A stretch of DNA of 64,000 bases, from contig JBAYVT010000005.1 of NCBI GenBank assembly GCA_041674405.1, positions 77,047 through 141,046 on the forward strand, in the 5' to 3' direction. The DNA comes from Patescibacteria group bacterium. Lineage in GTDB: Bacteria; Patescibacteriota; UBA1384; XYA2-FULL-43-10. How positions within the stretch are numbered: position 1 is the stretch's first letter; each line of letters starts with the position of its first letter. Shown here one piece after another: positions 1 to 64,000 of this stretch. The notes under the pieces were generated by a model. The model saw nothing but the letters and a program-made list of their open reading frames with translations, did not search any database and was not told the origin of the DNA. The translations under genes were made by a program, and so were the position numbers.

Positions 1-366
1 AGAAACATCATTTGCATTTAGATCAGCCATTTTTTCTTCAGCAATCTGCTTCAATTTTTCTTGTGAGATTTTCGCGACTTTGTCCTTTTTCGAGTTCGCA
101 GCCCCACTCTGAATATTACAAGCTTTTTTAAGGAGGATTGCCGCTGGGGGGGTTTTCAAAATAAAGGTAAAGGTTCGATCTTCGTAAATCGTAATTTCAA
201 CCGGAATAATAGTGTCACCTTTTTCTCGAGTTTGCTCATTAAAAGCTTGGCAAAATTCCATGATGTTTACACCATGTTGGCCAAGGGCTGGTCCAACCGG
301 GGGGGCAGGATTTGCTTTTCCGGCAGGGCATTGCAGTTTTACAATTGTTTTTACTTTTTTTGCCAT
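1..366 (-). CDS. rplK: 50S ribosomal protein L11 (5' part; 3' end lies beyond the window start)
   Basis: Reverse complement from the ATG at 364-366 reads [39 protein letters not shown]..., the canonical L11 N-terminus. It lies downstream of nusG as in the conserved secE-nusG-rplK order. Confidence 0.9.
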
Positions 367-407
367 AACATTTACCTAAGATATTAGTTTTAAGTTATTA
401 GTTAATA

Positions 408-1085
408 TTACACTTTTTTAACTTGCAAGAAGTCTAAGTTTACAGGTGTTTCACGACCAAACATATTAACAAGCACTTTGACAGAACCTTTGTCTTGGTT
501 AATTTCTTCAACCTTACCTTCAAATCCCTTGAGTGCCCCATCGGTAATACGAACCAATTCGCCTTCTTTGAAATCGACTTTATACTTTGGTTCTTCAACA
601 CCCATTCGTTTCTTGATTCTGCCAATTTCATCCTTCGACATCGGGGTTGGGCGAACGCCGAATCCAATAAATCCGGTAACATTCGGAGTGTTTCGAACAA
701 CATACCAAGAATCATCAGTTACAATCATGTCAACAAGGACATATCCTGGGAAAATTCTTTTTTCAACGGTTCGTCTTTTACCATTTCTGATTTCGATTTG
801 CTTTTCTTTTGGAACAATGACATCAAAAATTTTATCAGCCATGCCAAGAGATTCGATTCTCTGTTTAAGGGAATCAGCAACTTGTTCCTCGTATCCAGAA
901 TAAGTGTGAATTACATACCAGTTACGCTCGCCAGACTGCTTTAAGGTTAGAAAGCTTTTCTTTTCTTCGTCGGCTTGTGGTGATGGCTCTTCTTCCTTGA
1001 GAATCATCTCTTCGGTTTCACTCTCGCCCGAAACCTTATCGACAGAAACAGGCTCTTCAATTTTTTCAATTTTTTCTTCTGCCAT
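408..1085 (-). CDS. nusG: Transcription termination/antitermination factor NusG with an acidic N-terminal extension
   Basis: 225 aa. The NGN domain starts at NWYVIHTYSGYE and there is a C-terminal KOW motif (GELVRITDGALKGFEGKV). About 50 aa of E/K-rich leader precede the NGN domain. Confidence 0.9.
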   Translation of the reverse strand: MAEEKIEKIEEPVSVDKVSGESETEEMILKEEEPSPQADEEKKSFLTLKQSGERNWYVIHTYSGYEEQVADSLKQRIESLGMADKIFDVIVPKEKQIEIRNGKRRTVEKRIFPGYVLVDMIVTDDSWYVVRNTPNVTGFIGFGVRPTPMSKDEIGRIKKRMGVEEPKYKVDFKEGELVRITDGALKGFEGKVEEINQDKGSVKVLVNMFGRETPVNLDFLQVKKV

Positions 1086-1092
1086 AAATCCC

Positions 1093-1293
1093 CTATTGTT
1101 TTAAGGAAATTATATATGAAATTAAACTTGACAATCCCTGATCTATCGCCGTAACTATCAGCACCGCAACTATCGAGGAAACAATGACAATCAAAGTATG
1201 ATTAATTACATCCTTACGGCTAGGCCAAGTAACCTTATTAAGCTCCTTCCATACTTCTGAAAAATATTTCGGGATCCTATTTATAAATGTCAT
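1093..1293 (-). CDS. secE: Preprotein translocase subunit SecE
   Basis: 66 aa with a single C-terminal TM helix. It sits immediately upstream of nusG, the conserved synteny. Confidence 0.8.
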   Translation of the reverse strand: MTFINRIPKYFSEVWKELNKVTWPSRKDVINHTLIVIVSSIVAVLIVTAIDQGLSSLISYIISLKQ

Positions 1294-1607
1294 TTGGACT
1301 CTATTTTATTAATTTGAACCTTTAAATACGAACTTCTTGACCCGGCAGTTCGCTTGTATCTCTTCTTTGCTCGGAACTTCAAGATGCGAACTTTGTCCGT
1401 TCTGCCAGTTTCTAGAATTTCTCCTTCGACTTTGGCATTTTTTATCTCCGGTTTACCGATTTCCGTTTTTTTATCATCAGAAACAAGCAAAACCGAATCA
1501 AAAATGATTTTCTTGTTCTTGTCATCGTAATCAGACATCGGTAGATTGATAGTTGTCCCTTCGGACACCTTGTACTGATTGTTTTTGTAAGAAATTATTG
1601 CAAACAT
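1290..1607 (-). CDS. rplU: 50S ribosomal protein L21
   Basis: 105 aa. MFAIISYKNNQYKVSEGTTI... and the basic tail ...KFRAKKRYKRTAGSR match the L21 family pattern. Confidence 0.8.
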   Translation of the reverse strand: MFAIISYKNNQYKVSEGTTINLPMSDYDDKNKKIIFDSVLLVSDDKKTEIGKPEIKNAKVEGEILETGRTDKVRILKFRAKKRYKRTAGSRSSYLKVQINKIESK

Positions 1608-1699
1608 CGGTACTCCAAATTAAAAAAGACCTGCGGTCCACTTGGTAAAAGTGTATCATAAGGCCCTAATAAAAGTCAAGTGAATTAACACCCATACCC

Positions 1700-2818
1700 C
1701 TATTTGAAGAATTTTTGTTTTTCTTTCTGATATATACTCTGTATTAAACCAAGTGCACTAAAACTAATAACTAGAGATGTTCCCCCGTAACTCATAAATG
1801 GCAAAGGTATTCCTGTAACTGGTAAAAGGCCCAAATTCATTCCGATATTAACTGCTGTTTGAAAAAGAAACATTGCACCAATCCCACATGCCAAAAAAAG
1901 TCCGTAATAATCTTTTGAATATGAGGCGATCGAAAAAATCCTAATTATCATAAACAAAAATATTGCCACTATCAAAACTGAACCCAAAAAACCCAGGGCC
2001 TCTGAAGTACCAGCAAAAATAAAATCAGTATGTGGCTCTGGTAAAAATTTAAGTTGGCTTTGCGATCCTTGGCCCAATCCTTGCCCCAGAAGGCCACCTG
2101 AGCCAATGGAAATTTCTGCTTGTTTTACATTGTATCCATTCCCGTACGGATCGTTCTGGGGATTAATGAAAGTCATCACCCTATTCCGCTGATAAGTTTT
2201 AAGTAGTTTTCCGAAGGGAGCAACATTATTTACGGATAAAATAAAGGATCCTAAAAATAAGGCTAGAATTATAAATATTACGGCATACTGCTTGACAGTC
2301 GGTTTTGAAATAACCAACAAAATTGTATAAATAAATGCTACAACAAGCGCAGTGCCAAGATCGGGCTCTTTTAAAATCAGAAGTAGAGGTGGAACCATTA
2401 GAACAAGTGACCATAAATAATCTTTTATATTGAGTTTTCCCACGCGTTTATAAAAAAAGGAGGAAAGAGCGAATATCAAAGAAATCTTGGCAACTTCAGA
2501 GGGCTGAAGCCGAAAGAAGCCAAGATCAATCCACCTGGTAGCCCCCTTTGCCGTTGCACCCATCATGTCTACAATAATAAGAAGCAAAAGCGCCACGAAA
2601 TAAAAAATCCACCACACATTCTTGAAGCTTCTATAATCCGAAAAAGCAAGCACGAACATCGCCCCAAGACCAAGTAAAGCACATAGACCCTGTTTAAATG
2701 CCAAGGTGGCATCTCCGCCAGCATATACTAAACTATAAATTACCGATACGCCAATCGCACACAGAATGATTGGCCCGATAAACAAACCCAGATCAAAATT
2801 TTTGAGCTTTGTTAACAT
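1700..2818 (-). CDS. SEDS-family peptidoglycan glycosyltransferase (RodA/FtsW-like); second copy besides the dcw ftsW
   Basis: 372 aa, about 10 TM helices, conserved FtsW/RodA C-terminal motifs (GGTSL..., PLPFMSYGG). Confidence 0.8.
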   Translation of the reverse strand: MLTKLKNFDLGLFIGPIILCAIGVSVIYSLVYAGGDATLAFKQGLCALLGLGAMFVLAFSDYRSFKNVWWIFYFVALLLLIIVDMMGATAKGATRWIDLGFFRLQPSEVAKISLIFALSSFFYKRVGKLNIKDYLWSLVLMVPPLLLILKEPDLGTALVVAFIYTILLVISKPTVKQYAVIFIILALFLGSFILSVNNVAPFGKLLKTYQRNRVMTFINPQNDPYGNGYNVKQAEISIGSGGLLGQGLGQGSQSQLKFLPEPHTDFIFAGTSEALGFLGSVLIVAIFLFMIIRIFSIASYSKDYYGLFLACGIGAMFLFQTAVNIGMNLGLLPVTGIPLPFMSYGGTSLVISFSALGLIQSIYQKEKQKFFK

Positions 2819-2824
2819 GTTGGC

Positions 2825-3079
2825 CTAAATCATTATTTCAATTAACTTTTGGGCTGTTTTCTCGCCTTTAACGATCCTTATAGCGGACGGATTAGTGTTG
2901 AAATATTCAGCAATCGATCTAATCACCGCCTTATTCGCTTTGCCTTCAACTGGTTTTTCGTTGATCCAAATTTTAAAAATGCCGTCATTCTCGAGAATCT
3001 TCGGTTTTTTTGAATTAGTAATTACTTTAACTGAAATTATTTTAGTGTTATTTTTTACATTTTTCATCGAGTGCTTCAT
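2825..3079 (-). CDS. DUF167/YggU-family small protein
   Basis: 84 aa. The ...ISVKVITNSKKPKI...NEKPVEGKANKAV...RIVKGEKTAQK pattern is typical of UPF0235/DUF167. Confidence 0.55.
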   Translation of the reverse strand: MKHSMKNVKNNTKIISVKVITNSKKPKILENDGIFKIWINEKPVEGKANKAVIRSIAEYFNTNPSAIRIVKGEKTAQKLIEIMI

Positions 3080-3488
3080 TTACTAGCCTATCAGCCCTCT
3101 TGTTTTGTTCGCGTGGCACGTATGTAAAAATTAATTTTATGTGAAACTTGCACTTGATCTTATTCAACGAATCCAAAAGAATACTTATGCCCTCATTTTT
3201 TACCTTGTAATTTCCGTTGATTTGTTCAACTACCAGCTGGCTATCTAGCCGGCAAACAACTTCTGAATCAGGATTGTTGTTGTTTTTTAGCCACTTGCTT
3301 TTCTCGAGAATTAGAAGTGCTTTGAGAATCGCACGATATTCAGCCTGATTATTGGTAGTATTGCCGATAAATTCTTTATAAGAATGGATTTCAACTTCAT
3401 TTTCATCATAAAAAACCACTCCGATGCCTGCCGGACCCGGATTTCCTCTTGCCCCGCCGTCGGTATTTATATAGATCTTCGGCATCAA
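3048..3488 (-). CDS. rnhA: Ribonuclease H (RNase HI-like)
   Basis: 146 aa. DGGARGNPGPAGIGVV... carries the DEDD catalytic residues (D..E..D..N/D) of RNase H-like proteins. The 4-nt ATGA overlap with trpS suggests translational coupling. Confidence 0.75.
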   Translation of the reverse strand: MMPKIYINTDGGARGNPGPAGIGVVFYDENEVEIHSYKEFIGNTTNNQAEYRAILKALLILEKSKWLKNNNNPDSEVVCRLDSQLVVEQINGNYKVKNEGISILLDSLNKIKCKFHIKLIFTYVPREQNKRADRLVNEALDEKCKK

Positions 3489-4465
3489 ATTCCCAATCCA
3501 ACAGCCTTATGCACCCTTCCAAGGGTTTCTGTGGCAATAGGCCAAACTTTATTGGCTCCTTCGTTCAATAATTCCTTGATTTCAGATTCACTTGATATTA
3601 TTTTGTTGTATTTTTCCTGTATTGGGCGCAAATATTCAATAATGACTTCAGTCAAAGATTCCTTGAATTCCTTGTACCCTTTGCCGACAAACTCCCCTTC
3701 GATTGAGCTAATTTCTTTTCCGGTGACCTCGTGATAAATGTTCAATAAATTGGTGATCGCAGGCCTTTCTGTTCCAGATTTAACTTCCGATCCAGAATCG
3801 GTAACCGCGCGCATTATTTTTTGCTTGACAATGTCCGCTGTGTCAAACATTGAGATATAGTTGTTTGGGGTTGAAGATGATTTACTCATTTTCTTTTCCG
3901 GGTTATCAAGACCCATAATTCGGGCGGATGTTTTTTTAATTAGTGGCTCAGGTATAGTAAATATTTGGCCAAATTTGCTATTGAATCGAATGGCAATGTC
4001 ACGGGTTAGCTCAACATGCTGTTTTTGATCATCACCAACAGGCACATGGGTTGTCCCATAAAGAAGAATATCGGCCGCCATAAGGACGGGGTAATCGAAC
4101 AAACCGGCAGAAACCGAGTCAGAATCGCCTCCTTTATCTTTAAATTGGGTCATTCGTTTAAGTTCGCCAATATTTGTAAAACAATTCAAGATCCAGGCAA
4201 GTTCGGAATGTTCCGGTCTTTGAGACTGGACAAATAGAGATGATTTTTTAGGATCAATTCCTGCTGCCAAATAAAGCGCAGCCAAAGATATGATATTTTT
4301 CTGAAGCTCCTCGGGGTCTTTTGGTACAGTTATGGCATGAAGATCAACAATACAAAAAATAGATTGCTCGGCATCATTTTGAAGATCAATCCATTGTTTA
4401 ATTGCACCCAAATAATTTCCGATGTGTATTTGCCCTGTTGGCTGTATACCAGAAAAGATCTTCAT
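3485..4465 (-). CDS. trpS: Tryptophan--tRNA ligase
   Basis: 326 aa. Class I motifs: HIGH-like GQIHIGNYLG and KMSKS (KMSKSS), the TrpRS signature. Confidence 0.9.
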   Translation of the reverse strand: MKIFSGIQPTGQIHIGNYLGAIKQWIDLQNDAEQSIFCIVDLHAITVPKDPEELQKNIISLAALYLAAGIDPKKSSLFVQSQRPEHSELAWILNCFTNIGELKRMTQFKDKGGDSDSVSAGLFDYPVLMAADILLYGTTHVPVGDDQKQHVELTRDIAIRFNSKFGQIFTIPEPLIKKTSARIMGLDNPEKKMSKSSSTPNNYISMFDTADIVKQKIMRAVTDSGSEVKSGTERPAITNLLNIYHEVTGKEISSIEGEFVGKGYKEFKESLTEVIIEYLRPIQEKYNKIISSESEIKELLNEGANKVWPIATETLGRVHKAVGLGI

Positions 4466-4537
4466 TTTGATCCTAAAATTAATGTTAAAAAAATAGAATT
4501 TAACTTTATACTATACAAGTTCGTATGAAAATTCAAA

Positions 4538-5266
4538 CTATGGGTTATAGTCTCGGCTCTCAACACTCGTTTTGATTTCAGCCTGAGCACGATAATTGGG
4601 CAGTAAATTGTCATAATCTTTTGATTGTGCAAAGATCCCTATCCTTACAAATGGCTGCTGAATTCCAGACGAAGCCATAAACCCCCAAAATCTGGCATTG
4701 AGGCTTACTTCATTATTTACTATTTCCTCTCTAAAATTTTGGTTTGTGTTCAAATTTATCGTGCCTTTCCATTCATTACTAGAAACTTCATCAGAAATCG
4801 TATATTCGCGACGATAAAGGTCATGATCGCCACTTGCAGTCACCAGCGTTCTGTAGAGTATTATTTTACTATCAGTTTTTTTAAGTACTCCAAGAGAATA
4901 ATAGTTATTTGAATTGTAGTTGATTGTCTCATCTGGGTTTGTTCCGCCTGGCCTAACAATATTTCCAGAAGTCGTGGAAAAACTGCCAGACTGATCGGTT
5001 TGGACCAAAAACACATCCCTAACAAGCACATCTGCGGTAGTACCCGCCGTGATTTTTACGCTGCCGTTTGAAAGCCTCACGTCATCTGAAATTTTCATCA
5101 TAGTACCCCTAGCCTCGGACAGAGAATTTCTGGTTTCCCTAATTTTTGCATTATATGAGGAAGTCATAGAAAAAACAGCTGTTGCCATGATCATAATAAT
5201 GGCAAAAATTGTCGATGCAATCAGTATTTCTATGAGTGTAAAACCTTTTTTGTGTGAATTTGTCAT
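4538..5266 (-). CDS. Prepilin-type N-terminal domain protein (minor pilin-like)
   Basis: 242 aa. The N-terminus KKGFTLIEILIASTIFAIIM is a class III signal (G-F-T-L-I-E). It is the last in a run of pilin genes. Confidence 0.7.
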   Translation of the reverse strand: MTNSHKKGFTLIEILIASTIFAIIMIMATAVFSMTSSYNAKIRETRNSLSEARGTMMKISDDVRLSNGSVKITAGTTADVLVRDVFLVQTDQSGSFSTTSGNIVRPGGTNPDETINYNSNNYYSLGVLKKTDSKIILYRTLVTASGDHDLYRREYTISDEVSSNEWKGTINLNTNQNFREEIVNNEVSLNARFWGFMASSGIQQPFVRIGIFAQSKDYDNLLPNYRAQAEIKTSVESRDYNP

Positions 5267-5269
5267 ATG

Positions 5270-5866
5270 CTAAAAATTAGGATGTGAATTAGTAATAAGC
5301 TCGTCAATCAAAACAGACTTGCTATTATTATCGCCCCAGGTTATCGTGCAAGTTGCAATTATGGCATTGTTATTATCGACGGTGATATTATTTCCTAAAC
5401 CATCTGTAACATTGTCGATATCCTCTGCAGCCTTGAAAATAATGGTTCGCGTAAATTTGTTTCCATCTAGCGGTACTTCTCCAGTGATTCCGGATCCATC
5501 TTTTTCAACTAATTTTGAACGATTTGGATAATTGGGAGCCGGAGTAGAACTCGCGGCCTTAAAGTCAAAAACATATTCGGTATTTAGTTTTGGCTTATTG
5601 TCAGCAATATTTTCCAATACGAAGGAATTCCATTTTGTAGAGGGGTCATTGTCAATGTAATTGGTATCGCGAATCTGCCTTAACATTTCAATCCCCTGTT
5701 GTGCTAAAAATGTGGCTTGAGCTCTTTGCTTAGTCAAACTCAAGTTGTTTAGAACCGTCTTGCCAAGCACAACAAGAGCACCAAGCATGGTGATAATAAT
5801 AACTCCAGCCAGTAATACTTCTAGCAAACCAAAGCCTTTAGTTTTTGTGACGAGCATTTTTTTCAT
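5270..5866 (-). CDS. Prepilin-type N-terminal domain protein (minor pilin-like)
   Basis: 198 aa. The N-terminus KGFGLLEVLLAGVIIITMLGAL is a divergent prepilin signal. Confidence 0.6.
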   Translation of the reverse strand: MKKMLVTKTKGFGLLEVLLAGVIIITMLGALVVLGKTVLNNLSLTKQRAQATFLAQQGIEMLRQIRDTNYIDNDPSTKWNSFVLENIADNKPKLNTEYVFDFKAASSTPAPNYPNRSKLVEKDGSGITGEVPLDGNKFTRTIIFKAAEDIDNVTDGLGNNITVDNNNAIIATCTITWGDNNSKSVLIDELITNSHPNF

Positions 5867-6390
5867 TGCATAATGGTATTATTTTTTGCCGAATAAGGCT
5901 CTGCGGTGACTACGACCCGTTGTTCGCGCGTTGTTCTGTTTGAACCTATAGTAATGCTTGTACTTGGTAAATTATTATTGATTTTAAAATTTCCGGGGTA
6001 ATAAGAGTATGTAAAACCCAAATCCGATCCGGTACCGAAAACTACATTCATTCCAGTAAAGTCTACAATGTCTTTGGAGTCAGTTATAGAAGTAGGCGCA
6101 AGATCACAATCCTCTTTTGTGCTATTGATCTGCCCGTACTGAATATTCATACTTGTTCCATCGGGGTTTTGAGTAAATATAATCCTGGCACAATTTTGGT
6201 TTTGTTGGGGATTTTGTGAATATGCATAGGCGCGATCCAGCAGCGCTTTCACCTCGTCTGCCTTTAATACGACTTCCTGCCTGGCCCCAAAATTTTGATA
6301 TGCCGGAATAGCTGCCGCAGCCATTAACAAAATAATCGCAATCACTATCAATATTTCAATTAATGTAAAGGCTCTTTTTTTAAAACTCAT
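5863..6390 (-). CDS. Prepilin-type N-terminal domain protein (minor pilin-like)
   Basis: 175 aa. KRAFTLIEILIVIAIILLMAAAAIPAYQNF. Confidence 0.7.
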   Translation of the reverse strand: MSFKKRAFTLIEILIVIAIILLMAAAAIPAYQNFGARQEVVLKADEVKALLDRAYAYSQNPQQNQNCARIIFTQNPDGTSMNIQYGQINSTKEDCDLAPTSITDSKDIVDFTGMNVVFGTGSDLGFTYSYYPGNFKINNNLPSTSITIGSNRTTREQRVVVTAEPYSAKNNTIMQ

Positions 6391-6414
6391 TTTTAACCAA
6401 AATTAACAATATTG

Positions 6415-7062
6415 TCATGGCGCACTAACAAGATTTGAACCGACGAAAAATATTTCTGGATATTCCGGTGATGTATAGGCGCTGGAAAAATCTTTGAGCG
6501 ATTCAGATGCGGACAGTGCCATCGCTTGCCCTTGTGTATCGCGGAGTGTTTGGCTGAAAAATTTCCTACCATTCCCATCATTTGCGATTTCAAGGTGAGC
6601 GGCTAATACATAAGAATATTTCGATGTAAGATAGGTGTAAAAATATTCATTCGGATCCGCATGCCAAGTTACATGGTTTTGGGTATTATCTTTTTGTTTA
6701 GGATCTTCCGCCATAGGAAGGGGAATATATCCGTTGAGAAGCCCATTGAGACCGCTAGACCAGCGATTAGTATTGGGTCCACCATCCGGGTTTGACAATG
6801 AATTACAGCTTCTTACCCGATACCAATTTTGGCCGGCTGGAACATTTACTGCATCATATGGATATACCCTTCTATCGGCATGAAATGCTTCAATTGCCGC
6901 AGCAATTGCCTGAATATCAGCCTTTCTCTTGTTGTCCCGCGCTTTTGCCTGGGCATTGGTATATGAAATGATAATAATTGTTGCAAGAATCCCAATAATT
7001 GCAACTACGACAAGCAGCTCAATTAATGTAAATGCCCTTGATTTTGCTAAATGCCGTCTCAT
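6415..7062 (-). CDS. Type IV pilin (paralog of 7059-7625)
   Basis: 215 aa. [42 protein letters not shown]. The first ~45 aa are nearly identical to the neighbouring gene. Confidence 0.8.
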   Translation of the reverse strand: MRRHLAKSRAFTLIELLVVVAIIGILATIIIISYTNAQAKARDNKRKADIQAIAAAIEAFHADRRVYPYDAVNVPAGQNWYRVRSCNSLSNPDGGPNTNRWSSGLNGLLNGYIPLPMAEDPKQKDNTQNHVTWHADPNEYFYTYLTSKYSYVLAAHLEIANDGNGRKFFSQTLRDTQGQAMALSASESLKDFSSAYTSPEYPEIFFVGSNLVSAP

Positions 7063-7625
7063 CTATTTGTGTGTTTATCTATAAAATAGGCCTTGTTATT
7101 GTCATGATCTTGTTGGTTGTAAGAAAAATTTGGCGGATCAGTGGTTGCGGGACCATATCCCCCGCAAATCCCGCCCACAGGGTAAAAAGCGGTGTTTCCG
7201 GAAGAAGTCTCAAGACGGGTAGTCAAACAATACTGATTTGGCCACAATATAACCCCGTAAGAATAAATCTCACTTTGATTCCACGATTCAAGTCCATTGT
7301 ATGAGCTGAGTGCAACCTTTGGATCTTGCGGTAGAGAACTAAGATAGCCCGAAAGCCAATTGCCCAACTTGGGCCAATAGCGAGGGTCTGCAGAATCGTT
7401 GACATATGAGGCGAAGGTATCATGATCTGTGTTGGAATACCTATGCTTATCGGCATATCTCATTTCCAACGCACTGGCGATGGACTCGAGATCGACCTTT
7501 CTTTTATTATCTCTGGCTTTGGCTTGTGCATTATTATAAGAAATGATAATTATTGTTGCCAAAATTCCGATTATTGCAATAACAACCAATAACTCAATTA
7601 ATGTGAAACCTCTTTTTCTGTCCAT
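7059..7625 (-). CDS. Type IV pilin
   Basis: 188 aa. [42 protein letters not shown], a prepilin cleavage/methylation signal. Confidence 0.8.
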   Translation of the reverse strand: MDRKRGFTLIELLVVIAIIGILATIIIISYNNAQAKARDNKRKVDLESIASALEMRYADKHRYSNTDHDTFASYVNDSADPRYWPKLGNWLSGYLSSLPQDPKVALSSYNGLESWNQSEIYSYGVILWPNQYCLTTRLETSSGNTAFYPVGGICGGYGPATTDPPNFSYNQQDHDNNKAYFIDKHTNR

Positions 7626-7633
7626 ATCCCCTC

Positions 7634-8392
7634 CTAAATCCTAAAATATCCAAAATACCAATCAATAAAATATTGTCCCCAAATAAGGGCAATCAGCGCC
7701 GAGGCAATCAAAAACGGGGCAAATGGCAAACTATCTTTCATTTGTTTCTTTTTAGTAGCTAAATATATTACACCCACTATTGAACCGAGAACAAAGGCAG
7801 CGAAAATCAGAAACATCGCTCGCGGATAGCCAACCATGGCACCAACCAGAAAACCAAGTTTGATATCGCCTGCCCCCATCCATTTTTCCCTAGATACAAG
7901 CACGAGTATAAGCGGGATCGCTCCACAGATTAATGAACCAATGAGCATATTAGATAATCCAAAATTTCCAAAATACCATGATCCCAAAAGGGCGATTACA
8001 AGCCCTGTCCAGACAAATTCTTCCGGAATCAGTTCGGTTTTAAAATCATATACAAAAACGACGGTGAGTATAGAAAACAAAATCGCATAAAAAGCAAATT
8101 GCCACCCCAGCCCAAAAATATAATATAAAACTAAAAATAATAGGGCTATCCCCACCTCAACGATTGGATATTGGATTGATATTGTTTTTTTGCAATATCT
8201 GCATTTTCCGCGCAAAATAACATAGCTTAAAAATGGGATAAGATCATACCATCTCAGCACCTCTTTGCAATGTGGACAATGTGACCTAGTATAAAGAACG
8301 CTTTTCAAATCATCAATACGGAAAATTATAACATTCAAAAAACTGCCAATCGCCAGTCCCACAAGAATCGCTATGATTGGATAAATATACAT
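7634..8392 (-). CDS. pilD: Prepilin peptidase (A24 family, PilD-like)
   Basis: 252 aa polytopic membrane protein. The N-terminal Zn-binding tetracysteine CPHCK...CRYCKK and the conserved ...MGAGDIKL... aspartyl motif are present. Confidence 0.85.
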   Translation of the reverse strand: MYIYPIIAILVGLAIGSFLNVIIFRIDDLKSVLYTRSHCPHCKEVLRWYDLIPFLSYVILRGKCRYCKKTISIQYPIVEVGIALLFLVLYYIFGLGWQFAFYAILFSILTVVFVYDFKTELIPEEFVWTGLVIALLGSWYFGNFGLSNMLIGSLICGAIPLILVLVSREKWMGAGDIKLGFLVGAMVGYPRAMFLIFAAFVLGSIVGVIYLATKKKQMKDSLPFAPFLIASALIALIWGQYFIDWYFGYFRI

Positions 8393-8424
8393 TAAAAATA
8401 CTCCTTATTCAATTTTTAAATTAA

Positions 8425-8450
8425 TACCCACAGGGTCCCCCTAAGGGGAC
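8425..8450 (-). terminator. GC hairpin between the pilin gene and pilD (terminator/attenuator)
   Basis: GGGTCCCC-taa-GGGGACC immediately after the pilin stop. Confidence 0.45.
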
Positions 8451-8461
8451 CTTTGTAGAAA

Positions 8462-8974
8462 CTAATCTGTTAGCGCATAATTGTAGTTTGCGGGCAACCC
8501 AACTGTTGAGGTTGGTGCTGTTGCATTCACTATTTGATATGTGCCCTCAGTGGCTCCCGGAGTAGCCTCACCTTTATCCGAATCTGCTGTATTTTCAAGC
8601 TCTGCGGCTAGAGCAAAATCAGCCGGGGTGCCAGCAGTGCCATTGTGGGATAAATACATATACGGATTTGTTCCCTGTGGATCTGCAGGCATTGTCTTAA
8701 GATAAAGCCCTCCCGCAATAAGAGCGGCTGTAACCGTGTTTCCAGAAGCTGCCAAAGATTCAAAAGTATCATCAGCGGTAGCAGCCGGGAATTGATCCTT
8801 GTCCGTGTTATATTGGGCGAGAGCGGACTTGATCGTACGAAGATCATTTTTTCTTCTCGCATCGCGAGCCTTGGCTCTGGCACCATTAAGCGCTACAAGC
8901 ACCATAGCTGCCAAAATGCCAATGATGGCGATAACTACAAGAAGCTCAATTAATGTAAAACCTCTTTTTTTCAT
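8462..8974 (-). CDS. Type IV pilin (probable major pilin, paralog of 9005-9427)
   Basis: 170 aa. [45 protein letters not shown]. Strong SD (AGGAG) upstream. Confidence 0.85.
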
Positions 8975-9004
8975 AAAAACTCCTAATGATTTATTAGTAT
9001 TGTA

Positions 9005-9427
9005 CTAATCGCAGTTTGATGTTGAGCCAACAGTACAAGTAATAGATGGATACCCCGTAGCAGGAGTTACAGCCATTGCTGTTAACGTCGTTCCATTTAA
9101 AGCATTGGTTACCGTGTAGGAGTAACCGTCACTGGCAGCTGTTAATGTTGGCCAAACAACATTTGCCGCATCTGATGATACGCCTGCGGGGATATTGCTG
9201 CAGATATTACCAGAGGGGGTTGTATTTGCGTGAGCTGCACCAAGATTTCCACCATCTACCACACAAATAGAAATCGTCTTTAGGGCCTGGTTAAGATTTG
9301 AAACTGCTGCAGCTTTTTTGGCGGCCGGCCTTGCATTAGATAATGCAATAATAATGATCGTCGCCAAAATGCCAATGATTGCGATAACCACCAAAAGCTC
9401 GATAAGTGTAAAACCTCTTTTTTTCAT
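9005..9427 (-). CDS. Type IV pilin (probable major pilin)
   Basis: 140 aa. Its N-terminus [22 protein letters not shown] is identical to that of the neighbouring gene. Strong SD (AAAGGAGGAAT-ATG). Confidence 0.85.
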
Positions 9428-9497
9428 ATTCCTCCTTTAACGCTTATTACAGTCTTGATCGACCCCTCCTAGGACAAGACAGTTTTTTATATTAAAA

Positions 9498-10700
9498 CTA
9501 CTGAATTTGCGCAATATTATAAATCGGCACCAAGATTGCAAAAATGAGAAATGCCACGCCAAAGCCAATAACCAAAAGCACGGCTGGTTCAACCAGAGTG
9601 GAAATGCCCTTAATTTTTTCGGATGTTTCAGATTCATAATATGTTGCAACCTTATCCAGCACCTTATCCAGTTTGCCAGTCTGCTCACCAACAGCTACCA
9701 TCTGCCCCATAAGTCCGGGAAAAGAAACGTCCTTGGAGAGTGGAACGGAAAGCGGAACACCTTTTTCTACTTCTAAAGCCATCTGCGCGATACTTTCTTC
9801 GTAAATTTGATTATTCATTGTGGCACCAGCAATTTTTAATGAATCAAGTATTGGCACGCCAGACGAAATTAGCATTTCGAGCGTACGCGAAAATCTGCTC
9901 ATGTAAATCCCTTCGGATAATCCTTTAATACCGGGAATTTTCAATTGCCATATGTTTAGTGTTCTGGCTCCCACGTCAGAAACGAGCCAAAAACGAATTC
10001 CCAAAACCAACAAGATCAAGATTATCAAAGCTAGCCACCACATATTTGTGAAAAATCCTGAAAGGGCTATCAAAACCCGCGTGGCCACCGGCAATGTAAC
10101 ACCATTCGCCTTAAAAATTACATCTAATTTTGGAATAACCGCAACAAGCATATATACACCAATACCAAGCAGGGCAACAAGTATAAATATCGGATAATAA
10201 AGTGCGCTTTTGATCTTGCCCACAAAATTGTTATCATTTTCATATTTATCAGCCAGTTGCGATAATACCACCTCGAGATTACCCGTTGTTTCTCCTGATC
10301 GTGCAACAGACACGAAGATTCGGTCAAAAACGTTCGGATGTTTTGCCAGTGCTGTTGAAAAAGCGTAACCTTCTTCGATATCCTTGAAGATTTCATAATA
10401 AGCAGCCTTTAATTGTTCATTCCGCGCTTGCTTCGCGACGATACTCAATGCTTTTGACAATGTAAGCCCAGCACCAATCATTGTGGCGAGTTGGCGGGCA
10501 AAAACAGCTTTGTCTTTTAGGGTTGCTTTGGAAACAAACAGATTATTAAAATTTAGTTGTTTCCTTTCTGCGATAATTTCACTAGGAAACAACTTGTTTG
10601 AAAGGAGCATTTTTTCAGCCGCAAATTCATTCGCCGCTTCTACCGAGCCGGTTACATTTGCCCCTTTGTCGTTTTTTGCTTTAAATAGAAATTTCGCCAT
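9498..10700 (-). CDS. pilC: Type IV pilus assembly platform protein PilC (GspF family)
   Basis: 400 aa with duplicated GspF domains and 3 TM segments. Confidence 0.85.
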   Translation of the reverse strand: MAKFLFKAKNDKGANVTGSVEAANEFAAEKMLLSNKLFPSEIIAERKQLNFNNLFVSKATLKDKAVFARQLATMIGAGLTLSKALSIVAKQARNEQLKAAYYEIFKDIEEGYAFSTALAKHPNVFDRIFVSVARSGETTGNLEVVLSQLADKYENDNNFVGKIKSALYYPIFILVALLGIGVYMLVAVIPKLDVIFKANGVTLPVATRVLIALSGFFTNMWWLALIILILLVLGIRFWLVSDVGARTLNIWQLKIPGIKGLSEGIYMSRFSRTLEMLISSGVPILDSLKIAGATMNNQIYEESIAQMALEVEKGVPLSVPLSKDVSFPGLMGQMVAVGEQTGKLDKVLDKVATYYESETSEKIKGISTLVEPAVLLVIGFGVAFLIFAILVPIYNIAQIQ

Positions 10701-10782
10701 ATATCAGTTTGTTGTTATTGGTCCGTAGTTTTTAGTTAATTTCAACTGGCTTTTAGTTTTTATATTTAAGTTATTAACTAGC

Positions 10783-11853
10783 TTAATAAACCATCATCTT
10801 AAAGCTCTTCGGATCAAGCGACCATGAAAGCGCATCCTCGAGCGTAATTTCGCCCCTTGATACCAATTCAGCCAACACTTTATCAAGGCTGATCATGCCT
10901 TCAGACGCAGAAGTCTGAATCACATTTGGAATTTGATGAATTTTACCTTCACGAATCAAGCTGCGAATTGCAGAGTTCGCAATCATAATCTCTGCGGCCA
11001 TGACGCGACCACCATTGACTTTTGGAATCAATCTTTGTGACACCACCCCAAGAAGCACTGAGGCTAATTGCGATCTTACCTGTTGTTGCTGGTGTGGCGG
11101 AAAAACAGAAACAATACGATCCGCGGTTTGAGCAGCGGAATTTGTATGAAGTGTGGTAAACACTAAGTGGCCAGTCTCAGCCATCGTAAGAGCCGCATCT
11201 ATGGTCTCCAGATCTCGCATTTCACCCACCAGAACAACATCCGGGTCTTCACGAAGGGCTGATCGCAGTGCACGAGCAAAAGTATTGGTATCCTGCCCGA
11301 CCTCTCTTTGTGAAATGAGTGATTTTTTGTGTTCAAAAACATATTCAATTGGGTCTTCAATCGTAATGATATGATTGCGTTTTTCGGAATTTATCCGGTC
11401 TATCATTGCAGCCAATGTGGTAGATTTTCCTGAACCAGTCGGTCCGGTAATAATTACAAAACCCTGGCTTGGCTCGGTAAATTTCTCTAAAATCGGCGGC
11501 ATGCCCAGCTCTTCAAATCCCCTAATTTTGCTCGGAATTAAACGAAGCGAAGCAGCTTCGTAGCCCTTTTGGTAGTAAATATTGACACGAAAACGCATTT
11601 CTTTGTAACCAAAAGAGAAATCAATCTCCTTTTTCTGTTTCAAAAGAAGAAGAACATCTTCAGATACGATACCCGAAATCAACTCTTTGGCTTTTGCCTG
11701 AGTGACTGCTGGCACTTCTGGAATCGAGAACAATTTACCATCTACGCGTAATGTGACCGGAACACCCACGCTAATGTGAATATCAGAAGCATTCTTGGAT
11801 ATCGCATATTCAAGATATTTGCTCATTTCCGGACTTAATTTCCCCTCCGTCAT
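10783..11853 (-). CDS. pilT: Twitching-motility retraction ATPase PilT
   Basis: 356 aa. Walker A GPTGSGKST, Asp box and His box (TLHTNSAAQTADRI), with a PilT-length C-terminus lacking an N-terminal extension. Confidence 0.85.
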   Translation of the reverse strand: MTEGKLSPEMSKYLEYAISKNASDIHISVGVPVTLRVDGKLFSIPEVPAVTQAKAKELISGIVSEDVLLLLKQKKEIDFSFGYKEMRFRVNIYYQKGYEAASLRLIPSKIRGFEELGMPPILEKFTEPSQGFVIITGPTGSGKSTTLAAMIDRINSEKRNHIITIEDPIEYVFEHKKSLISQREVGQDTNTFARALRSALREDPDVVLVGEMRDLETIDAALTMAETGHLVFTTLHTNSAAQTADRIVSVFPPHQQQQVRSQLASVLLGVVSQRLIPKVNGGRVMAAEIMIANSAIRSLIREGKIHQIPNVIQTSASEGMISLDKVLAELVSRGEITLEDALSWSLDPKSFKMMVY

Positions 11854-11950
11854 ATACCCTCCAAAATAGTACTAAAGAGCACCTATAACCATTATAAATA
11901 TACGCTTAATTGTAGTCAACTGCTTTTAAGATTTTGAGGTTAACGCTTTA

Positions 11951-14470
11951 TTAGCTGCTTGTTGCACGGAATACTTCATCAATAGTGGTCAAACCCTCAA
12001 GTGCTTTAAGTATTCCATCTTGTTTCATCGTAATCATCCCGTCTTTTAAGGCCGCTTCTCTGATTTCGTTCGCCGGCCTTTTCTCAACAGTAAGGGCCTC
12101 AATTTCATCTGTCATGCGCAAAACTTCAAATATGCCGATTCTTCCCACATAACCTTGTGAACAATTACTGCATCCCACGCCATGGTAGAATTTAAATTCT
12201 GATGGAATTCTTTTTTTGTCTTGTTCGTTTTGGGCTGATATGGCGGATAATTCTTTTTTAACCTCTTCGATAAACGCTTGCGGAACTTTCATTTCCTCTT
12301 TGCACTTTGGGCAGATTCTACGGACTAGTCTCTGTGCAATAATGATGTTGATTGAAGAGGTGATCAAAAACGGTTCAATTCCCATATTTGTAAATCTGGG
12401 CAAAGCGCCCGAAGCATCATTCGTGTGAAGAGTAGAAAGTACGAGGTGGCCAGTAAGCGCGGCGTGAGTTGCCATCTCAGCAGTTTCCCCATCCCTAATT
12501 TCACCAACCATCACCACATTTGGGTCTTGGCGCAGTACACTGCGCAATCCTTCTGCAAAGGAAAATCCGATACCTGGTTTTACCTGGCACTGGTTAACTC
12601 CATTAATTTCATATTCAACAGGATCTTCGAGGGTAACAATATTCACCGATGGTTTACTGATTCGATTAATAATTGCGTATAAAGTTGTGGATTTTCCAGA
12701 ACCAGTGGGGCCTGTGGACAGAATAATTCCGAATGGTTTTCCGATCGCCTCAATAGTTAAATCAAAACCACGGCCGATCATCCCCAGGTCTTCAAGGGAA
12801 AGAATGCCCTGATCTTTGTCTAGGATTCTCATCACAATCTTTTCGCCATGCACCGTAGGCAGTGAAGAAACTCGAACATCCACCTCTCGATTCTTAAATG
12901 TAACGTCAAACCTTCCATCCTGCGGAACTCTTGTTTCATCAATTTTCAGTTTTGACAAAATCTTCACACGGCTCGTAATCGGAGGATGCAAAGACAACGG
13001 CAATCTGATAATATCTCTCAAAATTCCATCAATTCTATATCTGACGCGCAGATCCTTTTGTTCTGGTTCAATATGAATGTCAGATGCGCGCTCAAACAAA
13101 GCGAAATTTATTAAAGCAGCAACTATCTTGGGTGCCGAAGAATTCTTGATATTGCTTTTTAGGCCCTCGACATCAACAATATCTCCTTTAAGATAGGCCC
13201 CGATGTTTTTTTCGCTTTCTTCCACGCTTTCATCAGTTTTTGGATTTTTTTCAAGCTCTTCCGTTGCAATTTCGCTGATATCAGTCTTTGATTCGAGATC
13301 AGGATTATCACTTGGCTGCTCACCATTTTGCCCTGCAGTCTTATCTTCAACGCCATCGCCAGTTTTTGATTCAGTCTTTGTGGGTGATTTTATATCTTCC
13401 GGGGCAGTAATATTGCCAACCGCAGCTGTTTCTCCGCCTGGCTGAGCCCCAAATGGGGCAACGATTGTCTCTTTTTCATCCCCACTCTCTTCGCTGTCAA
13501 TTCTAATTACTGGCGTTACCTGAGAAACGGGCTCCTTTTTTCCAAGAAAAGAGCCAAACAAGCTCGAAAGTGTAATAATTTCATCACCAGATGATTGCTT
13601 TTTTTCAATAACTTTTTCTTTGGTTTTTTCTTCTTCCACCTCTACTTTGACAGAATTTTCTTTTTTATTCTCAAGCTTTTTCTTGTATGCCTCGATCGCA
13701 TAGTCGATATCTTCGCGAGAAGTGGCAAAAATTTGAAAATTAATTTTGTTAGCATTCTCCAAAGATTTGATGGCCTTGTGCAAAGCAGTATCATCTGGGT
13801 TCTCTGCTGCCAGAGCGAATGAATTATCCGTTTTTTTGTAAAAAACAACTACCCGATACTGCTCAATAAATGAAAGCGGAAGCTTGCCCAGATATTCCGA
13901 CCTTATGTCCTGATTTCGCAAAAAGACCGTCGGATAACTTCCGGTAGACAATAAATCCTCAAACTTTCCCTTTTGGTCGTATTGTTTTAACGCCTCCAAA
14001 AAATCTGATTTTGCGGTTATATATAAATCTAAATTCAAATGCCTATCTTCGATAATTTTTTGAAGGCCCTTGTTGAAATTTAGAGACAATTCCGTGGGAT
14101 TGGCAACAGCAAGCTGCAATGATCCCTCCTTAAGCCCAAATGGGATCACAGAAAATTTTTCTGCAACTGATTTCGGTATAATACCAAAAACATCGTGTGG
14201 AATTTCAAAATTCTTTAGGCTGACATATGGGATTTTCAAAAGAATACTATACGCTTTGTTTATGGTGTCCGAACTGACAATACGATTTTTCAAAAGAAAA
14301 TTTTCCACATCTCTATTGGTTCGGTATTTTTTCTTGAGTTTGGTTGCGTCAGGTGCGGTTAGTAATCCCTGCATTACAAACACATCCAAAACAGACTGGG
14401 TAATAGAATTATAATCCAATCCATTCAAAAAATAAGAGTTTTTTGAAACTGTTTGTGACATTGTATTCAT
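11951..14470 (-). CDS. pilB: Type IV pilus extension ATPase PilB/GspE with N-terminal GspE_N domains and a long acidic low-complexity linker
   Basis: 839 aa. The C-terminal core has GPTGSGKSTT and the tetracysteine CPKC...CSNC motif. About 175 aa of K/E/S/D-rich linker separate it from the N-terminal domains. Confidence 0.85.
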   Translation of the reverse strand: MNTMSQTVSKNSYFLNGLDYNSITQSVLDVFVMQGLLTAPDATKLKKKYRTNRDVENFLLKNRIVSSDTINKAYSILLKIPYVSLKNFEIPHDVFGIIPKSVAEKFSVIPFGLKEGSLQLAVANPTELSLNFNKGLQKIIEDRHLNLDLYITAKSDFLEALKQYDQKGKFEDLLSTGSYPTVFLRNQDIRSEYLGKLPLSFIEQYRVVVFYKKTDNSFALAAENPDDTALHKAIKSLENANKINFQIFATSREDIDYAIEAYKKKLENKKENSVKVEVEEEKTKEKVIEKKQSSGDEIITLSSLFGSFLGKKEPVSQVTPVIRIDSEESGDEKETIVAPFGAQPGGETAAVGNITAPEDIKSPTKTESKTGDGVEDKTAGQNGEQPSDNPDLESKTDISEIATEELEKNPKTDESVEESEKNIGAYLKGDIVDVEGLKSNIKNSSAPKIVAALINFALFERASDIHIEPEQKDLRVRYRIDGILRDIIRLPLSLHPPITSRVKILSKLKIDETRVPQDGRFDVTFKNREVDVRVSSLPTVHGEKIVMRILDKDQGILSLEDLGMIGRGFDLTIEAIGKPFGIILSTGPTGSGKSTTLYAIINRISKPSVNIVTLEDPVEYEINGVNQCQVKPGIGFSFAEGLRSVLRQDPNVVMVGEIRDGETAEMATHAALTGHLVLSTLHTNDASGALPRFTNMGIEPFLITSSINIIIAQRLVRRICPKCKEEMKVPQAFIEEVKKELSAISAQNEQDKKRIPSEFKFYHGVGCSNCSQGYVGRIGIFEVLRMTDEIEALTVEKRPANEIREAALKDGMITMKQDGILKALEGLTTIDEVFRATSS

Positions 14471-14475
14471 TTCTC

Positions 14476-14730
14476 TTATTCCGGATTAGCAAATGGGTTT
14501 GCTTTGCCCATTTTTGTAGTTGGGTCAGGAAGCGGTATTCCGGCATTGTTCTCACGACCCTGAACAAGCGTCTCAGCTTCATCCTTAACCCCGGAGATGT
14601 CAAGAGTAATATAAGATGCCGTATTTTGTACCGAGATGCTTGAATTATTTTTCCAGATCATGTAAAAACCAACGATAGCGATCGTGAGAAATATTAGGCT
14701 TAAAATTAAATTGAATGTTCTTTTCTTCAT
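14476..14730 (-). CDS. Small single-pass membrane protein in the T4P operon (unknown; possibly a pilus assembly accessory protein)
   Basis: 84 aa with an N-terminal TM helix. It is operonic with the pilO-like and pilB genes. Confidence 0.4.
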   Translation of the reverse strand: MKKRTFNLILSLIFLTIAIVGFYMIWKNNSSISVQNTASYITLDISGVKDEAETLVQGRENNAGIPLPDPTTKMGKANPFANPE

Positions 14731-15299
14731 TGTGTCTCCCCCGCACTAACACTTCCTCTGGTATAAACCTCCAGGGTATAAGATGCCGATATGATATTTT
14801 CTTCCGGAGAAGTCATTGATAGCGCCTTTATGCGCATAAATTTAATGCTTTTTTCGATCGTGTCGGTAAATGCGCTTATGTTTTCAAAAGAACCGGAAAC
14901 TGAAAAACTTACATTCAATAGATTTCCTGCTGTTACAGTTTCCGCCCCCTCGCCCTCTGTGGTGGAGATTGCAGGAGCAATGTCTATGGATGGAACAGCC
15001 AATGAATTTTTTGTAGCCATTGCCTCAATTTCAGAAATTAAATTCGGCTCATCATTGTCGGATGGAACCGCGATCAAAAGCTCATTAATGGTATCCGATA
15101 TAGAAGATAAGCTGCTCTTTGCCTCTTCGATCGAAGCAATTTCATTTTTTGCATCCGAGACTTCTGCCGATAATTTCTCTGCTTCAGCCTTGTTGTTAGA
15201 ATACGATGGAAGAATAATCTTCCACGATATCAAGAAAACAATAATTGTAAGAATTACTGCGATTGAATTTGAAGCCATTTTGCTGTTTGTTTGTTTCAT
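14727..15299 (-). CDS. PilO-like pilus assembly protein (bitopic, coiled-coil)
   Basis: 190 aa: N-terminal TM helix, coiled-coil (AEAEKLSAEVSDAKNEIASIEEAK), periplasmic domain. Positioned between the pilN-like gene and pilB. Confidence 0.5.
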   Translation of the reverse strand: MKQTNSKMASNSIAVILTIIVFLISWKIILPSYSNNKAEAEKLSAEVSDAKNEIASIEEAKSSLSSISDTINELLIAVPSDNDEPNLISEIEAMATKNSLAVPSIDIAPAISTTEGEGAETVTAGNLLNVSFSVSGSFENISAFTDTIEKSIKFMRIKALSMTSPEENIISASYTLEVYTRGSVSAGETQ

Positions 15300-15312
15300 G
15301 ATAAATCCAATT

Positions 15313-16080
15313 TTATGGCGCTACTTCCGGAGTTATGTTTTCTGTGTTCACACTATCTCCGTAACCATAGGTTGAGCTGCTATCAGTCCCGGAACTATCC
15401 GTTGTGACACTGCTTGATGTTGAAGCAGGTGTTGATTCGCTGGTTTCAGTTTCAGCATTTGATGACGTAGTAGTAGAAGAAGATGTGCTGCTCTCGGTTG
15501 TGACTTCCTTTGTCGTATCTAGCTTGAAGGAAACAGAAAATGTTACTTTTTCGTTTGGCGGCGCATCCTCTGCCGTCGACATGGAAACGCTCTTTAGCTG
15601 AAGATCAGAAACTTTGTCGTATGATTTAAGCGCAAGCATAAAATCTGCAACGGTGCGATATGATGCGGTAGCGCCATCTAGGCTAGCTGTTCCATCGGAA
15701 GTGAGAGCGATCGTTGAAATATGAACATCCTTCGTAAAATGCAAATACAAGTTATCTAGAACCTTTTTCTTGCTTTCCTGCTGAGTGGAAACTTGAGATA
15801 GGATTGAAATTACATTTTTAAGTCCAGTAACGTCATTGATAACTTTTTGATTTTCCACTAAAGCTAGGGTTGCATCCGCGGATTTTTTTTCGCTTTGCTT
15901 TTCGGAAATTGTAGTCTTAAGCGATGCGTCCGAAAACCAGATAAAACCCAAAAATAAAACCGCTACAACAAAAGATAACCAGACAATCAGAGACGAAAAA
16001 TCCGTTTCTTTTCTGTCGGCAAATTCGACTATTTCTTTACCACTTTGGTTATCGTGTACACCCGGTTTTTCTTCCGGCAT
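15313..16080 (-). CDS. PilN-like pilus assembly protein with a Ser/Thr-rich C-terminal tail
   Basis: 255 aa: short cytoplasmic N-terminus, TM helix, coiled-coil. The last ~60 aa are almost pure S/T/D/E. Confidence 0.5.
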   Translation of the reverse strand: MPEEKPGVHDNQSGKEIVEFADRKETDFSSLIVWLSFVVAVLFLGFIWFSDASLKTTISEKQSEKKSADATLALVENQKVINDVTGLKNVISILSQVSTQQESKKKVLDNLYLHFTKDVHISTIALTSDGTASLDGATASYRTVADFMLALKSYDKVSDLQLKSVSMSTAEDAPPNEKVTFSVSFKLDTTKEVTTESSTSSSTTTSSNAETETSESTPASTSSSVTTDSSGTDSSSTYGYGDSVNTENITPEVAP

Positions 16081-16183
16081 CTCCCCTCCGAGGGCAATGT
16101 TATATCATCAAAGATAATTGTAACACAACTTTCTGTCTATACAAATTTTATATCACATAAAATCTCAATGCAATACCTAAAAG

Positions 16184-17356
16184 TTATCTTTCGGACGCAA
16201 CCGGCATATTGAAATACCTGAATCCGGGCGGCCAATTGCCCGAAAGATTATAATCATATGCAAATCTGATATTTACAATATTAATACCTCGGCCTGATGA
16301 ATCCAAAACAATAAAGTCTCTCGCAACATACGAACCGTTCATCGTTACATTTTGAGTAAAACCAGTGGTGTTTTGAATTCTGATAGCTCCCAGGGCAAAC
16401 ATCGCAGCCGTTATTTTGCTGTTGCTATAAAGGCGAACATTTCCAGTGCCATTAACAATGATTCCGAGCGAATTTGACGGATTCTGAGAATCCTCAGGAC
16501 TAATATTCACTCCATCTTGGATAGTCAAAGTGCCATTAATAATGATTGTTCCACGCCCGCTATATGTAATCGATTGACCAAGGTTAACATTGCCGTTTAC
16601 AACCCATATTTTCCCTTCGGGATATTTTTCAGTGTTATTTCCGCCTACTCCCCCGGTGTAAAAAGAGCTGTAATCATCCGCCTGCAGATGCCAACGCAGA
16701 CCCCCGGCCAAATCTGCCGGAGCATTTATCACTTCTGCTTCTCCCGCAAGATCATTTATCCGATTTGTATATGAAGATCTCTGGCTTTCAGCATAGGATG
16801 CTTGCGCCTCAGAATTTAGCGTGTAATTTCGGATATTCCAACTGGCGTTTCTGTTTGAGTTTAAATTCAAATTTTTACCATACACTTGAAAATTATTCAG
16901 AACATCTGCACTACTATAGATATCTCCCTGGACAGATAACACTGGATAAAAAAGCGTCGAAATTTCAAGCCCCGTTGAACCTCCAATTTTTGTGCGACTA
17001 ACCATATTCCGAATCGATGAATTTGCAGGATCAAGGCGATAGCAATATGGGTTGGTCGTGATTTTATCCCAACAATATGCCGCGCCCGGAGAGACTAACA
17101 TCGATTGATTAAACCCGAGTAGATAATTCTGGTCAAAATTAATTACTGCTTCGTTGCCGTTCATTCCGGAATAATAAACTTGGCCACTATCTTTTGTGAC
17201 TGTTAAATTTCCAACCAAAACTTGCGGAAGCTGATATGATTCAGCAAAAGCATTTGCCGGTATAAGCGCAAATACCACTAATAACGATAGAAACAAATAT
17301 ATTCTAACTAATCTGGTCATGATCGCTCTGTTAATTAGTATGTTCGAACCTGGCAA
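16184..17356 (-). CDS. Secreted protein with N-terminal signal/anchor and beta-helix-like repeats (possible pilus-associated protein)
   Basis: 390 aa with a hydrophobic N-terminus ...LLVVFALIPANAFA. Repetitive N/G/T-rich segments (NGNVNLGQSITYSGRGTIIINGTLTIQDG) follow. Confidence 0.5.
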   Translation of the reverse strand: MPGSNILINRAIMTRLVRIYLFLSLLVVFALIPANAFAESYQLPQVLVGNLTVTKDSGQVYYSGMNGNEAVINFDQNYLLGFNQSMLVSPGAAYCWDKITTNPYCYRLDPANSSIRNMVSRTKIGGSTGLEISTLFYPVLSVQGDIYSSADVLNNFQVYGKNLNLNSNRNASWNIRNYTLNSEAQASYAESQRSSYTNRINDLAGEAEVINAPADLAGGLRWHLQADDYSSFYTGGVGGNNTEKYPEGKIWVVNGNVNLGQSITYSGRGTIIINGTLTIQDGVNISPEDSQNPSNSLGIIVNGTGNVRLYSNSKITAAMFALGAIRIQNTTGFTQNVTMNGSYVARDFIVLDSSGRGINIVNIRFAYDYNLSGNWPPGFRYFNMPVASER

Positions 17357-19899
17357 TAATATGTGATTGGGGAAGTAAGTGGGTTCTGGCCATTATTCGC
17401 CCATTCTACAAAATCTCCAGAATTTGGGTCGGCGCTTGCAACAAATGTTCCGCCATTTAAATAAGCATCAAACCCAAGGCTACTGCTCCCTGTTATATCC
17501 GACGGCTCGCATCTGTATCGGTAGGTATCACTTGGAATTCGCAAAAGTTCATCATCTACCGTTGCAACGCCCGTCATATCGCCAATTTCAATGGACACTT
17601 GAATTACATCCCCTAGCTGCAGCGCATAGGGATTAAAAGCAGCCCCAGACCCCTGCCTATTTATCGGAACCAGTTTTTTGCGAATATTAAATTGCGGCCC
17701 ACCTGTTACAACTATTAATCTGCCATCTTGCCCATCATAAACTTTATCCCCATCGCTATTATTGATTGACCAAGCCCCATTCTTGCTGCCCCTGGCTCCA
17801 CTCACTCTCGAAGCTGTTCTAATAGCACTTGAATCAAGATTGGAGTTTGTATATTGAATAAATATGTAACCCCCGCCTCCCCCAGACGATCCATCAATGT
17901 TATACAAAGGCACAGAAATCAAATTACGGTTGCCAGTGATTGGAATCTCTTGGGCAGATGCTGAAAATACTCCGGACAAACCAACGCCCACATTCAAAGT
18001 TGAGACCCTAATATTAATACTTCCCCCAGCTCCTCCGGCATAACCAGAGTCATTGTCATAAGGCTGCTGCATAGAACTGGTCCATCTTCCCTCAGCAAAA
18101 ATTGCTCTTGAAGATTGAATGGCTAAAACTGATGAATTTATTTCTAATAAACCACCACCGTCACCACCACCATTCCAGCTTCCAGTATATCCGCCCCCAG
18201 AACCAAGACTACTTGGATTATCAGCTGGTCCCCCGTATGTGTTATTTGGCCAATCTGGCGGTTTGCGCCACGTATTACCTCCACAATTTAACCCACTATC
18301 ACCGGCCCCACCTTCTCCTGCATGCGACCCAGCACTAGCAATTGCGGTACACCCACCATTCATTGAAATACCTCCGCCTGGCGCTCCATCAAACGAAACG
18401 CTACCTCCCCTAAGGCGAGTTGAACCATAATTCGGTTGAGTCCCAACACCCCAAGCACCCGCATACCCAGATCCGGTTGCATCAATTTTTCCACCGCTTC
18501 GTATTAAAATTGTGTTGGCCACATTGAGATGTAGGCCCGCTGGATTGTTATTATAATTATCCGCATATGCTTGATCCAACGCATTCCAATTAATAGTTCC
18601 CCCATCATAATGCGAGCCTAAAATATTGTAGCTTGGAATCGCGCCACCTTTGTCATCCCAAGTACCAAGTGGATCGGCTACTGGGGTAGAGTTTTGCCCC
18701 CATCCTTGCCACTCAAATTTGAAGGTATCATCGTTGTGGTATGCATCCCATTTGCCATAAGACTCGCCGGTTCCTCCATTGGAACCAACAGGACTATCGA
18801 GCATTCTTAAATCTTGCCTTAAATTCATGTTACGCTTGTGTCCAGCCAGAACCGCATTAGAAAAGCCAGATCCCATATTAAGGTCATATTGTGGAATAGT
18901 CTTTTCGGTATAGGCAGAAATATAATAGTCGAAATCCATTCTTCTCACCAAAGATGTATTTACAGTTCCATCTTCATTGGAGCCATAGAAATTACTCAGA
19001 GGCATAGCTACAGCAGCCACAGCAACGCCATATGGGGACGAGGGATTGAGCTCGATATAATTCAACCAGAGTTGTGATGATCCACTGACTTCACCAAAAT
19101 AAATTTTAACCGGCACATAAGTAGTGGACCCAGTTCCGGTCATTAAGGTTCTTGTGCACGCATCAAGGCCATAGTATCGATTCGCTGGTGATCCATTGCC
19201 AGCATTATCGCCATATATTGGCCAACTAGCCGATAATGAGTCACTATAAATAGTATGCCAGTAAGTAGTATCAACTGTTGTAGCGGGTGCGCTACACGAA
19301 GCGTCGGTTCCGACTTCGATTGCCATCGCATCATCAAGTTTTCCTCCGGCCGCTTGAGGAAATATAAGATTTGTACCTGTTAATTTTATGAAACCTGTCC
19401 AAACCACTCCCCAATAATCAGATGAATATGTGGGGCGATTCAAATGCCCCGTTCTATCTGCATATGCTTGGGTTAATGTACCATTATTTGTAACTGTCAA
19501 GTTATTTAAATTTACCGATCCCTCTGCCATCAATGTTGCGAGTCCAGATGTACTGCCTACCGTAAGGTTTGTGTTTGAATCCACTGCAAAACCGGTATCA
19601 ACATTGTAGAATGTGCTTAAAAATCGCTGGTCGAGCTGAGCATCATTCATTGCCGGCAAAAAAGGAGATTGGTATGTATAAATATGTCCGTCAGTTTTCA
19701 ATAGGTACGAACCAGTTTGAATTGTAACGTCATTACCGGTTTGCACTATCGCTGCCCGCGTCTTGCTCGCGCCGTTCATCATATTGGTCACAATGGCAAG
19801 CCCAGAAAATATCACAAGCAAAATAAGCGCCACATACGTGAAAATTCGCCTGCGATTTATACGATCAATTATCGAGATCTCTCTCATATCCCCTCGCAA
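17335..19899 (-). CDS. Large Gly-rich cell-surface protein (possible pilus-tip adhesin/PilY1-like analogue)
   Basis: 854 aa with an N-terminal TM anchor and GGGGGY, GGGDGGG and SGGGGG tracts. Confidence 0.55.
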   Translation of the reverse strand: MRGDMREISIIDRINRRRIFTYVALILLVIFSGLAIVTNMMNGASKTRAAIVQTGNDVTIQTGSYLLKTDGHIYTYQSPFLPAMNDAQLDQRFLSTFYNVDTGFAVDSNTNLTVGSTSGLATLMAEGSVNLNNLTVTNNGTLTQAYADRTGHLNRPTYSSDYWGVVWTGFIKLTGTNLIFPQAAGGKLDDAMAIEVGTDASCSAPATTVDTTYWHTIYSDSLSASWPIYGDNAGNGSPANRYYGLDACTRTLMTGTGSTTYVPVKIYFGEVSGSSQLWLNYIELNPSSPYGVAVAAVAMPLSNFYGSNEDGTVNTSLVRRMDFDYYISAYTEKTIPQYDLNMGSGFSNAVLAGHKRNMNLRQDLRMLDSPVGSNGGTGESYGKWDAYHNDDTFKFEWQGWGQNSTPVADPLGTWDDKGGAIPSYNILGSHYDGGTINWNALDQAYADNYNNNPAGLHLNVANTILIRSGGKIDATGSGYAGAWGVGTQPNYGSTRLRGGSVSFDGAPGGGISMNGGCTAIASAGSHAGEGGAGDSGLNCGGNTWRKPPDWPNNTYGGPADNPSSLGSGGGYTGSWNGGGDGGGLLEINSSVLAIQSSRAIFAEGRWTSSMQQPYDNDSGYAGGAGGSINIRVSTLNVGVGLSGVFSASAQEIPITGNRNLISVPLYNIDGSSGGGGGYIFIQYTNSNLDSSAIRTASRVSGARGSKNGAWSINNSDGDKVYDGQDGRLIVVTGGPQFNIRKKLVPINRQGSGAAFNPYALQLGDVIQVSIEIGDMTGVATVDDELLRIPSDTYRYRCEPSDITGSSSLGFDAYLNGGTFVASADPNSGDFVEWANNGQNPLTSPITYYCQVRTY

Positions 19900-19954
19900 T
19901 AAATATATCTTATGAAATTTTGATTACAACGATATTATAAACACTACGGAAAAA

Positions 19955-20635
19955 CTATACAACTCTTTTTAATTTCTTCTTTGCCTGTTCTATTTGAATT
20001 ATTGCCTTGACGATGTCCTCATACATTTTATATCGGCTTTTTATCCCGGCCCAGATATCATCATTCTTTTCTTCCTTAATTACCTGGGTTAAACCGTGCA
20101 AAACCACAATCTCACGCCGCTCCTTTGGAACAGCCGCCGTAATCAATGCATCAACGCCGAATCTGGAATGTTTAATTTTTGCAAGTGGAGGCAAATTCTT
20201 CCGCCAAATCACACGTTGGCCGGAGATTGCAGGAAATGCCCTATTGGCGATTTTTGTGGTTGTAAGCTTATCAATATTGAATACACCAAGCGAAAGATCA
20301 GCCGTTTTCATAAATGCCACCGGTCCCAAAAGCTCCAAAATATGCCCCTCTGTTAAACCAATCAAGTCGGCATCCAAAAACAACAAAAGCGGATGGTGCG
20401 AATGTTTAATGCCATTATATAAAGCCATTCCCTTGCCGCCATTTTGTTTGTTTTTAAGAAGGCGTACATTTGAATATTTTTTAACAATTTCGCATGTTTT
20501 ATCCTTTGAGCAATCATCCACAACAATTTTTTCATCAATAAAATCAAGCGGAGCGACTACGTCGAGAACTTTGCGAATATTTTTTGCTTCGTTGTATGCA
20601 CAGATAATCAGTGAAATTTTTTGTTCAAATTTCAT
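19955..20635 (-). CDS. Family 2 glycosyltransferase
   Basis: 226 aa. N-terminal ISLIICAYNEAKNI...VVDDCSKDKT (DxD-type GT-A). Confidence 0.75.
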   Translation of the reverse strand: MKFEQKISLIICAYNEAKNIRKVLDVVAPLDFIDEKIVVDDCSKDKTCEIVKKYSNVRLLKNKQNGGKGMALYNGIKHSHHPLLLFLDADLIGLTEGHILELLGPVAFMKTADLSLGVFNIDKLTTTKIANRAFPAISGQRVIWRKNLPPLAKIKHSRFGVDALITAAVPKERREIVVLHGLTQVIKEEKNDDIWAGIKSRYKMYEDIVKAIIQIEQAKKKLKRVV

Positions 20636-20749
20636 CGCAGACTAATTATACCAAACTATAAAATAAAAATCAGTTTTTGTCGTATAAACGCAGCAACTCC
20701 CACAGACTGGCTGCGGGAGTTGGAGATCTGCCGTTCCCCGGAGGGAACA

Positions 20750-21277
20750 TTACGGCGCGTAGCTGGGGGGAGTGAGATGGCCAGCAATGGTCGTCCCGTT
20801 GTTCGTAGTGACGATGTCACCCTCCGCGGCGAAGTTGGCGGCGAGGCACGCCGCCGCGCCGTCTACCGAGATGTGGTTGCCGTCCATGGCGACCACCTCC
20901 ATCCACCAGGAGCCCTCCTCGTACTGCATCAGAAGATAGGGCTGGGTGCCCTGGCCCAGGTCCAGACTCCGAAGAGCCAGAGACAGGATCTCCTGGCTAG
21001 GCCGGATAGGGACCGACCCGACCTCGACATCGGCAGTGTTGTAGACCTTGATCTGGCCGTTGCCGGTCCCGTCGCGGGACATGGTCAAGTACGTGATGCC
21101 ATCGCCGCTGTCGAGGCGAGCGATGTTGCCCAAGCCGTCTGTGGCCCACTTCACACCCGCCGTCGGGAAGGCCGGGTCCACGCTTCCGCCTCCGCCACCA
21201 CCACAACCAGTCGAGATGAGGATCGCCACCAACATGGCGACCAGTCCGACCAACAACATCCATTTGCGCATGTTCAT
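20750..21277 (-). CDS. High-GC orphan lipoprotein-like protein (start ambiguous: Met at 21304, 21277 or 21271)
   Basis: Signal peptide MRKWMLLVGLVAMLVAILISTGCGGGGGG followed by a G/T/D-rich domain. GC is far above the flanks. The antisense 247-aa ORF is Arg-rich and looks spurious. Confidence 0.5.
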   Translation of the reverse strand: MNMRKWMLLVGLVAMLVAILISTGCGGGGGGSVDPAFPTAGVKWATDGLGNIARLDSGDGITYLTMSRDGTGNGQIKVYNTADVEVGSVPIRPSQEILSLALRSLDLGQGTQPYLLMQYEEGSWWMEVVAMDGNHISVDGAAACLAANFAAEGDIVTTNNGTTIAGHLTPPSYAP

Positions 21278-21540
21278 CACCTGTTCCAGGAGTTCGTACA
21301 CCATGTGGCGGCATACGTATTACAGCGCCATCAAACTAGCATATATTCAGCAATTTGTCAATAATAGATAATTATTTTCTGCCGTTATGCTACCGGCCAC
21401 AAAAAATTCTTCAGCCAAGCCAATCAAAAAATTTCCAACCATCTGGCTGGAAATTTTTTGTCAGACTTGCATACCTTTGTATATCCGAAACACAATGGAT
21501 AAGCATTGTGAAGTTGTTTTTAAAGCTACTTTATCCTAAT

Positions 21541-21572
21541 AAAAATAATCAGCTCTAAACTGATTATTTTTT
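21541..21572 (-). terminator. Intrinsic terminator downstream of rdgB; a near-identical copy lies at 23272-23304
   Basis: AAAAATAATCAG-ctctaaa-CTGATTATTTTTT. Confidence 0.65.
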
Positions 21573-21639
21573 GCAGAAAACATTGGAAGATACTGGAGAT
21601 TGTCTAGCGGTAAAACATTTTTAACGACAATACGGTACT

Positions 21640-22257
21640 TTAAAGACTAAAGTACTTGTCAAGTTCCTTGATCGCTGACCTAAAAGCTTTTCCCCTATGA
21701 TTTATTTCTATTAAATCATTTGGGTCGAACTCAGCATTTGTTTTTTTATAATTAGCATTTTTTGATAAAAATATGGGTGCGTATCCAAAACTTTTTGTTC
21801 CTTTTGGCTCGAGTGCGATGCGACCATCCCACCTTCCTTCGGTTGTCTTAACAAATTTGGTTGAAGGATCATATATAGCAACATTGCAGTTATAATGACA
21901 ACCCCGCATACTCATCGGAATCTCATTCATCTTTGACAGAACTTTTCTGTTATTTGCCTCGTCTGTTCCTTCTTCCGAATAACGGGACGAGCATATTCCC
22001 GGTTCTCCACCAAGAGCATCAATGCAAATTCCACTATCATCAGCAAGCGTAGTCATTTGCAAATTGTCGCCAATTACAATTGCTTTAATTAGCGCATTTC
22101 CTTCAAAACTTTCTGCATTTTCCTGAACCTTAAGATCAGCAATCTTGTCTTTATAATCATAAAGGAATTTCAAGTCATAATTTGAGTTCTTAAAAATCTC
22201 CCGAATTTCCCTTGCCTTACCTTGATTCGCAGTGGCGATTAAAATTGTTTTTTTCAT
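21640..22257 (-). CDS. rdgB: dITP/XTP pyrophosphatase (Ham1/RdgB family)
   Basis: 205 aa. ILIATANQGKAREIREIF... matches the Ham1 signature. Confidence 0.8.
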   Translation of the reverse strand: MKKTILIATANQGKAREIREIFKNSNYDLKFLYDYKDKIADLKVQENAESFEGNALIKAIVIGDNLQMTTLADDSGICIDALGGEPGICSSRYSEEGTDEANNRKVLSKMNEIPMSMRGCHYNCNVAIYDPSTKFVKTTEGRWDGRIALEPKGTKSFGYAPIFLSKNANYKKTNAEFDPNDLIEINHRGKAFRSAIKELDKYFSL

Positions 22258-22474
22258 AAATTATTATTTAGGATATTGTTGGCTAATATAGTATCAGAAA
22301 CACAAGTTCAATTCCAGCCATTTTTTAATGACAAAATATCCAATCTGTAGGTGGATATCTTTGGCAATGTAAATATGCAAAGTTAGAACTTGTTATAATG
22401 CCGCATAATCAAAACGGCCGCCCCCGAAGAGGCGACCGTCTGATAATACACCGGAAACGCTCCGGCGCGACTCA

Positions 22475-23149
22475 CTAGCGAAGGCTGAGGTAGCCTTGCT
22501 TCAGTTGCTCGTGAGAGATGGTGATGGTGGCGTACAGCACCCGGTTCTCGTCGATCAGGCTTCCGGGATTCTCGAAGTTCCAGGACGGCAGCCAGAGCAA
22601 GTTGTCCACGTAGTACTTGAAGCGAACCACAGGGGGGCCTTGCTCGCTGGTCAGGACCTTCACCCTCTCCATCGGAAGAGAGCTAACGAAGGTTGGCACA
22701 TCTCCCCCGCTTTGGTTTTGGGGAAGCGACCAGCAGAAGACATAGCTGACTCCTGGCCGAGACTTTCCCTCGACGCTGCCCTCGACGTAGCCTCCGAGGA
22801 AATTGCCTCCCCCGCTTAGGCTTCCACTGAGGTCAGACTTCTGGCCTTTGCTCACCAGCGGGTTGAAGACCAGTGGATGGGGCCCGAGCAGATGGTATCT
22901 CTCCAACTGCCCAATGTTCCACTTCACCCATCCAGTATCTCTGGCAGACTTCTCTCTGGCCCGCTTGATGGCAGAGTCATAGAGTTCGAAGTTACCTATC
23001 CGTGGGTTAAAGCTTCGTTCCCAGAAGTAGTCGGGCGTGTCGAGCCTGACTTTCAGCCAAGACTTGTCCGCGGGAGTCAGCCCCTTGGAGCAGCCTACAA
23101 CTGACACACCTACCAACAGAACCAACAACACGACAGCGATCTTTCGCAT
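22475..23149 (-). CDS. High-GC orphan lipoprotein
   Basis: 224 aa. MRKIAVVLLVLLVGVSVVGCSKG is a signal peptide plus lipobox (VVGC). SD AGGAAGG upstream. A GC-rich hairpin plus T-tract follows at 22411-22440. Confidence 0.55.
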   Translation of the reverse strand: MRKIAVVLLVLLVGVSVVGCSKGLTPADKSWLKVRLDTPDYFWERSFNPRIGNFELYDSAIKRAREKSARDTGWVKWNIGQLERYHLLGPHPLVFNPLVSKGQKSDLSGSLSGGGNFLGGYVEGSVEGKSRPGVSYVFCWSLPQNQSGGDVPTFVSSLPMERVKVLTSEQGPPVVRFKYYVDNLLWLPSWNFENPGSLIDENRVLYATITISHEQLKQGYLSLR

Positions 23150-23271
23150 CTTGATCGTCCCTTCCTGGATATCGGTCTAGATTTGTGTTTCAGAGCTTAA
23201 ACACAATAACACAATATTACAAATATGTCAATTATTAACTTCATTGAAGTTATATAAATATAGAACTCAAC

Positions 23272-23304
23272 AAAAAATAACCAGCACTAAACTGATTATT
23301 TATT
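23272..23304 (-). terminator. Intrinsic terminator downstream of the NUDIX gene (paralogous copy of 21541-21572)
   Basis: AAAAAATAACCAG-cactaaa-CTGATTATTTATT. Confidence 0.55.
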
Positions 23305-23354
23305 GGCAGGATATAGCAACTGAAATCAGAAACTTTTATTTGAGTGCAAATGTT

Positions 23355-23891
23355 CTATATTAGTTTCTTTTCTTTTAAATATCTTAAACCAACGAGACCC
23401 GTTGCCATGTCTGTCAGCTCTCCGGAAAGCAAGTGTTTCTCAAATTCATTTAAACTTAGTAATACTACTTCGACAAACTCAGTTTTTTCATTTTCTGGTT
23501 CTTTCACTTGTTTGCAATTTAGTGCTATAAAATTATGAAGTTCGGTATCCGAATAAGCACACTTATAAGCCTTATTAACAAGGTAAAATTCTCCTGTATA
23601 ACCAGTTTCTTCCAGTAACTCTCTTTTTATCCCATCAACCGGATATTCATTATTATCGATGCCTCCACCAGGTAGCTCAAGCAATATTTTCTCGCACCCA
23701 GGTCTAAATTGTCTCGCTAGAATTATTTTTTTATCTTCAGTAATCGCCAGCACTGCAGCAACAGGGCCCTCTTTCTTTATATGATAATTCTCAACTTCTC
23801 CATCAGGCATGCGAAAAGTTTTTTTGATAATTTTTCTAAAACCAACCTTAATCGGCTCTTCCTCTTTTATTTTTTTCCACCTTATACTCAT
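23355..23891 (-). CDS. NUDIX hydrolase
   Basis: 178 aa. Nudix box GGGIDNNEYPVDGIKRELLEETGY. Confidence 0.8.
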   Translation of the reverse strand: MSIRWKKIKEEEPIKVGFRKIIKKTFRMPDGEVENYHIKKEGPVAAVLAITEDKKIILARQFRPGCEKILLELPGGGIDNNEYPVDGIKRELLEETGYTGEFYLVNKAYKCAYSDTELHNFIALNCKQVKEPENEKTEFVEVVLLSLNEFEKHLLSGELTDMATGLVGLRYLKEKKLI

Positions 23892-24038
23892 TATTCTTTC
23901 TCCTTTTTATCATTTACCAATATCACTCTAGCAAATTCACGCCAATTGTTCTAACAATGTATTACCTATACAAAAATAACCACTCATAGAGTGGATATTT
24001 TTTGGCGAAGAACAGCGAAAGAAGTTAGAACTTGTAAA

Positions 24039-24677
24039 TTAGTGCCCCGTGATAATAATTGATGGAAATGCTGTTTTAAACAGCTCCAAACGCTCTTTGG
24101 ATTTTTCGATACTTTCGTCGGCGTACTGCTTAATTTTTTTCGATATCTCATTGCCCTTAATGCCATTCACTTTATAATCCGATAATTGCACCTCTGTTAT
24201 ATGATCCCAAATTGGGAAACTTACTTTCTTATTGATAACATCATCGGAAAATCGCTTAGAAATACTCTGATAATAAAATCCCCTGTCAAATGGATGAAAA
24301 TAAACTAGGCAGATTTCATCGGCATGCTTGCCAAGAATTCGTTGCAAAACCGTAGGATCGGCAATGGCCGAATCTAAAGCGATGTTTGAAACGGCTAGCA
24401 TATTATCAATAAACCCTTTGGCTGTAGTTTCAAAAGATTCTTGCCATTCCTTTGGGGCAATCCCGCCATAAACAGTAAAAGCTTCTTTGTCTTTTGCCCC
24501 AAATTTATTCCTCACGCTTTCCCGAACGATCAGATCAAATTCAATATGCTTATAGTTTAGACTTTCTAGCTCCCTGGCAAATGTTGATTTGCCCGTACAG
24601 GTTTTGCCACACAGGACAACTATTTGTGGTTTTTCGCAAATTATTCTTTCTTTCACTTGATTTGTAGTCAATTTCAT
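24039..24677 (-). CDS. P-loop NTPase / kinase-like protein
   Basis: 212 aa. Walker A VVLCGKTCTGKST near the N-terminus; otherwise unassigned. Confidence 0.55.
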   Translation of the reverse strand: MKLTTNQVKERIICEKPQIVVLCGKTCTGKSTFARELESLNYKHIEFDLIVRESVRNKFGAKDKEAFTVYGGIAPKEWQESFETTAKGFIDNMLAVSNIALDSAIADPTVLQRILGKHADEICLVYFHPFDRGFYYQSISKRFSDDVINKKVSFPIWDHITEVQLSDYKVNGIKGNEISKKIKQYADESIEKSKERLELFKTAFPSIIITGH

Positions 24678-24744
24678 TCTTCTAGTTTAGCACTTTTTTA
24701 TTTTCTTCTATCAATTGGGTTATATTCCCGAGTGCCATATACAA

Positions 24745-24946
24745 AAAATCACTAGTCCCAGACTAGCAATCTTTTGGCATGGGCTAGAGGAGGATCTCAC
24801 GTCGGCTATTCGCCTCCCTGGATACCCTCGGTTTCCGGCTCCTTCCGACATCGGGAGACCAAATGTTCTCCCGACCCCACTTTGTTCGACTCCTCTAAAA
24901 ACCAAAAGCCATCCCGCATAGTCAATCTTTGATTGGCGACGTGGGA
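24745..24946 (-). ncRNA. Candidate structured ncRNA, or long structured 3' extension of tRNA-Trp, ending in an intrinsic terminator
   Basis: GC-rich relative to the flanks. Nested hairpins: TAGAGGAG/CTCCTCTA closing stem, GTCGGGAGA-acatttgg-TCTCCCGA, GTCGG...CCGAC. Terminator CTAGTC-tggg-GACTAG plus T6 at 24745-24770. Only Arg/Pro-rich short ORFs overlap it. Confidence 0.4.
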
Positions 24947-25019
24947 TGGCAGGGGCTAGAGGAGTCGAACCTCTGACTAGGGTTTTGGAGACCCCTATTA
25001 TACCGTTTAACTAAGCCCC
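24947..25019 (-). tRNA. tRNA-Trp (anticodon CCA)
   Basis: Sense GGGGCTTAG...GGGGT-CTCCAAA-ACCCT...AGAGG-TTCGACT-CCTCT-AGCCCC-T-GCCA. Anticodon loop CUCCAAA; encoded CCA end. Confidence 0.85.
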
Positions 25020-25104
25020 TAAATGAGTCGTAAGCCCATAAAGTTGAGAGTCTATAAAGTAATTCAACAACTTTATGGACTTTAAAAACTTTACAGACTT
25101 TTGA

Positions 25105-25272
25105 CTACTTTGTTTCTTTATGTAACGTTGATTTTTTGCACTTTTTGCAATATTTTTTAAGCTCGATCCTTTTGATCACATCTTGGCCTTTTAGCCTTTT
25201 TTCAGTGTGATGGCCGCGCTCTTTGCAGACTTCACATTCAAGCGTTACAATTGTTCTTGCATCTTTTGCCAT
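25105..25272 (-). CDS. rpmG: 50S ribosomal protein L33
   Basis: 55 aa from an internal Met: MAKDARTIVTLECEVCKERGHHTEKRLKGQDVIKRIELKKYCKKCKKSTLHKETK (CxxC...CxxC zinc ribbon). SD AAAGGAAAT upstream. The 95-aa track ORF is an upstream extension through tRNA trailer sequence. Confidence 0.85.
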   Translation of the reverse strand: MAKDARTIVTLECEVCKERGHHTEKRLKGQDVIKRIELKKYCKKCKKSTLHKETK

Positions 25273-25383
25273 AATTTCCTTTCGAATATTTCGATTGATT
25301 TTATTATTGAGGCTCCTCGACAGGCTCGGAGTCATTCGACTCATCTGGTTTACCATGAGCGAACAGCTTTGTTGTGAGTCGAA

Positions 25384-25458
25384 TGGAGCCACCTGTCGGA
25401 TTTGGACCGACGACCTACTGTTTACAAAACAGTTGCTCTACCACTGAGCTAAGGTGGC
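25384..25458 (-). tRNA. tRNA-Thr (anticodon UGU)
   Basis: Sense GCCACCT-TA-GCTC-AGTGGTA-GAGC-A-ACTGT-TTTGTAA-ACAGT-AGGTC-GTCGG-TCCAAAT-CCGAC-AGGTGGC-T-CCA. Confidence 0.8.
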
Positions 25459-25459
25459 A

Positions 25460-25546
25460 TGGTGCTGAGAGCAGGATTCGAACCTGCGAAGGCCGGAGGC
25501 CGACAGATTTACAGTCTGTTGCGTTTGACCGCTTCGCTATCTCAGC
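25460..25546 (-). tRNA. tRNA-Tyr (anticodon GUA), class II with long variable arm
   Basis: Sense GCTGAGA...ACAGA-CTGTAAA-TCTGT; variable arm CGGCC-TCC-GGCC; GCAGG-TTCGAAT-CCTGC-TCTCAGC-A-CCA. Confidence 0.85.
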
Positions 25547-25702
25547 AAGATATTAATTTGTAGGCTCCTCGACAAGACCCAACGGGTAGCCATTGGCTCC
25601 TTCGGCTCGGGTCTCGGAGTCATTCGACTCATATGTTTTACTGTGAGCATGTCGCTTTATTGAATGGTTTACCATGAGCGAGGAAAGGAATGACGGGTCG
25701 AA

Positions 25703-25780
25703 TGGAGCCGTTGAGCGGACTTATTCCCTCGACCTACTCCTTACCATGCCTGTCCGCCTCTGGCGGAGAGTTGCCCCCAC
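25703..25780 (-). pseudogene. Degenerate tRNA-Thr(GGU)-like copy (pseudo-tRNA) fused to a structured trailer
   Basis: The sense strand retains ...CATGGTAAGG...AGGTCGAGGG...GGCTCCA, colinear with the adjacent tRNA-Thr(GGU), but the acceptor, anticodon and T stems no longer pair. Confidence 0.45.
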
Positions 25781-25783
25781 CGA

Positions 25784-25859
25784 TGGAGCCGACATCGGGA
25801 ATCGGACCCGAGACCTCATCCTTACCATGGATGCGCTCTACCAACTGAGCTATATCGGC
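25784..25859 (-). tRNA. tRNA-Thr (anticodon GGU)
   Basis: Sense GCCGATA-TA-GCTC-AGTTGGTA-GAGC-G-CATCC-ATGGTAA-GGATG-AGGTC-TCGGG-TCCGATT-CCCGA-TGTCGGC-T-CCA. Confidence 0.8.
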
Positions 25860-25980
25860 ATACATCGGCCGGGGTAAATCTACCAAACCCTAAGGGTCCC
25901 CTTTGGGGCTGAGCCACAACGGCACAATAAATACAAAAATAACATTGAAATTATACCGCAAAATCCTCTCTTTGGCAACC

Positions 25981-26733
25981 TTACACTCCCCTGTACGCCT
26001 GAGAGTGAGCTCTCTGCTTTTCCTCCGCCTCCATGGCAAGTTTTTTATACTCTAAATTGTCAATGTCAAGCGACGCAGCACGCTTCAGCGCTTTTGCTGC
26101 TTTCGCAAATTGCCTCACTTCCATATAGGCCTTGCCAAGGCCAGCTTGCCATTCGGCATTATTACGATCGTAATTGACCGCTTTTTGAAAATTTTCTATT
26201 GCATCAGTATATTTTTCATCTTTATAATAAATTTCGCCCAAGATCGCGTAAGCAAATCCGTTATCGGCATTGCATTTAAGCGCGGTTGTGGCAGCTTCTT
26301 TTGCCTCTTCATAATTTTGTTTTAATAATGCAACCTTGCCCACAAAAACATATGCTTGGTCACATTTTTTATCTTTGCCGATCGCATCGATCGCCTTTTC
26401 TTCGGCTAATTTAAGGTCGCCTGCCCTAAAGGCATCATCTGATTCATGGAGCATTTGCGCAACCTCAGGGTCTTCCACAAAATACGTGGCTTGCGCATCC
26501 TCGATTTCTTTTGGTGAGATGATATCACGCTGGCCAGAAATAATTGCTTCTTCAATACCTTTTTCAGCCTTCTCGCGCCTTTTTGACAAGATTTTTTTTA
26601 AAAAATTCATATTAATTCCTTTTGTCGAGTTATCTTTGGCAATATAAATAGATTCATTTCCTGTTTTTGAATAATTTCTAAGAACAAGAATTAATACTAT
26701 GGTAACGCAAATTATTATGCCCAACTCTAACAA
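25981..26733 (-). CDS. TPR-repeat membrane-anchored protein
   Basis: 250 aa with an N-terminal TM helix and several TPR-like repeats (AEWQAGLGKAYMEVRQFAKAAKALKRA...). Confidence 0.6.
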   Translation of the reverse strand: MLELGIIICVTIVLILVLRNYSKTGNESIYIAKDNSTKGINMNFLKKILSKRREKAEKGIEEAIISGQRDIISPKEIEDAQATYFVEDPEVAQMLHESDDAFRAGDLKLAEEKAIDAIGKDKKCDQAYVFVGKVALLKQNYEEAKEAATTALKCNADNGFAYAILGEIYYKDEKYTDAIENFQKAVNYDRNNAEWQAGLGKAYMEVRQFAKAAKALKRAASLDIDNLEYKKLAMEAEEKQRAHSQAYRGV

Positions 26734-27536
26734 CTTACCTCCACAATTCCCCCATCCTCATCAAGTTTAACTGAAACACAATTTTTGAAAATATTTTGGC
26801 TAATCACCTTCCCTTTACCCTTTGATGTTTTTAATTCATCGCCGATAGCCGGCATCTTCGCTTTTATTTTTTTGTATTCTGGTAGTTCATATTTAAGGCA
26901 ACACATTAGCTTACCACAATTTCCAGTTACTCTATTTGATCCCATTTGTGCCAAACTCTGTTCGTAAGCCATGTCTAGTGTCACACTTTCCAAATTGCCT
27001 TTAAGAAAACGTTTACAGCAAAGCTGTTGGCCACATCTGCCAACTCCGCCAATATGCCTCGCTTCATCCCTGGCACCCACCTGCTGAAGGCGAATGATTT
27101 TTTTGAAAGTATGCGCAAGATCAGAAACTAGCATTCGAAAATCTACTCGGCTTGGTGCAGAAAAATAAAAGGTAAGCTTTTTCTCGTCATACGAAAGGTC
27201 AGCATCCAAAAGAACCATTGGCAATTTGAATTTGTCAATTTTGTCTTGGCATTCAACAATATATGATTTTGCTTCCTTGGAAAGTGCAGTAATTTTCTCT
27301 CTATCAGCATCGCTTAATTTCCGTATAAAGATCAGCTCGCCCAGATTATCCTTTTTTGTCCCGGTCTCATCCCCGGACTCGTTTTCCAAACTAATTTCCG
27401 AAGGAATAATAAATCCTAGTTCCGTGCACTGGTCAGACTCGACCAATATATTGTCGCCAATTTTTAGTTTATGTGCTCCGGCATCTACTTGATAGAACTG
27501 CCCGTCGCTTTTAAGCTTAACCGAATATTTTGCCAT
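26727..27536 (-). CDS. ricT: PSP1 C-terminal domain protein (RicT/YaaT-like)
   Basis: 269 aa. PSP1 signature GGVGRCGQQLCCKRFL...CGKLMCCLKYE. Immediately downstream of holB as in the Firmicutes holB-yaaT synteny. Confidence 0.7.
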   Translation of the reverse strand: MAKYSVKLKSDGQFYQVDAGAHKLKIGDNILVESDQCTELGFIIPSEISLENESGDETGTKKDNLGELIFIRKLSDADREKITALSKEAKSYIVECQDKIDKFKLPMVLLDADLSYDEKKLTFYFSAPSRVDFRMLVSDLAHTFKKIIRLQQVGARDEARHIGGVGRCGQQLCCKRFLKGNLESVTLDMAYEQSLAQMGSNRVTGNCGKLMCCLKYELPEYKKIKAKMPAIGDELKTSKGKGKVISQNIFKNCVSVKLDEDGGIVEVSC

Positions 27537-27537
27537 T

Positions 27538-28254
27538 TTATTTCCTTATCAATTTGCGGTTTTTTAAAACCAATGTTTCGATTGCCAATTTCGGATTAGC
27601 ATTGCTTTTTATCTGACTTTTCACCTTCTCTGTTTCTTTCAATAATCTGGCAGCATCAGCAGTTTTTAAAGACAGAAGTTTCTCTCTTGCAAAGTATTCT
27701 AAAGTATATATCAATTCATCAATTTTTTCATCCTTGATATATAATTCAATTGTATCCGAAACATCTTTGAAATTCCCTTTCAGTTTTTGGGCCAACTCGC
27801 CATCATAGCTTGAACTGCCGCCCCCGGAAACTTGAAAGTTTTTAACCATGCAGCGAGAGACGATTGTCGGGAGCAAAGCTCGCAAGAAGGCAAATAATAT
27901 TATTACAGCGTCTTTCGGCGGCTCTTCAAGCGTTTTTAAAAACGCATTTGCTGATTCTTTGTTGAAAGTTTCAGCGCAAATAACCGCCGCAATTTTTGCC
28001 TTGCCCTCAGGTGAAAGATTCAAAAAATGAATTAATTCTCTAACCTGTTTGATCGAAATAATATTTTTTTTACCAAGTGACTCTTCTGGCCGGATAAGTA
28101 GAATATCAGAAATTCCCGGCCTAAGAGTATCTGAAAAATATTTCAATATATCTTCAATTTGGCCTTGCGATGTAACATAAAATAGATAGGAAGACGCTTT
28201 TTTGGGCTTACCGATCCCCGCAGCAATTTTTTCAATAAAATTTACACCTTCCAT
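27538..28254 (-). CDS. holB: DNA polymerase III delta' subunit
   Basis: 238 aa. AAA+-like N-terminus and the diagnostic LKTLEEPP motif. Confidence 0.75.
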   Translation of the reverse strand: MEGVNFIEKIAAGIGKPKKASSYLFYVTSQGQIEDILKYFSDTLRPGISDILLIRPEESLGKKNIISIKQVRELIHFLNLSPEGKAKIAAVICAETFNKESANAFLKTLEEPPKDAVIILFAFLRALLPTIVSRCMVKNFQVSGGGSSSYDGELAQKLKGNFKDVSDTIELYIKDEKIDELIYTLEYFAREKLLSLKTADAARLLKETEKVKSQIKSNANPKLAIETLVLKNRKLIRK

Positions 28255-28446
28255 TAATTTTTACACTAGCAAATTAAGGCAGGTTTCGCAATGGACAAGA
28301 GATCGTTATCTTGATAATATCGAGATAACATAAATTACGAATTTCAAATTTTCAAATTCTAAAATTTTTGGGAAATTGATCATTGATGTTCGAAAATAAT
28401 TCAGGATGATGAGTTTAGAATTTAGGATTTTTCTCAGAAGGAGAAT

Positions 28447-28788
28447 ATGTCTGGCTCAAAAGTGAAAGAATCAGATCTTTCCGATCGCACACTGATGTGT
28501 AAAGATTGCGGAGATAAATTTATTTGGACTGCTGGCGAGCAGAAATTTTTTCTTGATAAGGGCTTGCAGAACATACCAAAGCGCTGTAAACCATGCACTG
28601 CGTTATACAAAGCGAAACTTCGGGAAAAGAAACCGATGTTCTGGATTCAGTGCAAAGATTGCCGGAAAAAATCCGAGGTTCCTTTCGAACCTCAAACTGA
28701 AGATGTATTGTGTGAAAAATGCTTTGAAAAAGAAATAGAGAAGCGCAACGAAGCCATAACCGCTCTTGGTGAGCAAATTCCAGAATAA
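28447..28788 (+). CDS. Zinc-ribbon protein of the zf-trcl type (probable nucleic-acid binding)
   Basis: 113 aa. CKDCGDKFIWTAGEQKFFLDKGLQNIPKRCKPC matches the Cx2C...EQxFF...PKRCx2C pattern; a second, partial copy follows. Strong SD AGAAGGAGAAT. Confidence 0.55.
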   Translation: MSGSKVKESDLSDRTLMCKDCGDKFIWTAGEQKFFLDKGLQNIPKRCKPCTALYKAKLREKKPMFWIQCKDCRKKSEVPFEPQTEDVLCEKCFEKEIEKRNEAITALGEQIPE

Positions 28789-28974
28789 AAGCAAAATTAA
28801 TTATACAATTAAATTTATAATATTTAATGAGAGATAATCCAAAAAATTATTTCTCGTTTTTTTCATTCTTATTATCAATCAAAACGTAACAATTTTACCG
28901 CGACCGCGAATAAAGTGTTACAATTTCATTTGAAAAAAATATTAAAATATAATTTCAAATTTAAAAAAATAGCA

Positions 28975-29012
28975 AAAAAATCACCTTGAATTTCATGGTG
29001 ATTTTTTTATAT
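28975..29012. terminator. Bidirectional intrinsic terminator downstream of rpmB
   Basis: AAAAAAATCACC-ttgaatttca-GGTGATTTTTTTAT. Confidence 0.7.
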
Positions 29013-29041
29013 AAATTCTCACTTGTCTTAAAATAAACCTG

Positions 29042-29224
29042 CTAATCCTGCTTTTTACCTTTCGATTTCTCCGGTTTATCCATTGTTCGCAAACAGGAGG
29101 TGCACAGAACCACGCCATTGACTTTTTGCAAGTTTGGCTTGAATTTTCTTTTGGTATGAACTTGTGAGTGTGAGACATTGGAGCCAGAGACAGCGCCTTT
29201 GCCGCAAATTGAACACTTAGCCAT
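29042..29224 (-). CDS. rpmB: 50S ribosomal protein L28
   Basis: 60 aa. [35 protein letters not shown] fits the L28 consensus (MAKxCxxCGKxxxxGNNVSHS..K..FxPNLQ). SD AGAGGA. Confidence 0.85.
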
Positions 29225-29232
29225 TTGAAATC

Positions 29233-29267
29233 CTCTTATCTTGAACGAACATATTTTGTTCGCTATA
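29233..29267 (+). promoter_or_regulatory. Sigma70-type promoter for the site-2 protease gene
   Basis: TTGAAC, 17 nt, TATAAT. It overlaps the CGAACA/TGTTCG inverted repeat. Confidence 0.5.
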
Positions 29268-29432
29268 ATTTTAACTACTAGATATTAGCATAATCTTGAA
29301 AGCATTTCAAGATTATGAAACTAATAACTAAAAGCTTTGAACGAAAAATCTAAAGGAAAATTTCAATTGGTTATTAGTTATTAGATATTAGCCCCAACGG
29401 GGCCCCTTCGGGGTTATTAGTTATTTAAAAAT

Positions 29433-30080
29433 ATGCTCATCATAAATCTTCTACAGAACCCCTTTGCTTTTATAGCCTTCATCGTCGGGCTAATTTTTGC
29501 AATTACGGTCCATGAATACGCTCACGCATGGATTGCCTACAGAAACGGCGATCCAACTGCCCAAATGAATGGCCGCTTAACATTAAATCCATTTGCCCAC
29601 CTGGACCCACTTGGTACTTTGTTTCTTTTTCTTGTTGGATTTGGCTGGGGTAAACCGGTCCCAATCAATCCGACTTTTTTTCACCACAAATCAGATGAGC
29701 TCAAGGTTGCAATCGCAGGAATTGCAGCCAATATTATTCTAGCGTTTATATTAGGAATCCCCATCCGCATAGCCCTTCTTGCCGGACACTCGATCGACTC
29801 AAATATTGTTCTCTCGTTTTTAAGTATTTTAGTGCAAATCAATTTGATTCTGGCCGCATTTAACATTTTGCCGATTTTTCCACTCGATGGCTCTCATTTT
29901 GTCGAATATTTTCTTGATAATTACAGCAGAGTGAAATTTCAGCAATACGGGCCGTTTATTCTTCTGTTTCTTTTGATTCTTGATAGGGTATCTAGCTTTT
30001 CAATCATCACAGCTGTTATGGAGCCGATTATTCGGGTTCTCTCATCACTTGTGATTGGCACATACTCAATATTTTTATAA
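29433..30080 (+). CDS. Site-2 protease family zinc metalloprotease (peptidase M50)
   Basis: 215 aa polytopic membrane protein. The HExxH motif (HEYAHAW) lies in the first TM region. Confidence 0.7.
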   Translation: MLIINLLQNPFAFIAFIVGLIFAITVHEYAHAWIAYRNGDPTAQMNGRLTLNPFAHLDPLGTLFLFLVGFGWGKPVPINPTFFHHKSDELKVAIAGIAANIILAFILGIPIRIALLAGHSIDSNIVLSFLSILVQINLILAAFNILPIFPLDGSHFVEYFLDNYSRVKFQQYGPFILLFLLILDRVSSFSIITAVMEPIIRVLSSLVIGTYSIFL

Positions 30081-30298
30081 TGAACTTAACAATACCCCTA
30101 GCATCTGGTAGAATCAGATTGGTTCTGTCGAATCTTAAAATTGGCTAACAATTTACACATTGGAATCCCGATCAGTCGGGATTACTCTGCTTTCGCGGAG
30201 TAAGATCAAAATTTGATTCGGCCGTGGCCGAAGCGTGAGATCATCCACATACTCATTCCAACCAATTTATAAGTATCGACAGAACTTTATTAATTTTC

Positions 30299-30374
30299 GG
30301 GGTATAGCGTAGTTGGTAGCGCGCAGGGCTGGGGGTCCTGAGGTCGCCGGTTCGAGTCCGGCTACCCCGACCAA
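30299..30374 (+). tRNA. tRNA-Pro (anticodon GGG)
   Basis: CGGGGTA-TA-GCGT-AGTTGGTA-GCGC-G-CAGGG-CTGGGGG-TCCTG-AGGTC-GCCGG-TTCGAGT-CCGGC-TACCCCG-A-CCA. Confidence 0.8.
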
Positions 30375-30377
30375 AAA

Positions 30378-30737
30378 ATGAACGAGAATTTCAATAAAAC
30401 CAGAAATGTAATCCCGATGTCTCCTGAGTTAGTAGACCTTATTTTGTCAGGCGAAAAAATCAAAACGTATAGATTTGGCCACAAGTATGATCATCTGAAG
30501 GTTGGAGATAGGGTTAAAATTACGAATTCACAATCAAATGAGCTCATCACAAATGCAATAATCATAGATAAATTTTATCAAGACTTTAAAGACCTACCGA
30601 TTGATATTCCTGGCCATGAACCTTATCAAAACAAAGAACATCAGAGACAGATATTCAATGGGTATTATAAATATTTAGACAGACCGATACGCGACGATGA
30701 TAAATTCATTGTGTTTGAATTTAAATTGTTAAATTAA
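30378..30737 (+). CDS. ASCH (PUA-like) domain protein; the real start may be the internal Met at about 30417
   Basis: 119 aa. MSPELVDLILSGEKIKTYRFGHKY... is typical of ASCH. The first ATG lies only 3 nt after the tRNA-Pro CCA. Confidence 0.6.
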   Translation: MNENFNKTRNVIPMSPELVDLILSGEKIKTYRFGHKYDHLKVGDRVKITNSQSNELITNAIIIDKFYQDFKDLPIDIPGHEPYQNKEHQRQIFNGYYKYLDRPIRDDDKFIVFEFKLLN

Positions 30738-30803
30738 GATCAATTTGTCTTTTTTTTCTGATATTTGCTAAAATGTAGCCATACAATTTAAAAGTGAATC
30801 TTT

Positions 30804-32975
30804 ATGTCTAAGAATCCTGTTTGGATTAGGCCGGCATTTTTGGCCACAAGAGAAAAACTTGAGGATAGGTTTGTTTACGTTGGAAAAATCGCTAAAGAAG
30901 GGCAACCTTCCGTTTTTATGTTCTATTTGATAGAGATTCTGTCCCCCTGGCATCCATCTACGAAAGTTGAAGAAGTCATCACGAAAGCTTTGGCTAACGA
31001 GTATTCTCGAAAAGATGCGTACACACTTGAAGATTTTGAAGAAACCCTAAAAGTGGTCAATGAAAAACTCGGCGCCCTTTCACAAGATGGAGACAATGAC
31101 TGGATCGGAAACTTAAACTCAATTGTCGGTCTCGTGGAAGCAGGTAATCTTCACATTTCTGTTTGCGGAAACATTCTAGGTTATCTCCTGCGAAAAGGAA
31201 AAATATCGTCTGTGACAGAGGGTTTATCCGCAGAAGAAGATCACCCTTTGAAAACCTTTGTGAACATAACATCCGGAGCAATGGGAGAGAATGACAGAGT
31301 AATCATCGGCAATATTAATTTTTTTGATGTACTTTCAATTGATCGCCTCAAAAAACTGACATGCGAAACTAGCGCAAAAGAGGCGATGTTTGAAATACAT
31401 CGCACCCTTCGCCGCTCCAAGATCGATAAAACTAGTTGTATTATTTTAGATTGTGTCGAAGCCGAATTTAAAGAAACAGACAAAGAAAAAGAGCTGCCTG
31501 AAATGTTTTTTCTAGACCAATCTTCCGATACCGGGTTCTCAAAATTCATGAAAAAGGCTTCTCCGGTCGCCAAATCTGGAGCAAACTCAGCCAAAAAGGG
31601 ATTGGTTAAATTTTTTCACTTTTCAAAAAAGGCTGCGGCAGGCGCCCACAAAAAATGGAAGGAGAGTTATGGGCCCAAAACTAAGGAAATATTTGCAAAA
31701 GGCAAGAATAGCGCCGGTGCCGGAATTGCAAAAATTTCAAGCAGAATAAGAGACAATCAACAAGTTAAATATATGGGCGTTAAAGTAAGGCCTTATTCCA
31801 AACGGCCCAAGGGAACATTATCTAGAATTATGGGTTCTGTCTTGAGTGCAATTTATATGATCTCTGAAAAGAAAAACCGCCGATATTTATACGTTGGTCT
31901 CGCAATCATCCTTGTACTTATCGGCTATATGAAAATTCGGGCAAATAATGCAAACCGTGTGGCATTAAATACAGAAAGAGAAATTACCGAGAGTTATACC
32001 CAAGCTGTTGATTTATTCAATCAAGCAAAAGATGATCTTTCGCTTGGCAAACCCAATGCCAAAGATGAGTTCGCATCGGCACTTGATTTAGCAATCAAGG
32101 CCCAAGGAAGCGAAGCCACGAAAAACGAGGCGATCGTTCTTGCAAACGAAATTACCGATAAACTCGATGGGCTTATCTCTGCTACCCGATTTAGAAATTT
32201 AAGTCCCCTATTTTCAGTCAATGGCAATGTTGCCCATAGCGCTTTAGTCGGTACAACCATATATTCCATTACCGACACTGGCCGAATTTATGCGACAGAT
32301 ACCAAAGACCAATCACCAAAATTAGTGGCTTCTGTTCCATCAGATGCGGGAAATATAATTTCTAGTACCTTTGCTGATTCCCAGAATATACTTTTCTTTT
32401 TAACGGATAAGGACAAAATTCTTTCCTTGGACATCGATAATAATACCATTGGCTCTCCATCTCTTGCTTCAGGCGCCTCCTGGGAAACATCGGCGGCAAT
32501 CGGTGCATATGTTTCAAATCTTTATTTGTTGGATGCAGAGAGTGGCACAATATGGAAGCATATCGAAAGCAACAATGCTTTTGGAAAAGGCTCTTCTTAC
32601 GCCCCAACCAAAGATATTGACCTCAAGGGGGCAATCGATATCACAATTGATGGTAACATTTATATCCTAAAATCTGATTCAAGCATTGCAAAATTTGTTA
32701 AAGGTTCATATGACAGCTCTTTTTCAGTAAAAGCTTTGCCCTCGCCTTTTGATAAGATTGAAAAACCCGCAGGTATTTTTACTGATTCAGATACTAACTA
32801 CATCTATGTTCTAGACAAAGGACAAAACAGGATTATCCGATTTGATAAAACAGGCACTTTTGTAAATCAATATTTCTTCGATGGTGCAACAATAGATCAG
32901 TTTTTTATAAATCCACGAATCCAAAAAATGTGGGTTTTCTCAGGCAATAGTGTTTATGAGATAAATGTTCAATAG
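30804..32975 (+). CDS. Large bitopic protein: possible degenerate PP2C-like cytoplasmic N-terminus, one TM helix, C-terminal beta-propeller-like (NHL-type) repeats
   Basis: 723 aa with a TM helix at about aa 360 (YLYVGLAIILVLIGYM). The C-terminus has repeated ...YIYVLDKGQNRIIRFDKTG... units. Confidence 0.4.
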   Translation: MSKNPVWIRPAFLATREKLEDRFVYVGKIAKEGQPSVFMFYLIEILSPWHPSTKVEEVITKALANEYSRKDAYTLEDFEETLKVVNEKLGALSQDGDNDWIGNLNSIVGLVEAGNLHISVCGNILGYLLRKGKISSVTEGLSAEEDHPLKTFVNITSGAMGENDRVIIGNINFFDVLSIDRLKKLTCETSAKEAMFEIHRTLRRSKIDKTSCIILDCVEAEFKETDKEKELPEMFFLDQSSDTGFSKFMKKASPVAKSGANSAKKGLVKFFHFSKKAAAGAHKKWKESYGPKTKEIFAKGKNSAGAGIAKISSRIRDNQQVKYMGVKVRPYSKRPKGTLSRIMGSVLSAIYMISEKKNRRYLYVGLAIILVLIGYMKIRANNANRVALNTEREITESYTQAVDLFNQAKDDLSLGKPNAKDEFASALDLAIKAQGSEATKNEAIVLANEITDKLDGLISATRFRNLSPLFSVNGNVAHSALVGTTIYSITDTGRIYATDTKDQSPKLVASVPSDAGNIISSTFADSQNILFFLTDKDKILSLDIDNNTIGSPSLASGASWETSAAIGAYVSNLYLLDAESGTIWKHIESNNAFGKGSSYAPTKDIDLKGAIDITIDGNIYILKSDSSIAKFVKGSYDSSFSVKALPSPFDKIEKPAGIFTDSDTNYIYVLDKGQNRIIRFDKTGTFVNQYFFDGATIDQFFINPRIQKMWVFSGNSVYEINVQ

Positions 32976-33033
32976 TTTTTAGTTATTCGAAATTATTTTT
33001 TAGTTAACAAGGCACCGCAAGGTGCTTTTTACA

Positions 33034-34734
33034 TCACATTTTCTCCGGTGCTTCAATGTCACAGATTCTAAGGGAATTAGCGATGATTGTTCTTGCTGCA
33101 CGTACAAGTGAGAGCCGGGCAAGGGTTAATTTTTTATCATCGGACAGAACCTGGCAATTGGTATAAAATTCATGAAATAGCCCTGCAATTTTATAGGCAT
33201 AGTGGGGGAGCAACTGAATTTGAAAATCAGATATGATATTTGAAAGAATGTCCGGATATTTTACAAGCTCTTTTATGAGTTGGATTTCACTTTCGTCTTT
33301 TAATAAGGAAAAATCAAAGTCTCCATCACCGATCCCCTCTTCCTCTGCCTTTCTTAAAATGCTGGCAGTTCTGGCATGTGCATATTCAATATAAAATACT
33401 GGGTTTTTTTCTGAACGCTCTTTCGCAAGCTCAATATCAAAATCGATGGGGGTATTTGAATTCTGTGAAACAACGAAATATTTAAATGCATCAGCAGAAA
33501 CTCCAGCTTCAATCACTTGCCGCAAAGTAACAAAATTACCGAATCGCTTTCCCATTTTTACAATCTCGTCTCCGTTTTTAAGCCTGACATATTGGTATAA
33601 AATTACTTTTATTTTATCCTCGTCAATTCCAATCGCAGCCATCGCAGCCAAAAGGCGCGGGATATGTCCATGATGGTTCGACCCCCAGACATCAACTACA
33701 AGCCCGTTCCCCCGTTCAATCTTTTCCTTGTGATAGGCAATATCATCAGCAAAATATGTCAATGTCCCAGCTTCATCACTCTTTTTCAAAACCGATTCCC
33801 TGTCAGAAAGATCGGGATCAGCAGGATTTTTAAACCAAAGAGCTCCCTCTTTTTTGGCCGTAAAACCTTTTTCATTTAGTTCTTCGATTATTTTGTCTGA
33901 TTCTCCATTTTTTTCAATTTCACTCTGATAAAACCAGTGATCAAATTTGATGCCGAGTAGCTCGATATCAGCCTGAATCATTTCAATAATTTTTTTCAAA
34001 CCCTCTTTCTTGAAAAATTCAACAAATTCTTCCCTGTTTTGCATTTTAGCTAATTTTTCTTTTCGCTCTTCAAAAATATTTTTAGAAATTTCTTCGAGAT
34101 ATGCACCTGGATACCCTTTTTCTGGAAAATCTGCAGGAAATCCATTCGCTTTTTCATACCAATAATATATCGTCTCCGCGAGGCGGTTCACTTGGCCACC
34201 AATATCGTTTACATAAAATTCACGCTCAACTTTGTAACCAAAATTCTCAAAAATATTAGCAATCATTTCGCCAATAGGACCAGATCTTGCATTCCCAACA
34301 TGTAGAGGACCAGTCGGATTTGCGGAAATATATTCTACATTTACAGATTTGCCGCTGCCCTTTGTGCTCTTGCCATACCCACTTCCCTTGTTAAGTATTG
34401 CCTTAAATTCTGAAAGATAAAACTCTTTACTTAAATTGATATTTATAAATCCAGGGCCAGCAACTAAGGCATCCAAAATTAAATCATCGGGTTTAATACG
34501 ATCAGCGATTTCCTGTGCAACCTCCCGTGGATTTATCTTTCTCTGGTTGGCAATAATCATTGCAACATTACTGGCATAATCAGCGTTGGTCGCTGGCGGT
34601 GGTTCAGTAATATCAAAAGAAATTAGCTCTTTATAACCCGCAGCTTCCACAGCCTCAAAAATTTTTGATTTAAGCTTTTCAACAATCATAAAAATATCTT
34701 TCCCATCATTGCGAACCCCAAAGGGGCGCGACAA
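33034..34734 (-). CDS. argS: Arginine--tRNA ligase
   Basis: 566 aa. Class I HIGH-type motif (NPTGPLHVGNARSG) and a DALK-type anticodon-binding C-terminus. Confidence 0.85.
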   Translation of the reverse strand: MSRPFGVRNDGKDIFMIVEKLKSKIFEAVEAAGYKELISFDITEPPPATNADYASNVAMIIANQRKINPREVAQEIADRIKPDDLILDALVAGPGFININLSKEFYLSEFKAILNKGSGYGKSTKGSGKSVNVEYISANPTGPLHVGNARSGPIGEMIANIFENFGYKVEREFYVNDIGGQVNRLAETIYYWYEKANGFPADFPEKGYPGAYLEEISKNIFEERKEKLAKMQNREEFVEFFKKEGLKKIIEMIQADIELLGIKFDHWFYQSEIEKNGESDKIIEELNEKGFTAKKEGALWFKNPADPDLSDRESVLKKSDEAGTLTYFADDIAYHKEKIERGNGLVVDVWGSNHHGHIPRLLAAMAAIGIDEDKIKVILYQYVRLKNGDEIVKMGKRFGNFVTLRQVIEAGVSADAFKYFVVSQNSNTPIDFDIELAKERSEKNPVFYIEYAHARTASILRKAEEEGIGDGDFDFSLLKDESEIQLIKELVKYPDILSNIISDFQIQLLPHYAYKIAGLFHEFYTNCQVLSDDKKLTLARLSLVRAARTIIANSLRICDIEAPEKM

Positions 34735-34823
34735 TCTTTATTATAGAAATTGCTTCGTCCTCGCATTACTCGCAATAACTGATTTATGTAAATATGCGTA
34801 ACAGACTGTGTAATATTCTCCAA

Positions 34824-35993
34824 TTATTTTATGCGCCAATATTTTAATTTTCCGACCTGGATAACCATACCCTTATAAGCTGAAATTGTTGACTTGGGAT
34901 CAGAAATCTTTGCCCCGTCAACCCTGATTGCACCTTGTTGAATCAATCTGCGAGCCTCTGAATTGGAATTTGCTGCTCCGATTTCTACGATTAAAAGCGG
35001 AAGTTCATAATTGCCCGTGAGTTTAATTTCAGGCATTTTGTCTGGCATTTTTTTCTCACGAAATTGGGCAGAAAATGACGCGGCAGCCTTTTTGGATTCT
35101 TCCTCTCCGTGATAGAGCTTTACAATTTCAAGCGCTAACTTTTCTTTTATATCGCGAGGATTTTTACCAGATTTCAACTCGTCATCAATTTTTTTTATGT
35201 TTTTTTCATCATACAAAGCACAAAGTTCAAAATAGGTCAAAATCAGCGAATCAGGAATCGACATAATTTTTCCAAACATTATTGGCGCAGGCTCAGTAAT
35301 CCCAATATAATTGCCTTCGCTCTTGCTCATTTTTTTCTTACCATCAGTGCCAACCAAGAGCTTAAAAAGAACAATTTCTTGTGGAATTTGGCCAATTTTT
35401 TTCTGCAATTCTCTTCCAGCTAAAATATTGAACTTCTGATCTGAGCCGCCAAATTCAATATCTGCGTTTAATGCGACTGAATCATACGCTTGCATTAGGG
35501 GATAAAGCAGCTCGTGTAAGCCAACCTCTACACGATCTTTGATCCGTTTCGAAAAATCATCACGTTCAATGATTGAGGCTACAGTAAACTTTCCAGCAAG
35601 AGAAAGTATGTCACTAAAAGTCATGTTTTTGAACCACTCAGAATTGTATCTGACTTCAGTTTTTTTAAGGTCCAAAATTTTTGAAACCTGATCAAAATAT
35701 GTCTTGGCATTACACTTAATTTCTTCATCAGAGAGAACAGGGCGTGTTGTATTTCTGCCCGATGGATCGCCAATTTTGGTAGTGTAGTCGCCTATCAGAA
35801 AAATAACAGTGTGTCCCATTTCCTGTAATTCTTTAAGCTTCCACATCGCCACCGCATGGCCCAGATGGATGTCTGGCCTTGTCGGATCTACCCCGTATTT
35901 AATGCGAAGTTTTTTGCCTGTTTTCAATCTTTTTTGAAGCGAATCACTGCTGATAATTTCTTCAACTCCAGATTTCCACAAATTATTTTTCAT
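34824..35993 (-). CDS. tyrS: Tyrosine--tRNA ligase
   Basis: 389 aa. HIGH-type motif (DIHLGH), KMSKS, and a C-terminal S4-like domain. Confidence 0.85.
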   Translation of the reverse strand: MKNNLWKSGVEEIISSDSLQKRLKTGKKLRIKYGVDPTRPDIHLGHAVAMWKLKELQEMGHTVIFLIGDYTTKIGDPSGRNTTRPVLSDEEIKCNAKTYFDQVSKILDLKKTEVRYNSEWFKNMTFSDILSLAGKFTVASIIERDDFSKRIKDRVEVGLHELLYPLMQAYDSVALNADIEFGGSDQKFNILAGRELQKKIGQIPQEIVLFKLLVGTDGKKKMSKSEGNYIGITEPAPIMFGKIMSIPDSLILTYFELCALYDEKNIKKIDDELKSGKNPRDIKEKLALEIVKLYHGEEESKKAAASFSAQFREKKMPDKMPEIKLTGNYELPLLIVEIGAANSNSEARRLIQQGAIRVDGAKISDPKSTISAYKGMVIQVGKLKYWRIK

Positions 35994-36075
35994 GTTTTCC
36001 TCTTTTTATGCTTCTATACTTACTAAATTTCGACTGGGGAAAAGTGCCTGGAAATTTAGTAGTGTTAAGAATCTT

Positions 36076-36104
36076 TCCATCATTCTTGACACTTCAACCT
36101 CATC
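36076..36104 (+). promoter_or_regulatory. Consensus sigma70 promoter upstream of the PBP1A gene
   Basis: TTGACA, 17 nt, TATAAT, an exact consensus. Confidence 0.55.
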
Positions 36105-36161
36105 TCCGTATAATTGTGTCGTTTCAAGTTAATGTAAATTTTTTCGACTAAAAATTGACTC

Positions 36162-36190
36162 GTATATTCTGTTTACAGAATATCAATCTG
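36162..36190 (+). promoter_or_regulatory. Second sigma70-type promoter (proximal) for the PBP1A gene
   Basis: TTTACA, 17 nt, TATAAT. It overlaps the small palindrome TTCTG-ttta-CAGAA. Confidence 0.45.
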
Positions 36191-36247
36191 ATTCTATAAT
36201 GTAAAGCATAGAACTTCGAGAAGAAGGGTAATCGAAGAAAGGTTTAA

Positions 36248-39028
36248 ATGTCAAAAAAGCATGATCTTTTTGGAAAACTGAGAAATCCGCTCAATATCAA
36301 AAAACTCTTAACCCCACATCGCAAAAAAAAGTTTACGTGGAAAACATTAGGGAAATACGCACTTTACGCATTGGGCGCATTTGTTGTTTTTATTATCATT
36401 CTCTTTGTTTGGTATGCTAAAGATCTTCCCACCCCATCGAAGATTGCAAGCCAAACCATGTCTCAATCCACAAAATTGTACGATCGAACCGGCAACACCT
36501 TGCTGTACGAAACCGGTAATGAAAAACGAACAATTGTAAAAAGTGATCAATTTTCCGATAACTTGAAAAAAGCAACTGTCGCAGTCGAGGATTCGGATTT
36601 TTATTCAAATCACGGATTTTCGATCCGCGGTATCATGTCCGCAGTGTGGCAAAAGGTTTCTGGAAAAACAGTGGTAATGCGCGGAGGATCAACCATTACC
36701 CAACAATATGTCAAAAATGCACTCCTAACATCTGATCGATCTTTTTCAAGAAAAGTAAAAGAACTAATCCTGTCGATCGAACTTGAATTTATGTACAACA
36801 AAGATGAAATTTTGACAATGTATTTAAATGAAATTCCCTATGGCAATTCAACCGCAGGCGCCGAAGCTGCGTCGGCAATGTACTATGGAATTCCGGCCAA
36901 AGATCTGGACTTGTCACAGGCAGCCACTATCGCCGCAATTCCCCAAGCACCAACTTATTATTCCCCTTATGGCACGCATACTAATTCTCTAATCAATCGC
37001 AAAAATTATGTTCTCGACCGAATGGTTGATACTAAGGTAATCACCAAGGAGCAAGCGGATGCCGCCAAAGCCCAAGACACGACCACCGTTGGAACGATAA
37101 TCAAACCGCGAAAAGACAATTTGATCGCACCTCACTTTGCAATGTATGTTTTGCAAGAAGCTGTTGATGAATATGGTGAACAGGCTATTCAAAATGAAGG
37201 ATTAAGCATTACCACCACCCTTGATTATGACAAGCAAAAAATCGCCGAGGACGCAATAACAGCTGGCATGCCAAAAGTTGAAAAATATGGAGGATCAAAC
37301 GGCGCTTTGGTCTCTGTGGACACCAAAACCGGACAAATTCTCACAATGGTAGGATCAAAGGATTATTATGATACTTCAATTGACGGTAATGTTAATGTTA
37401 CTGATTCACTACGCCAGCCAGGATCATCCTTTAAGCCCTATGTCTACGCGACAGCTCTTAAATCGAAAGAGTTTTCTCCTGCTCGAACGCTATTTGATTT
37501 AACGACAGATTTTGGCGGAGGATATGTTCCCCATGATTATGACGGATCCACGCGCGGGCCAGTGACCCTTCGCCAAGCTCTTGATAATTCACTTAACATT
37601 CCAGCAGTCAAAACGCTTTCTCTCGCAGGCATTGATAATGTGATTGAAACAGCAAAAAGCATGGGGGTTACTTCCTTAAATGATCGAGATAAATATGGTT
37701 TATCATTCGCCCTCGGAACTGCGGAGATCCGGCCGGTCGAGATGGCGGGAGCATTCGCAACATTTGCTACAAATGGCATACATCATGACGTAAAAAGTAT
37801 ATTAAAAGTAACCGATTCACATGGAAAGTTACTATATGAATATAAACAGGAAAAAGACAAAGGAAACCAGGCGCTTGACCCACAAATTGCTTATGAGATG
37901 AGCAATATACTTTCCGATAATCAGGCGCGATCACTAGTGTTCGGCACACGCTCTCCATTGGCATTCTCCGGAAAAACAATCGGTGCCAAAACCGGCACCA
38001 CTTCAGATTTCAAAGATGCATGGACGGTTGGTTTTTCAAAATCCATTGCCACTGCTGTTTGGGTGGGTAACAACAATAATACAAAGATGAGCAGCGGAGC
38101 AGATGGTGTTGTGGTCGCTGCCCCGATTTTTCATACATACATGGACAAGGTGGTTACAGCCGATGAGCCATTTGATAAGCCAGAAGGAATTCAAACTGTT
38201 ACTGTTGATCGTTTTTCAATGAAATTACCGACCGATCAAACAACCGAGACCATTACTGACATTTTTGCATCATGGCAAGTTCCCACAGAAAAAGACGCGA
38301 CCAGCGTTAGCGTTAAAGTCTGCAAATCAAACGGACTCTTGGCTGGTGATGATGTAAATGAAGCCCTTACCGAATACAGGTCATATCGCGCAGTACATTC
38401 AGAGCGTCCTGACAATCCAAATTGGGAAGGGCCAGTTCGATCTTGGGCAGAGGCCCATGGCTACGCCAATTTTCCACCGACAGAAAAATGCAATCCTGGC
38501 GACGCATCATTACAAGTGACGATCAATACCCCGGGTAATGGTGATAGCGTTTCGGGCAGCAGTTCAATATCAGCTTCAGTAAACGGGACCTTTAACATAA
38601 AAGACGTAACTTTTTATATCGATGACATATCTATTGGCAGTGACGATTCTACCCCATACGCAGTGAATTTTGATTTCGACAACCTATCTGAAGGAAATCA
38701 CACCATTTCTGCCATTGCCACGGATGTAACAGGCACTACTTCGAAAGATACGATTTCAATCATAAGCTCAAAATCTCCGCCAACAATTTCCGCAATTGAT
38801 GCCCAGGTTTCCGGAACCAGTGTCACTATAACCTGGACTACCAACAAAGAATCAAGTTCTCAGGTACTATACGGACTTACGAATGCATTGGGGTCGTCAT
38901 CCTCACTTGATCCTAATAACAAAACTTCACATTCGGTTAAAATTAATGGATTATCTCCAGGAAAAAAATATTATTTTCAAGTGAAATCGGGATCAGCCAC
39001 ATCAGACATTAAAAATTTTCAAACTTAA
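36248..39028 (+). CDS. Class A penicillin-binding protein (PBP1A: glycosyltransferase + transpeptidase) with a C-terminal Ig/FN3-like extension
   Basis: 926 aa with an N-terminal TM anchor. GT51 motifs (EDSDFYSNHG, RGGSTITQQ) and transpeptidase SxxK (SSFK), SxN and KTGT motifs are present. Confidence 0.85.
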   Translation: MSKKHDLFGKLRNPLNIKKLLTPHRKKKFTWKTLGKYALYALGAFVVFIIILFVWYAKDLPTPSKIASQTMSQSTKLYDRTGNTLLYETGNEKRTIVKSDQFSDNLKKATVAVEDSDFYSNHGFSIRGIMSAVWQKVSGKTVVMRGGSTITQQYVKNALLTSDRSFSRKVKELILSIELEFMYNKDEILTMYLNEIPYGNSTAGAEAASAMYYGIPAKDLDLSQAATIAAIPQAPTYYSPYGTHTNSLINRKNYVLDRMVDTKVITKEQADAAKAQDTTTVGTIIKPRKDNLIAPHFAMYVLQEAVDEYGEQAIQNEGLSITTTLDYDKQKIAEDAITAGMPKVEKYGGSNGALVSVDTKTGQILTMVGSKDYYDTSIDGNVNVTDSLRQPGSSFKPYVYATALKSKEFSPARTLFDLTTDFGGGYVPHDYDGSTRGPVTLRQALDNSLNIPAVKTLSLAGIDNVIETAKSMGVTSLNDRDKYGLSFALGTAEIRPVEMAGAFATFATNGIHHDVKSILKVTDSHGKLLYEYKQEKDKGNQALDPQIAYEMSNILSDNQARSLVFGTRSPLAFSGKTIGAKTGTTSDFKDAWTVGFSKSIATAVWVGNNNNTKMSSGADGVVVAAPIFHTYMDKVVTADEPFDKPEGIQTVTVDRFSMKLPTDQTTETITDIFASWQVPTEKDATSVSVKVCKSNGLLAGDDVNEALTEYRSYRAVHSERPDNPNWEGPVRSWAEAHGYANFPPTEKCNPGDASLQVTINTPGNGDSVSGSSSISASVNGTFNIKDVTFYIDDISIGSDDSTPYAVNFDFDNLSEGNHTISAIATDVTGTTSKDTISIISSKSPPTISAIDAQVSGTSVTITWTTNKESSSQVLYGLTNALGSSSSLDPNNKTSHSVKINGLSPGKKYYFQVKSGSATSDIKNFQT

Positions 39029-39060
39029 AGAACTCAAATTAAATTTGTGTTTAATCTGAC

Positions 39061-39085
39061 AAAAGCGGCAAAAAGCCGCTTTTGT
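39061..39085. terminator. Bidirectional intrinsic terminator between the convergent PBP1A and radA genes
   Basis: AAAAGCGGC-aaaaa-GCCGCTTTT, a perfect stem flanked by A and T runs. Confidence 0.75.
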
Positions 39086-39104
39086 CTTTTGTTTAGAACT
39101 TATT

Positions 39105-40382
39105 CTAGCTTAACAAATCGTTAATTTTTACAAGTTTAGGCAAAAATTTATATCCCAATTTTTCCGCTTCCTTTTTTCTATCCACCGCCTTTGGCACAGG
39201 CCGGATTTCGCCCATAAGGCCAACTTCACCGAAGAAACATAAATCTTTCGGTATTGGCTTATTTAAGTATGAAGAAATTATTGCGGCACAGATCGCAAGA
39301 TCAACTGCCGGCTCTCGTAATTTCAAGCCGCCAATAACATTGATGTAAATATCCTGATTGGAGAGATTGATTTTTGTTGACTTTGATATAACCGCAGCAA
39401 GAAGATTTAAACGATTTAGGTCAAAACCGGATGAGGTCCTTTTTGGGTAACCAAAATTTGTTGTAATAGTTAAAGCTTGAATTTCTACAAGAATCGGTCT
39501 TGTTCCTTCAAGCGTTACAGCCACAACACTACCAGGTGATTTGTCTGGACGTTCGGCTAAAAACAACTCGGATGGATTTTCGATCGGAATCATTCCACTC
39601 TCAGACATCGAGAATATTCCCGCCTCATTCGTTGCGCCAAATCTGTTTTTAATTCCGCGCAAAATTCTGGCATCATGAAATCGTTCGCCCTCAAGATAAA
39701 GAACGACATCAACCAAGTGTTCAAGGATCCTTGGCCCGGCGATTGACCCTTCTTTGGTGACATGGCCGATCAAAATTACCGGAATTTTTGTTGTTTTAGC
39801 CAACCTCTGGAGAAATATTCCACACTCTCTGACCTGGACTAAGCTGCCAGGGGTCGAGGGTAAATCATTCAAAAATACCGTTTGTATTGAGTCAACTATA
39901 ATAAGCTCCGGCTTGTTTTTTTTAACTTCTCGCTCAAAGGCGTTAAGGTCTCCTCCGGAATATAAAGTGATGTTCTTTGATTTTAGGCCCAACCTATCGG
40001 CCCGGAGTTTTATTTGCTCCAGAGATTCCTCAGCTGAAAGATAAAGGCAATTTTTAATTTTATCGGCAACCTCCAAAATCAAGGTTGATTTTCCGATTCC
40101 CGGTTCCCCGCCCAGAAGAATTATGGAACCCCTTACAATTCCTCCGCCTAGTACTCTATCAAATTCAGAAATTCCGGTTTTTTCCCTACCAAAATTACCA
40201 ACTTTTATATCAGATAAATTGGATTTTTCAATTGAGTCAGGTGCAATATTTTGATGTGAATCAGTAAAACTCATTTCCTTTAGGCTATTCCATTCACCGC
40301 AAGCATCACATTTTCCCGACCAGGCCGAAAATTCATTGCCACAGGAGGAGCATATAAATATCGTTTTATTCTTTTTGGCCAT
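39105..40382 (-). CDS. radA: DNA repair protein RadA/Sms
   Basis: 425 aa. N-terminal CxxC zinc finger, Walker A GGEPGIGKST, the KNRFG motif and a Lon-like C-terminus. Confidence 0.85.
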   Translation of the reverse strand: MAKKNKTIFICSSCGNEFSAWSGKCDACGEWNSLKEMSFTDSHQNIAPDSIEKSNLSDIKVGNFGREKTGISEFDRVLGGGIVRGSIILLGGEPGIGKSTLILEVADKIKNCLYLSAEESLEQIKLRADRLGLKSKNITLYSGGDLNAFEREVKKNKPELIIVDSIQTVFLNDLPSTPGSLVQVRECGIFLQRLAKTTKIPVILIGHVTKEGSIAGPRILEHLVDVVLYLEGERFHDARILRGIKNRFGATNEAGIFSMSESGMIPIENPSELFLAERPDKSPGSVVAVTLEGTRPILVEIQALTITTNFGYPKRTSSGFDLNRLNLLAAVISKSTKINLSNQDIYINVIGGLKLREPAVDLAICAAIISSYLNKPIPKDLCFFGEVGLMGEIRPVPKAVDRKKEAEKLGYKFLPKLVKINDLLS

Positions 40383-42036
40383 TTTCCCTCATATCAATAA
40401 TATTAGCTGAAACATAATTTTTACCATTCCAAAAATCTTCATCAAGTGTAAATATCATATCATAACGTTTGTTTTCACTAAATTTCTGATTACAATTAAA
40501 AAATATGGACTTGATTTTCTTTTCACCAGAAACAATTCGAAACGATTGATGGGTATTATTTTTTCCCACACAGCGGATATCGGATATTTTTACATTATTA
40601 AGCTCAAAAACAGGCCTCGGATTCCCCATACCAAATGGCTCCAATTGTTTTAATCTTGAAGTTAACGATAACGAAAGTGATGCGAAATTTATCAGAGTAT
40701 CAACTTTTGCAACTTTTTCAAAAAGTTTTTTATCTAAATTATTACACAGTTGTATGAATTCCTCATAAAATTTCTGGAACTTCGATTTTTTAACAGCTAG
40801 GCCCGCTGCCCCCTTATGTCCACCAAATCTTTCAATTTTACTACTACATTTTTCTAATAGCACTATCAGATTCACACCCGAAACACTTCTTGCGCTACCA
40901 ACATATGGATCGGAGCGATCAGAAAAAATAATGGCTGGACGCGAAAATTTCTCAACTAGATGGCTAGCCGAGGGACCAAGCACACCCTTATGCCAATCCC
41001 CAAGAACGACCAATGTATTATTTTTAAGTAAATTTTCTTTTTCAATCCTTTCAGCTACTTTTTTTTCAAGTGCCGCCATTTCTTCTTGGCGCTTTTCGTT
41101 TGTCTGATTCAAAGAAAAGGCCAACTCTGCCGCTTCTTTTTTATCTTTAGTCACAAGAAGCATAAAAGACTTTGTTGCATGATCAAGGCGGCCAGGGGCG
41201 TTAATTCTTGGACCAATCTGAAAACCAATGGAATATGAATTGATTTTCTCTTTATCGATATTTGCTACTTTATATAGTTCCAAAAGCCCAACATTTTTTG
41301 TTTTTTTAAGTACCATCAAACCAAATCTTGCAATAATTCGATTCTCATCTACAAGAGGAACAACATCAGAAATTGTCGATATTGCCACAAGATCCATATT
41401 CCATTTAACAAAAGACTCACTGATTTTTTGGGGGTATTTTTTAGACAAGCCCTGTATTAGTTTAAAAATTACCCCTGCTCCAGAAAGCTCACGAAATGGA
41501 TATTTTGAACCTTTAATTTTCGGATTCATAATTGCATACACATCAGGCAAATTATCACCTGGCTCGTGATGGTCGGTAATAATCAGGCAAATGTCTTTTA
41601 ATTTTGCATAATTAGCTTCTTCAACATTTCTAATACCAAGGTCAACGGTAATGATTATGCTGCAATCTCTTTGTAATAAATAATCGATCCCTTCAGTGCT
41701 TAGGCCGTAGCCTGATTCCCTGTTGGGAATATAAATTTCTGATCGGATATTTAGTACTTCTAGCATTTTGTGCAGCAATGCCGAGCCCGGAATTCCATCA
41801 GCATCATAGTCGGCAAATATTCCGATTTTCATGTCATGTTCTATCGCTTCACGAATTTTATTTTCAATCTTTTTATAACTTGGCAATAATTCTGGGTTAT
41901 GAAAATCTTTTTCAAAATCTGGATTCAAAAATCTTTCAACAGATTTCGAATCATATCGTTCGCCAAGAATTCCCCTATTAAATAAAATTTGAAGCATGAT
42001 ATCGTCATACTTTTTTTTAGCAATTTTCCATTTCAT
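40366..42036 (-). CDS. recJ: Single-stranded-DNA-specific exonuclease RecJ (DHH family)
   Basis: 556 aa with DHH and DHHA1 motifs (ITDHHEPGD). Confidence 0.8.
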   Translation of the reverse strand: MKWKIAKKKYDDIMLQILFNRGILGERYDSKSVERFLNPDFEKDFHNPELLPSYKKIENKIREAIEHDMKIGIFADYDADGIPGSALLHKMLEVLNIRSEIYIPNRESGYGLSTEGIDYLLQRDCSIIITVDLGIRNVEEANYAKLKDICLIITDHHEPGDNLPDVYAIMNPKIKGSKYPFRELSGAGVIFKLIQGLSKKYPQKISESFVKWNMDLVAISTISDVVPLVDENRIIARFGLMVLKKTKNVGLLELYKVANIDKEKINSYSIGFQIGPRINAPGRLDHATKSFMLLVTKDKKEAAELAFSLNQTNEKRQEEMAALEKKVAERIEKENLLKNNTLVVLGDWHKGVLGPSASHLVEKFSRPAIIFSDRSDPYVGSARSVSGVNLIVLLEKCSSKIERFGGHKGAAGLAVKKSKFQKFYEEFIQLCNNLDKKLFEKVAKVDTLINFASLSLSLTSRLKQLEPFGMGNPRPVFELNNVKISDIRCVGKNNTHQSFRIVSGEKKIKSIFFNCNQKFSENKRYDMIFTLDEDFWNGKNYVSANIIDMRENGQKE

Positions 42037-42072
42037 GTGGTTTTTAAACTTTCCACTTTATCTTCTTTGGGT

Positions 42073-42879
42073 TCATTTGTAGTATGCCCAACCATCCACT
42101 CTAAGGTCAACATATTCGTTTATATTTCCAGCCCCCTGAATCATCACAGCCTTTAAATCGTTTAGTTGTTTATTACTGGATCTCGTTGAATCGAACTTGA
42201 TCATTGCCCCTTCTTTGGTGTACAAATTAAGATCAAAGGTTGTCTCTGAGATTACAAAACGATCCGGATGCAAATTAGCCATTTCGGCAATATTTTTGTA
42301 AATATTTAAAGAAAAGGCAACAAAGCTTGGGCTAACAATTTGTTTTTGCAGATCAACTGGTAACTTTTGTGCATCCTCAATAATCGGAAGGTTGGAAAAA
42401 CTTGATATGTCCGCAGTGACATCCTTGTAAGCCCTTCCTTGAGAATCAAGTAAATAAAATTTATCGCCCGTTTTCCAGACAATCGCCTGATCGAATTCCA
42501 CGACTACTATCTTTAGGGCATCTGGAAAACCTTTGTATATCTGTACGTCATTTATTTCTGGAATATTTTGTTTTATTTTCTTTTCTATATTGCCCGTGTT
42601 TACTATAAAAATATTTTTATCCTTTGGAACAATCGAGGATATTTTTTCAGTGGTAACAAGATTATTCCCTTCAATAATAATATCTCGAACCACGAAACTA
42701 CTGGATAAAAATAGCCACCACAAAAATACAATCAGTGCTGCCACAATTAAAATATTCCCCATCGATAAAAATGAAGATATTCGAAGTTCAGTTCTTTTCC
42801 GCTCTTTTCTTTCTAAATAAATTTTCGGTTGCCGAAAATTTTGAGTACGTTCTCTTTTTATCAGCCTCCTTCTTACCAT
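42073..42879 (-). CDS. ftsQ: Cell division protein FtsQ/DivIB-like (POTRA)
   Basis: 268 aa with an N-terminal TM helix. It lies directly downstream of murB in the dcw cluster. Confidence 0.6.
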   Translation of the reverse strand: MVRRRLIKRERTQNFRQPKIYLERKERKRTELRISSFLSMGNILIVAALIVFLWWLFLSSSFVVRDIIIEGNNLVTTEKISSIVPKDKNIFIVNTGNIEKKIKQNIPEINDVQIYKGFPDALKIVVVEFDQAIVWKTGDKFYLLDSQGRAYKDVTADISSFSNLPIIEDAQKLPVDLQKQIVSPSFVAFSLNIYKNIAEMANLHPDRFVISETTFDLNLYTKEGAMIKFDSTRSSNKQLNDLKAVMIQGAGNINEYVDLRVDGWAYYK

Positions 42880-43814
42880 TTGCCCAGATACTCAACTTCT
42901 TCCTCAAGCGTAATATGAAAATTTCTCTTTACCGCTTCTCTCATCTCGTCAGCTAAAATACGGACATCCTTTGCAGATGCGTTTTTTCTGTTTATTACAA
43001 AGTTTGCATGCTTAGATGAGACCGAGGCCCCACCAACTCTCAATTTTTTTGCACCCGAATTTTCTAGAAGGTAACCCGCAGATTGTTCTCTGACTCGGCC
43101 GGGATTTTTGAAAAAACTGCCGGCGCTTTTATCGGATAATGGTTGCGTCAATTTTTTTTGTTCTAAATTCTCGATTATAGTACGAAGGATCTCATCTTTC
43201 CTTTTCTGGGCTAACTGAATTTTTACAGTTAATATTACCGGCTTAAATTCTTTATTTTTGTTTCCATTTTTTAGTTTACTTCCTCGATATTTAAAATCCA
43301 TCCATTCGTGGCTGTGGCGAACGACGGCAAGCTTGCCCATCCGCTCTTCAAGAACAGTAACACTTTTTACATAGTCGCCAATTCCAAGGCTTTTGGAGCC
43401 TGCATTGTTATAAACCGCACCACCCAAAGTCCCAGGGACCCCTGCGAGAAATTCTAATCCTCCAAGATCATACGAAGCAGCCAAATTTAATATTTTTCCC
43501 AACACCAGGCCAGAATCAGCAATAATTTCACCCGTTTCTTTGTTCACTACAACATTGGAACTTTCATTCTTTATTATCAAACCAGAAAAACCGTAATCAG
43601 AAAAAACCACATTATAGCCGCCCCCAAGAACAATAAAGGGAATTTTTAATTTGTATGCAGCATTTGTTGCAGCAACCAAGTCTTCAATATTTTTTGCAAC
43701 ATAAAAAAGATCAGCGATTCCCCCCACTCCAATGCTCGTATGTTCCCGAAGCAAAACATTGGTTTTTAACTCATCTCCCAGAACTACCCTGAGTTCTTGC
43801 TCCAAAGTATCCAT
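42873..43814 (-). CDS. murB: UDP-N-acetylenolpyruvoylglucosamine reductase
   Basis: 313 aa with an FAD-binding PCMH domain and the MurB C-terminus. Confidence 0.8.
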   Translation of the reverse strand: MDTLEQELRVVLGDELKTNVLLREHTSIGVGGIADLFYVAKNIEDLVAATNAAYKLKIPFIVLGGGYNVVFSDYGFSGLIIKNESSNVVVNKETGEIIADSGLVLGKILNLAASYDLGGLEFLAGVPGTLGGAVYNNAGSKSLGIGDYVKSVTVLEERMGKLAVVRHSHEWMDFKYRGSKLKNGNKNKEFKPVILTVKIQLAQKRKDEILRTIIENLEQKKLTQPLSDKSAGSFFKNPGRVREQSAGYLLENSGAKKLRVGGASVSSKHANFVINRKNASAKDVRILADEMREAVKRNFHITLEEEVEYLGKW

Positions 43815-45058
43815 TATTTCTCCTTGACAATTTTTTCTGCCACCTTATAAATCGGTGGAATTCCAATAGTCAAAATTATACTTGAAGAATCGGTATTATT
43901 TATCAAATAATCACAAATTTCATCATCGTTATCAAACACTTTGGCCTTTTTACCCTTTGTGTTGATAATTTCTACAATCTTTTCAGAAGAAACATCGAGC
44001 TCCTCGTCCCGACCAGGCACAAAATAAATTGGTTTTAATATAACATCATCTGCGAGTTTAAAAGCATCGGCAAATTCTGATAAAAGCGGCAAAATTCTTT
44101 TATACTGATGCGGCCAAAAAACTACAACTAATTTTTTATCAGGAAACTGATCAGAAAGAGCCTTGATAGTTGCCCGAATTTCTGTGGGATGATGGCCATA
44201 ATCGTCATAAACCTGGGCGCCGTTTATGCTTCCTTTGTACTCTAGCCTGCGATGCGCTCCTTTGAATTTTTTTAACACGCTTCTTGCAATATCCAATTTG
44301 ATGCCGAGTTCTTTCCCCACAGAAATAGCGGCCTCAGAATTTAATTTATTATGTTCTCCCAGAAGGCCAATTTCGAATTCATTGCCAGAAATTTTGTACG
44401 GGACTTTCTTGGCATTTTCGTACTTATTTACAAGTTGAGATAGGTTTTGATCTTCTGCGCAATACACCAAAATCCCACCGCTTTTAATATTTTTGATAAA
44501 TTCGCCAAAAGCGTCCAAAATTTCAGGTACCCCTCCCGGATATGTGTCCAGGTGCTCTTTATCAATATTCGTGATCACTGCAATATCTGGTTTAAAATCC
44601 AAAAAACTTCTGTCATATTCACAAGCCTCCATCACAAAATATTTTGATTTACCTATCCGAACCACATCCCCAAACTCCCTCACTTCTTCCCCTACCAAAA
44701 CTGTCGGATCAAAGCCAGCTTCAATCATAATCAGGCCAATCAACGAAGTCACAGTTGTCTTTCCATGCATCCCGGAAATTGTTATTAAATATTTCTTCTT
44801 CGTAATATCCGCCAAGATTTCGGAGCGCTTTACTATCTTAATTCCCAATTTCTCCCCCTCTAAAACCTCAACCCATCCTGGAGATCCTGGGCTTACGGCA
44901 GAAGTTCTAACAATCACATCGATATCCGAAGATATATTTTTAGCATCATGCCCCTTGAGCTTTAAATCAGATCCGGTCACAACATGCCCTTCATGTTCCA
45001 AAATTTTTTGTATTCCACGCATTGATACGCCCATTGACCCGATCAGATGATAATGCAT
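43814..45058 (-). CDS. murC: UDP-N-acetylmuramate--L-alanine ligase
   Basis: 414 aa Mur ligase (GMHGKTT P-loop) in dcw context. Confidence 0.8.
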   Translation of the reverse strand: MHYHLIGSMGVSMRGIQKILEHEGHVVTGSDLKLKGHDAKNISSDIDVIVRTSAVSPGSPGWVEVLEGEKLGIKIVKRSEILADITKKKYLITISGMHGKTTVTSLIGLIMIEAGFDPTVLVGEEVREFGDVVRIGKSKYFVMEACEYDRSFLDFKPDIAVITNIDKEHLDTYPGGVPEILDAFGEFIKNIKSGGILVYCAEDQNLSQLVNKYENAKKVPYKISGNEFEIGLLGEHNKLNSEAAISVGKELGIKLDIARSVLKKFKGAHRRLEYKGSINGAQVYDDYGHHPTEIRATIKALSDQFPDKKLVVVFWPHQYKRILPLLSEFADAFKLADDVILKPIYFVPGRDEELDVSSEKIVEIINTKGKKAKVFDNDDEICDYLINNTDSSSIILTIGIPPIYKVAEKIVKEK

Positions 45059-45059
45059 A

Positions 45060-46139
45060 TTAGTCCTTCATATCTTTTAATAGGAATTGAGAAATTTCAC
45101 AAAGCCCATCGTGTTTTATTGCTTTGCTACAATTTTGGCCAAGCGTTTGTAAATTTTTGTTATCTGACAATAAATATTCTATTCTATCCATCAAGGTTTT
45201 GCCATTTAAATTCTCTTCGCGCAGAAGAATAGCTGCATTTGCCCTTTCAAAAAATTTCGCATTTTTAAGCTGATGGTCAGCCGATGCATAGCGATATGGA
45301 ATCAAAATCGCTGCCTTAGATAGAGCAGCCAATTCACCAATCGTATTCGCTCCTGCTCGGCAAATTATAAGATCAGAAGAAATCATTGCTTTCTCTCCCT
45401 TTTGCATCGAGAAATCAAAAAAATAATACTCACCATCCCGGTTTTCCAATGTTTCATTAATTTTGACTGCTTTTTCGTAGCTATGTCTCCCGACCTGATG
45501 AACAATATCATACTTCTTAAGAAGACTCGGCAAAATTTCAAAAATTAAGTTATTCATGCTCACTGCACCCTGGCTTCCACCAGTAATAAAAATTTGCGGT
45601 TTAGCATTGTAGGAAGTCTTGCGTTTCGTGTTCGAAATAGACTTGCGAACTATTAAACCGGAATAAATCGCATTAGGGGGAAGTTTTTCAGAATATATCG
45701 AGAGTGGAAAACTTAAAAAAACTTTTGAGGCCCTGTTTAAAAACAGTTTATTGGTTAGGCCAATAATTGAATCTGATTCATGTAAAGAAAAGGGAATTCG
45801 AAGCAAATTTGCGTTTGACAACACTGGTAAGGCACAGAATCCACCCTTGGAAAATATACTTCTTGGCCTGAAATAAACGAGCAAAATAAAAGATTGAATA
45901 AAACCGACGATAAGCTTCAGCCCTTCCCAAAAGTTAATTAGCGAGAAACGTCGGTGCAATTTTCCCGATAAGATTTTAATACTTTTAGTGTTTTTAAAAA
46001 GTTCCAATTCGATTTTTGAACCAGAATGAAAAATTATTGGTTCCGCGCCATTCTCTCTCAACTCATCATATATTTCCAAAACTGGCAAGGCATGGCCTCC
46101 AGTACTTGAAGATATTAAAATTATTCGTTTTTTTCGCAT
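45060..46139 (-). CDS. murG: Undecaprenyldiphospho-muramoylpentapeptide beta-N-acetylglucosaminyltransferase
   Basis: 359 aa with the GT28 N-terminal G-loop (SSSTGGHALP). Confidence 0.8.
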   Translation of the reverse strand: MRKKRIILISSSTGGHALPVLEIYDELRENGAEPIIFHSGSKIELELFKNTKSIKILSGKLHRRFSLINFWEGLKLIVGFIQSFILLVYFRPRSIFSKGGFCALPVLSNANLLRIPFSLHESDSIIGLTNKLFLNRASKVFLSFPLSIYSEKLPPNAIYSGLIVRKSISNTKRKTSYNAKPQIFITGGSQGAVSMNNLIFEILPSLLKKYDIVHQVGRHSYEKAVKINETLENRDGEYYFFDFSMQKGEKAMISSDLIICRAGANTIGELAALSKAAILIPYRYASADHQLKNAKFFERANAAILLREENLNGKTLMDRIEYLLSDNKNLQTLGQNCSKAIKHDGLCEISQFLLKDMKD

Positions 46140-46141
46140 GC

Positions 46142-47245
46142 TTAAGCCTCTTTAGAGATGTTAACCAGTATACCTGTTGCCGCCATTAAAAACAATAAGG
46201 ACGAGCCTCCATAACTGATAAACGGAAGAGGAATTCCAGTAAGCGGAAGAATCGAAAGCATGGCACCGATATTGATGAATGCCTGCCAGAAAAACCATGT
46301 GGTAATTCCGATCGCCATTAAAGACGAAAATTTATCTGGAGCATTTTTAGCTATTTTATATCCGCGAAGTGCAACAAAACCAAAAATCAAAACAAATAAG
46401 GCACTGCGAAAAAAACCCAACTCCTCGGAAATGATTGCAAAAATAGAATCGGTATGGGCCTCGGGTAAATATAAATATTTCTGCCGGCTTTGCCCAAATC
46501 CCAAGCCAAACAATCCCCCAGATCCAACAGCAATTAGGGCGTTTCGAATGTGGTACCCAGCACCAGAAGCATCAGAGTTAGGATTGATAAATGCAGTCAG
46601 TCGTTCTAGCCGATATGGCTCAAGCTTAATTGCCAGATAGACCAACAAGGCTCCTATTCCACCGCCAAATGCAATATTTTGCAACGAAACACCAGACATA
46701 AAAAACATTGCAGCGGCAATTCCCAACATAACCGTAAGAGTTCCAAGATCCTTCTGGACCAACATGATTAAAGAAATTACAATCATCACAATAAAAAATG
46801 GAATAGTCAAAGAATCAATTTCAGAATCCTTCTTTTTGGAAAACCAGCTTGCCAAATAAATTATTAATGTTATTTTTGCCATTTCAGCCGGCTGGAAAGA
46901 AGCTGTACCCAAACCTATCCAACGCTGCGCAGTATTTCCTTCTGAAAATCCTACAAAAATCGGTAATAACAGAAGCCCAATGGTAACATACAACATATAT
47001 TTGCTATATTTTTCCCATACCCGGTAATCAATCGCCTGAAAAATTGTCCAGGTAATAAGGCCGAGTATAACAAACAGCACTTGCCTTGAAAGCCAATATT
47101 TGTCAGTAATGCCATTTGTGACCTGGAGAGAATAATATTTGGAAACAGAATAAATCATGATAAGCCCAAATAAAACCAAGGCAAAAATCACGATTGATAA
47201 CACATAATCAGATCTTTTTTTTCTGAAATTTACTCTGCTTTTCAT
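46142..47245 (-). CDS. ftsW: Cell division SEDS protein FtsW
   Basis: 367 aa polytopic protein lying between murD and murG. Confidence 0.8.
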   Translation of the reverse strand: MKSRVNFRKKRSDYVLSIVIFALVLFGLIMIYSVSKYYSLQVTNGITDKYWLSRQVLFVILGLITWTIFQAIDYRVWEKYSKYMLYVTIGLLLLPIFVGFSEGNTAQRWIGLGTASFQPAEMAKITLIIYLASWFSKKKDSEIDSLTIPFFIVMIVISLIMLVQKDLGTLTVMLGIAAAMFFMSGVSLQNIAFGGGIGALLVYLAIKLEPYRLERLTAFINPNSDASGAGYHIRNALIAVGSGGLFGLGFGQSRQKYLYLPEAHTDSIFAIISEELGFFRSALFVLIFGFVALRGYKIAKNAPDKFSSLMAIGITTWFFWQAFINIGAMLSILPLTGIPLPFISYGGSSLLFLMAATGILVNISKEA

Positions 47246-48720
47246 TTGGCTTGAGCTATCATTTCTTTAAATTTATTCCCTCGATCTTTATAGTTTTTGA
47301 ACATATCAAATGATGCGCATGCTGGTGAAAAAATGATTATGCTACCCGGTTTTGCGATTCTCAAAGATTCAAAAATTGCTTTTTTAAAATCATGATTCGC
47401 GCAAACAATTTCACCAGGAAAATTATATTTTTCAAGGCTATTTTTGATTTTTTTAGCTTCGTCTCCAATAAGTACAACCCCGGCAACGTTGCCATGAACA
47501 ATTTTTTCCGCAAGTTCATCAAAATTTGCTCCCTTGCTGCTGCCGCCTAAAATCAAAATTTTTTCTGAAGAAAAAGAATTTATGGCAGCCATTGTTGGAT
47601 CCGGATTAGTAGCAAAAGAGTCATTGTATATTTTTACACCATTGATTTCCCGAACAAATTCGAGTCTGTGGGGCAAAGGATCAAAATTTTTTACACCATC
47701 TCTTATTTCGTCAATGCTAGCGCCGGCAAGCATAGATGTAATAGAGGCAGCAGCCACATTTTCTAAATTGTGCCGACCGACTAATTTTATTTCATCAGAT
47801 CCGCAAATAATCTCTTCTTTGTCATCGATTCGTAATACAACCTCATACACATCATTTTGATCTTCTTTTGTTCGTAGTTTGGCATTTGGATTTTGCAGTT
47901 TTCTAATAAATGCGCCCTCATCCACCGAATTTTCACCTGAAAAATAGTACGTTTTTCCAGAAGTTAAGCTTGCAAACTCAAACGAAGTTAAATAATCCTG
48001 ATTAATAACAGCAAAGTCATTTTTGTTTTGAAATTTTACTATAGACTCTTTTGCTTCGTGATATTCATTTTCATCTTTGTGATAATCCAGATGGTCGATA
48101 GAAATATTTGTGATTACAGCTATATGTGGACTTAAATTTAAGTCTTGAAGCTGGAAACTTGAAAGCTCTAAAATTGCTGTATCTACTTCGGAAATTTCAT
48201 CAATTAATGAAATTGCCGGATGCCCAATATTTCCGGCAAAAAAAACTTTATTTATGTTTCCGGATTTTTGATCCCAAAGGGACTCCTTCGGGGTTTTCTT
48301 CTTTAATATATCGTATATCAAGGAAGCAGTGGTCCCCTTTCCCTTTGTCCCAGTTACTCCAATTATACTTGCCGGGCACAATTCAAAGAAAAGTTTAATC
48401 TGACTGGATATCTCGACGCCATTTGCTTTGGCTTCTTGAATTTCTGGGCTCAAATATGGAATCCCGGGAGAGCGGAATATGACATCAAAGCGTTTTAAAT
48501 TAAATAAATATTCTTTACCAAAAATTTTCGAAAAAGTTGGATTGTCAAGAATTTCAGAAATTCCAGGAAGGTCCTGATTCTTCCGAAGATCATCTTCTTC
48601 CTTCTGGTCAAGCAGGGTTACACTTTCACACTTATTGACAAGAAAAGCTGACAGGGCGACGCCCTCAATGCCCAAACCCAACACTGCCACCTTTTTGTCT
48701 TTAAAACGGAAGTTTTTCAT
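47242..48720 (-). CDS. murD: UDP-N-acetylmuramoylalanine--D-glutamate ligase
   Basis: 492 aa Mur ligase lying between mraY and ftsW. Confidence 0.8.
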   Translation of the reverse strand: MKNFRFKDKKVAVLGLGIEGVALSAFLVNKCESVTLLDQKEEDDLRKNQDLPGISEILDNPTFSKIFGKEYLFNLKRFDVIFRSPGIPYLSPEIQEAKANGVEISSQIKLFFELCPASIIGVTGTKGKGTTASLIYDILKKKTPKESLWDQKSGNINKVFFAGNIGHPAISLIDEISEVDTAILELSSFQLQDLNLSPHIAVITNISIDHLDYHKDENEYHEAKESIVKFQNKNDFAVINQDYLTSFEFASLTSGKTYYFSGENSVDEGAFIRKLQNPNAKLRTKEDQNDVYEVVLRIDDKEEIICGSDEIKLVGRHNLENVAAASITSMLAGASIDEIRDGVKNFDPLPHRLEFVREINGVKIYNDSFATNPDPTMAAINSFSSEKILILGGSSKGANFDELAEKIVHGNVAGVVLIGDEAKKIKNSLEKYNFPGEIVCANHDFKKAIFESLRIAKPGSIIIFSPACASFDMFKNYKDRGNKFKEMIAQAK

Positions 48721-48764
48721 AGTTCTATTTTATCTCAAATTCACTTTATATTTAAGAGTAAACG

Positions 48765-49781
48765 CTATTTTCCAGTTCCAAGAAGGGCAATGACCAAGCC
48801 GGCAATCGTTGAGACAGCTCCAATAATCCAAAAACGCATTGTGATCTTATATTCGGGCCACCCAATTGCTTCAAAATGATGGTGAATTGGCGATGATAAA
48901 AATATTTTTTTGCCATTGCGAAGCTTCTTCGATAAAAATTGGACAATAAAACTTAAGCCCTCAATTGTAAAAATGAGCGTAATAATGGGAAGAACTATGA
49001 CGGAATTAGTCAGAAAAGCAATTACGCCAAGGGTTAATCCTAGTGCCATCGAACCCGTGTCTCCCATAAAAAACCTCGCTGGTGGAATATTGAACCACAA
49101 GAATGCCAAGAGTGCACCCATCACTGTGCCGCAAAAGGCAGCCAACTCTACCTTACCTTGTGTTAGGGCAATGACAGCATAGGCAAAATACGCTAAAGCG
49201 AAAATGCCACCAGCCAGCCCATCCAGGCCGTCAGTTTCATTTGATGAAAATGCCATCCACACCAACGCAATGATAAAGAGAGGAATGTACCAGGCCCCAA
49301 TCACATAATCACCAAAACCGGGCACATGAATGCTGTCCCAGCCCAATTTTACATAAAACCACCAAGCGCCCGTTGCTGCAATTACCGCATATAATAAAAA
49401 TTTGTCTCTAAATCGCATACCACCACCATTTGGTCCTTGTCCTCGAATGTTCATAAGGTCATCAACAGCCCCCACTATTCCGGTAGCAACAAGACAAAAA
49501 AGTGGTAACCAGGTTGCCGATCTTTCAAGATTAAAAATTAGGGTAAGAAGTGCCGTAGTTACCCAAATCAAAATTCCTCCCATTGTAGGAGTTCCGGCCT
49601 TTTTGGCGTGGAGCGAAGCCATAATTGGCGCATTCTTACTTTCTCGAATTCTTTTTCCGAGGTTATTTTTATACAAAAAATTTGTAAAAACCGGTGTCCA
49701 GGCTACCGCAATCAAAAAAGAGATCACCGATAACCATAGAAGACGAGTGAGGTCCGGAATAAAAATTTTGATAATTTCCAT
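48765..49781 (-). CDS. mraY: Phospho-N-acetylmuramoyl-pentapeptide transferase
   Basis: 338 aa polytopic protein with the MraY/WecA family motifs. Confidence 0.85.
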   Translation of the reverse strand: MEIIKIFIPDLTRLLWLSVISFLIAVAWTPVFTNFLYKNNLGKRIRESKNAPIMASLHAKKAGTPTMGGILIWVTTALLTLIFNLERSATWLPLFCLVATGIVGAVDDLMNIRGQGPNGGGMRFRDKFLLYAVIAATGAWWFYVKLGWDSIHVPGFGDYVIGAWYIPLFIIALVWMAFSSNETDGLDGLAGGIFALAYFAYAVIALTQGKVELAAFCGTVMGALLAFLWFNIPPARFFMGDTGSMALGLTLGVIAFLTNSVIVLPIITLIFTIEGLSFIVQFLSKKLRNGKKIFLSSPIHHHFEAIGWPEYKITMRFWIIGAVSTIAGLVIALLGTGK

Positions 49782-49837
49782 ATGTGATTCTCCTTTACCG
49801 ATCCAATATATCAGAGGAACTAATCTTATGGAAGGGG

Positions 49838-51562
49838 TTAGTTCGAAGGTTTATTGGGCACTAGTTTATAATAATAATTTACTAAAAAATTTCCAATTTG
49901 CCCCCAAACCGGTGCCGAGGTTGACTCTGCATATGTCGCGGCTTTGGGTTTATCTAGCTTAACCAACATTACAAATCTCGGATCGTTTGCAGGAGCAAAA
50001 CCCATGAATGAATGGTTGAAAATTCCCTCTTCATACCCCCCTTCTGGCTTAGGAACTTGGGCAGTTCCTGTTTTGACAGCAATTTCAACCCCGGGAATAG
50101 CTGCCTTTTGATCATGCCCTGTGGCAAAAACCGATTTTAACATTTCCGTCACTTGTGCTGCGGTTTCAGTTTTTACAACCTGCTTTCCTTCTGTTTTCTG
50201 AATCTGAGTTTCAGTGCCATCAGAATTAAGTATTTTATCAACAACATGCGGGTAAATATATTTGCCCTTGTTGGCAATCGCAGTGTAGGCACAAACCATT
50301 TCAAGCGGAGTTACAGAAACACCCTGGCCAAATGCAATAGTTGCCCGGTTAATATCCTGCCATTGCTTGAAAGGCGGGACAGAGCCTTCAACTTCCCCGT
50401 CAAGGTCTATGTTTGTTTTATTCAAAATATTAAATTCATTTAAATATTTATAAATATTATCTTTACCTTCTTTTTCAGAAACCCACGCCATACCAATGTT
50501 ATCTGAATTTTGAATGATCTGAGACATATTTTCTGTACCAAACGCTTTCCCCTCCGCTGTATGAATTGTATATCCGCCAATCTCGACCTCGGATCCAAAA
50601 GTTTCTGTTGTGTCGGGAGTAACCGCACCGCTATCAAGCGCGCCTGCCATCGTGATCGGTTTCATAATGCTGCCAGGTTCATAGAGCCCGGAAATTGCCG
50701 GGTTCATAAAAATATTTGAATTGTCTTTTGCTACTATTCGATATTGGTTCGGATCATAACCGGGTTCATTTGCCATGGCCACAATCCCGCCCGTCTTAAC
50801 ATCCATTATTATAATTGTTCCTGAATCGGCTTGATATTTAGTGAGTGACTCTCTGAGCGTCCGCTCAACATAATACTGCACAGACCGATCTATAGTAAGG
50901 ACATAACTGGTTCCATCCTTCGGATCCTTTTGTTCAAGAAGATTAATCACTCTCCCTAACGTGTCTTTTTCTCCAATGGTCTGCCCTGATGTTCCTTGCA
51001 GCTCTTTATCATAATGCCCCTCAAACCCATAATTTCCTTTTCCCTCAGCATTCACAAAACCAAGAAGCTGAGACGCCAAGGTTAATTCAGGATAATAACG
51101 GCTATATTCCGGCATAATAAAGACTCCGGAAAATTTTTTAGCCTTTATCTGATCCGAAAGTTCGTAACTCATACCCTTTTTAATTGGAGGAACGTACAAT
51201 TTATCGTTATTGATCTCATCAAAAATTGTTTTACTATCCACCCCGACCAGAGCACTGAGCTCATCCGCAGTTTTTTCCTTATCTATCACTTGTTTAGGCA
51301 CAACCCAAAGGGAAAAAGATTTTACATCAAAAGCCAGCGGATAAAGAGAATCCTCTCCTCCGATTGAGTCGTGAACATAGATTCTTCCGCGTTGTGCGAT
51401 ATCAGTCGTCTCAAAACGTTGTTGGCCTTCTGCGAGTGCAATATATTCGCTGTGTTGCAAAATTTGTTTTTCAAACATCCGCCACAAAATCACCGCTACC
51501 ATAATTACCGCGAGTACGCTAATAACTTTAAAGCGGTTTATCAATTTATTTTGTGAATTCAT
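49838..51562 (-). CDS. ftsI: Class B penicillin-binding protein (FtsI/PBP2-like transpeptidase)
   Basis: 574 aa with an N-terminal TM helix and a dimerisation domain, plus the transpeptidase SxxK, SxN and KTG motifs. Confidence 0.85.
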   Translation of the reverse strand: MNSQNKLINRFKVISVLAVIMVAVILWRMFEKQILQHSEYIALAEGQQRFETTDIAQRGRIYVHDSIGGEDSLYPLAFDVKSFSLWVVPKQVIDKEKTADELSALVGVDSKTIFDEINNDKLYVPPIKKGMSYELSDQIKAKKFSGVFIMPEYSRYYPELTLASQLLGFVNAEGKGNYGFEGHYDKELQGTSGQTIGEKDTLGRVINLLEQKDPKDGTSYVLTIDRSVQYYVERTLRESLTKYQADSGTIIIMDVKTGGIVAMANEPGYDPNQYRIVAKDNSNIFMNPAISGLYEPGSIMKPITMAGALDSGAVTPDTTETFGSEVEIGGYTIHTAEGKAFGTENMSQIIQNSDNIGMAWVSEKEGKDNIYKYLNEFNILNKTNIDLDGEVEGSVPPFKQWQDINRATIAFGQGVSVTPLEMVCAYTAIANKGKYIYPHVVDKILNSDGTETQIQKTEGKQVVKTETAAQVTEMLKSVFATGHDQKAAIPGVEIAVKTGTAQVPKPEGGYEEGIFNHSFMGFAPANDPRFVMLVKLDKPKAATYAESTSAPVWGQIGNFLVNYYYKLVPNKPSN

Positions 51563-51563
51563 A

Positions 51564-52028
51564 TTATCTAAGAGCCACTGCCCTGTTTGCTTCGTTCAAA
51601 TAATCAACACTGGTTACCGGGGTCATTGGCTGTTTTTCAATATTCGCATCGATTTGATTCAATGAATTCAGCCTGGCTTTTTCAACCTCCAGCTGTTCTT
51701 TTTGGAGTTCTAGGTCAGTTGATTTGCTAGTAAGATCACGAATCTCAATACTCCTGTTTGCCCCAGCCGTTGATTGGGTCAAATATACTATTGCAAGGAT
51801 GGCAAAAATAGCAATACTGATAAATTTTATAGCTGTAGAACCGATTTTTATTTCTTTTTTAATCGCTCTCTTTTTGACACCAACACTGGTCTCACGGCTA
51901 CCTGTGATAGTTAAAATTCTGCCCACGAAATCTCCTTTTGTTTTGGATTTTAATTTTTTAGTCAGCAGCCAAATTTTTGTTTTTGATAGTATCGCTTTTG
52001 AAATTTCGCTGTTTGTTTGAAAATCCAC
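51564..52028 (-). CDS. FtsL-like bitopic cell-division protein
   Basis: 154 aa with a TM helix followed by a coiled-coil, in the position between mraZ and ftsI. Confidence 0.45.
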   Translation of the reverse strand: MDFQTNSEISKAILSKTKIWLLTKKLKSKTKGDFVGRILTITGSRETSVGVKKRAIKKEIKIGSTAIKFISIAIFAILAIVYLTQSTAGANRSIEIRDLTSKSTDLELQKEQLEVEKARLNSLNQIDANIEKQPMTPVTSVDYLNEANRAVALR

Positions 52029-52127
52029 TTTAGATCGTGGAGATCATGCCTTTGCCCCTCCTTTGTCCTCCTCCGTATCCCAAACGAGAACGGGCGTAAG
52101 CTTTTTTGGTGGCTGCTGACTAAAAAC

Positions 52128-52559
52128 TTAAAATCCAATTTCGGAAAGATTTTCGGCAATATCATCCGAATTATCTTCCATTTCTTTTTTAAAGTTCTTC
52201 CAAGTATCTTCTGGCCATACTTCGATTCTGTTAAACACTCCCGCAACAACGGCTTTAGTCTTGATCCCAGCATATTCCTTGAGGTATCCCGGGAGAATAA
52301 TTCTGCCGGCGCGATCCAGTTTTGAATCTGTAGCTCCGGAAAGCATGAGCCTTGAAAAGCTTCGGGCATTTTTTTGTGTGAGCGGTAATTCTGCGATCTT
52401 ACCCGCCAACTTTTCCCACTCGGCGATGGAATATATCCACAGGCAATGATCTAAGCCACGAGTAACCACGCACCCCTCCGAAAGCGATGCACGAAATTTG
52501 GCCGGTATTGAGAGCCTGCCTTTTTCATCAATCGAGTGTGTGAATTCGCCAATGAACAT
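52128..52559 (-). CDS. mraZ: Transcriptional regulator MraZ
   Basis: 143 aa. MFIGEFTHSIDEKGRLSIPAKFR... shows the duplicated MraZ fold, and it is the first gene of the dcw cluster. Confidence 0.85.
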   Translation of the reverse strand: MFIGEFTHSIDEKGRLSIPAKFRASLSEGCVVTRGLDHCLWIYSIAEWEKLAGKIAELPLTQKNARSFSRLMLSGATDSKLDRAGRIILPGYLKEYAGIKTKAVVAGVFNRIEVWPEDTWKNFKKEMEDNSDDIAENLSEIGF

Positions 52560-52762
52560 GTTAGAAAATTTCCAATGATTAAAAGCTGAAAGCTACAAGC
52601 TGACAGCTGATTTTCGTTGACACGAAAACCAAGGCCCTCTCTTTGCCTGTAGGTTGTGAAGTTGCATTTTTGTTTACCTCGAGAGACTTTGTCTCGAGAG
52701 GTTGAATTTTTGTTTTTTGATATTTTCTGTGAGCTTTTGTGGAATGCTTCTGTGATCGATTA

Positions 52763-52791
52763 CTCCCACTTTTTCCCACTTGTTCCCATTT
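52763..52791 (-). promoter_or_regulatory. Putative MraZ operator: three direct GTGGGA/TGGGA repeats with 10-11 nt periodicity
   Basis: Minus sense: aTGGGAacaaGTGGGAaaaaGTGGGAgta, about 205-230 nt upstream of the mraZ ATG. Confidence 0.5.
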
Positions 52792-52982
52792 TAGTCCGAT
52801 ATATATTGCTGGTCAATATAAAAAGCCCACAAATTTCCAAAAATCTGTGGATAATATATGCTACGAGCTAATTCATTAGTCTGGATTTATATTTTTAAAA
52901 AAGATTCTATTACCGGAATATTATCTTCAATTAAAAAATTATCAAATTTTTACTTACAATTTTGACTTTTGAGTTTGAGAAA

Positions 52983-54341
52983 CTATTTTAATTTTCCGCA
53001 AATATGTTCTGTAACTTTATCAATGGCGACCCGCTCCTGTTTCATTGTGTCGCGATCGCGAATTGTGACTGAATTGTCTTTTAAGGAATCAAAATCAACC
53101 GTCACGCACCAAGGGGTCCCGATCTCATCCTGCCTTCTATACCTTCGACCAACCGAGCCTGATTCGTCATAAAACACATTGAGCCCTGCGGCCTTAAGCT
53201 CATCCGATATCTTCTTGGCAACCTCTGGAAGCCCCTCTTTCTTCATGAGTGGGAAAACGGCAACTTTCACCGGTGCTAGCTTGGGGTGCAAACGTAGGGT
53301 CACCTCGCCGGATTCGCGGCCATCCGATCCATCGGATTCATCATAGGCATCACAAAGGAAGGCGAGCAGTGCCCGGTCAATTCCCATCGAAGGCTCAACT
53401 ACATACGGAATGAAGCGTTTGCCGCCTTGTTCATCGAAATACGAAAGATCTGTGCCTGAGAACTTTGTGTGTTGTGAAAGATCGAAATCAGTTCGCTGGG
53501 CAATCCCGGCAAGCTCAGATTGGCCAAACGGATATTTATATTCGATATCAGACGTGCCGATCGAGTAATGCGACAGCTTCTCCTTCGGGTGTTCGTATAT
53601 AGCTAAATTGTCCTCTTTGATGCCGAGATCGGTGTAGAAATGTTTTACCGCATCGATCCAGGTAGTGTACCACTTTTTAGATTCCTCTTTGTCAGGCGTG
53701 ATGAAATACTCTATTTCAGCCTGCTCGAACTCACGCGTACGGAAAATATAGTTGCCAGGCGTGATTTCGTTCCTAAAAGCCTTTCCGATCTGGGCGATAC
53801 CGAATGGGATTTTTTTTCTCGACGATTCAGTCACGTTTTTGAAGTTGACGAATATACCCTGGGCAGTCTCACCACGCAGATATGTGAGGGTAGAGCTGTC
53901 TTCTACAGGACCCAGGAATGTCTTTACGAGAATATTGAAACTCTTCTCCTCTGTAAGCTCGCCGCCGCAATCCGGGCAAACGTCTTTCTCGAGCTGATCG
54001 GCTCGGAATCTGTGATGGCACTTTTTGCACTCACGAAGAGGATCGGTGAAGCCTGATCCTGTGTGACCAGAAGCCTCCCAAACCTTCGCATTCATGATTA
54101 TACCTGCATCGAGACCGACCATATCTTCGCGTGAAGTGACAAATTTCCTCCACCATTCGTCTTTCAGATTCCGCTTCATCTCCACGCCCAAGGGGCCAAA
54201 GTCGTACACTCCGCCGATTCCGCCATATATCTCGGAAGATTGGAATATAAATCCCCTTCTCTTGCAGAGCGAAATGATCTTATCCATTTTATCTCGAGAA
54301 GCGTCAGCGACGAGAGACGATTCCATATTTTCTTTGGCCAT
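52983..54341 (-). CDS. glyQS: Glycine--tRNA ligase (alpha2 type)
   Basis: 452 aa. The N-terminus ...IISLCKRRGFIFQSSEIYGGIGGVYDFGPLG is the GlyQS signature. Confidence 0.85.
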   Translation of the reverse strand: MAKENMESSLVADASRDKMDKIISLCKRRGFIFQSSEIYGGIGGVYDFGPLGVEMKRNLKDEWWRKFVTSREDMVGLDAGIIMNAKVWEASGHTGSGFTDPLRECKKCHHRFRADQLEKDVCPDCGGELTEEKSFNILVKTFLGPVEDSSTLTYLRGETAQGIFVNFKNVTESSRKKIPFGIAQIGKAFRNEITPGNYIFRTREFEQAEIEYFITPDKEESKKWYTTWIDAVKHFYTDLGIKEDNLAIYEHPKEKLSHYSIGTSDIEYKYPFGQSELAGIAQRTDFDLSQHTKFSGTDLSYFDEQGGKRFIPYVVEPSMGIDRALLAFLCDAYDESDGSDGRESGEVTLRLHPKLAPVKVAVFPLMKKEGLPEVAKKISDELKAAGLNVFYDESGSVGRRYRRQDEIGTPWCVTVDFDSLKDNSVTIRDRDTMKQERVAIDKVTEHICGKLK

Positions 54342-54493
54342 TTTAGGTCCTTTTGCTATTTCTAGATTCAGAATATCATTTTATTGCCAAATTCACAATC
54401 TATAGCTATTTACCTTGACTATTTGCCGGTTTTATGATATCGTGCTTACGCACCCATAGGGTGACTACTGAATTGCCAAGGAGGCAAACCGCT

Positions 54494-55378
54494 ATGCCAG
54501 TTAAAACGTCGCACCTCAGAACCCCGTACGTCAGGCAGTTTCTCCAAGCGTTCGACATGGACCTCGGGTTACTAGATGACCTCGAGGCACTCGTCGAAGC
54601 CTGCTCGAGCCGCAACAAGCGCTTCGAGAGGGGCATGGACAAGGTCCGCTTCGAGTTCGAGCGGGACCAGTCCAAGTGGAATCAGTCCCAGTTGGATGCT
54701 ATCTTCACGCTCTCCGAGCGTTGGAGAATGCGCCATGGGGAGACTCCCTTCAAGGAAGGGTCTTCCTACGACTTGATCGTTACTATGGGCGGAGCCAGAC
54801 TCTCTCCGTGGCAGCGCGGTGCCTATGCCGCCTTGGCAATGTCCGAGGGTCGTGTGAAGGCTAGTACCTTGGTCATCGGCGGATCCAAACGGCACCTGCC
54901 GATGGCAGAGCTTCCGTTCATCACCGACTACGTCGATGTTGAGCGGCTGGTGTCCGAACGCAACCACCAGACCTTCTTGGTCGGCGGCGAAGAGAAATCG
55001 TGCATCACTGAGCATGACCTCTGCCTGGCCGCAGAAGCCAAGCTCGTGAAGGCTCATCCCGATCTCCACATCGTCACGATCTGCGTAGACATGGAGAGGG
55101 CGGGCAACCACGATGTCATCGCTGAGGTCATGAACCACAAGGAGCTCTTCCACTCCGACCGCGCACTATCCGTGGCTGGTGTGTCCACTCAGCTCTACGC
55201 GACCGGCCTGGACGCTGACCTCTGGCTGGACGCCGACACGCATGACTGGCGATACTACTCCGCAATCGGCCACCCGGTCGACCCGATCTACTCCGACCGC
55301 CGCACTCCGACCGTGTACTTCAACGAAATTCAGACGACCATGTGCAAGAAGGCACTGGCCGAGCTCAAGGGCTACTAG
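54494..55378 (+). CDS. High-GC orphan DUF218/YdcF(SanA)-like protein
   Basis: Start preferred at MPVKTSHL, preceded by CCAAGGAGGCaaaccgctATG. The ...DLIVTMGGARLSPWQRGAYAALAMSEGRVKASTLVIGGS...EEKSCITEHDLC... pattern resembles the DUF218 core. GC is far above the flanks. Confidence 0.5.
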   Translation: MPVKTSHLRTPYVRQFLQAFDMDLGLLDDLEALVEACSSRNKRFERGMDKVRFEFERDQSKWNQSQLDAIFTLSERWRMRHGETPFKEGSSYDLIVTMGGARLSPWQRGAYAALAMSEGRVKASTLVIGGSKRHLPMAELPFITDYVDVERLVSERNHQTFLVGGEEKSCITEHDLCLAAEAKLVKAHPDLHIVTICVDMERAGNHDVIAEVMNHKELFHSDRALSVAGVSTQLYATGLDADLWLDADTHDWRYYSAIGHPVDPIYSDRRTPTVYFNEIQTTMCKKALAELKGY

Positions 55379-55430
55379 CCCACAACTTACTGAGATCCGC
55401 CTAGTGGCGGATAATGACTCTACCGCCGCA

Positions 55431-55465
55431 GGCGAGTCCCACTCCGGGGCTCGCCTGTTGCATTT
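55431..55465 (+). terminator. GC-rich hairpin terminator after the high-GC DUF218-like gene
   Basis: GGCGAGTCCC-actcc-GGGGCTCGCC followed by TGTTGCATTTTAT. It is preceded by a second hairpin TCCGCC-tagt-GGCGGA (55396-55411). Confidence 0.5.
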
Positions 55466-55520
55466 TATCGTCGAACAATCGACGATCGTTCATTTTTCGA
55501 CGATGATCAAATATAAAAAA

Positions 55521-56258
55521 TTATTTCACATTATTCAAAAATTTTTTGCTTTTTAAATTCTTTTCCAAAATAGTTCGTATATACTCATCCAAAATTTGGT
55601 CTATTTCTTGCTCGATACTCTTGTCGAGCTTTAGTTTGCCAATGGTTTCAAAATCATTTTTCTCGATAAACCGCAGCGCTTTTATAAATTCGTTCGATAT
55701 TTTTGTACCCCGACTGGTCGGGGCACAATTCTTGCAGATTACTCCGCCCTCTAAATTGTCCCAATAGTTCTCCCCTTCGGTGATTTTTTCTTTGCAGTTT
55801 ACACACTCATAAAACTCCGGCTGAAATCCTGCTGTTTCAATAAGTTTAAGGGCAAAGGCATTGATCAAAAAGTTCTTTTCATTTTTCTCGATAAGATCGA
55901 GAATTTGCGCGAGAATTTTGTAAGTTTGCTCTGATTTTTCGTTTTCATGCAGAAAATTATCGACAAGTTCGCCGGCTACATAGGCCTTCGCCATTTTGGG
56001 AAGATCGCAGTGCAATTTTGAAAATTCAGAAATAATTTCCGCGCCGGTGATTGTATAAAAAGTTTTGCCCTCATAAAGCTGAAAATCGACAACCATAAAT
56101 GGCTCCAGGTGGCCGCCAAGCCTGGATGTGGATTTTCGGACTCCGCGCGAAATCGCCTTCACCTTACCAAATCGCTCCGTTAAAATCGTCAAAATACGAT
56201 CGGCTTCGCCAAAATTCATACGTTTTATTACGATTCCATTTGTTCTATATGAGTTCAT
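55521..56258 (-). CDS. recO: DNA repair protein RecO
   Basis: Start preferred at MNSYRTNGIVIKRMNFGEADRILT..., overlapping the upstream stop (ATGA). C-terminal zinc-binding Cys pairs are present. Confidence 0.8.
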   Translation of the reverse strand: MNSYRTNGIVIKRMNFGEADRILTILTERFGKVKAISRGVRKSTSRLGGHLEPFMVVDFQLYEGKTFYTITGAEIISEFSKLHCDLPKMAKAYVAGELVDNFLHENEKSEQTYKILAQILDLIEKNEKNFLINAFALKLIETAGFQPEFYECVNCKEKITEGENYWDNLEGGVICKNCAPTSRGTKISNEFIKALRFIEKNDFETIGKLKLDKSIEQEIDQILDEYIRTILEKNLKSKKFLNNVK

Positions 56259-57031
56259 TTTTGAATCGAAATATTTGAATATACAGCATAGGGCTTGTGG
56301 GATAACGTAGCCCACATCTGATCACCGAAAGAATAGTGCCACCACTCGGTAGGGTTATTTACAAACCCTTCTCCAAGCATCACCCAATACAAAAGCCGGC
56401 GATTTTCTCTGAATTCTATTTGTTCAGAATCTTCAATTTCTAATTTTTCCAAGAAATCAGTGAAAACCGACTCTTCCATTTCATCAAATTTTGCTCCCAT
56501 ATTGAGAAATTCTTTCGAGCCGATTTTACATAAAGTTAGATCAACAGCAGCACCAGTGGTATGCGGCGGCGGCGATTTCGGGTCAACTTCCCATGTTCCA
56601 TTCTTGTTCACGTAAGCCCAAAAATTATTAACTTCGTTTTTAATTTTTTCTTCTGACCAATCCTGATGTAATTTTTTGAAATGATGCGGTGCCCACTCAT
56701 CGTGCATAAATTTCTGCACCTCCGGCGGCCGGTATGTGTCGCGAACAAAAAGCTCGACTCCGGCTGGTTTTAATTCCTGATTTATTTTGACTAATTTATC
56801 CGCAACAGTTTTTCGAGCAAAAAGATTTGGTATCGCACCTAAGACCCTGCCGCCATCATCAAGTTTGAAATTGAAGTAATAATTTTCACCGGCGATGCCA
56901 AGTGTTAGAAGATCAACCACATCATCATCTTCTGGCTTGATAGGCAAATCTCTATAACCAAACTTTTGATTTCGAATATCATCAAGATTTGGTATCGGCG
57001 TATTTTTGAATTTTTCAATTTTTTGATTCAT
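56255..57031 (-). CDS. ddpX: D-alanyl-D-alanine dipeptidase (VanX/DdpX, peptidase M15D)
   Basis: 258 aa. Zn-binding and catalytic motifs ...PPHTTGAAVDLTL... and EWWHY. Confidence 0.75.
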   Translation of the reverse strand: MNQKIEKFKNTPIPNLDDIRNQKFGYRDLPIKPEDDDVVDLLTLGIAGENYYFNFKLDDGGRVLGAIPNLFARKTVADKLVKINQELKPAGVELFVRDTYRPPEVQKFMHDEWAPHHFKKLHQDWSEEKIKNEVNNFWAYVNKNGTWEVDPKSPPPHTTGAAVDLTLCKIGSKEFLNMGAKFDEMEESVFTDFLEKLEIEDSEQIEFRENRRLLYWVMLGEGFVNNPTEWWHYSFGDQMWATLSHKPYAVYSNISIQK

Positions 57032-57036
57032 GTGCC

Positions 57037-57786
57037 TTAGTTCTTAATTCTGGATGTTAAAACATTTTCCACTTGTTGTAGTTGTTCTGGTGTGTTTATG
57101 CCGAGAACTTCGGTTTCGTCGGCAATTTTTACCGCACTGATTTTTTTGCCCTGATCTTTAGCCATTTTTATGACATCCGTAAGGTAATATTCACCTTGCG
57201 TATTGTTGGTTTTAATATTTGCTAGATTTTTCCAAAGCCAGAGAGAGTCGAAAACATAAAAAGCCGGATTGCATTCTGTGGTTTTTAGCTGTTCTTCATC
57301 GCAATCTTTGTGTTCAATAATTGCATCAACGTTACCTTCAGTGTTTCGAATTATCCTGCCGTAGCCTGTCGGGTCAGAGTATTCCACGGTAAGCATTGCG
57401 ATCGTTGGTTTTTCATTTGTGTATAGATCGATGAGATTTTTGATCGTTTCGGGTTTGAATAATGGGGCATCGCCGCAACAAACTATGACCGCATCCGATT
57501 TGCCTTCCAGATTTACTCGCGCAGACATTGTCGCATGGCCAGTGCCGAGCTGTTCTTCCTGTACTGCATACTCAACCTGGTCTTTAAAATAATCGCGGAC
57601 AATTTCTTGTTTATATCCCACAACAAGAACAATTTTCTTAAGGCCAGCATCGCATAACGATTGAATCAAATAACTTACTACCGGTTTACCATTCGCCTTA
57701 AACATGACTTTTGGGATTTCTGATCCATTTTCGCTACCCATGCGTTTCCCCTTCCCTGCCGCGAGCACAACTGCTGCAATTTCCAT
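57037..57786 (-). CDS. Sugar-phosphate nucleotidyltransferase (GlmU N-terminal-like NTP transferase)
   Basis: 249 aa. AAVVLAAGKGKRM glycine-rich loop. There is no left-handed beta-helix domain. Confidence 0.65.
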   Translation of the reverse strand: MEIAAVVLAAGKGKRMGSENGSEIPKVMFKANGKPVVSYLIQSLCDAGLKKIVLVVGYKQEIVRDYFKDQVEYAVQEEQLGTGHATMSARVNLEGKSDAVIVCCGDAPLFKPETIKNLIDLYTNEKPTIAMLTVEYSDPTGYGRIIRNTEGNVDAIIEHKDCDEEQLKTTECNPAFYVFDSLWLWKNLANIKTNNTQGEYYLTDVIKMAKDQGKKISAVKIADETEVLGINTPEQLQQVENVLTSRIKN

Positions 57787-57814
57787 TTTGATTTCCTTTC
57801 AATTATTCATGCCC

Positions 57815-57823
57815 ATTATATCA
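57815..57823 (-). promoter_or_regulatory. Extended -10 element (TGATATAAT) for the nucleotidyltransferase gene
   Basis: Minus sense: GGGCCCaattcTGATATAATgggcatgaataattgaaaggaaatcaaaATG. It lies immediately downstream of the palindrome GGGCCCCGAC-tatt-GTCGGGGCCC (57829-57852). Confidence 0.4.
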
Positions 57824-57989
57824 GAATTGGGCCCCGACTATTGTCGGGGCCCTGTGCTCTCCTCCTCTCTCGGCGGAGGATCACCGAGCCAATACGCGAA
57901 TGGCGGCTCGGCCAGTGGGTCATCTTTGAGTATCTCGGCCCAGGTTGTCTTCTCTTCGTTTGTCATCGCTCTCATGATTTCGACACTCC

Positions 57990-58220
57990 TTAGCAAGACA
58001 GATGTTGCCAGCGGCCAGTGCCGTCAGCGTACGAACGCATGCACTTTCCATGGCCACAGCCGATTTCTCCGCATGCAACGCACCTTTTGAGGCTATTGCG
58101 CTCTCTGCCAGTTTTCTTGGACGGAGCATGTAAACCCGCGTCACAGTGGGGGCATTTTCCCCCGTTCGCGGTGATTCTCCAGCTGCGGTTCCTTCTGTTC
58201 TGACGCTTGCTTGTCGCCAT
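57990..58220 (-). CDS. High-GC orphan zinc-ribbon miniprotein
   Basis: 76 aa with CPHC-x18-CVAC and a further ...CGHGKC. SD AAGGAGGccaggATG. Alternative-frame ORFs are low-complexity and treated as spurious. Confidence 0.45.
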   Translation of the reverse strand: MATSKRQNRRNRSWRITANGGKCPHCDAGLHAPSKKTGRERNSLKRCVACGEIGCGHGKCMRSYADGTGRWQHLSC

Positions 58221-58284
58221 CCTGGCCTCCTTGGCTGTTTGGTTTCGAAAAGCTTAACCGGTTTAAGCCCTTCGAGCCAAAAAC

Positions 58285-58312
58285 AAAAAACCGCCCTAGT
58301 GGCGGCCTTTTG
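58285..58312 (-). terminator. Intrinsic terminator of the CYTH-domain gene
   Basis: Minus sense: AAAAGGCCGCC-acta-GGGCGGTTTTTTGTTTTT. The stem sequence is near-identical to the hairpin at 55396-55411. Confidence 0.6.
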
Positions 58313-58410
58313 AAAAATATTTTTAAATCAAATTAAATAAGCCGCCGAGTAGTCGGAATAAGTAGATTGACTTGAATTGCGCGGCATTTGATATTCATAT
58401 TGAGTTGATA

Positions 58411-58902
58411 TTACCCTTTATTCATATAGTTTGCAATATCGGCAAACTTCTTGCCGGCTAGCGATTGGTTGGTTGCCCAGTCCTCTTCGGTAACTTCTCT
58501 CCCAAACCATTTTGGTTTTTCAAACGACTTGGCAGTTTCTTCGTCTGTAGTCGACACCTCGATCAGTGCCAAACCGTCAAGATCGCCTTCAAACTCATCA
58601 ATCATTATCTCAAGGCTGGGATCATCTTTGTATGCATATCTTTTCTTTTTAATGGTTTTCGTCACCACTTTCCAGATTCGGTCAAACTCTTCCTTGTTGA
58701 TTTCAACTTCAAATTCTTCCCTGTATCGCTTATCGCCAGGGATCGCCATCAATTTTCTGGTGATAAAAAACTTGTCTCCAATTTTTCGGACACGTGTGGC
58801 ATCCTCAGCATTTGAAAGGTAGCCCTGCTCTATCTCTGATGATTTTAGTTTGCCAAGTTCCGGTAATTCCGTTGCCAAATAGGTCGATTCGATGTTAATC
58901 AT
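58411..58902 (-). CDS. CYTH-domain protein (triphosphate tunnel metalloenzyme-like)
   Basis: 163 aa. The N-terminal IESTYLATELPE resembles the ExExK motif of CYTH, and acidic residues alternate through the beta strands. Confidence 0.45.
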   Translation of the reverse strand: MINIESTYLATELPELGKLKSSEIEQGYLSNAEDATRVRKIGDKFFITRKLMAIPGDKRYREEFEVEINKEEFDRIWKVVTKTIKKKRYAYKDDPSLEIMIDEFEGDLDGLALIEVSTTDEETAKSFEKPKWFGREVTEEDWATNQSLAGKKFADIANYMNKG

Positions 58903-58909
58903 GTTCCTC

Positions 58910-59644
58910 CTAATTTGTATTCTTAAAATTCAATCTCTTTGAAGTAGCTTCAAACTCGCCTGCAATATCATCGGTTAGTAATCTTGCATTAATCATATCT
59001 CGCACAGCATGCAAATAGTGATCAAAAACATCCGCGTCGTAAAGTCTAACTTCATGATCGCCGAGATTTTTGATTTTCCAGCCGCTGTTGGCGTAGTGGC
59101 TTAGCTCCAATGTTCTTACTTGGAGTAAAGATAAGTTTCTGACCAGCCCCTGGATTGCCTGCTCGCAAAGTTCGGCGAGTACGATTTTCGGTTTGATAAT
59201 CTGTTCCGTTTTTACCGACAAAAGTTTCTCGTACCGTTCCACAAATCCGGCGATATCCGATTTTTTTAATTTGCCGTCCCTGAGAAGAAATTTAATTCTC
59301 TTCAATAAATCATGCTGACCCTGGGTTAGGGTAAATGCTCCAACAAGTAATTCACGGGGAACTTCTGTTTCGGAATTGATAGGGTAGTAACCATGTTGCT
59401 CGTTCTTATAACGATTTATCCAACCGACTATCTCTCGTTTTTGCTCATCAAATTTGATGTCGCTGTCTTTTGCTACCCGGAAGCAACCGTCATCCTTATA
59501 AACAAAGATCCCACCACCGATCCCTGAATAGGGCAAGGTCATTTCCGGATTGGTCGAGAAGGTTGCTCGACCGTCGATAATTGAAAGGCCGTCATTGACT
59601 ATTCGTTCAATAGCAGCCTTTTTTGTTCCGTGAAAATAAAGCAT
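58910..59644 (-). CDS. Hypothetical protein
   Basis: 244 aa, long intact ORF with no motif recognised by eye. Confidence 0.4.
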   Translation of the reverse strand: MLYFHGTKKAAIERIVNDGLSIIDGRATFSTNPEMTLPYSGIGGGIFVYKDDGCFRVAKDSDIKFDEQKREIVGWINRYKNEQHGYYPINSETEVPRELLVGAFTLTQGQHDLLKRIKFLLRDGKLKKSDIAGFVERYEKLLSVKTEQIIKPKIVLAELCEQAIQGLVRNLSLLQVRTLELSHYANSGWKIKNLGDHEVRLYDADVFDHYLHAVRDMINARLLTDDIAGEFEATSKRLNFKNTN

Positions 59645-59686
59645 AAGAAATCATTTCTTGCATACAAATTGTCCGAAAATCTAGTC

Positions 59687-60574
59687 TTAGCGCTGGCAGG
59701 CAGGACAAAAGTGCGTTCCGCGCCCCCCCAAAGTTATTCTTTTAATTTTTCCGCCACATTTTTTGGGGCAATTCTCACCCGTTTTCCTGTACACCTTCAG
59801 ATGTTTGTGAGCCTCGCCAGGGGTTCCGTCGGCTTTAACATATGTATCAGCAGAAGATCCGCCGTATTTCAATCCAAGCTTTAATGATTTTATTATACCA
59901 GAAATAATTTTTTTCCATTCTGCGTCTTTGATATCTTTTACTTTCCGTGTAGGAATTATCCCGGCACAAAACAACGATTCGTCAGCATAAATATTCCCAA
60001 TCCCTGCAATAATTGATTGATCCATCAGAAATAATTTGATTGGTCTATTGGGGATTTTTTTCGCTCGGTTTTTTAAATATTCTACTGAAAATTCACTCGA
60101 AAACGGATCGATACCGATATTCGCAAGTTCTTTAGTTTTTAGATTCTTTAGTTCTTCAGTTGAATACGACCTAACGTAACCAAACCGGCGCAGATCATTG
60201 AAATACAAAACACTTTCATCGTCGAAATGAAAAATTGCTCGCGTATATTTACCCGGCATTTTTTCATGCCAATCTTTCGATGGATGGCCGCCAGCCGTGC
60301 GATTGCGCAGGCAAAATTCTTTCTCTCCGGCACATTTTTCCCAAATAAGCTGACCGGTCATTTTCATATGAATTAGGATTGATTTTTTCGAATCCAATTT
60401 AAAAAGAAGCATTTTCGCGATTCGATCCACATTCAAAATCTTTGCTCCAATGACATCTTCTGGCTTAAGCTGTACGACTTTAGAATCGCGCGATTCGAAA
60501 TCAGATATCGTTTTTCCCTTGATCTTGGCAACCAGCCCTTTTCTGATTGTCTCTACTTCTGGTAGCTCTGGCAT
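59687..60574 (-). CDS. mutM: Formamidopyrimidine-DNA glycosylase (Fpg/Nei family)
   Basis: 295 aa. N-terminal MPELPEVE (catalytic Pro2, Glu3) and a C-terminal zinc finger [25 protein letters not shown]. Confidence 0.85.
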   Translation of the reverse strand: [295 protein letters not shown]

Positions 60575-60582
60575 AAAAATTC

Positions 60583-61578
60583 CTAATTTTCCAAATAAGT
60601 AATCACGGGCATTTTCTTAACTTTTTTAACGACTGCTCCCAATTTTTGACTCGCAGCTTTCATAATCCTTGCAACAGATTCCTGCTCTTCAGTATCGAGC
60701 TCTTCCCAGAAAACAGAGTTTCCCGTTTCAAGTGACAACAATTCTATCACATCATTCGCCGTTAATGGACCAGACTGCAACTCTTCTCTTGGCCTCGTTT
60801 CGAGTGATACTACTAGAGCATCTGTCATATCTTCTTCTGCTATCTTACGTTCTGCTAATTTTATTCCACCCAAGAGGGTTTGCCCATCCGGAGTCGAAGC
60901 ATATTCTTCCTTCCATTCGGCAGGAACAAAGAATCCACTCTCGTGCAACATTCTCATCGCTTGCTGCGGGTCAAGGACACCTGCCCCATTAGCGCGAACA
61001 AATTCGGCAAATCGAGTCGTTAGCTTAGGCAAATTGTATCTGTAAGCTTCGAAATCGCGATCGTAAATTGTAAATAACTTATCCAAATCTCCGAAGTTGA
61101 TTTCTTGCTCCTCGTTTTCTCTATTATAATTTTCCGCCCATTCGGACAATGAATGGCCGGTAGCCTTCGCATAAAATTTCTTCATTTCATCAGCAAGAAA
61201 GGCAACGCTAGCAAGATCAACATCCGCCTCTTTGGCTGTGCCTTGCCACAGATAATGCCGTAGCACTCGGAGAGAAGTCTCTCCTAGAGAATATTTGGTT
61301 TTTCCAACTGAATTAATTTGGTCCAGAACTGATTGTGCCTCTCGTAAAAATCCTAGATTGACATCTAACTCTTCTTTCTCAACTTCGGCAAAAATTCTGC
61401 GCGTTACATGTGACATAGCATTCTCATGAGATTCACCAAAAACGATCTCACCTTCCGGGTAGAAACGCCCTATTATTGGTTCGCAAACTTCAGCAAATTC
61501 TTGTGTTTCTCTCTCCCTTTGCTCAGGAGTTTTCATTTCTTCGCGCTTGATACCTCTCTCATCATTTGGATCAATCAT
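60583..61578 (-). CDS. Hypothetical acidic protein
   Basis: 331 aa ORF operonic with mutM. No recognised motif. Confidence 0.4.
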   Translation of the reverse strand: MIDPNDERGIKREEMKTPEQRERETQEFAEVCEPIIGRFYPEGEIVFGESHENAMSHVTRRIFAEVEKEELDVNLGFLREAQSVLDQINSVGKTKYSLGETSLRVLRHYLWQGTAKEADVDLASVAFLADEMKKFYAKATGHSLSEWAENYNRENEEQEINFGDLDKLFTIYDRDFEAYRYNLPKLTTRFAEFVRANGAGVLDPQQAMRMLHESGFFVPAEWKEEYASTPDGQTLLGGIKLAERKIAEEDMTDALVVSLETRPREELQSGPLTANDVIELLSLETGNSVFWEELDTEEQESVARIMKAASQKLGAVVKKVKKMPVITYLEN

Positions 61579-61782
61579 ATTGTTCCTTTCTGTTCAAATT
61601 ATACCAGATTGTTTATGCTTCGCCGGATTTGACAAATTTTGCGCTTTGATATACGCTAAAAATACCAAGCATCGCATAGCAAAACAAAAATCAATCAAAA
61701 CCAAAGGCACATCAAATGGCCTTTTTATGTTCCAATTTTTTGATTTTTGAATTTTGATTTTTGAATCTGAACGGAGTGAAAT

Positions 61783-62127
61783 ATGGATTTAGAAAATCCC
61801 GGATACTGGAGAAAACTTATCAACCAAGGGATGATTCGATTTTTTCTTTTAAAAGTTCTCTACAAAGACAAAGAAAGTTACGGATATAAGCTAGTCAAAA
61901 GAATTGAAGAATTGTCCGAAGGGATTTGCCGACCGACTGAATCCACCATTTATCCCGCCCTTGATCAGCTTATGAAAGGTGGATATGTGACGATACAAGA
62001 AGTCTCCGCTGGGATGAGGACAAGAAAAGTATATTCTCTAAACGAGCAAGGCAGGAGCGCTTATCGCACTGCCGCCAAAGCATACGGAGAAATAATTCCC
62101 CTACTCCGCGAAGCAATAATGCTCTAA
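61783..62127 (+). CDS. padR: PadR-family transcriptional regulator
   Basis: 114 aa. Winged HTH with GYKLVKRIEELSEGICRPTESTIYPALDQLMKGGYV. Confidence 0.75.
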   Translation: MDLENPGYWRKLINQGMIRFFLLKVLYKDKESYGYKLVKRIEELSEGICRPTESTIYPALDQLMKGGYVTIQEVSAGMRTRKVYSLNEQGRSAYRTAAKAYGEIIPLLREAIML

Positions 62128-62170
62128 AATTGGTTATATTTAAAAATAACAAAATCTTGGTCTAAGATAA

Positions 62171-62214
62171 AAACGTAACAATTCTTCCGCGGTCGCGGAA
62201 GAATTGTTACGTTT
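62171..62214. repeat. Perfect 20-bp-arm palindrome (REP-like element, copy B); a degenerate copy lies at 28882-28925
   Basis: AAACGTAACAATTCTTCCGC-ggtc-GCGGAAGAATTGTTACGTTT. Copy A reads AAACGTAACAATTTTACCGCG-acc-GCGAATAAAGTGTTACAATTT. Confidence 0.6.
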
Positions 62215-62274
62215 CAGGGCTTGATAAGTGCCTAGAAGAAGTAAGATATTTTAAATTCTTGAGTTATAAAAAGT

Positions 62275-62305
62275 TAACAGCGATAAAAAGCAAGAGCGGA
62301 CAGCT
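62275..62305 (-). terminator. Intrinsic terminator of the 106-aa higher-GC gene
   Basis: Minus sense: GCAAGAGC-agctgtcc-GCTCTTGC-TTTTTAT. An alternative GCGGAC/GTCCGC pairing overlaps it. Confidence 0.55.
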
Positions 62306-62323
62306 GCTCTTGCCGTCCGCCGG

Positions 62324-62644
62324 TCACCCGAGAAGCTCGTTATGCCTCACCGGGTTGAAACTCATTACTTCCCATCCATGCTGGGCCTCTTCTAGGAGCA
62401 CGTTTGGGTCATGTTCAACTTCGGTGTACTCGTGCATGAGCATTCCGTCCTCCACTAGCGTGTATGCTTCATTGCCGCTACTGCCACCGTAGTTATACAC
62501 CCTGATCGTCGCAATCCAGGGATCGAGAAGCCCAACCTCCAGCATCCATAAGAATGGCGCACTACCCTCGAACCTGGCAAACCCATTCTGCTCGCGCTGC
62601 CTTTGCAGCTCAAGGAGGATCAACCGCTTTTCTTTTTCGGTCAT
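62324..62644 (-). CDS. Higher-GC orphan hypothetical protein
   Basis: 106 aa. SD GAGGTGA 6 nt from the ATG. A hairpin CAGTATA-gata-TATACTG lies in its upstream region. Confidence 0.45.
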   Translation of the reverse strand: MTEKEKRLILLELQRQREQNGFARFEGSAPFLWMLEVGLLDPWIATIRVYNYGGSSGNEAYTLVEDGMLMHEYTEVEHDPNVLLEEAQHGWEVMSFNPVRHNELLG

Positions 62645-62706
62645 GCTTCGTCACCTCAAAAATCAGTATAGATATATACTGAAAATAAATCAAAAGAGAA
62701 CAAAAA

Positions 62707-63174
62707 TTATTTTGTCGCCGGCGGTTTGGCTCGTTTGCCAAGTAAATTTAGATCAAGATTTTCAATATCGGATAAAATTTTATTAGCATCGGCCGATATT
62801 TTTTGTTGTATATTTTTGTCAGTAATTTTTTGAGAAAAAATGAATTCTATCGTTTTATCAAAATCATTTTTGAATTTAGTGTTAATCTTCTTCCACTCAA
62901 TATCCCTGAACGCTTCCGCTTCAGTTTCATCATACTTTATCACACTGCTTAGCATTAAAAATGCAATTGAAGGATATCCTAAATAACCCTGCCAATACGA
63001 TCCATTGTCATTTGACATAATAGAATGTGAATCGGGGTTGTACACAACATCATAGTATTTCAAACCGTCAGATGAATAAACCTTAGCACTATTTCCATTT
63101 ATATGAACCCTATTGTCAGCAATAGACCCCAAAGCTTCATATATCTTAATCTTTGGTGGCAATTTCCACTTCAT
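62707..63174 (-). CDS. Hypothetical protein
   Basis: 155 aa ORF; the stop/start is contiguous with the pspC-domain gene. Confidence 0.4.
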   Translation of the reverse strand: MKWKLPPKIKIYEALGSIADNRVHINGNSAKVYSSDGLKYYDVVYNPDSHSIMSNDNGSYWQGYLGYPSIAFLMLSSVIKYDETEAEAFRDIEWKKINTKFKNDFDKTIEFIFSQKITDKNIQQKISADANKILSDIENLDLNLLGKRAKPPATK

Positions 63175-63639
63175 TTACTGGTCCATCCTGGAAAAAATTA
63201 CTGCTAATCCAACAATGATAAGGATGAGGGGCCAAAGTTTGATGATGTGGGCAAAGGAAACAAAATTATTAGTCAAAAAAATTAAGCCGATGAAAATTAG
63301 AATGATTGCAAAGATGATTGTACCATCGCGGCGGCCTTTTGTTTTGGCAACATCTTTAACCTCGGATTTAAATTCTCGGGCAGCTCTTTTCATATTTTCT
63401 TTTGGGTCCGACTTGCCCCTTTTTGAACCGGCCAGATCTTCAAAATATGATATTTCCCCTTCTTTTGGTACAACAAGCCACATAATTATATAAACTAAAA
63501 CACCCGACCCACCCAAAAGAGTGAAGGCAACAAAAATAATCCTGACAATGTTTGGGTCAATGTCGAAATATTCTCCTAAACCGCCACAGACTCCGGCAAC
63601 CATTTTGTCTTTTTTTGAGCGCATTAGATTTTTTGCCAT
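63175..63639 (-). CDS. PspC-domain membrane protein
   Basis: 154 aa. MVAGVCGGLGEYFDIDPNIVRIIFV is the PspC domain signature. Two TM regions. Confidence 0.65.
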   Translation of the reverse strand: MAKNLMRSKKDKMVAGVCGGLGEYFDIDPNIVRIIFVAFTLLGGSGVLVYIIMWLVVPKEGEISYFEDLAGSKRGKSDPKENMKRAAREFKSEVKDVAKTKGRRDGTIIFAIILIFIGLIFLTNNFVSFAHIIKLWPLILIIVGLAVIFSRMDQ

Positions 63640-63670
63640 GATGCTCCTATAAAAAATTATGGATAAACCA

Positions 63671-63699
63671 TTGACCTAATTTAATCTATATTCTATACT
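63671..63699 (+). promoter_or_regulatory. Sigma70-type promoter of the Cys-rich micro-ORF
   Basis: TTGACC, 17 nt, TATACT; about 36 nt upstream of the micro-ORF ATG. Confidence 0.45.
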
Positions 63700-63735
63700 A
63701 TTAATACTAAATTAGTAACCTTTTGAAAGGCAAAT

Positions 63736-63792
63736 ATGACAGATCCAAAAGATGAGGGATGCGGAAACTGCGGCGGATGCTGCGGTTGCTAA
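63736..63792 (+). CDS. 18-aa cysteine-rich micro-protein MTDPKDEGCGNCGGCCGC (candidate small protein or coding sRNA)
   Basis: ATG preceded by gaaaggcaaat (weak SD). Six Cys in the last ten residues. An intrinsic terminator follows immediately. Not in the ORF track (under 60 aa). Confidence 0.4.
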   Translation: MTDPKDEGCGNCGGCCGC

Positions 63793-63822
63793 AAAATGCC
63801 CCCTAGGGGGCATTTTTTTATC
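63793..63822. terminator. Bidirectional intrinsic terminator
   Basis: AAAAAATGCCCCC-ta-GGGGGCATTTTTTTAT. It serves the micro-ORF (plus) and the convergent minus-strand membrane-protein gene. Confidence 0.75.
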
Positions 63823-64000
63823 CGCGCTCTTTTTTGTCATCGATTATCGTGAGAACTAGGAGAACAATCCCCAAAAGTGCAATTATTATTGATGCGATTA
63901 AGAAAATTCCGTAGTTGCTTTCATTGCCAGGCGATACTGAATCGGCACTGATATTAAAATAACGGCTGGAAAACAAAATCACTAGCCCGCCGCCAATACA
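63818..64000 (-). CDS. Membrane protein, C-terminal part (5' end beyond the window)
   Basis: The minus-strand frame reads ...FLIASIIIALLGIVLLVLTIIDDKKERG* with its stop inside the terminator T-run. Confidence 0.5.
   Translation of the reverse strand, partial: CIGGGLVILFSSRYFNISADSVSPGNESNYGIFLIASIIIALLGIVLLVLTIIDDKKERG

Follow-up and report, generated by a model that had tools for sequence, protein, structure and literature searches.

The tRNA array and its neighbours

The window, by which we mean the whole 64-kb stretch of DNA that was analysed, comes from a Patescibacteria (CPR) bacterium and carries a tRNA array in which every gene lies on the minus strand of the contig. Four tRNA genes are called at this locus by ARAGORN and the Rfam tRNA model, and they are listed here in 5' to 3' order with the promoter and the next gene downstream of the array.

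25950-25978, minus strand: sigma-70-type promoter, TTGCCA, 17 nt, TATAAT (11 of 12 consensus positions matched)
25784-25859, minus strand: tRNA-Thr(GGU), inner and intact (ARAGORN; Rfam tRNA model, 64.6 bits; anticodon stem CATCC/GGATG)
25460-25546, minus strand: tRNA-Tyr(GUA) (ARAGORN, Rfam tRNA model)
25384-25458, minus strand: tRNA-Thr(UGU) (ARAGORN, Rfam tRNA model)
25105-25272, minus strand: rpmG, ribosomal protein L33 (Pfam PF00471, E = 9e-13)
24947-25020, minus strand: tRNA-Trp (ARAGORN, Rfam tRNA model)

This promoter, located about 27 nt 5' of the start of the outer tRNA gene described below, probably drives the entire array, and the same GATATAAT-TTCAATGT motif stands ahead of the first tRNA in the related loci L001, L109 and L110. 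Between tRNA-Tyr and the inner tRNA-Thr(GGU), at 25547-25783, neither ARAGORN nor Rfam at E<=10 calls a tRNA. Scanned against Rfam, neither the window region (E<=10) nor eight related loci (E<=0.1) contained an intron, ribozyme, riboswitch or sRNA family; the former gave tRNAs and sub-threshold noise, the latter tRNAs only.

The split outer tRNA-Thr(GGU) gene

Compared with intact alleles from related genomes, the interval 25923-25703 on the minus strand reads as one resident tRNA-Thr(GGU) gene taken apart into four pieces, with the intact inner gene and its flanks lodged among them.

25909-25923, minus strand: outer tRNA piece 1, positions 1-15, GCCGTTGTGGCTCAG, acceptor 5' strand and start of the D arm (collinear with the intact L030, L044 and L007 alleles)
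25887-25908, minus strand: 22-nt D-loop insertion of two mini-hairpins, CCCC-AAA-GGGG and ACCC-TTA-GGGT (missing from intact alleles)
25879-25886, minus strand: outer tRNA piece 2, TTGGTAGA, D loop and start of the D-stem 3' strand (alignment to intact alleles)
25860-25878, minus strand: cassette left flank TTTACCCCGGCCGATGTAT, 5' arm of the stalk (pairs with 25772-25785 in the MFE fold)
25775-25783, minus strand: cassette right flank TCGGTGGGG, 3' arm of the stalk (sequence comparison and MFE fold)
25768-25774, minus strand: outer tRNA piece 3, GCAACTC, end of the D stem, position 26 and most of the anticodon-stem 5' strand (alignment to intact alleles)
25749-25767, minus strand: 19-nt insertion TCCGCCAGAGGCGGACAGG in the outer anticodon stem (perfect 6-bp hairpin)
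25703-25748, minus strand: outer tRNA piece 4, anticodon loop (GGT), variable region, T arm, acceptor 3' strand CAACGGC, discriminator T and CCA (alignment to intact alleles)

When joined, the four pieces give 76 nt that are collinear over their full length with the intact tRNA-Thr(GGU) genes of L030, L044 and L007; relative to the L030/L044 allele, the rejoined gene is changed at position 9 and within the T arm. The first 23 positions occupy 25923-25879 and positions 24-76 fall in the relic at 25783-25703. Across a separation of 200 nt, the acceptor strand GCCGTTG (25923-25917) has its complement in CAACGGC (25713-25707). An earlier, sequence-only reading of this DNA had taken 25703-25780 for a full-length 78-nt decayed tRNA-Thr(GGU); the likeness to Thr(GGU) is confirmed, with 71% identity to a Thr 3' half over 48 nt, but the full-length copy is not, since positions 1-23 lie at 25923-25879. 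The stretch consists in order of 6 nt of cassette flank, tRNA positions 24-30, the 19-nt insertion and positions 31-76.

Both ARAGORN and Rfam (E<=10) are silent over 25703-25783, and ARAGORN gives no call even for the rejoined gene. The outer T arm is degenerate in the window (GAGGG-AATAAGT-CCGCT). With its ruined T arm and two extra hairpin insertions, the outer gene of this genome has the character of a pseudogene, in agreement with the sequence-only reading that one Thr copy is a non-functional Thr(GGU) derivative. Its loss would be harmless because an intact tRNA-Thr of the same anticodon is present at 25784-25859, scoring 64.6 bits.

The intact gene, presumed to be the working one, is the only gene of a 104-nt cassette in which an inverted-repeat stalk encloses the inner cloverleaf in the MFE fold. 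The cassette sits between D-stem positions 23 and 24 of the outer gene (GGTAGA|GCAACTC), and its left flank terminates in GCCGATGTAT, which resembles the opening 10 nt of the inner tRNA or those of another allele. Inner and outer tRNA-Thr(GGU) are different alleles. No target-site duplication is present at the cassette. Genes for a recombinase, integrase or endonuclease are missing to a distance of about 3.5 kb in the window, and the neighbouring ORFs have no recombinase domain.

The sequence-only reading had explained the locus by a tandem duplication of a tRNA-Thr plus trailer unit, one copy of which decayed in place into a full-length pseudo-tRNA in the slot of a lost tRNA-Gly, within an operon of the thrU-tyrU-glyT-thrT type. 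Two trailer copies and an uncalled Thr-like sequence are indeed found, but the intact tRNA-Thr(GGU) separates the relic from its 5' third, and what seemed a decayed duplicate is the 3' remainder of a gene into which its neighbour was inserted. Nor is it a copy of the Thr(UGU) unit: the two belong to different allele families, and the relic derives from a Thr(GGU) allele that is intact in L007, L030 and L044. The proposed replacement of a tRNA-Gly is refuted, as none is called in the window and the cluster contains one in 0 of about 45 related loci; at these, one or more of Thr(GGU), Tyr and Thr(UGU) precede rpmG and tRNA-Trp, with spacers of 1-6 nt in the most compact clusters. With tufB missing and rpmG downstream instead, the cluster is not a homologue of thrU-tyrU-glyT-thrT-tufB, and decay in place is highly improbable.

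Double mini-hairpins like that of the D-loop insertion also occur at about 8426-8448 and 29392-29413, and the window contains seven CCCC-N3/4-GGGG sites where 0.29 are expected. A genome-wide excess of perfect hairpins was considered as the source of the inserts and rejected, the window holding only about twice the shuffled count without a local peak. A pseudoknot in the relic (GGCGGAC/GUCCGCU) was also dropped, being present in the window, weaker in L003 and missing in L040. Searched against viral contigs, the relic tract gave zero matches.

The same nesting in related genomes

Nesting at the identical site was found in six related genome lineages, among them L040, L003, L046, L051/52/53 and L092/97, and the insertion site GGTAGA|GCAACTC is invariant across all nested loci. 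Left flanks of the TTYACCCCGCC type are homologous in L003, L046, L092, L040 and L051, and a homologue of the right flank, GGCGGGG, is present at six other loci. The 19-nt anticodon-stem hairpin occupies the same site in L040, L003, L046 and L051/52, and in L092 it is enlarged by 49 nt. Within this same scaffold, the inner tRNA of L092 is of type 2, not type 1, which implies that the inner gene is exchangeable or that the scaffold is old. A nested Thr(UGU) is found in L035. Uninterrupted alleles of the outer gene occur in L007, L026, L027, L030 and L044, which represent empty sites.

The independent ENA and JGI assemblies that hold this layout also argue against a chimeric join in a repetitive tRNA cluster, since they repeat the nesting with lineage-specific differences. 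The region is evidently hard to assemble, as contigs of the relatives L005, L006, L109 and L110 (look-ups of P0003, P0004, P0005 and P0009) stop at the cluster edge, but we regard the chance of an assembly or binning artefact as negligible.

Once the insertions are removed, ARAGORN calls a perfect tRNA-Thr(GGU) from the outer genes of L040 (two insertions) and L092 (six) and a near-perfect one from L046 (five), and the window, L003 and L051 still give no call. These flawless cloverleaves would be expected if the outer tRNA were functional and its hairpins and cassette were excised by some bacterial pathway, in the manner of archaeal multi-intron or split tRNAs. The outer acceptor stems fit this as well, varying among lineages with complementarity kept, and so does the fact that every insertion is a self-contained hairpin in or beside a loop. 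Bacteria are not known to have a tRNA-splicing endonuclease pathway. The structural evidence is adverse: inspection by hand of the window and L040 revealed no bulge-helix-bulge geometry at the 19-nt or cassette junctions and no 3-nt bulges 4 bp apart, the cassette 3' junction falls within a continuous helix, and the Rfam scans at the thresholds given above matched no group I intron or ribozyme family. Furthermore, the T arm is destroyed in the window, L003 (which has the window's derived T-arm sequence) and L051, the outer gene of L046 has C at position 33, that of L052 has lost CCA, and at all loci inspected the interrupted copy has an intact neighbour with the same anticodon. A functional outer tRNA is thus very unlikely.

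Conservation of the outer remains is uneven. The 48-nt tract to the right of the cassette is 96% (L040), 88% (L051) and 75% (L003) identical to the window, the level of functional tRNAs, and identity drops sharply at the T arm and acceptor. The helix CUCCGCCA/UGGUAAGGAG, built of the old anticodon arm, has two pairs altered on both sides, a weak signal that 28 of 500 shuffles reach, and L003 has compensatory changes in it. A relic tract as conserved as real tRNAs, together with these changes in L003, suggests that the relic RNA may have a role of its own. The conserved tract and the weak helix signal also favour a reading in which the nesting is old and vertically inherited, and the outer remains, stalk and T-modules (described below) were exapted as a leader-trailer scaffold guiding the processing of the inner tRNA and its neighbours and are not mobile. 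Enclosure of the inner cloverleaf by the stalk and retention of the T-module boxes where PSP1 identity is 55-63% are consistent with it. The scaffold is, however, wholly absent from the close relatives L001, L026, L027, L056, L057 and L064 and is therefore dispensable, and the decay of acceptor and T arm differs by lineage. The outer acceptors match different functional alleles found elsewhere, a pattern more in keeping with independent invasions than with a single origin; the L092 outer gene, for instance, equals the L002 gene apart from one compensatory pair. On balance, we consider vertical inheritance of an exapted scaffold unlikely.

A structured module after the tRNA genes

Two trailers in the window are copies of one element, here called the T-module.

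25563-25702, minus strand: T-module, long copy, 140 nt, 3' trailer of the outer tRNA (nhmmer E = 6e-24; fold z = -3.4)
25311-25383, minus strand: T-module, short copy, 73 nt, trailer of tRNA-Thr(UGU) (nhmmer E = 1.3e-16; fold z = -3.9)

The block ATGAGTCGAATGACTCCGAG has two exact occurrences in the 64 kb where 0.00 are expected, CGCTCATGGTAAACCA also has two, GGCTCCATTCGAC and TGTCGAGGAGCCT are likewise common to both copies, and the 11-nt inverted repeat CATTCGACTCA/TGAGTCGAATG is 100% complementary. Blocks inserted within hairpins set the long copy apart from the short one, which terminates 38 nt ahead of the rpmG start codon. Both closing helices draw in a GGCTC, at 25705-25709 for the long copy and 25386-25390 for the short one. 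The repeated trailer modules that the sequence-only reading had noticed are real and fold better than shuffled sequences, and it was correct in attaching one structured copy to each of two tRNA-Thr genes and in proposing a possible pairing between trailer and tRNA 3' end.

A search with an nhmmer profile placed nine copies in six genomes, all of them in tRNA clusters. Eight begin directly after the encoded CCA of a tRNA or tRNA remnant; for the ninth, in L068, the position relative to CCA was not read. The trailer position of the short copy is also occupied in L057 and L060, and in both the window and L060 the T-module follows the old, outer 3' end rather than the inserted gene. The structure P1a+P1b+H1 is paired in 84.9% of cells across the nine sequences, in which seven pairs are altered on both sides (reached by 3 of 500 shuffles) and alternative pairings show zero covariation. 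Covariation is partial in the sense that six of the seven lie in one hairpin, H1, where six of nine pairs are compensatory. The H1 pattern could also stem from independent insertions of palindromes. The boxes are conserved among genomes whose PSP1 proteins are 55-63% identical.

Taken together, these observations describe what appears to be a conserved structured family, with a predicted helix that clamps the tRNA 3' end (GGCUC plus CAUUCGACU) onto downstream boxes, and we regard the T-module as a putative, previously undescribed structured RNA element following tRNA genes in this group of ultrasmall bacteria. It matched no Rfam family. No minus-strand site resembling an intrinsic terminator occurs in 24800-26100, and a T run follows the module in the L047 copy only. 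Among viral contigs, its pattern gave a single chance match inside a high-GC phage capsid gene. Derivation of the T-module from a degraded 3' half of the outer tRNA was considered and dropped, the likeness being confined to CTCATGGTAA.

Alternatively, the T-module might be a MITE-like or hairpin-dependent mobile element, small and non-autonomous, with tRNA-gene 3' ends as its target and no function as a trailer. Its termini are inverted repeats, GGCTCC(AT)TCGAC and GTCGA-GGAGCC, and its distribution is patchy, with different tRNAs preceding it in different genomes. The two window copies have exact 20-mer and 16-mer blocks in common, unlike the copies of other genomes, the post-Tyr copy of L065 retains a GGGCC end that is unable to pair with the Tyr 3' end, and a Box-B-like sequence is reversed in L035 and L092. 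Against this, the copies seen are solely next to tRNAs and have the tRNA's orientation in 9 of 9 cases; the 64-kb window holds only the two trailer copies, whose ends show no target duplication and which have no linked transposase, and the covariation of the internal hairpin suggests selection for structure. Mobility of the T-module is possible but doubtful.

The tRNA cluster as a site of insertion

Across the related clusters, spacers measure anything between 1 and 742 nt, the genes do not keep one order, and orphan 5' and 3' tRNA fragments are found in L039, L060, L002 and L092/97. By these signs the cluster appears to be an insertion hotspot. Some relatives carry an ORF of about 200 aa between tRNA-Tyr and tRNA-Thr(UGU), with a distinct Thr(UGU) allele in the three copies that were read (L001, L039 and L047). 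The Thr(UGU) alleles comprise a CTGTTTTGTAAACAG type and a CACTTTTGTAAAGTG allele linked to the ORF. A LYWGEGTK motif seen by eye raised the possibility of a LAGLIDADG-type homing endonuclease, but Pfam, NCBIfam and PDB sequence searches gave weak N-terminal HTH matches only. The ORF is not present in the window. A search of genome contigs with the PSP1 protein returned distant taxa only (L008-L025).

Proposed replacement of a resident tRNA gene

The explanation that we favour, and consider fairly probable, is replacement of the resident tRNA-Thr(GGU) by a cassette bearing its own substitute, within a cluster prone to insertion, with the T-module as the trailer of the old gene. The resident gene was probably single-copy and essential. 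A 104-nt cassette carrying a different allele of tRNA-Thr(GGU) would have landed in its D stem, and the disruption would have been harmless because the cassette supplies a working tRNA of the same anticodon. The old gene, now dispensable, could then have accumulated the additional hairpin insertions and lost its T arm, and transcription from the operon promoter would still cover it, the remnants now forming the inner tRNA's leader and trailer. The long T-module would be its native 3' trailer, with the second, shorter copy on tRNA-Thr(UGU).

Spread of the cassette may have occurred by recombination or homing-type gene conversion in which the adjacent 48 nt were co-converted, and the stalk and T-module helices may serve precursor processing, for example double-strand-specific cleavage or 3'-end protection, and would then not be purely selfish DNA. 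Several observations weigh against replacement: the cassette lacks both a target-site duplication and a nearby recombinase, integrase or endonuclease gene; the flawless outer cloverleaves of L040 and L092, despite two and six insertions, are unexpected of dead genes; the scaffold of L092 contains an inner tRNA of another type; and the relic tract shows the conservation of real tRNAs.

A further, tentative proposal is that the 104-nt unit is a new kind of miniature selfish cassette that invades the D stem of a resident gene of the same anticodon and is tolerated as the supplier of a replacement. Such a cassette would spread between Patescibacteria lineages by homing-like gene conversion together with the adjacent tract carrying the 19-nt hairpin, and the T-module and small hairpin inserts would be further structure-dependent elements specialised for tRNA genes.

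Replacement by nesting would have consequences for both annotation and evolution. Standard tRNA finders report a clean tRNA and a "spacer" at such a locus and miss the wreck of a second tRNA gene, including wrecks in relatives with up to six insertions that would still rejoin into perfect tRNAs. These ultrasmall bacteria probably keep one gene per tRNA, and nested replacement offers a route for the turnover of such a gene that avoids a lethal intermediate. It also suggests that tRNA clusters are recombination hotspots in these bacteria. The T-module is worth testing as a processing signal or a mobile element, and if the outer genes were expressed, they would constitute the first bacterial counterpart of archaeal multi-intron and split tRNAs.

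Comparison with known systems

Bacterial integrases reportedly leave att-site duplications of tRNA 3' ends, and their insertion rebuilds one hybrid tRNA gene and displaces one fragment. Partial tRNA copies adjoin an intact gene in that case as in ours, and classical-looking tRNA 3'-end repeats, comparable to att sites, follow inserts of 95-170 nt in L002, L060 and L092/97. In the window, by contrast, a whole independent tRNA sits between the halves of another; the remnants are complementary halves of one gene rather than repeats, with no integrase near. Leader-trailer processing stalks of rRNA operons and functional tRNA 3' external spacers provide another parallel, in that the flanks of a stable RNA form a long helix and a conserved structured spacer follows a tRNA. 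The T-module differs in having no Rfam match, and the stalk and T-module described here are known from sequence alone.

In Patescibacteria, self-splicing IA group I introns interrupt the anticodon loop (35/36) of tRNA-Asn and tRNA-Asp (Nakagawa et al. 2026, PMC13011429). These belong to the same phylum and likewise represent interrupted tRNA genes overlooked by standard annotation, but the present inserts, at 19-104 nt, are below the size of a group I core, lie in the D loop, D stem and anticodon stem, and have no Rfam intron match. The free-standing homing endonuclease cassette SegB of phage T4 (PMC2330249) similarly makes a tRNA cluster the arena of gene-conversion-type spread with co-conversion of flanks. 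Unlike the present cassette, SegB substitutes regions rather than nesting genes; no ORF of this kind occurs in the window, and that of the relatives gives weak HTH matches only.

A resemblance in anticodon and outcome is offered by the tRNA-Thr(GGU) locus of Caldiarchaeum subterraneum, where the gene is disrupted, a 1.8-kb element carries a recombinase gene and the surviving genes contain introns (Sugahara et al. 2012, PMC3293823). Both loci combine a disrupted resident tRNA-Thr(GGU) and an orphan tRNA fragment with a complete neighbouring gene that has the same anticodon. Both also vary among relatives, and for each a mobile element has been proposed as the invader responsible. The present insert differs in its size of 104 nt, with a tRNA as the sole gene, in its bacterial host, and in being flanked by both the 5' and the 3' remnants of the disrupted gene, which makes the nesting a true one.

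Cluster organization and host

The genome of the window belongs to the Patescibacteria (CPR) and has Berkelbacteria among its relatives. PSP1/RicT has a match at 100% identity under the name "Patescibacteria group bacterium", and weaker matches bear Berkelbacteria names. A near-consensus promoter (TTGCCA, 17 nt, TATAAT; 11/12 matches) lies at 25978-25950 on the minus strand, where the genes are ordered as follows.

Gene order, minus strand
holB, PSP1 and TPR protein, first in the order
25859-25784, minus, tRNA-Thr(GGU)
237-nt spacer, minus
25546-25460, minus, tRNA-Tyr
25458-25384, minus, tRNA-Thr(UGU), followed by a trailer
25272-25105, minus, rpmG
25020-24947, minus, tRNA-Trp

Related loci carrying this cluster (numbered L) were retrieved via their PSP1 and L33 proteins, and they usually contain Thr(GGU), Tyr and Thr(UGU) in either order, then rpmG and tRNA-Trp, with spacers of 1 to 742 nt. 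Gene order differs among near relatives, as L109 and L110 have the same promoter followed first by Thr(UGU), not Thr(GGU). A tRNA-Gly, which the sequence-only reading supposed to have been replaced in the 237-nt spacer, is absent from every related cluster retrieved, and that proposal was wrong. The cluster is an insertion hotspot across the clade. In the closest relatives (L005, L006, L109, L110) contigs break off within approximately 100-200 nt of the end of the TPR gene, either where the cluster starts or a little way into it, which suggests strain heterogeneity or assembly-breaking repeats.

A tRNA-Thr(GGU) gene nested within another

In agreement with the sequence-only reading, which had placed a decayed pseudo-tRNA in the 237-nt spacer, ARAGORN and the Rfam tRNA model call no tRNA there, and no Rfam family matches even at E = 10. 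The observation was real and its interpretation correct in part: the relic is derived from tRNA-Thr(GGU), but it is the back part of a split gene. From GCAACTC onward it matches an intact Thr(GGU) allele type, GCCGTTGTAGCTCAGTTGGTAGAGCAACTCCATGGTAAGGAGTAGGTC...CAACGGCTCCA, present in L007, L030, L044 and others, and the front part that it lacks, GCCGTTGTGGCTCAG...TTGGTAGA, is found at 25923-25879, upstream of the called (inner) tRNA-Thr(GGU). Four pieces of this outer gene (25923-25909, 25886-25879, 25774-25768 and 25748-25703) join into 76 nt collinear with the intact genes, and are separated by three insertions.

Insertions in the outer gene
22-nt double mini-hairpin, in the D loop
104-nt cassette, with the complete inner tRNA flanked by TTTACCCCGGCCGATGTAT and TCGGTGGGG
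19-nt hairpin TCCGCCAGAGGCGGACAGG, in the anticodon stem

The minimum free energy fold pairs the two flanks of the inner tRNA as a stalk around its cloverleaf. The T arm of the outer gene has degenerated (GAGGG-AATAAGT-CCGCT); even once reassembled, this gene is not accepted by ARAGORN. Judged by sequence comparison, the locus is a gene-in-gene replacement of tRNA-Thr(GGU).

Directly before the inner tRNA start GCCGATATAG, at 25861-25870 (minus), stands GCCGATGTAT, which resembles the opening 9-10 nt of a different Thr(GGU) allele (cf. GCCGATGTAGC in L057) and may be an orphan copy of them; such a copy would hint at more than one round of replacement.

Recurrence of the nesting in relatives

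The insertion point, between GGTAGA and GCAACTC, recurs in L040, L003, L046, L051/52/53 and L092/97, where the stalk flanks are homologous (TTYACCCCGCC and GGCGGGGCA) and the 19-nt hairpin is present as well. The outer genes are preserved to different degrees.

Outer tRNA-Thr(GGU) genes as judged by ARAGORN
L040, 2 insertions removed, perfect
L092, 6 insertions removed, perfect
L046, 5 insertions removed, nearly perfect, with C at position 33
Window, L003 and L051, no call

Outer acceptor stems vary by lineage and stay complementary (GCCGTTG/CAACGGC, GCCCACG/CGTGGGC, GCCCAGA/TCTGGGC), and the outer gene of L092 differs from the functional L002 gene by a single compensatory pair. The 48-nt tract to the right of the cassette is 96%, 88% and 75% identical between the window and L040, L051 and L003, respectively, a degree of conservation comparable with that of functional tRNAs; beyond it, in the T arm, the similarity of the outer genes falls off sharply. 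Neither the lineage-specific, perfectly paired acceptor stems nor the conservation of this tract would be expected from one ancient insertion and subsequent neutral decay. Under one of two remaining readings, a single cassette would repeatedly have invaded different resident alleles and co-converted the tract beside it.

Under the second reading, the outer RNA would still be in use. A helix formed from the old anticodon arm (CUCCGCCA/UGGUAAGGAG) shows two compensatory pairs, both from L003, a weak signal reached by 28 of 500 shuffles, and alternatives to this helix show no compensatory support. We favour repeated invasion with co-conversion because several lineages have plainly disrupted outer genes, the scaffold is missing from clean relatives, and each interrupted copy at the loci inspected adjoins an intact gene of its own anticodon. 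Orphan 5' or 3' tRNA fragments occur in L039, L060, L002 and L092/97. We infer the mechanism of cassette insertion; no recombinase or nuclease gene lies near the cluster in the window, and the cassette has no target-site duplication.

The nearest parallel comes from an archaeon, Caldiarchaeum, at whose tRNA-Thr(GGU) locus a mobile element is proposed to have left a tRNA fragment beside a complete gene (PMC3293823). The att-site duplications of bacteria are likewise related. Unlike these, the window holds a whole tRNA between two halves of another, within an insert of only 104 nt and without a recombinase. Group I introns in Patescibacteria tRNAs (PMC13011429) are a different phenomenon, as the window matches no intron model and sizes and sites differ. 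We found no account in the literature of nested tRNA genes, or of the trailer described below, in CPR bacteria.

A nested tRNA-Thr(UGU) was also seen in L035 (2157-2470), where the outer gene, GCCACCTTAGCTCAGTGGT...CAACTGTTTT...TCCAAATCCGACAGGTGGCTCCA, is split in its anticodon loop, where a whole Thr(UGU) gene of a different allele lies within a 7-bp inverted repeat, and has hairpin inserts in its D and T loops too.

A conserved trailer family

The repeated trailer noticed in the sequence-only reading is real, and belongs to an undescribed conserved family, here termed the T-module. The window has a short copy after tRNA-Thr(UGU) (25311-25383) and a long copy after the outer tRNA (25563-25702), which share a 20-mer and a 16-mer, each found exactly twice in 64 kb (0.00 and 0.37 expected), and further blocks; the long copy has extra blocks inserted within hairpins. 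Both fold markedly better than shuffles (z = -3.9 and -3.4), with an outer helix linking the tRNA 3' end to the trailer's far end.

An nhmmer profile found 9 copies in 6 genomes: two each in the window and L065, where one follows tRNA-Tyr, and one each in L047, L068, L039, L060 and L057. All nine have the tRNA's orientation, and the eight whose context was read, all but that of L068, start directly after an encoded CCA. The conserved boxes and the variable parts between them run in the order [U/C]UCGACUCG, a variable hairpin (H1), CCUCGCUCAUGG-loop-CCA, a variable region, AGUCGAAUGAC[C/U]C[U/C]GAG, a variable hairpin and GUCGA[A/G]G[G/A]GCC. The structure tested (GGCUC with G[G/A]GCC, CAUUCGACU with AGUCGAAUG, H1 closed) has 84.9% of cells paired and 7 pairs changed on both sides. 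Of 500 shuffles, 3 reached this count of 7, and 6 of the 7 pairs are in H1. Two other pairings fit the sequences but show no covariation.

In the window and L060 the T-module comes after the old (outer or duplicated) 3' end, and is therefore part of the resident gene, not the cassette. The pair of copies in the window resemble each other more closely than do copies across genomes, and the end of the Tyr-linked copy is unable to pair with tRNA-Tyr; both observations favour duplication or mobility. Strict position and orientation and internal covariation argue for a role in the transcript. We read the T-module as a structured 3' spacer that would clamp the tRNA 3' end, with a probable part in guiding or limiting processing; a MITE-like selfish element is a serious alternative.

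Other small elements around the tRNA genes

Just past tRNA-Trp (24909-24946, minus) lies a hairpin, TCCCACGTCGCC...CTATGCGGGATGG, followed by CTTTTGGTT. The same CCCACGTCGC/CTATGCGGG hairpin, with a conserved A-C mismatch, also occurs 3' of tRNAs in L001, L092, L044, L039 and L060, and probably represents either a terminator or another family of trailers. Tandem GC mini-hairpins (ACCC-N3/4-GGGT beside CCCC-N3/4-GGGG) are found at 8426-8448 and 29392-29413 (intergenic) as well as in the outer D loop (25887-25908); CCCC-N3/4-GGGG has 7 sites in the window against 0.29 expected, and these elements may form a dispersed mini-palindrome family.

An ORF of ~200 aa with an N-terminal HTH occupies the 640-730-nt spacer between tRNA-Tyr and tRNA-Thr(UGU) in L001 (5731-6333), L039 and L047, and spacers of equal size occur in L033, L038, L054 and L068. 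In each copy read, its end coincides with the first base of a Thr(UGU) gene of a distinct allele (anticodon stem CACTT/AAGTG), and it looks like a candidate free-standing homing cassette encoding a putative nuclease. A 117-nt unit begins directly after the tRNA-Tyr CCA and closes with a copy of that tRNA's final 18 nt; L092 (2207-2376) has one such unit, and L097 (2090-2376), identical in other respects, has two in tandem. Comparable inserts that finish with a repeated tRNA 3' end occur in L002 and L060, and GAACGGGAAGG is common to L001 and L002. Finally, L046 (1285-1569) carries two insertions of a 20-nt palindrome, CCTGCCTG[C/T]CGGCAGACAGG, in a single outer tRNA, one ahead of the D stem and the other in the T loop, and a related copy is found in L003 near 6571-6590.

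Follow-up and report, generated by a model that had tools for sequence, protein, structure and literature searches.

Two GC-rich islands with similar ribosome-binding sites and hairpins in a Patescibacteria genome are probably unrelated accessory transcription units

Two GC-rich islands in a Patescibacteria genome, here denoted islands 3 and 4, share a Shine-Dalgarno (SD) context and a CCGCC/GGCGG hairpin. We consider it likely that these islands are unrelated, self-contained accessory transcription units and that their resemblance reflects convergence on expression signals together with chance, since the CCGCC/GGCGG stem is common and the two loops are alike only in this genome.

Genomic Context and Composition

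The window, the 64-kb stretch of DNA that was analyzed, is chromosomal and belongs to a Patescibacteria (CPR) MAG, in which the contig measures 395,669 bp. Genes in the neighborhood of the islands code for MraZ, GlyRS, RecO, a D-Ala-D-Ala dipeptidase, an NTP-transferase, a CYTH protein, and Fpg; the island 3 protein itself is listed at NCBI as WC080_04300 from a Patescibacteria MAG. The GC content is 0.59 in island 3 and 0.56–0.58 in island 4 compared to 0.39–0.48 in neighboring genes, and GC3 is 0.78 and 0.61, respectively, compared to 0.36–0.53.

A preliminary description of this DNA had proposed a common source for the two islands. Their composition-normalized 4-mer signatures, a comparison that the description itself had named as a refuting test, disagree with this proposal, as they are correlated at only r = 0.11. 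The composition of island 4 is similar to that of native DNA (r = 0.28, where native versus native DNA gives 0.34), and a non-native codon and 4-mer signature is common to islands 1–3. Screening of the whole window with Rfam covariance models returned only tRNAs above the gathering threshold, and no rRNA gene was detected within the 64 kb. Between positions 54300 and 58500, no credible Rfam match was obtained at E ≤ 5, and neither island leader corresponds to a known riboswitch or leader RNA.

The Shared Shine-Dalgarno Context and Hairpin

There are exactly two copies of the 10-mer CCAAGGAGGC in the window, at 54476–54485 (+) and 58225–58234 (−), where 0.12 copies are expected from shuffles. 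Each copy precedes the ATG of a GC-rich ORF (at 54494 and 58220), which bears out the earlier claim that both high-GC genes have an identical SD context, although the gap to the ATG is 8 nt in island 3 and 4 nt in island 4 rather than 5–7 nt. Seven of the 10 bases are the consensus AAGGAGG, the last G of which lies 9 and 5 nt before the respective ATG; both islands therefore place a complement of CCUCCUU within 4–9 nt of a real ORF start, and both ORFs encode conserved proteins. The shared 10-mer is, in other words, a ribosome-binding site of consensus type with three bases beside it. In island 3, it sits inside a mini-hairpin, TTGCC-AAGGA-GGCAA (54473–54487); (A)AGGAGGC(G) is kept in orthologs, and mini-hairpins of the type CGCC-AGGA-GGCG are also present in the related contigs L087, L089, L171, and L172. 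The island 4 counterparts are CCAAGGAGGaaag in contig L001 and aatGGAGGta in contig L092, such that the SD core alone is conserved.

The hairpin pattern CCGCC(C)TAGTGGCGG has only two matches in the window, CCGCCTAGTGGCGG at 55397–55410 and CCGCCCTAGTGGCGG at 58291–58305, compared to an expected count by shuffling of 0.00. The two near-identical hairpins of the preliminary description are thus real, but had been placed 1–3 nt off. All four sites (two SD and two hairpin) fall on the two GC-rich islands, and both hairpins lie, as previously described, at the border of a stretch with a GC content of 0.58–0.63, with one motif copy per island and not one per border. The island 3 hairpin is 3′ of its gene on the plus strand and has the RNA loop UAGU, whereas that of island 4 is 5′ of its gene on the minus strand, where the RNA reads CCGCC-ACUAG-GGCGG followed by U6GU5. 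The flanks of the two hairpins are without similarity (gagat.../...ataat versus aaaaaa.../...cctttt).

The shuffle statistic is too generous for this match because the window contains only 11 perfect hairpins with all-G/C 5-bp stems, three of which have the CCGCC/GGCGG stem, one of the two commonest among them. The chance that some same-stem pair would also share a 4-nt loop is roughly 0.07, a post hoc estimate. Native terminators are built in the same way, with an A-run, a stem, and a T-run (e.g., at 39065 and 63798), CCGCC stems are also found within coding regions and a tRNA cluster, and relatives have CCGCC...GGCGG hairpins in other contexts as well. Comparison with one to two relatives per hairpin indicates that the stem is kept at both sites while the loops have changed, which suggests that the near-identity of the two hairpins is specific to this genome.

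Island 3

A promoter scan predicted a promoter at 54415–54443 (+) with a −35 element TTGACT, a 17-nt spacer, and a TG-extended −10 element TATCGT. The layout CTTGAC(T/A/C)/TGnTAnnnT recurs in all nine leader copies, which derive from nine contigs. A stem-loop, CACCC-ATA-GGGTG (54451–54463, +), is located at or close to the predicted mRNA 5′ end; it has no further copy in the window and is likewise present in nine of nine leaders. Its second pair is A-U in six leaders, G-C in two (CGTCC/GGGCG at gene 2 of L090 and CGCCC/GGGCG in L171), and G-U in one (L086); the two A-U to G-C changes are compensatory. Collectively, these observations suggest that the leader, comprising promoter, 5′ stem-loop, and (A)AGGAGGC(G), is a trait of the island 3 family.

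The island 3 gene (54494–55378, +) encodes a 294-amino acid protein with a YdcF-like alpha/beta (YdcF/DUF218-like) fold. The window protein is without any match to Pfam PF02698 (DUF218) at the gathering score, whereas 8 of 30 family members show a likeness in the form of weak DUF218 matches (best E = 0.00097). The island 3 protein is 7% identical to Escherichia coli YdcF (PDB 3ca8) and has an additional helical domain at its N terminus. The family comprises 54 clusters among 1.84 billion representatives, none of which is from a cultured organism. In seven further contigs, each from a different sample set than the window, homologs with 27–47% identity adjoin GlyRS and/or RecO, and all eight orthologs for which DNA was available are GC-rich (GC 0.55–0.61 and GC3 0.62–0.79, versus 0.36–0.47 in the flanks). 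This suggests that island 3 is of long standing, with synteny preserved in most cases. Some relatives have other GC-rich genes in the GlyRS-RecO interval, L095 has other genes there, and no relative was found in which GlyRS directly adjoins RecO.

Downstream of the gene, stem-loop 1 of the 3′ UTR (ATCCGCC-TAGT-GGCGGAT, 55395–55412, +) is followed by AATGACTCTACC and lacks a U-tract, and it is therefore not a Rho-independent terminator. In L088, the same stem encloses a different loop (ATCCGCC-CTTGT-GGCGGAT), and in most other island 3 orthologs the first hairpin found at this position is a different one. A predicted intrinsic terminator follows at 55428–55468 (+), with a 13-bp stem and then TTGCATTTTAT; the 13 pairs and the subsequent TGCATTTTAT are accounted for at 55428–55458. 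The 95-nt 3′ UTR folds with z = −6.8. Its conservation among orthologs equals or exceeds that of neighboring genes: the window (55370–55466) and L088 are 82% identical compared to 81% for GlyRS, and L086 and L090 are 91% identical compared to 74% for the neighboring gene.

Island 4

The island 4 leader contains the element GGCGGCTT (58339–58346, −), which is complementary to the 5′ arm of a hairpin downstream. CGGCGG is invariant in the window, L001, and L092, and GGCGGCTT/AAGCCGCC of L001 is replaced by GGCGGTT/AACCGCC in L092. Based on these three sequences, the element is a possible antiterminator partner. The downstream hairpin, CAAAAGGCCGCC-ACTAG-GGCGGTTTTTTG plus TTTTT (58284–58312, −), is located 5′ of the gene and is a predicted terminator or attenuator; from 58312 to 58284, 12 pairs are followed by TTTTT. 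It occupies the corresponding place upstream of the gene in L001, where it follows CYTH, and in L092, where it follows Fpg; the loops there are CTGAA and GAGAA, respectively, in place of ACTAG. The hairpin is absent from L151, L094, and L095, all of which are without island 4. A second leader hairpin (58244–58276, −) has an outer stem, GAAGG/UUUUC, that is conserved, and an inner stem, GCUUAA/UUAAGC, that becomes GCGU/ACGC in L092.

Gene a (57990–58220, −; GC 0.56) encodes a Cys-rich protein of 76 amino acids (CxxC...CxxC) that is 74% identical to its L001 homolog, with every Cys of the window protein retained. Synonymous differences at 31 of 56 conserved residues, on a par with the neighboring CYTH gene (72 of 137), suggest purifying selection on gene a. 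Gene b (57838–57975, −) is a 45–52-amino acid ORF with the conserved core DPLxEPP...W; a tblastn match in L092 and a similar translated stretch in L001 suggest that it is probably coding. A 3′ stem-loop, GGGCCCCGAC-AATA-GTCGGGGCCC (57829–57852, −), with 10 bp and 100% complementarity, overlaps the gene b stop, and counterparts are present in the same place in L001 (GGACCCCCGA-aacca-TCGGGGGTCC) and L092 (CCCGTCCGCC-gatc-GGCGGACGGG).

Both small ORFs recur in three independent contigs. The gene order in L001 is Fpg-CYTH-76aa-NTP-transferase, and a third copy of gene a directly follows Fpg in L092. In L151, L094, and L095, Fpg adjoins the NTP-transferase and CYTH is also missing. These observations suggest that island 4 is inherited.

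Alternative Explanations

A single mobile mechanism, with the hairpin as an attC- or att-like site at the border, might have delivered both islands, and the preliminary description had suggested a common insertion mechanism. Consistent with this are the positions of the hairpins at island edges, the presence of the island 4 hairpin only with island 4, the different GC-rich genes that relatives have in the GlyRS-RecO interval and ahead of the NTP-transferase (at each spot, relatives have other GC-rich genes or nothing), and an IS200-like Y1 transposase at such a site in one relative. However, the hairpins differ in role, being 3′ of one gene and 5′ of the other on opposite strands, the motif is present in a single copy per island, and the loops vary in relatives even though the islands recur there, mostly at the same neighbors. 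Neither direct repeats (target-site duplications) nor terminal inverted repeats were found flanking either island, none of the island genes is an integrase, both units have a predicted promoter where integron cassettes have none, and the k-mer signatures are unlike, all of which renders delivery by one mechanism very unlikely. The term cassette-like fits the islands in the loose sense of discrete units with their own predicted promoter, a consensus SD, and bounding hairpins, but not in the sense of hairpin-marked insertion. The further suggestion that the islands are contaminant or engineered DNA, like the idea of a chimeric assembly, might draw on the sharp GC contrast (0.58–0.63 versus a background of 0.40), the textbook consensus SD, and ORFan proteins without a Pfam match. 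Yet the same genes, neighbors, leaders, and GC contrast are found in independent assemblies from other samples (Logan SRR22315504, SRR31966183, SRR22388067, SRR29243425, SRR21359297, and SRR30681716; JGI 3300050015 and Ga0265297; ENA ERZ1426829 and ERZ27293347), and the protein family has invariant residues and a confident fold. These independent syntenic occurrences refute an artifact, to which we assign virtually no probability.

Two further explanations concern the hairpins themselves. A single RNA-binding protein or RNase could use the CCGCC/GGCGG stem-loop as its binding or processing site and thereby jointly control how stable GC-rich accessory transcripts are or how they terminate, in which case the similarity would be functional and not historical. 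Such a site would account for stems that are conserved while loops drift, for the further CCGCC...GGCGG at the 3′ end of island 4 in L092, which places the motif at both ends of that island, and for the conservation of the island 3 3′ UTRs. It is nevertheless unlikely given the different first 3′ hairpin in most island 3 orthologs, the unrelated hairpins of islands 1 and 2, the CCGCC stems in coding regions and the tRNA cluster, and the unlike RNA loops (UAGU versus ACUAG). The hairpins might also have been made alike by a recent gene conversion or a small copying event within this genome, which could explain why the loops match here only, but the tract would be just 14–15 nt and include an indel, the flanks share nothing, and chance suffices as an explanation; we regard such an event as highly improbable.

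Comparison With Known Systems

Leaders that combine a 5′ stem-loop with a strong SD stabilize mRNA in the Bacillus subtilis aprE leader and in B. thuringiensis cryIIIA (STAB-SD). The island 3 family similarly has a short 5′ stem-loop, a consensus-strength AAGGAGG, and then 3′ stem-loops, although the likeness is architectural only and the host is a CPR bacterium. The hairpins at 58312–58284 (−) and 55428–55468 (+) share with intrinsic terminators a G+C stem followed by a U-run. As in classical attenuators, the 5′ arm of the predicted island 4 terminator might base-pair with a conserved GGCGG(C)UU upstream of it; in contrast to attenuators, the analysis revealed no effector, leader peptide, or aptamer-like conserved core.

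The islands resemble integron cassettes in being small, in comprising a single gene, and in having an element at one edge that can form a hairpin. However, integron cassettes lack a promoter and terminate in a 55–140-nt attC, whereas the islands have their own predicted promoter and a hairpin of 14–18 nt that is 3′ in one unit and 5′ in the other, and no integrase is adjacent to either island. An integron or mobile cassette was rejected on the basis of the promoter-like sites, the opposite-end hairpins, the lack of border repeats, and the housekeeping neighbors.

Phage morons, or single-gene genomic islets, are defined as a single coding region with its own promoter and factor-independent terminator, located between conserved genes and deviant in composition (PMC4378225). 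The islands share with morons a predicted promoter and terminator of their own, a composition that differs from adjacent genes, presence, absence, or replacement among relatives, and the lack of a recognizable recombinase target sequence at their borders. Unlike morons, they reside among bacterial housekeeping genes (dcw cluster, GlyRS, and RecO) and not in a phage or prophage; no relatives were found in viral contigs or in phage and plasmid collections, and there were no PHROG matches. The persistence of the island 3 family at the same locus across deep divergence, while still GC-rich, argues against the recent acquisition usually assumed for morons.

Implications

We infer roles in termination, attenuation, and mRNA stabilization for the hairpins of these accessory units. 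Each unit would comprise, in order, a sigma-70-type promoter region, a structured leader, an SD, and a GC-rich ORF, with GC-clamp stem-loops at its ends. The SD would be the full consensus AAGGAGG, the flanking C and G of which may form a small local hairpin. In island 3, the stem-loop at 55395–55412 (+) is probably a protective or processing structure for the 3′ end, ahead of the predicted terminator, whereas the island 4 hairpin would act as a Rho-independent terminator or attenuator in the gene leader.

As a separate observation, the GC-rich, self-contained ORFan genes occur at hot spots and combine hyperdivergent coding sequences with conserved UTRs.

If convergence and chance account for the resemblance, then the hairpin does not mark the islands as having come from one source or by one insertion mechanism. 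Both islands are long-standing residents of the CPR lineage that have stayed oddly GC-rich.

Genomic setting of the GC-rich islands

The background GC content of the window was 0.40 (sd 0.06 across 200-nt windows), and values above 0.57 were reached in five stretches: 20651-21351, 22351-23201, a tRNA cluster at ~25.3-25.9 kb, 54401-55501, and 57701-58301. Islands 3 and 4, the GC-rich stretches that comprise a YdcF/DUF218-like gene and two small ORFs, respectively, have ordinary low-GC housekeeping genes as neighbors, including GlyRS (52983-54341, -), RecO (55521-56261, -), an NTP-transferase (57037-57786, -), a CYTH-like protein (58411-58902, -), MraZ, D-Ala-D-Ala dipeptidase, and Fpg. At 54494-55378 (+), island 3 encodes a protein identical to hypothetical protein WC080_04300 of Patescibacteria group bacterium at NCBI, whose gene lies on a 395,669-bp MAG contig. 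GlyRS is itself intermediate in composition (GC 0.48, GC3 0.53), and its codon usage correlates weakly with that of native genes (r = 0.23) and of the islands (r = 0.20). A 244-aa ORF between Fpg and the CYTH gene (58910-59644, -), with native-like GC (0.42) and no Pfam match, is missing from L001, an otherwise syntenic metagenome contig of a relative; it is a variable gene that is not GC-rich.

Islands 1 and 2 each comprise one GC-rich predicted lipoprotein gene (20690-21330, - and 22405-23165, -; GC 0.64 and 0.57, GC3 0.82 and 0.72, lipobox ...STGC and ...VVGC) with its own TTGACA promoter-like site and GC-rich terminator hairpin. Their codon and 4-mer signatures agree with island 3 and not with native DNA, and neither lipoprotein had a Pfam, PHROG, or viral match (single-protein viral scans were empty). 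The tRNA cluster (Trp, Thr, Tyr, Thr; 24750-25950) carries GC-rich non-tRNA modules in two copies (25297-25374 and 25549-25662, ~80% identical). A further stretch (25697-25744) shares 71% identity with the 3' portion of tRNA-Thr but was called by neither ARAGORN nor Rfam. The cluster also holds the third CCGCC...GGCGG hairpin of the window (25754).

Shared ribosome-binding context and hairpin

A preliminary description held that both island genes start with the same Shine-Dalgarno (SD) context 5-7 nt ahead of the ATG and that a near-identical CCGCC hairpin lies beside each. The shared SD 10-mer was borne out, since CCAAGGAGGC occurs only twice in the window (54476-54485, + and 58225-58234, -; 0.12 expected from shuffles), but the ATG follows after 8 nt at island 3 and 4 nt at island 4. 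Likewise, the pattern CCGCC(N0-1)TAGTGGCGG has only two matches in the window, at 55397-55410 and 58291-58305 (0.00 expected from shuffles), positions that differ by 1-3 nt from those first reported. The island 3 gene is on the forward strand with its hairpin 19 nt downstream of the stop codon, and the island 4 genes are on the reverse strand with their hairpin ~60 nt upstream of the SD. The two hairpins work on different strands; as RNA, they read AUCCGCC-UAGU-GGCGGAU with no U-tract at island 3 and GGCCGCC-ACUAG-GGCGG followed by UUUUUUGUUUUU at island 4.

The naive shuffle test inflates the significance of the hairpin. Of hairpins that combine a perfect 5-bp stem of G and C only with a loop of 3-6 nt, the window contains 11 (CCGCC in three and GCCCC in three), and the chance of one same-stem pair also sharing a 4-nt loop is roughly 0.07, as estimated from six same-stem pairs and about three registers per pair. 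The same style of A-run, all-GC stem, and T-run is found in native terminators, such as those at 39065 (caaaaGCGGCAAAAAGCCGCttttg) and 63798 (aaaatGCCCCCTAGGGGGCatttt). At both islands, relatives keep the CCGCC/GGCGG stem and not the loop, so the (C)TAGT coincidence is specific to this genome.

Family, synteny, and leader of island 3

A word-indexed homolog search with the island 3 protein returned only the protein itself; relatives came from an exhaustive HMMER search, which identified 54 distant homologs (25-38% identity). These can be aligned from end to end, and Arg, Glu, Thr, and Tyr are invariant at some positions. Re-searching the word-indexed database with a family profile recovered at least four proteins. 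The AlphaFold model of the protein is confident (pLDDT 92); E. coli YdcF itself binds SAM according to the title of PDB 3ca8. The contig that encodes family member P0005 has the order MraZ-GlyRS-X-RecO, with the homolog (X) on the + strand exactly as in the window. Related arrangements were identified in contigs L087 (X-87 aa-RecO-NTP-transferase) and L089 (GlyRS-X-RecO-NUDIX-NTP-transferase), and GlyRS adjoins X in L088, L090, and L171. A contig scan with the neighboring dipeptidase recovered no close relative of this genome (best 48%). All eight homologs with available DNA are GC-rich (GC 0.55-0.61, GC3 0.62-0.79) amid flanking genes with GC of 0.36-0.47. The reverse case was observed in L083 (3040-5010), where the gene for P0020, a distant family member, is paired with a TrmB-like neighbor at a GC of 0.43-0.47, lower than the 0.56-0.60 of the surrounding contig, which suggests that the family also moves between lineages of differing GC.

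Comparison of nine leader copies, two of them in tandem in L090, revealed a common 5' architecture: a -35 element CTTGAC(T/A/C) with an extended -10 element TGnTAnnnT, a stem-loop (C)ACCC-loop-GGGT(G), and (CC/TC)A(A)GGAGGC(G) located 5-9 nt upstream of the start codon. Within the stem, a compensatory replacement of A-U by G-C is seen twice (L090 gene 2 and L171), with G-U as an intermediate in L086. A mini-hairpin encloses the SD in five copies (TTGCC-AAGGA-GGCAA in the window; TCGCC-A(A)GGA-GGCGA in L087, L089, L171, and L172), which accounts for the C/G bases around AAGGAGG. Since this architecture is common to the family, the SD context of island 3 is an ancestral trait of that gene family.

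The tandem GC-rich genes of L090 are a 101-aa Cys-rich ORF (1250-1555) and an island 3 ortholog (1739-2560); each has a separate copy of the same promoter, leader hairpin, and GGAGGCG module, indicating that the leader module was duplicated along with different ORFs. A 15-nt stretch of the island 3 coding sequence (54826-54840) is complementary at 14 of 15 positions to the SD region (54472-54486). A long-range SD-sequestering pair was nevertheless rejected, and the complementarity is probably due to chance, because it is conserved in no ortholog. A promoter-like site (TTGACT-17-GATATT; 58367-58395, +) shares its -35 hexamer with the promoter of island 3, points outward from island 4 in antisense orientation to CYTH, and may be a chance occurrence.

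Downstream of the gene, the window reads gagatCCGCC-TAGT-GGCGGataa and L088, its closest relative at this locus, reads gagatCCGCC-CTTGT-GGCGGataa, with the same terminator following in both, and the 99-nt region at 55370-55466 is 82% identical to L088 (1419-1516). Other orthologs have a different first 3' hairpin and then a terminator. The 3' UTRs of L086 (1482-1567) and L090 (2551-2640) are 91% identical, and the neighboring gene is less conserved (74% nt). Island 3 orthologs also keep the short single-stranded segment (ACUCUACCGC) that separates the two 3'-UTR hairpins. The conserved 3' UTR could represent a 3'-UTR-derived sRNA or a recombination anchor.

Genes and leader of island 4

A 74%-identical homolog of the 76-aa Cys-rich protein of island 4 (58220..57990, -) was identified in two Logan contigs, L001 and L002, in the order Fpg-CYTH-76aa-NTP-transferase, and there too the gene is GC-rich (0.57 versus 0.40-0.42 in neighbors). 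Between the window and L001, the synonymous codon differs at 31 of 56 conserved residues, in line with 72 of 137 in the neighboring CYTH gene, and all Cys residues of the window protein are retained. This indicates a real protein that diverged along with its neighbors. A third, more distant copy (47% identity) and a homolog of the second small ORF occur directly after Fpg in L092.

The leader has one order in the window, L001 (2140-2292), and L092 (195-350): an invariant CGGCGG(C)TT element (GGCGGCTT; 58339-58346, -), an AU-rich spacer, a terminator (58284-58312, -), a second hairpin (58244-58276, -), and the SD. In all three copies the terminator comprises AA(G)CCGCC-loop-GGCGG followed by T6-8, with loops of ACTAG (window), CTGAA (L001), and GAGAA (L092). 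The second hairpin keeps its outer GAAGG/UUUUC stem around an inner stem of GCUUAA/UUAAGC in the window and GCGU/ACGC in L092, and the SD context reads CCAAGGAGGCc (window), CCAAGGAGGaa (L001), and aatGGAGGta (L092). In three contigs lacking island 4 (L151, L094, and L095), Fpg adjoins the NTP-transferase and the hairpin is missing; L093 has a different GC-rich gene at this position. The hairpin, present with island 4 and missing without it, therefore belongs to the island 4 unit, as its predicted 5' terminator or attenuator. Upstream, GGCGG(C)UU could pair with the terminator's 5' arm, with which it co-varies (GGCGGCUU/AAGCCGCC in L001, GGCGGUU/AACCGCC in L092), which suggests a putative antiterminator from three sequences. 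With thin covariation support from those same sequences, the 143-nt leader (folding z = -3.9) resembles an attenuator of the terminator/antiterminator type, with another conserved hairpin after it. Rfam returned no match on the leaders or UTRs of islands 3 and 4.

Persistent GC-richness and divergence of the coding sequences

Island 3 family members maintain GC3 of 0.62-0.79 in nine AT-richer genomes despite 27-47% protein identity, and island 4 has GC3 of ~0.6 in two lineages despite a synonymous-site divergence on a par with that of the CYTH gene. This persistence is not as expected of a decaying foreign gene. Between the window and L088, identity is 93% (amino acids) or 81% (nucleotides) at the GlyRS N-terminus and 82% in the 3' UTR, whereas the island 3 gene is 34% identical in amino acids and cannot be aligned as DNA. 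Between L086 and L090, the neighboring gene (77% aa, 74% nt) and the 3' UTR (91% nt) likewise exceed the island 3 gene (41% aa). Island 3 identities do not track GlyRS identities. The ORF is hyperdivergent within a conserved "frame" of promoter, leader, and 3' UTR.

No GC-rich gene of the window or its relatives (including ORFs in L087, L089, L090, L095, and L171) had a match in Pfam or PHROG, whereas their low-GC neighbors belong to annotated families. The same hot spots host different GC-rich genes in different relatives, and the RecO/GlyRS site behaves as such a hot spot. Between these two genes, L095 (7080-8485) lacks a YdcF-like gene and has an IS200-like Y1 transposase (Pfam E = 1.8e-6) along with another ORFan of 172 aa, which is moderately GC-rich and has a promoter to itself.

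Discussion

The shared-motif finding as originally stated is ordinary, since consensus ribosome-binding sites and hairpins with GC clamps belong to the standard repertoire of gene expression. We consider it likely that the SD and hairpin shared by islands 3 and 4 are ordinary expression signals whose resemblance reflects convergence and chance. The origins proposed in the preliminary description fared less well. Codon usage (RSCU) did link islands 1, 2, and 3 to one another (r = 0.57-0.61, versus -0.31 to -0.48 with native genes), with island 4 weakly similar to them (r = 0.23-0.37). In composition-normalized tetranucleotide signatures, islands 1-3 correlate with one another (r = 0.29-0.41) and not with native DNA (r about 0), whereas island 4 resembles native DNA (r = 0.28; native versus native 0.34 ± 0.13) more than island 3 (r = 0.11), a value that, by the criterion of the preliminary description, refutes a common source for islands 3 and 4. 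A cassette mechanism is very improbable: islands 3 and 4 have no direct or inverted repeats at their borders, no relatives were detected in viral contigs, phages, or plasmids, PHROG gave no match, and the island 3 protein had no tblastn match among plasmids and phages. The direct repeat CATTTTAT around island 3 was rejected as a target-site duplication, being only 8 exact bases in AT-rich DNA. A regulatory hairpin common to both islands is unlikely, and local conversion between the two hairpins is about as improbable as a cassette. Contaminant or engineered DNA is excluded because the islands recur syntenically in independent assemblies. Ordinary signals thus remove the suspicion of contamination or engineering in this CPR genome assembly.

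Translational selection as the cause of the high GC3 was rejected, as the third-position bias is general (A3 0.04-0.14, T3 0.12-0.14) and not NNY-limited. Recent, un-ameliorated horizontal transfer is disfavored for island 4 by synonymous divergence equal to that of CYTH with GC3 of ~0.6 in both lineages, and for island 3 by the GC-richness of all nine deeply diverged, mostly syntenic copies. The high GC might instead come from repeated replacement out of a GC-rich pool that is unseen here. It is possible, although we hold it only tentatively, that GC-richness is an actively maintained property of hypervariable CPR accessory genes and not a fading foreign trace. Under active maintenance, recombination anchored in the conserved UTRs might often swap in alleles from a pool of GC-rich CPR genes, with GC-biased gene conversion adding to the effect; alternatively, selection might favor GC-rich, highly structured, long-lived mRNAs with a 5' stem-loop, a consensus SD, and 3' stem-loops. 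The GC3 differences reported for GC-biased gene conversion are small, nothing like the ~35-point excess of the islands. Such conversion raises the GC3 of bacterial genes that recombine (PMC4450053).

Among known concepts, the phage moron comes closest: one gene of deviant composition, with a promoter and terminator to itself, that lies between conserved genes (PMC4378225). The islands differ in being chromosomal and long-lived. Our literature searches turned up no account of GC-rich islets that persist in Patescibacteria. Mobile and accessory DNA usually has a higher AT content than the host, and a persistently GC-rich accessory class would be opposite to this trend. Composition-based detectors of horizontal transfer would call the island genes recent transfers, which synteny contradicts. 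Resting on short contigs, few close relatives, and a single GlyRS fragment as the measure of relatedness, the clade pattern is worth following up: self-contained small ORFans at fixed hot spots between housekeeping genes would be persistently GC-rich, with coding sequences that diverge far faster than their UTRs. If true, either UTR-anchored swapping or mRNA selection would add a mode of accessory-gene evolution as yet undescribed in Patescibacteria. Were the pattern genome-wide, it would help to explain how ultra-small symbionts produce and express genes specific to their lineage.

Follow-up and report, generated by a model that had tools for sequence, protein, structure and literature searches.

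A short segment of raised GC content between a CYTH gene and a nucleotidyltransferase gene in a Saccharibacteria/Patescibacteria-like genome raises the question of what it encodes and how it is expressed. An earlier note on the window (the whole 64,000-nucleotide stretch of DNA that was analysed) described it as a high-GC island with a single gene for a zinc-ribbon miniprotein, bracketed by GC-rich palindromes. We compared the segment with 15 related loci, most of the homologs having been reached by way of the adjacent nucleotidyltransferase gene. All the motifs listed in the earlier note were found, all on the minus strand, and the comparison favours, with modest confidence, a minus-strand accessory operon in which this gene (ORF1) and a coupled second gene (ORF2) stand behind a ribosome-sensing terminator/antiterminator leader.

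Two genes for orphan miniproteins

ORF1, delineated by an open reading frame call and by homolog comparison, encodes a basic protein of 76 amino acids (58220-57990, minus strand; pI 10.2), and the gene call is present in two independent assemblies. The Shine-Dalgarno (SD) sequence AAGGAGG (58226..58232, minus strand) lies 5 nt before the ATG, as originally described. Differences between ORF1 homologs are in excess at the third codon position (15/8/39, 12/13/40 and 14/11/39 for the three positions), and in the three closest homologs 29-31 codon changes are synonymous vs 20-22 that are non-synonymous. The dominance of synonymous substitutions, together with putative metal ligands conserved in 9 homologs, indicates that ORF1 is a genuine protein-coding gene in the frame and strand originally chosen; the codon-position pattern likewise argues that the island is coding rather than a structured RNA. 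The latter possibility was rejected: Rfam searches (gathering score and E-value) yielded only tRNAs elsewhere and sub-threshold, terminator-driven matches, and ARAGORN detected no tmRNA.

Among the 9 homologs, C23, C26, C47, C50, C55, C60 and H73 show no variation and C76 almost none, giving the pattern C-x2-C-x20-C-x2-C-x4-C-x(2-4)-C-x(11-12)-H-x2-C. The CPHC and CVAC pairs that drew attention to the gene are the knuckles C23/C26 and C47/C50, which all 9 homologs keep, as in a C4 zinc ribbon, but they are separated by 20 residues (C26 to C47) rather than the 18 first given, and they belong to a larger conserved set of seven cysteines and one histidine. These eight ligands suffice for two predicted zinc sites, and ORF1 is very probably a zinc-binding miniprotein. 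An Arg/Lys-rich tail is present at the N-terminus, and the pI is between 9 and 10.2 in 8 of the 9 homologs, the exception being the divergent one of L088 (7.5). An AlphaFold2 model built from a two-sequence input has a mean pLDDT of 46, too low for fold assignment.

Homology searching produced homologs of ORF1 but no known family. In Pfam, nothing exceeded the threshold (Zn_ribbon_3, E 0.089; IBR, 0.018; ANCHR B-box, 0.02), and the sub-threshold matches differ between ORF1 members and are spread over many zinc-finger families (best E 0.02-0.1). ORF1 shares with the Pfam Zn_ribbon families the CxxC knuckles, 20 residues apart, but reaches no model threshold; no NCBIfam model is matched, and neither ORF1 nor ORF2 has a significant match in Pfam, PHROGs, NCBIfam, PADLOC or PDB sequence profiles. 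Searches of 5.8 + 1.8 billion proteins recovered a single homolog, and HMMER matches to two repetitive low-complexity or multi-CxxC proteins (P0003 and P0004) were judged unrelated. A profile of the 9 ORF1 homologs aligns ligand for ligand with the tandem C2H2 fingers of PDB 1wjp (E 3e-4), but the alignment reflects the ligand pattern and is no evidence of homology. The segment that follows the two CxxC knuckles, C-x(2-4)-C-x(11-12)-H-x2-C, is spaced like a classical C2HC finger. WhiB-like (Wbl) proteins are characterized by the signature C-Xn-C-X2-C-X5-C plus a G[VI]WGG turn; assignment of ORF1 to these Fe-S proteins was rejected given an hhalign probability of 0.6% against a WhiB1 sequence and no match to Pfam Whib.

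The GC-rich 3' part, previously thought to carry only low-complexity reading frames, is occupied by a second conserved gene, so that ORF1 opens an operon of two genes. ORF2 (57975-57838, minus strand; 8 homologs) encodes an acidic, proline-rich protein of 45 amino acids (pI 4.4; 4.1-4.6 among homologs) with the motif DPLxEPPxxYW, of which EPPxx[YWF][WF] is invariant in the 8 homologs. Translations from different loci align solely when the same frame is used (score 76 vs at most 38), and the differences per codon position (9/4/13, 12/6/19 and 13/15/29) show a third-position excess. The ORF2 SD, AAGGAG at 57991-57986, shares nucleotides with the ORF1 stop codon, and in some relatives, including L087 and L097, the start and stop codons themselves overlap (ATGA/GTGAGTAA); judged by these arrangements, ORF2 is predicted to be translationally coupled to ORF1. 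In L083 and L088, ORF2 has no stop codon and continues into the nucleotidyltransferase frame. AlphaFold2 modelling of such a fusion (P0008) yielded a moderately confident helix at residues 3-15 followed by a disordered linker and is uninformative on docking. ORF1 occurs without ORF2 in L004 and ORF2 without ORF1 in L090, so an obligate pair is unlikely.

A predicted terminator/antiterminator leader

Comparison with related genomes, which the earlier note had recommended, revealed conservation not only of the coding regions but also of the leader ahead of ORF1. A sigma-70-type promoter is predicted by consensus match at 58408..58436 (minus strand; -35 TTGCAA at 58436-58431, 17-nt spacer, -10 TAATAT at 58413-58408), with the -10 overlapping the CYTH stop codon, and 11 of 12 modules have an equivalent predicted promoter, with 16-18-nt spacing, in the corresponding position. 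The promoter is followed by a short upstream ORF (58333..58398, minus strand; 21 codons and TAA) whose putative leader peptide is MNIKCRAIQVNLLIPTTRRLI. With its ATG 9 nt past the -10 and no SD in front, it is predicted to lie on a leaderless or nearly leaderless transcript; in 11 of the 12 modules, the ATG is likewise found 4-9 nt from a -10-like hexamer, without an SD. An ATG-initiated upstream ORF of 16-32 codons is open in all 12 modules.

The last codons of the upstream ORF encompass the candidate antiterminator strand GGCGGCTT (58339..58346, minus strand), which is complementary to the 5' arm of the terminator and its A-rich flank; the strand, GGCGGCUU, would pair with the terminator 5' arm. 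The pairing strand follows the pattern GGCGG(Y)UU and is located 16-40 nt upstream of the terminator 5' arm. The predicted duplex has a free energy of -15.9 kcal/mol in the window, among the best 0.3% of windows of the locus (-12.7 to -19.3 kcal/mol and the best 0.2-1% across the 12 modules). Over 11 loci, this helix is 82.6% paired, compared to 32-56% when slid, and includes three covarying pairs (pair 16:61 is GC4/UA4/AU1); RNAalifold and several minimum free energy folds choose it. The competing structure is an intrinsic terminator identified by a terminator scan, CAAAAGGCCGCC-ACTAG-GGCGG (58279..58312, minus strand), in which the hairpin spans 58312-58284 and is followed by a U-tract. The terminator helix is 84.3% paired over the 11 loci vs 39-55% when slid; its pair 63:79 covaries, and the helix is located between the upstream ORF and the structural genes in all 12 modules. 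Thus, two mutually exclusive leader helices, terminator and antiterminator, are conserved with covariation. An extra GCCGC segment able to sequester the antiterminator strand is present in the window, L083 and L092.

The hairpin and T-run at 58312-58284 had been assigned to the CYTH gene. The element itself is real, but its reading as simply the CYTH terminator is not supported, considering the leader's own promoter, the covarying antiterminator and the variety of genes upstream: Fpg, a NUDIX remnant or a BP74_N gene can also be the neighbour ahead of a homologous leader with its own sigma-70-like promoter. Downstream of the terminator and ahead of the SD, there is a further 12-bp hairpin, CGAAGGGCTTAA-accgg-TTAAGCTTTTCG (58246..58274, minus strand). 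A stable hairpin precedes the SD in all 12 modules (z -2.7 to -5.7 in 11 of them), with covarying basal pairs and with the sequence replaced in L088, L090, L094 and L096; the ORF1 SD itself is outside the leader hairpins. No further copies of the leader were detected elsewhere in the window or in the loci, and Rfam 15 at the gathering score gave no match in this region of the window or in L003, L004, L005 and L083.

We propose that the leader is a ribosome-sensing transcription attenuator. Since the 21-codon upstream ORF, which is apparently leaderless, has its end on the antiterminator strand, a ribosome at its stop codon would mask that strand, the terminator would form and the operon would be off. 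A ribosome lagging or stalled earlier would leave the strand free to pair, allowing readthrough by RNA polymerase, and the operon would be on. The upstream ORF is placed such that a terminating ribosome would cover the antiterminator strand in all 12 modules, its stop codon falling between -4 and +17 nt relative to where the antiterminator core begins. More tentatively, ORF1 might bind nucleic acid via its zinc module and basic tail, ORF2 might be its acidic partner or antagonist, and the pair might represent a dispensable, fast-evolving response module rather than a housekeeping function.

No amino-acid-level purifying selection was detected on the upstream ORF (substitutions 4/5/3 and 7/8/3, without third-position bias), and ORFs with shuffled interiors are still open 27-54% of the time; the upstream ORF could therefore be incidental, in which case sensing could fall to an RNA structure or a bound factor. 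On that account, the terminator/antiterminator switch would be real but read through an aptamer or a protein site (possibly for ORF1) in the 5' 50-80 nt, or the terminated leader would itself be a small RNA. This possibility, which we consider unlikely, draws on the chance of 0.27-0.54 per module that an upstream ORF stays open, on the constant distance of 51-52 nt between the (predicted) transcript start and the antiterminator core in 8 of the 12 modules, on the folding of the leader, which is significantly better than that of shuffles (z about -3.7), and on the absence of a tandem run of regulatory codons shared among the modules, the peptides having in common only a hydrophobic stretch followed by proline. 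Yet the 5' part of the leader has no structure common to all modules and no matching Rfam family, whereas in every module, including an L090 module of unrelated sequence (L090b) that has the same leader architecture, the upstream ORF begins with an ATG 4-9 nt past the -10, keeps an open frame and terminates at the antiterminator core. Moreover, the I-L-x-x-P codons hold one frame across indels, and the peptides of L090, L094 and L096 are conserved, with some synonymous changes. Ribosome sensing remains our preferred reading.

Comparison with known regulatory systems

The closest analogy to such a ribosome-sensing leader is offered by the trp, his, phe and thr leader-peptide attenuators, in which, as in the window, a short upstream ORF precedes an intrinsic terminator, the 5' arm of which can alternatively pair upstream, and the end of the upstream ORF overlaps the antiterminator strand, so that the position of the ribosome can select the fold. 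With the extra GCCGC segment, the classical 1:2/2:3/3:4 logic would be possible in the window, L083 and L092. Unlike the amino-acid attenuators, the leader in the window has no run of regulatory codons and precedes orphan miniproteins rather than biosynthetic enzymes, and its upstream ORF, lacking an SD and beginning 4-9 nt past the -10 across modules, appears to be leaderless. The Rfam Trp and Phe leader models reach 17-19 bits, vs gathering thresholds of 41-55, and cover the terminator alone. These comparisons suggest that the leader is a new variant of leader-peptide attenuation, located ahead of orphan miniproteins for which family, structure and context searches yielded no lead to a biochemical activity.

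Leaderless polycysteine short ORFs act as attenuators in mycobacteria, where stalled ribosomes block mRNA structures that would otherwise sequester the downstream ribosome-binding site, a form of translational control (Canestrari et al., bioRxiv 10.1101/834739). In both cases, a short first cistron, leaderless in mycobacteria and predicted to be so in the window, would serve as a ribosome-pausing sensor for an operon. The mycobacterial elements, as described there, contain polycysteine tracts, whereas upstream ORFs of the kind found in the window have 0-1 Cys codons each, and they rely on sequestration of the ribosome-binding site, whereas in the window an intrinsic terminator competes and the SD is outside the hairpins; the lineage and the cargo differ as well.

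An accessory locus with variable cargo

GC content is 53.6% over 57751-58300 vs 40.4% for the whole window, in agreement with the description of the segment as a high-GC island. Recent acquisition as foreign DNA is doubtful, however, given that synteny of the cassette (Fpg ... nucleotidyltransferase) extends over at least 9 diverged lineages, whose nucleotidyltransferases share only 61-82% identity, and that cassette GC3 is only moderately raised (0.47-0.67) in all lineages despite saturated synonymous change. Accordingly, we consider it very unlikely that the segment is recently acquired foreign high-GC DNA with an orphan gene, in which both hairpins are plain terminators (the upstream one that of the CYTH gene) and there is no dedicated regulation. 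The GC contrast (54% vs 40%), the patchy occurrence among relatives, the recovery of one homolog only from the billions of proteins searched, and the presence in the window of three more high-GC islands with orphan genes are what such an acquisition would leave; the synteny, the moderate GC3, the predicted promoter retained beside different upstream genes and the covarying antiterminator are at odds with it.

The three other islands have GC3 values of 0.72-0.82. No repeats are common to the four high-GC islands, and there are no attenuator-like leaders ahead of the other three, which have ordinary promoters.

The cassette is missing in L005, L089, L091, L093 and L095, and the cargo is different in two loci, namely L003, which has different genes, and L090, which has ORF2 without ORF1 and contains tandem modules with another zinc-ribbon miniprotein. 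A first DNA pattern search of metagenomes gave no match, and a looser pattern recovered one true locus (L087) along with chance matches in high-GC genomes (L085 and L086), which were discarded. The presence or absence of the cassette among close strains implies that the locus is accessory and possibly linked to lifestyle.

This variability bears on the nature of the two proteins, which could alternatively constitute a conflict module (toxin-antitoxin-like, anti-phage or effectors of episymbiont-host interaction) within a hotspot of small cassettes, rather than a regulator and its partner. The turnover of the locus is compatible with this interpretation, considering the swapping of cargo among close relatives (L003 vs L004, L090 vs L094), the fast evolution of ORF1 (37-74% identity to the ORF1 of the window vs 61-82% for the flanking nucleotidyltransferase), the translationally coupled basic/acidic gene pair and the L090 tandem modules. 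Type II toxin-antitoxin cassettes share with this locus two very small, coupled or overlapping genes with products of opposite charge in a strain-variable position. However, neither ORF1 nor ORF2 contains a toxin, antitoxin or defence domain recognisable by PADLOC, Pfam, PHROGs or NCBIfam, and in tblastn searches of phage genomes all E values were 3 or more. Furthermore, either gene can stand alone, no signal peptide and no nearby mobile-element gene were found for the cassette, and type II systems are autorepressed at an operator whereas, as far as is visible, the predicted control here is an attenuator. We therefore regard a conflict module as rather improbable and retain an attenuated accessory operon as the preferred reading.

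Candidate Phyla Radiation bacteria have tiny genomes with few recognisable regulators, and a search of the literature on gene control in these bacteria returned nothing relevant. A conserved leader that is probably read by the ribosome would provide this group with a concrete regulatory device amenable to reporter assays. A broader interpretation, which we put forward as a tentative possibility, is that in Saccharibacteria-like bacteria, the position flanked by fpg and the GlmU-like nucleotidyltransferase gene is an undescribed hotspot of interchangeable orphan miniprotein cassettes (the two-zinc ORF1, the acidic EPPxxYW protein and other zinc ribbons), each driven by a terminator/antiterminator switch with a leaderless upstream ORF. 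If so, this class of translation-status sensor would be new for the Candidate Phyla Radiation, and the miniproteins would form a fast-evolving response or conflict module whose target might be, for example, the ribosome or the adjacent cell-wall precursor enzyme, or which might serve in the interaction of an episymbiont with its host or phages. ORF1 and ORF2, families without known relatives, are additions to the unannotated small proteome. Even apart from the mechanistic steps, the locus is now correctly delimited as a two-gene operon, part of which is called by annotation pipelines.

The 3' end of the operon and the downstream promoter

At the 3' end, the perfect palindrome that the earlier note had given as GGGCCCCGAC-tatt-GTCGGGGCCC is indeed present (57829..57852) and on the minus strand forms a 10-bp hairpin, GGGCCCCGAC-AATA-GTCGGGGCCC, without a U-tract, the loop of which contains the ORF2 stop codon TAG. 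Taken alone, this palindrome is unremarkable because 45 short-range inverted repeats 10 nt or longer occur in the window. What lends it significance is its conserved position with replaced sequence in related genomes (L083/L088, L087, L090, L092 and L094). This GC hairpin over the ORF2 stop thus appears to close the operon just ahead of the predicted promoter of the nucleotidyltransferase gene (57786-57037). The extended -10 of that promoter, TGATATAAT (57815..57823, minus strand), is 5 nt from the palindrome, which bears out the originally noted proximity of the two elements, and 28 nt ahead of the ATG (57786) of the nucleotidyltransferase gene. It is kept as TGTTATAAT in L083, L088, L091 and L092, and in L091 it immediately follows a relic terminator.

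Genomic context of the GC-rich island

The window is a portion of a 395-kb metagenome contig (ENA ERZ27247358); the organism is Patescibacteria/Saccharibacteria-like, and its GC content is about 40%. Every gene surrounding the island (57790-58315) is encoded on the minus strand, in the order Fpg (60574-59687), an orphan ORF of 244 aa (58910-59644), a CYTH-like gene (58902-58411), the island itself, a GlmU-N-like nucleotidyltransferase (57786-57037), an M15 dipeptidase and RecO. The 244-aa ORF gave no match in Pfam or PADLOC, and the equivalent place in the related loci L083 and L088 lacks a counterpart.

A two-gene miniprotein operon

The earlier note described the island as a lone ORF between two palindromes, an observation that is largely right and that needs enlarging: at this variable locus lies a two-gene miniprotein operon, apparently gated by an attenuator. 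The 76-aa ORF (ORF1) lies at 58220-57990 on the minus strand, with the AAGGAGG SD 5 nt ahead of its ATG; the spacing of its Cys motif, previously given as CPHC-x18-CVAC, is actually CPHC-x20-CVAC. The sole homolog from large protein searches was P0002 (74% identity); seven others, all in the same locus, were recovered by walking outward from the adjacent nucleotidyltransferase gene in related genomes (L092, L004, L087, L094, L096, L097 and the divergent L088). Among the three closest members, synonymous codon changes number 29-31 vs 20-22 non-synonymous ones, the nucleotide differences per codon position are 15/8/39, 12/13/40 and 14/11/39, and the third-position excess persists for more distant pairs. 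This excess, obtained through the comparison of related genomes that the note had called for, indicates coding in the chosen frame; on this comparative evidence, ORF1 is a real gene.

Eleven residues are invariant in all nine ORF1 proteins (C23, P24, C26, C47, C50, G54, C55, C60, M61, W71 and H73), and C76 is shifted by one residue in L088 only. The resulting pattern, C-x2-C-x20-C-x2-C-x4-C-x(2-4)-C-x(11-12)-H-x2-C, comprises eight potential ligands, enough for two predicted zinc sites; the first half resembles a zinc ribbon and the second half a C2HC finger. With a pI of 9-10.2 in 8 of the 9 members, the protein is basic, and its N-terminal tail is rich in Arg/Lys. The proposed homology and structure check of the peptide yielded homologs and no significant family or fold: there was no significant match among curated families, solved structures and phage proteins, the best PDB alignment (tandem C2H2 fingers of 1wjp, E 3e-4) followed the ligand pattern alone, and the AlphaFold2 model (pLDDT 46) was unusable. 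A relationship to WhiB-like proteins was tested and rejected.

The GC-rich 3' tail of ORF1, in which the note saw only low-complexity alternative ORFs, encodes a conserved 45-codon frame (ORF2) that starts with the ATG at 57975; its SD (AAGGAG, 57991-57986) overlaps the ORF1 stop codon, and the closing TAG sits in the loop of the downstream palindrome. The ORF2 peptide follows ORF1 in L083, L088, L092, L087, L094 and L097, with start-stop overlaps in L087 (GTGAGTAA) and L097 (ATGA), and a homolog occurs without ORF1 in L090; conversely, L004 has ORF1 and no ORF2, and L096 carries another acidic ORF of 43 aa at this position. Translations from different loci can be aligned in the same frame only (score 76 vs at most 38), substitutions are biased to third positions (9/4/13, 12/6/19 and 13/15/29), and the motif E-P-P-x-x-[YWF]-[WF] is invariant among the homologs. 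The peptide is proline-rich and acidic (pI 4.1-4.6). In L083 (2532-3488) and L088 (2669-3580), ORF2 lacks a stop codon, and its frame stays open across the 3' hairpin, the -10 element and the SD until it joins that of the nucleotidyltransferase, the called proteins being 318 and 303 aa long. In an AlphaFold2 model of the 303-aa fusion, ORF2 residues 3-15 form a moderately confident helix and the linker is disordered.

The perfect palindrome is present at 57829-57852 as reported and, judging from its placement across loci, is the 3' hairpin of the operon. Its position is kept in related loci while the stems differ completely: GGACCCCCGA...TCGGGGGTCC in L083/L088, GAGCCGCCCGA...TCGGGCGGCTC in L092, GGTCAG...CTGACC in L094/L090 and CCCGTCCGCCG...CGGCGGACGGG in L087. 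The hairpin in the window has no U-tract and is followed by the extended -10 of the nucleotidyltransferase gene (TGATATAAT, located where the note placed it, at 57823-57815).

A leader with the features of a transcription attenuator

The terminator-like hairpin upstream of ORF1 (58312-58284), which the note assigned to the CYTH-like gene, is more than that gene's terminator: it belongs to a homologous leader of about 180 nt that precedes the cassette in all loci, including those with Fpg, a NUDIX remnant or a BP74_N gene upstream. The leader starts with a predicted sigma-70-like promoter (TTGCAA-17-TAATAT in the window; TGGACA-17-TATAAT, TTGACA-17-TATTAT and similar elsewhere), followed, 4-9 nt past the -10, by an ATG without an SD that opens an ORF of 16-32 codons (MNIKCRAIQVNLLIPTTRRLI, 58398-58333, minus strand, in the window). 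This upstream ORF ends in a GGCGG(Y)UU strand that complements both the 5' arm of the terminator, 16-40 nt downstream, and the A-rich sequence flanking it; beyond the terminator, a stable hairpin (58274-58246) precedes the SD.

The predicted antiterminator duplex (-12.7 to -19.3 kcal/mol) is among the best 0.2-1% of windows per locus in 12 of 12 modules and is preferred by RNAalifold and several single-sequence MFE folds. In an 11-locus alignment, it is 82.6% paired vs 32-56% with the partner slid, and pair 16:61 covaries (GC4/UA4/AU1); the terminator is 84.3% paired vs 39-55% slid, with covariation at 63:79. The second module of L090 shows the same architecture in unrelated sequence (GGCCAGCA against UGCUGGCC). 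Such a predicted architecture is that of a transcription attenuator. The modules of L090 (1930-2810) are arranged in tandem, the first leading to the ORF2 homolog alone and the second to a 71-aa CGNC-x35-CCWC zinc-ribbon miniprotein.

We infer that the leader senses the ribosome. The upstream ORF is open in all 12 modules, holds one frame across indels and always ends between -4 and +17 nt from the antiterminator core. Against this, its substitutions revealed no amino-acid-level selection, it contains no regulatory codon run, and shuffled interiors remain open 27-54% of the time, so the same RNA switch might instead be worked by a ligand or protein. Under ribosome sensing, a ribosome at the upstream ORF stop codon would mask the antiterminator strand, allowing the terminator to form, whereas a lagging or stalled ribosome would free this strand and the operon would be read through, such that ORF1 and ORF2 would be made when leader translation falters. 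The closest known systems are the leader-peptide attenuators of the trp/his/phe type, whose codon run is missing here, and the leaderless polycysteine short-ORF attenuators of mycobacteria (bioRxiv 10.1101/834739), which act by sequestering the ribosome-binding site, whereas the leader described here uses a terminator; cargo and lineage also differ from both. The island appears to present a known regulatory kind in a new form, driving two orphan protein families.

Judging from the charge, zinc ligands, coupling and variability of the two products, ORF1 may be a zinc miniprotein that binds nucleic acid, with ORF2 as an acidic partner or antagonist. Neither homology nor context fixes their function, and a conflict or toxin-antitoxin-like module is a live alternative.

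Variability and composition of the locus

Five related loci (L089, L095, L093, L005 and L091) lack the cassette. In L091 (nucleotidyltransferase 80% identical), a relic terminator is joined straight to the TGTTATAAT promoter, as if the upstream ORF, the hairpin and both miniprotein genes had been cleanly lost; the degenerate terminator (AAAAGCCGTCGATAGTGGGTTTTTGTTTTT) and the promoter fused to it lie at 600-705. At the cassette's place in L093 (2830-2990), immediately upstream of the nucleotidyltransferase gene, a unit of about 50 nt (gtag[ga]cca[tc]gctt[ct]ag...) occurs in three tandem copies. L003 and L004 come from closely related genomes and have the leader and downstream terminator in common, but their cargo is unrelated: L004 (2964-3176) holds an ORF1 homolog, and L003 (2875-3222) a 115-aa Cys/His ORF (MPECFVCQ...MWFHPSC) with a single C-x2-C...W-x-H-x2-C module.

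In every lineage, the GC3 of ORF1 and ORF2 (0.47-0.67) exceeds that of the neighbors (0.31-0.45) by 0.15-0.25. Synonymous sites are saturated between cassette-bearing lineages; therefore, the raised GC3 is being maintained and is not left over from a recent import, which hints that mRNA structure, stability or codon choice is under selection. The three other GC-rich islands of the window, unlike this one, look recently acquired, with a high-GC donor as their source. Each is a single orphan ORF without a Pfam or PHROG match (20750-21304, minus strand, GC3 0.82; 22475-23149, minus strand, 0.72; 54434-55378, plus strand, 0.77) among genes with GC3 of about 0.35-0.45, and has an ordinary promoter and no attenuator; the first two look lipoprotein-like. 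In a further patch, where GC also reaches about 54%, a PadR-family gene (61783-62127, plus strand) and a convergent 106-aa ORF (62324-62644, minus strand) are separated by a perfect inverted repeat of 21 nt around a 2-nt spacer (62171-62214), probably a bidirectional terminator.
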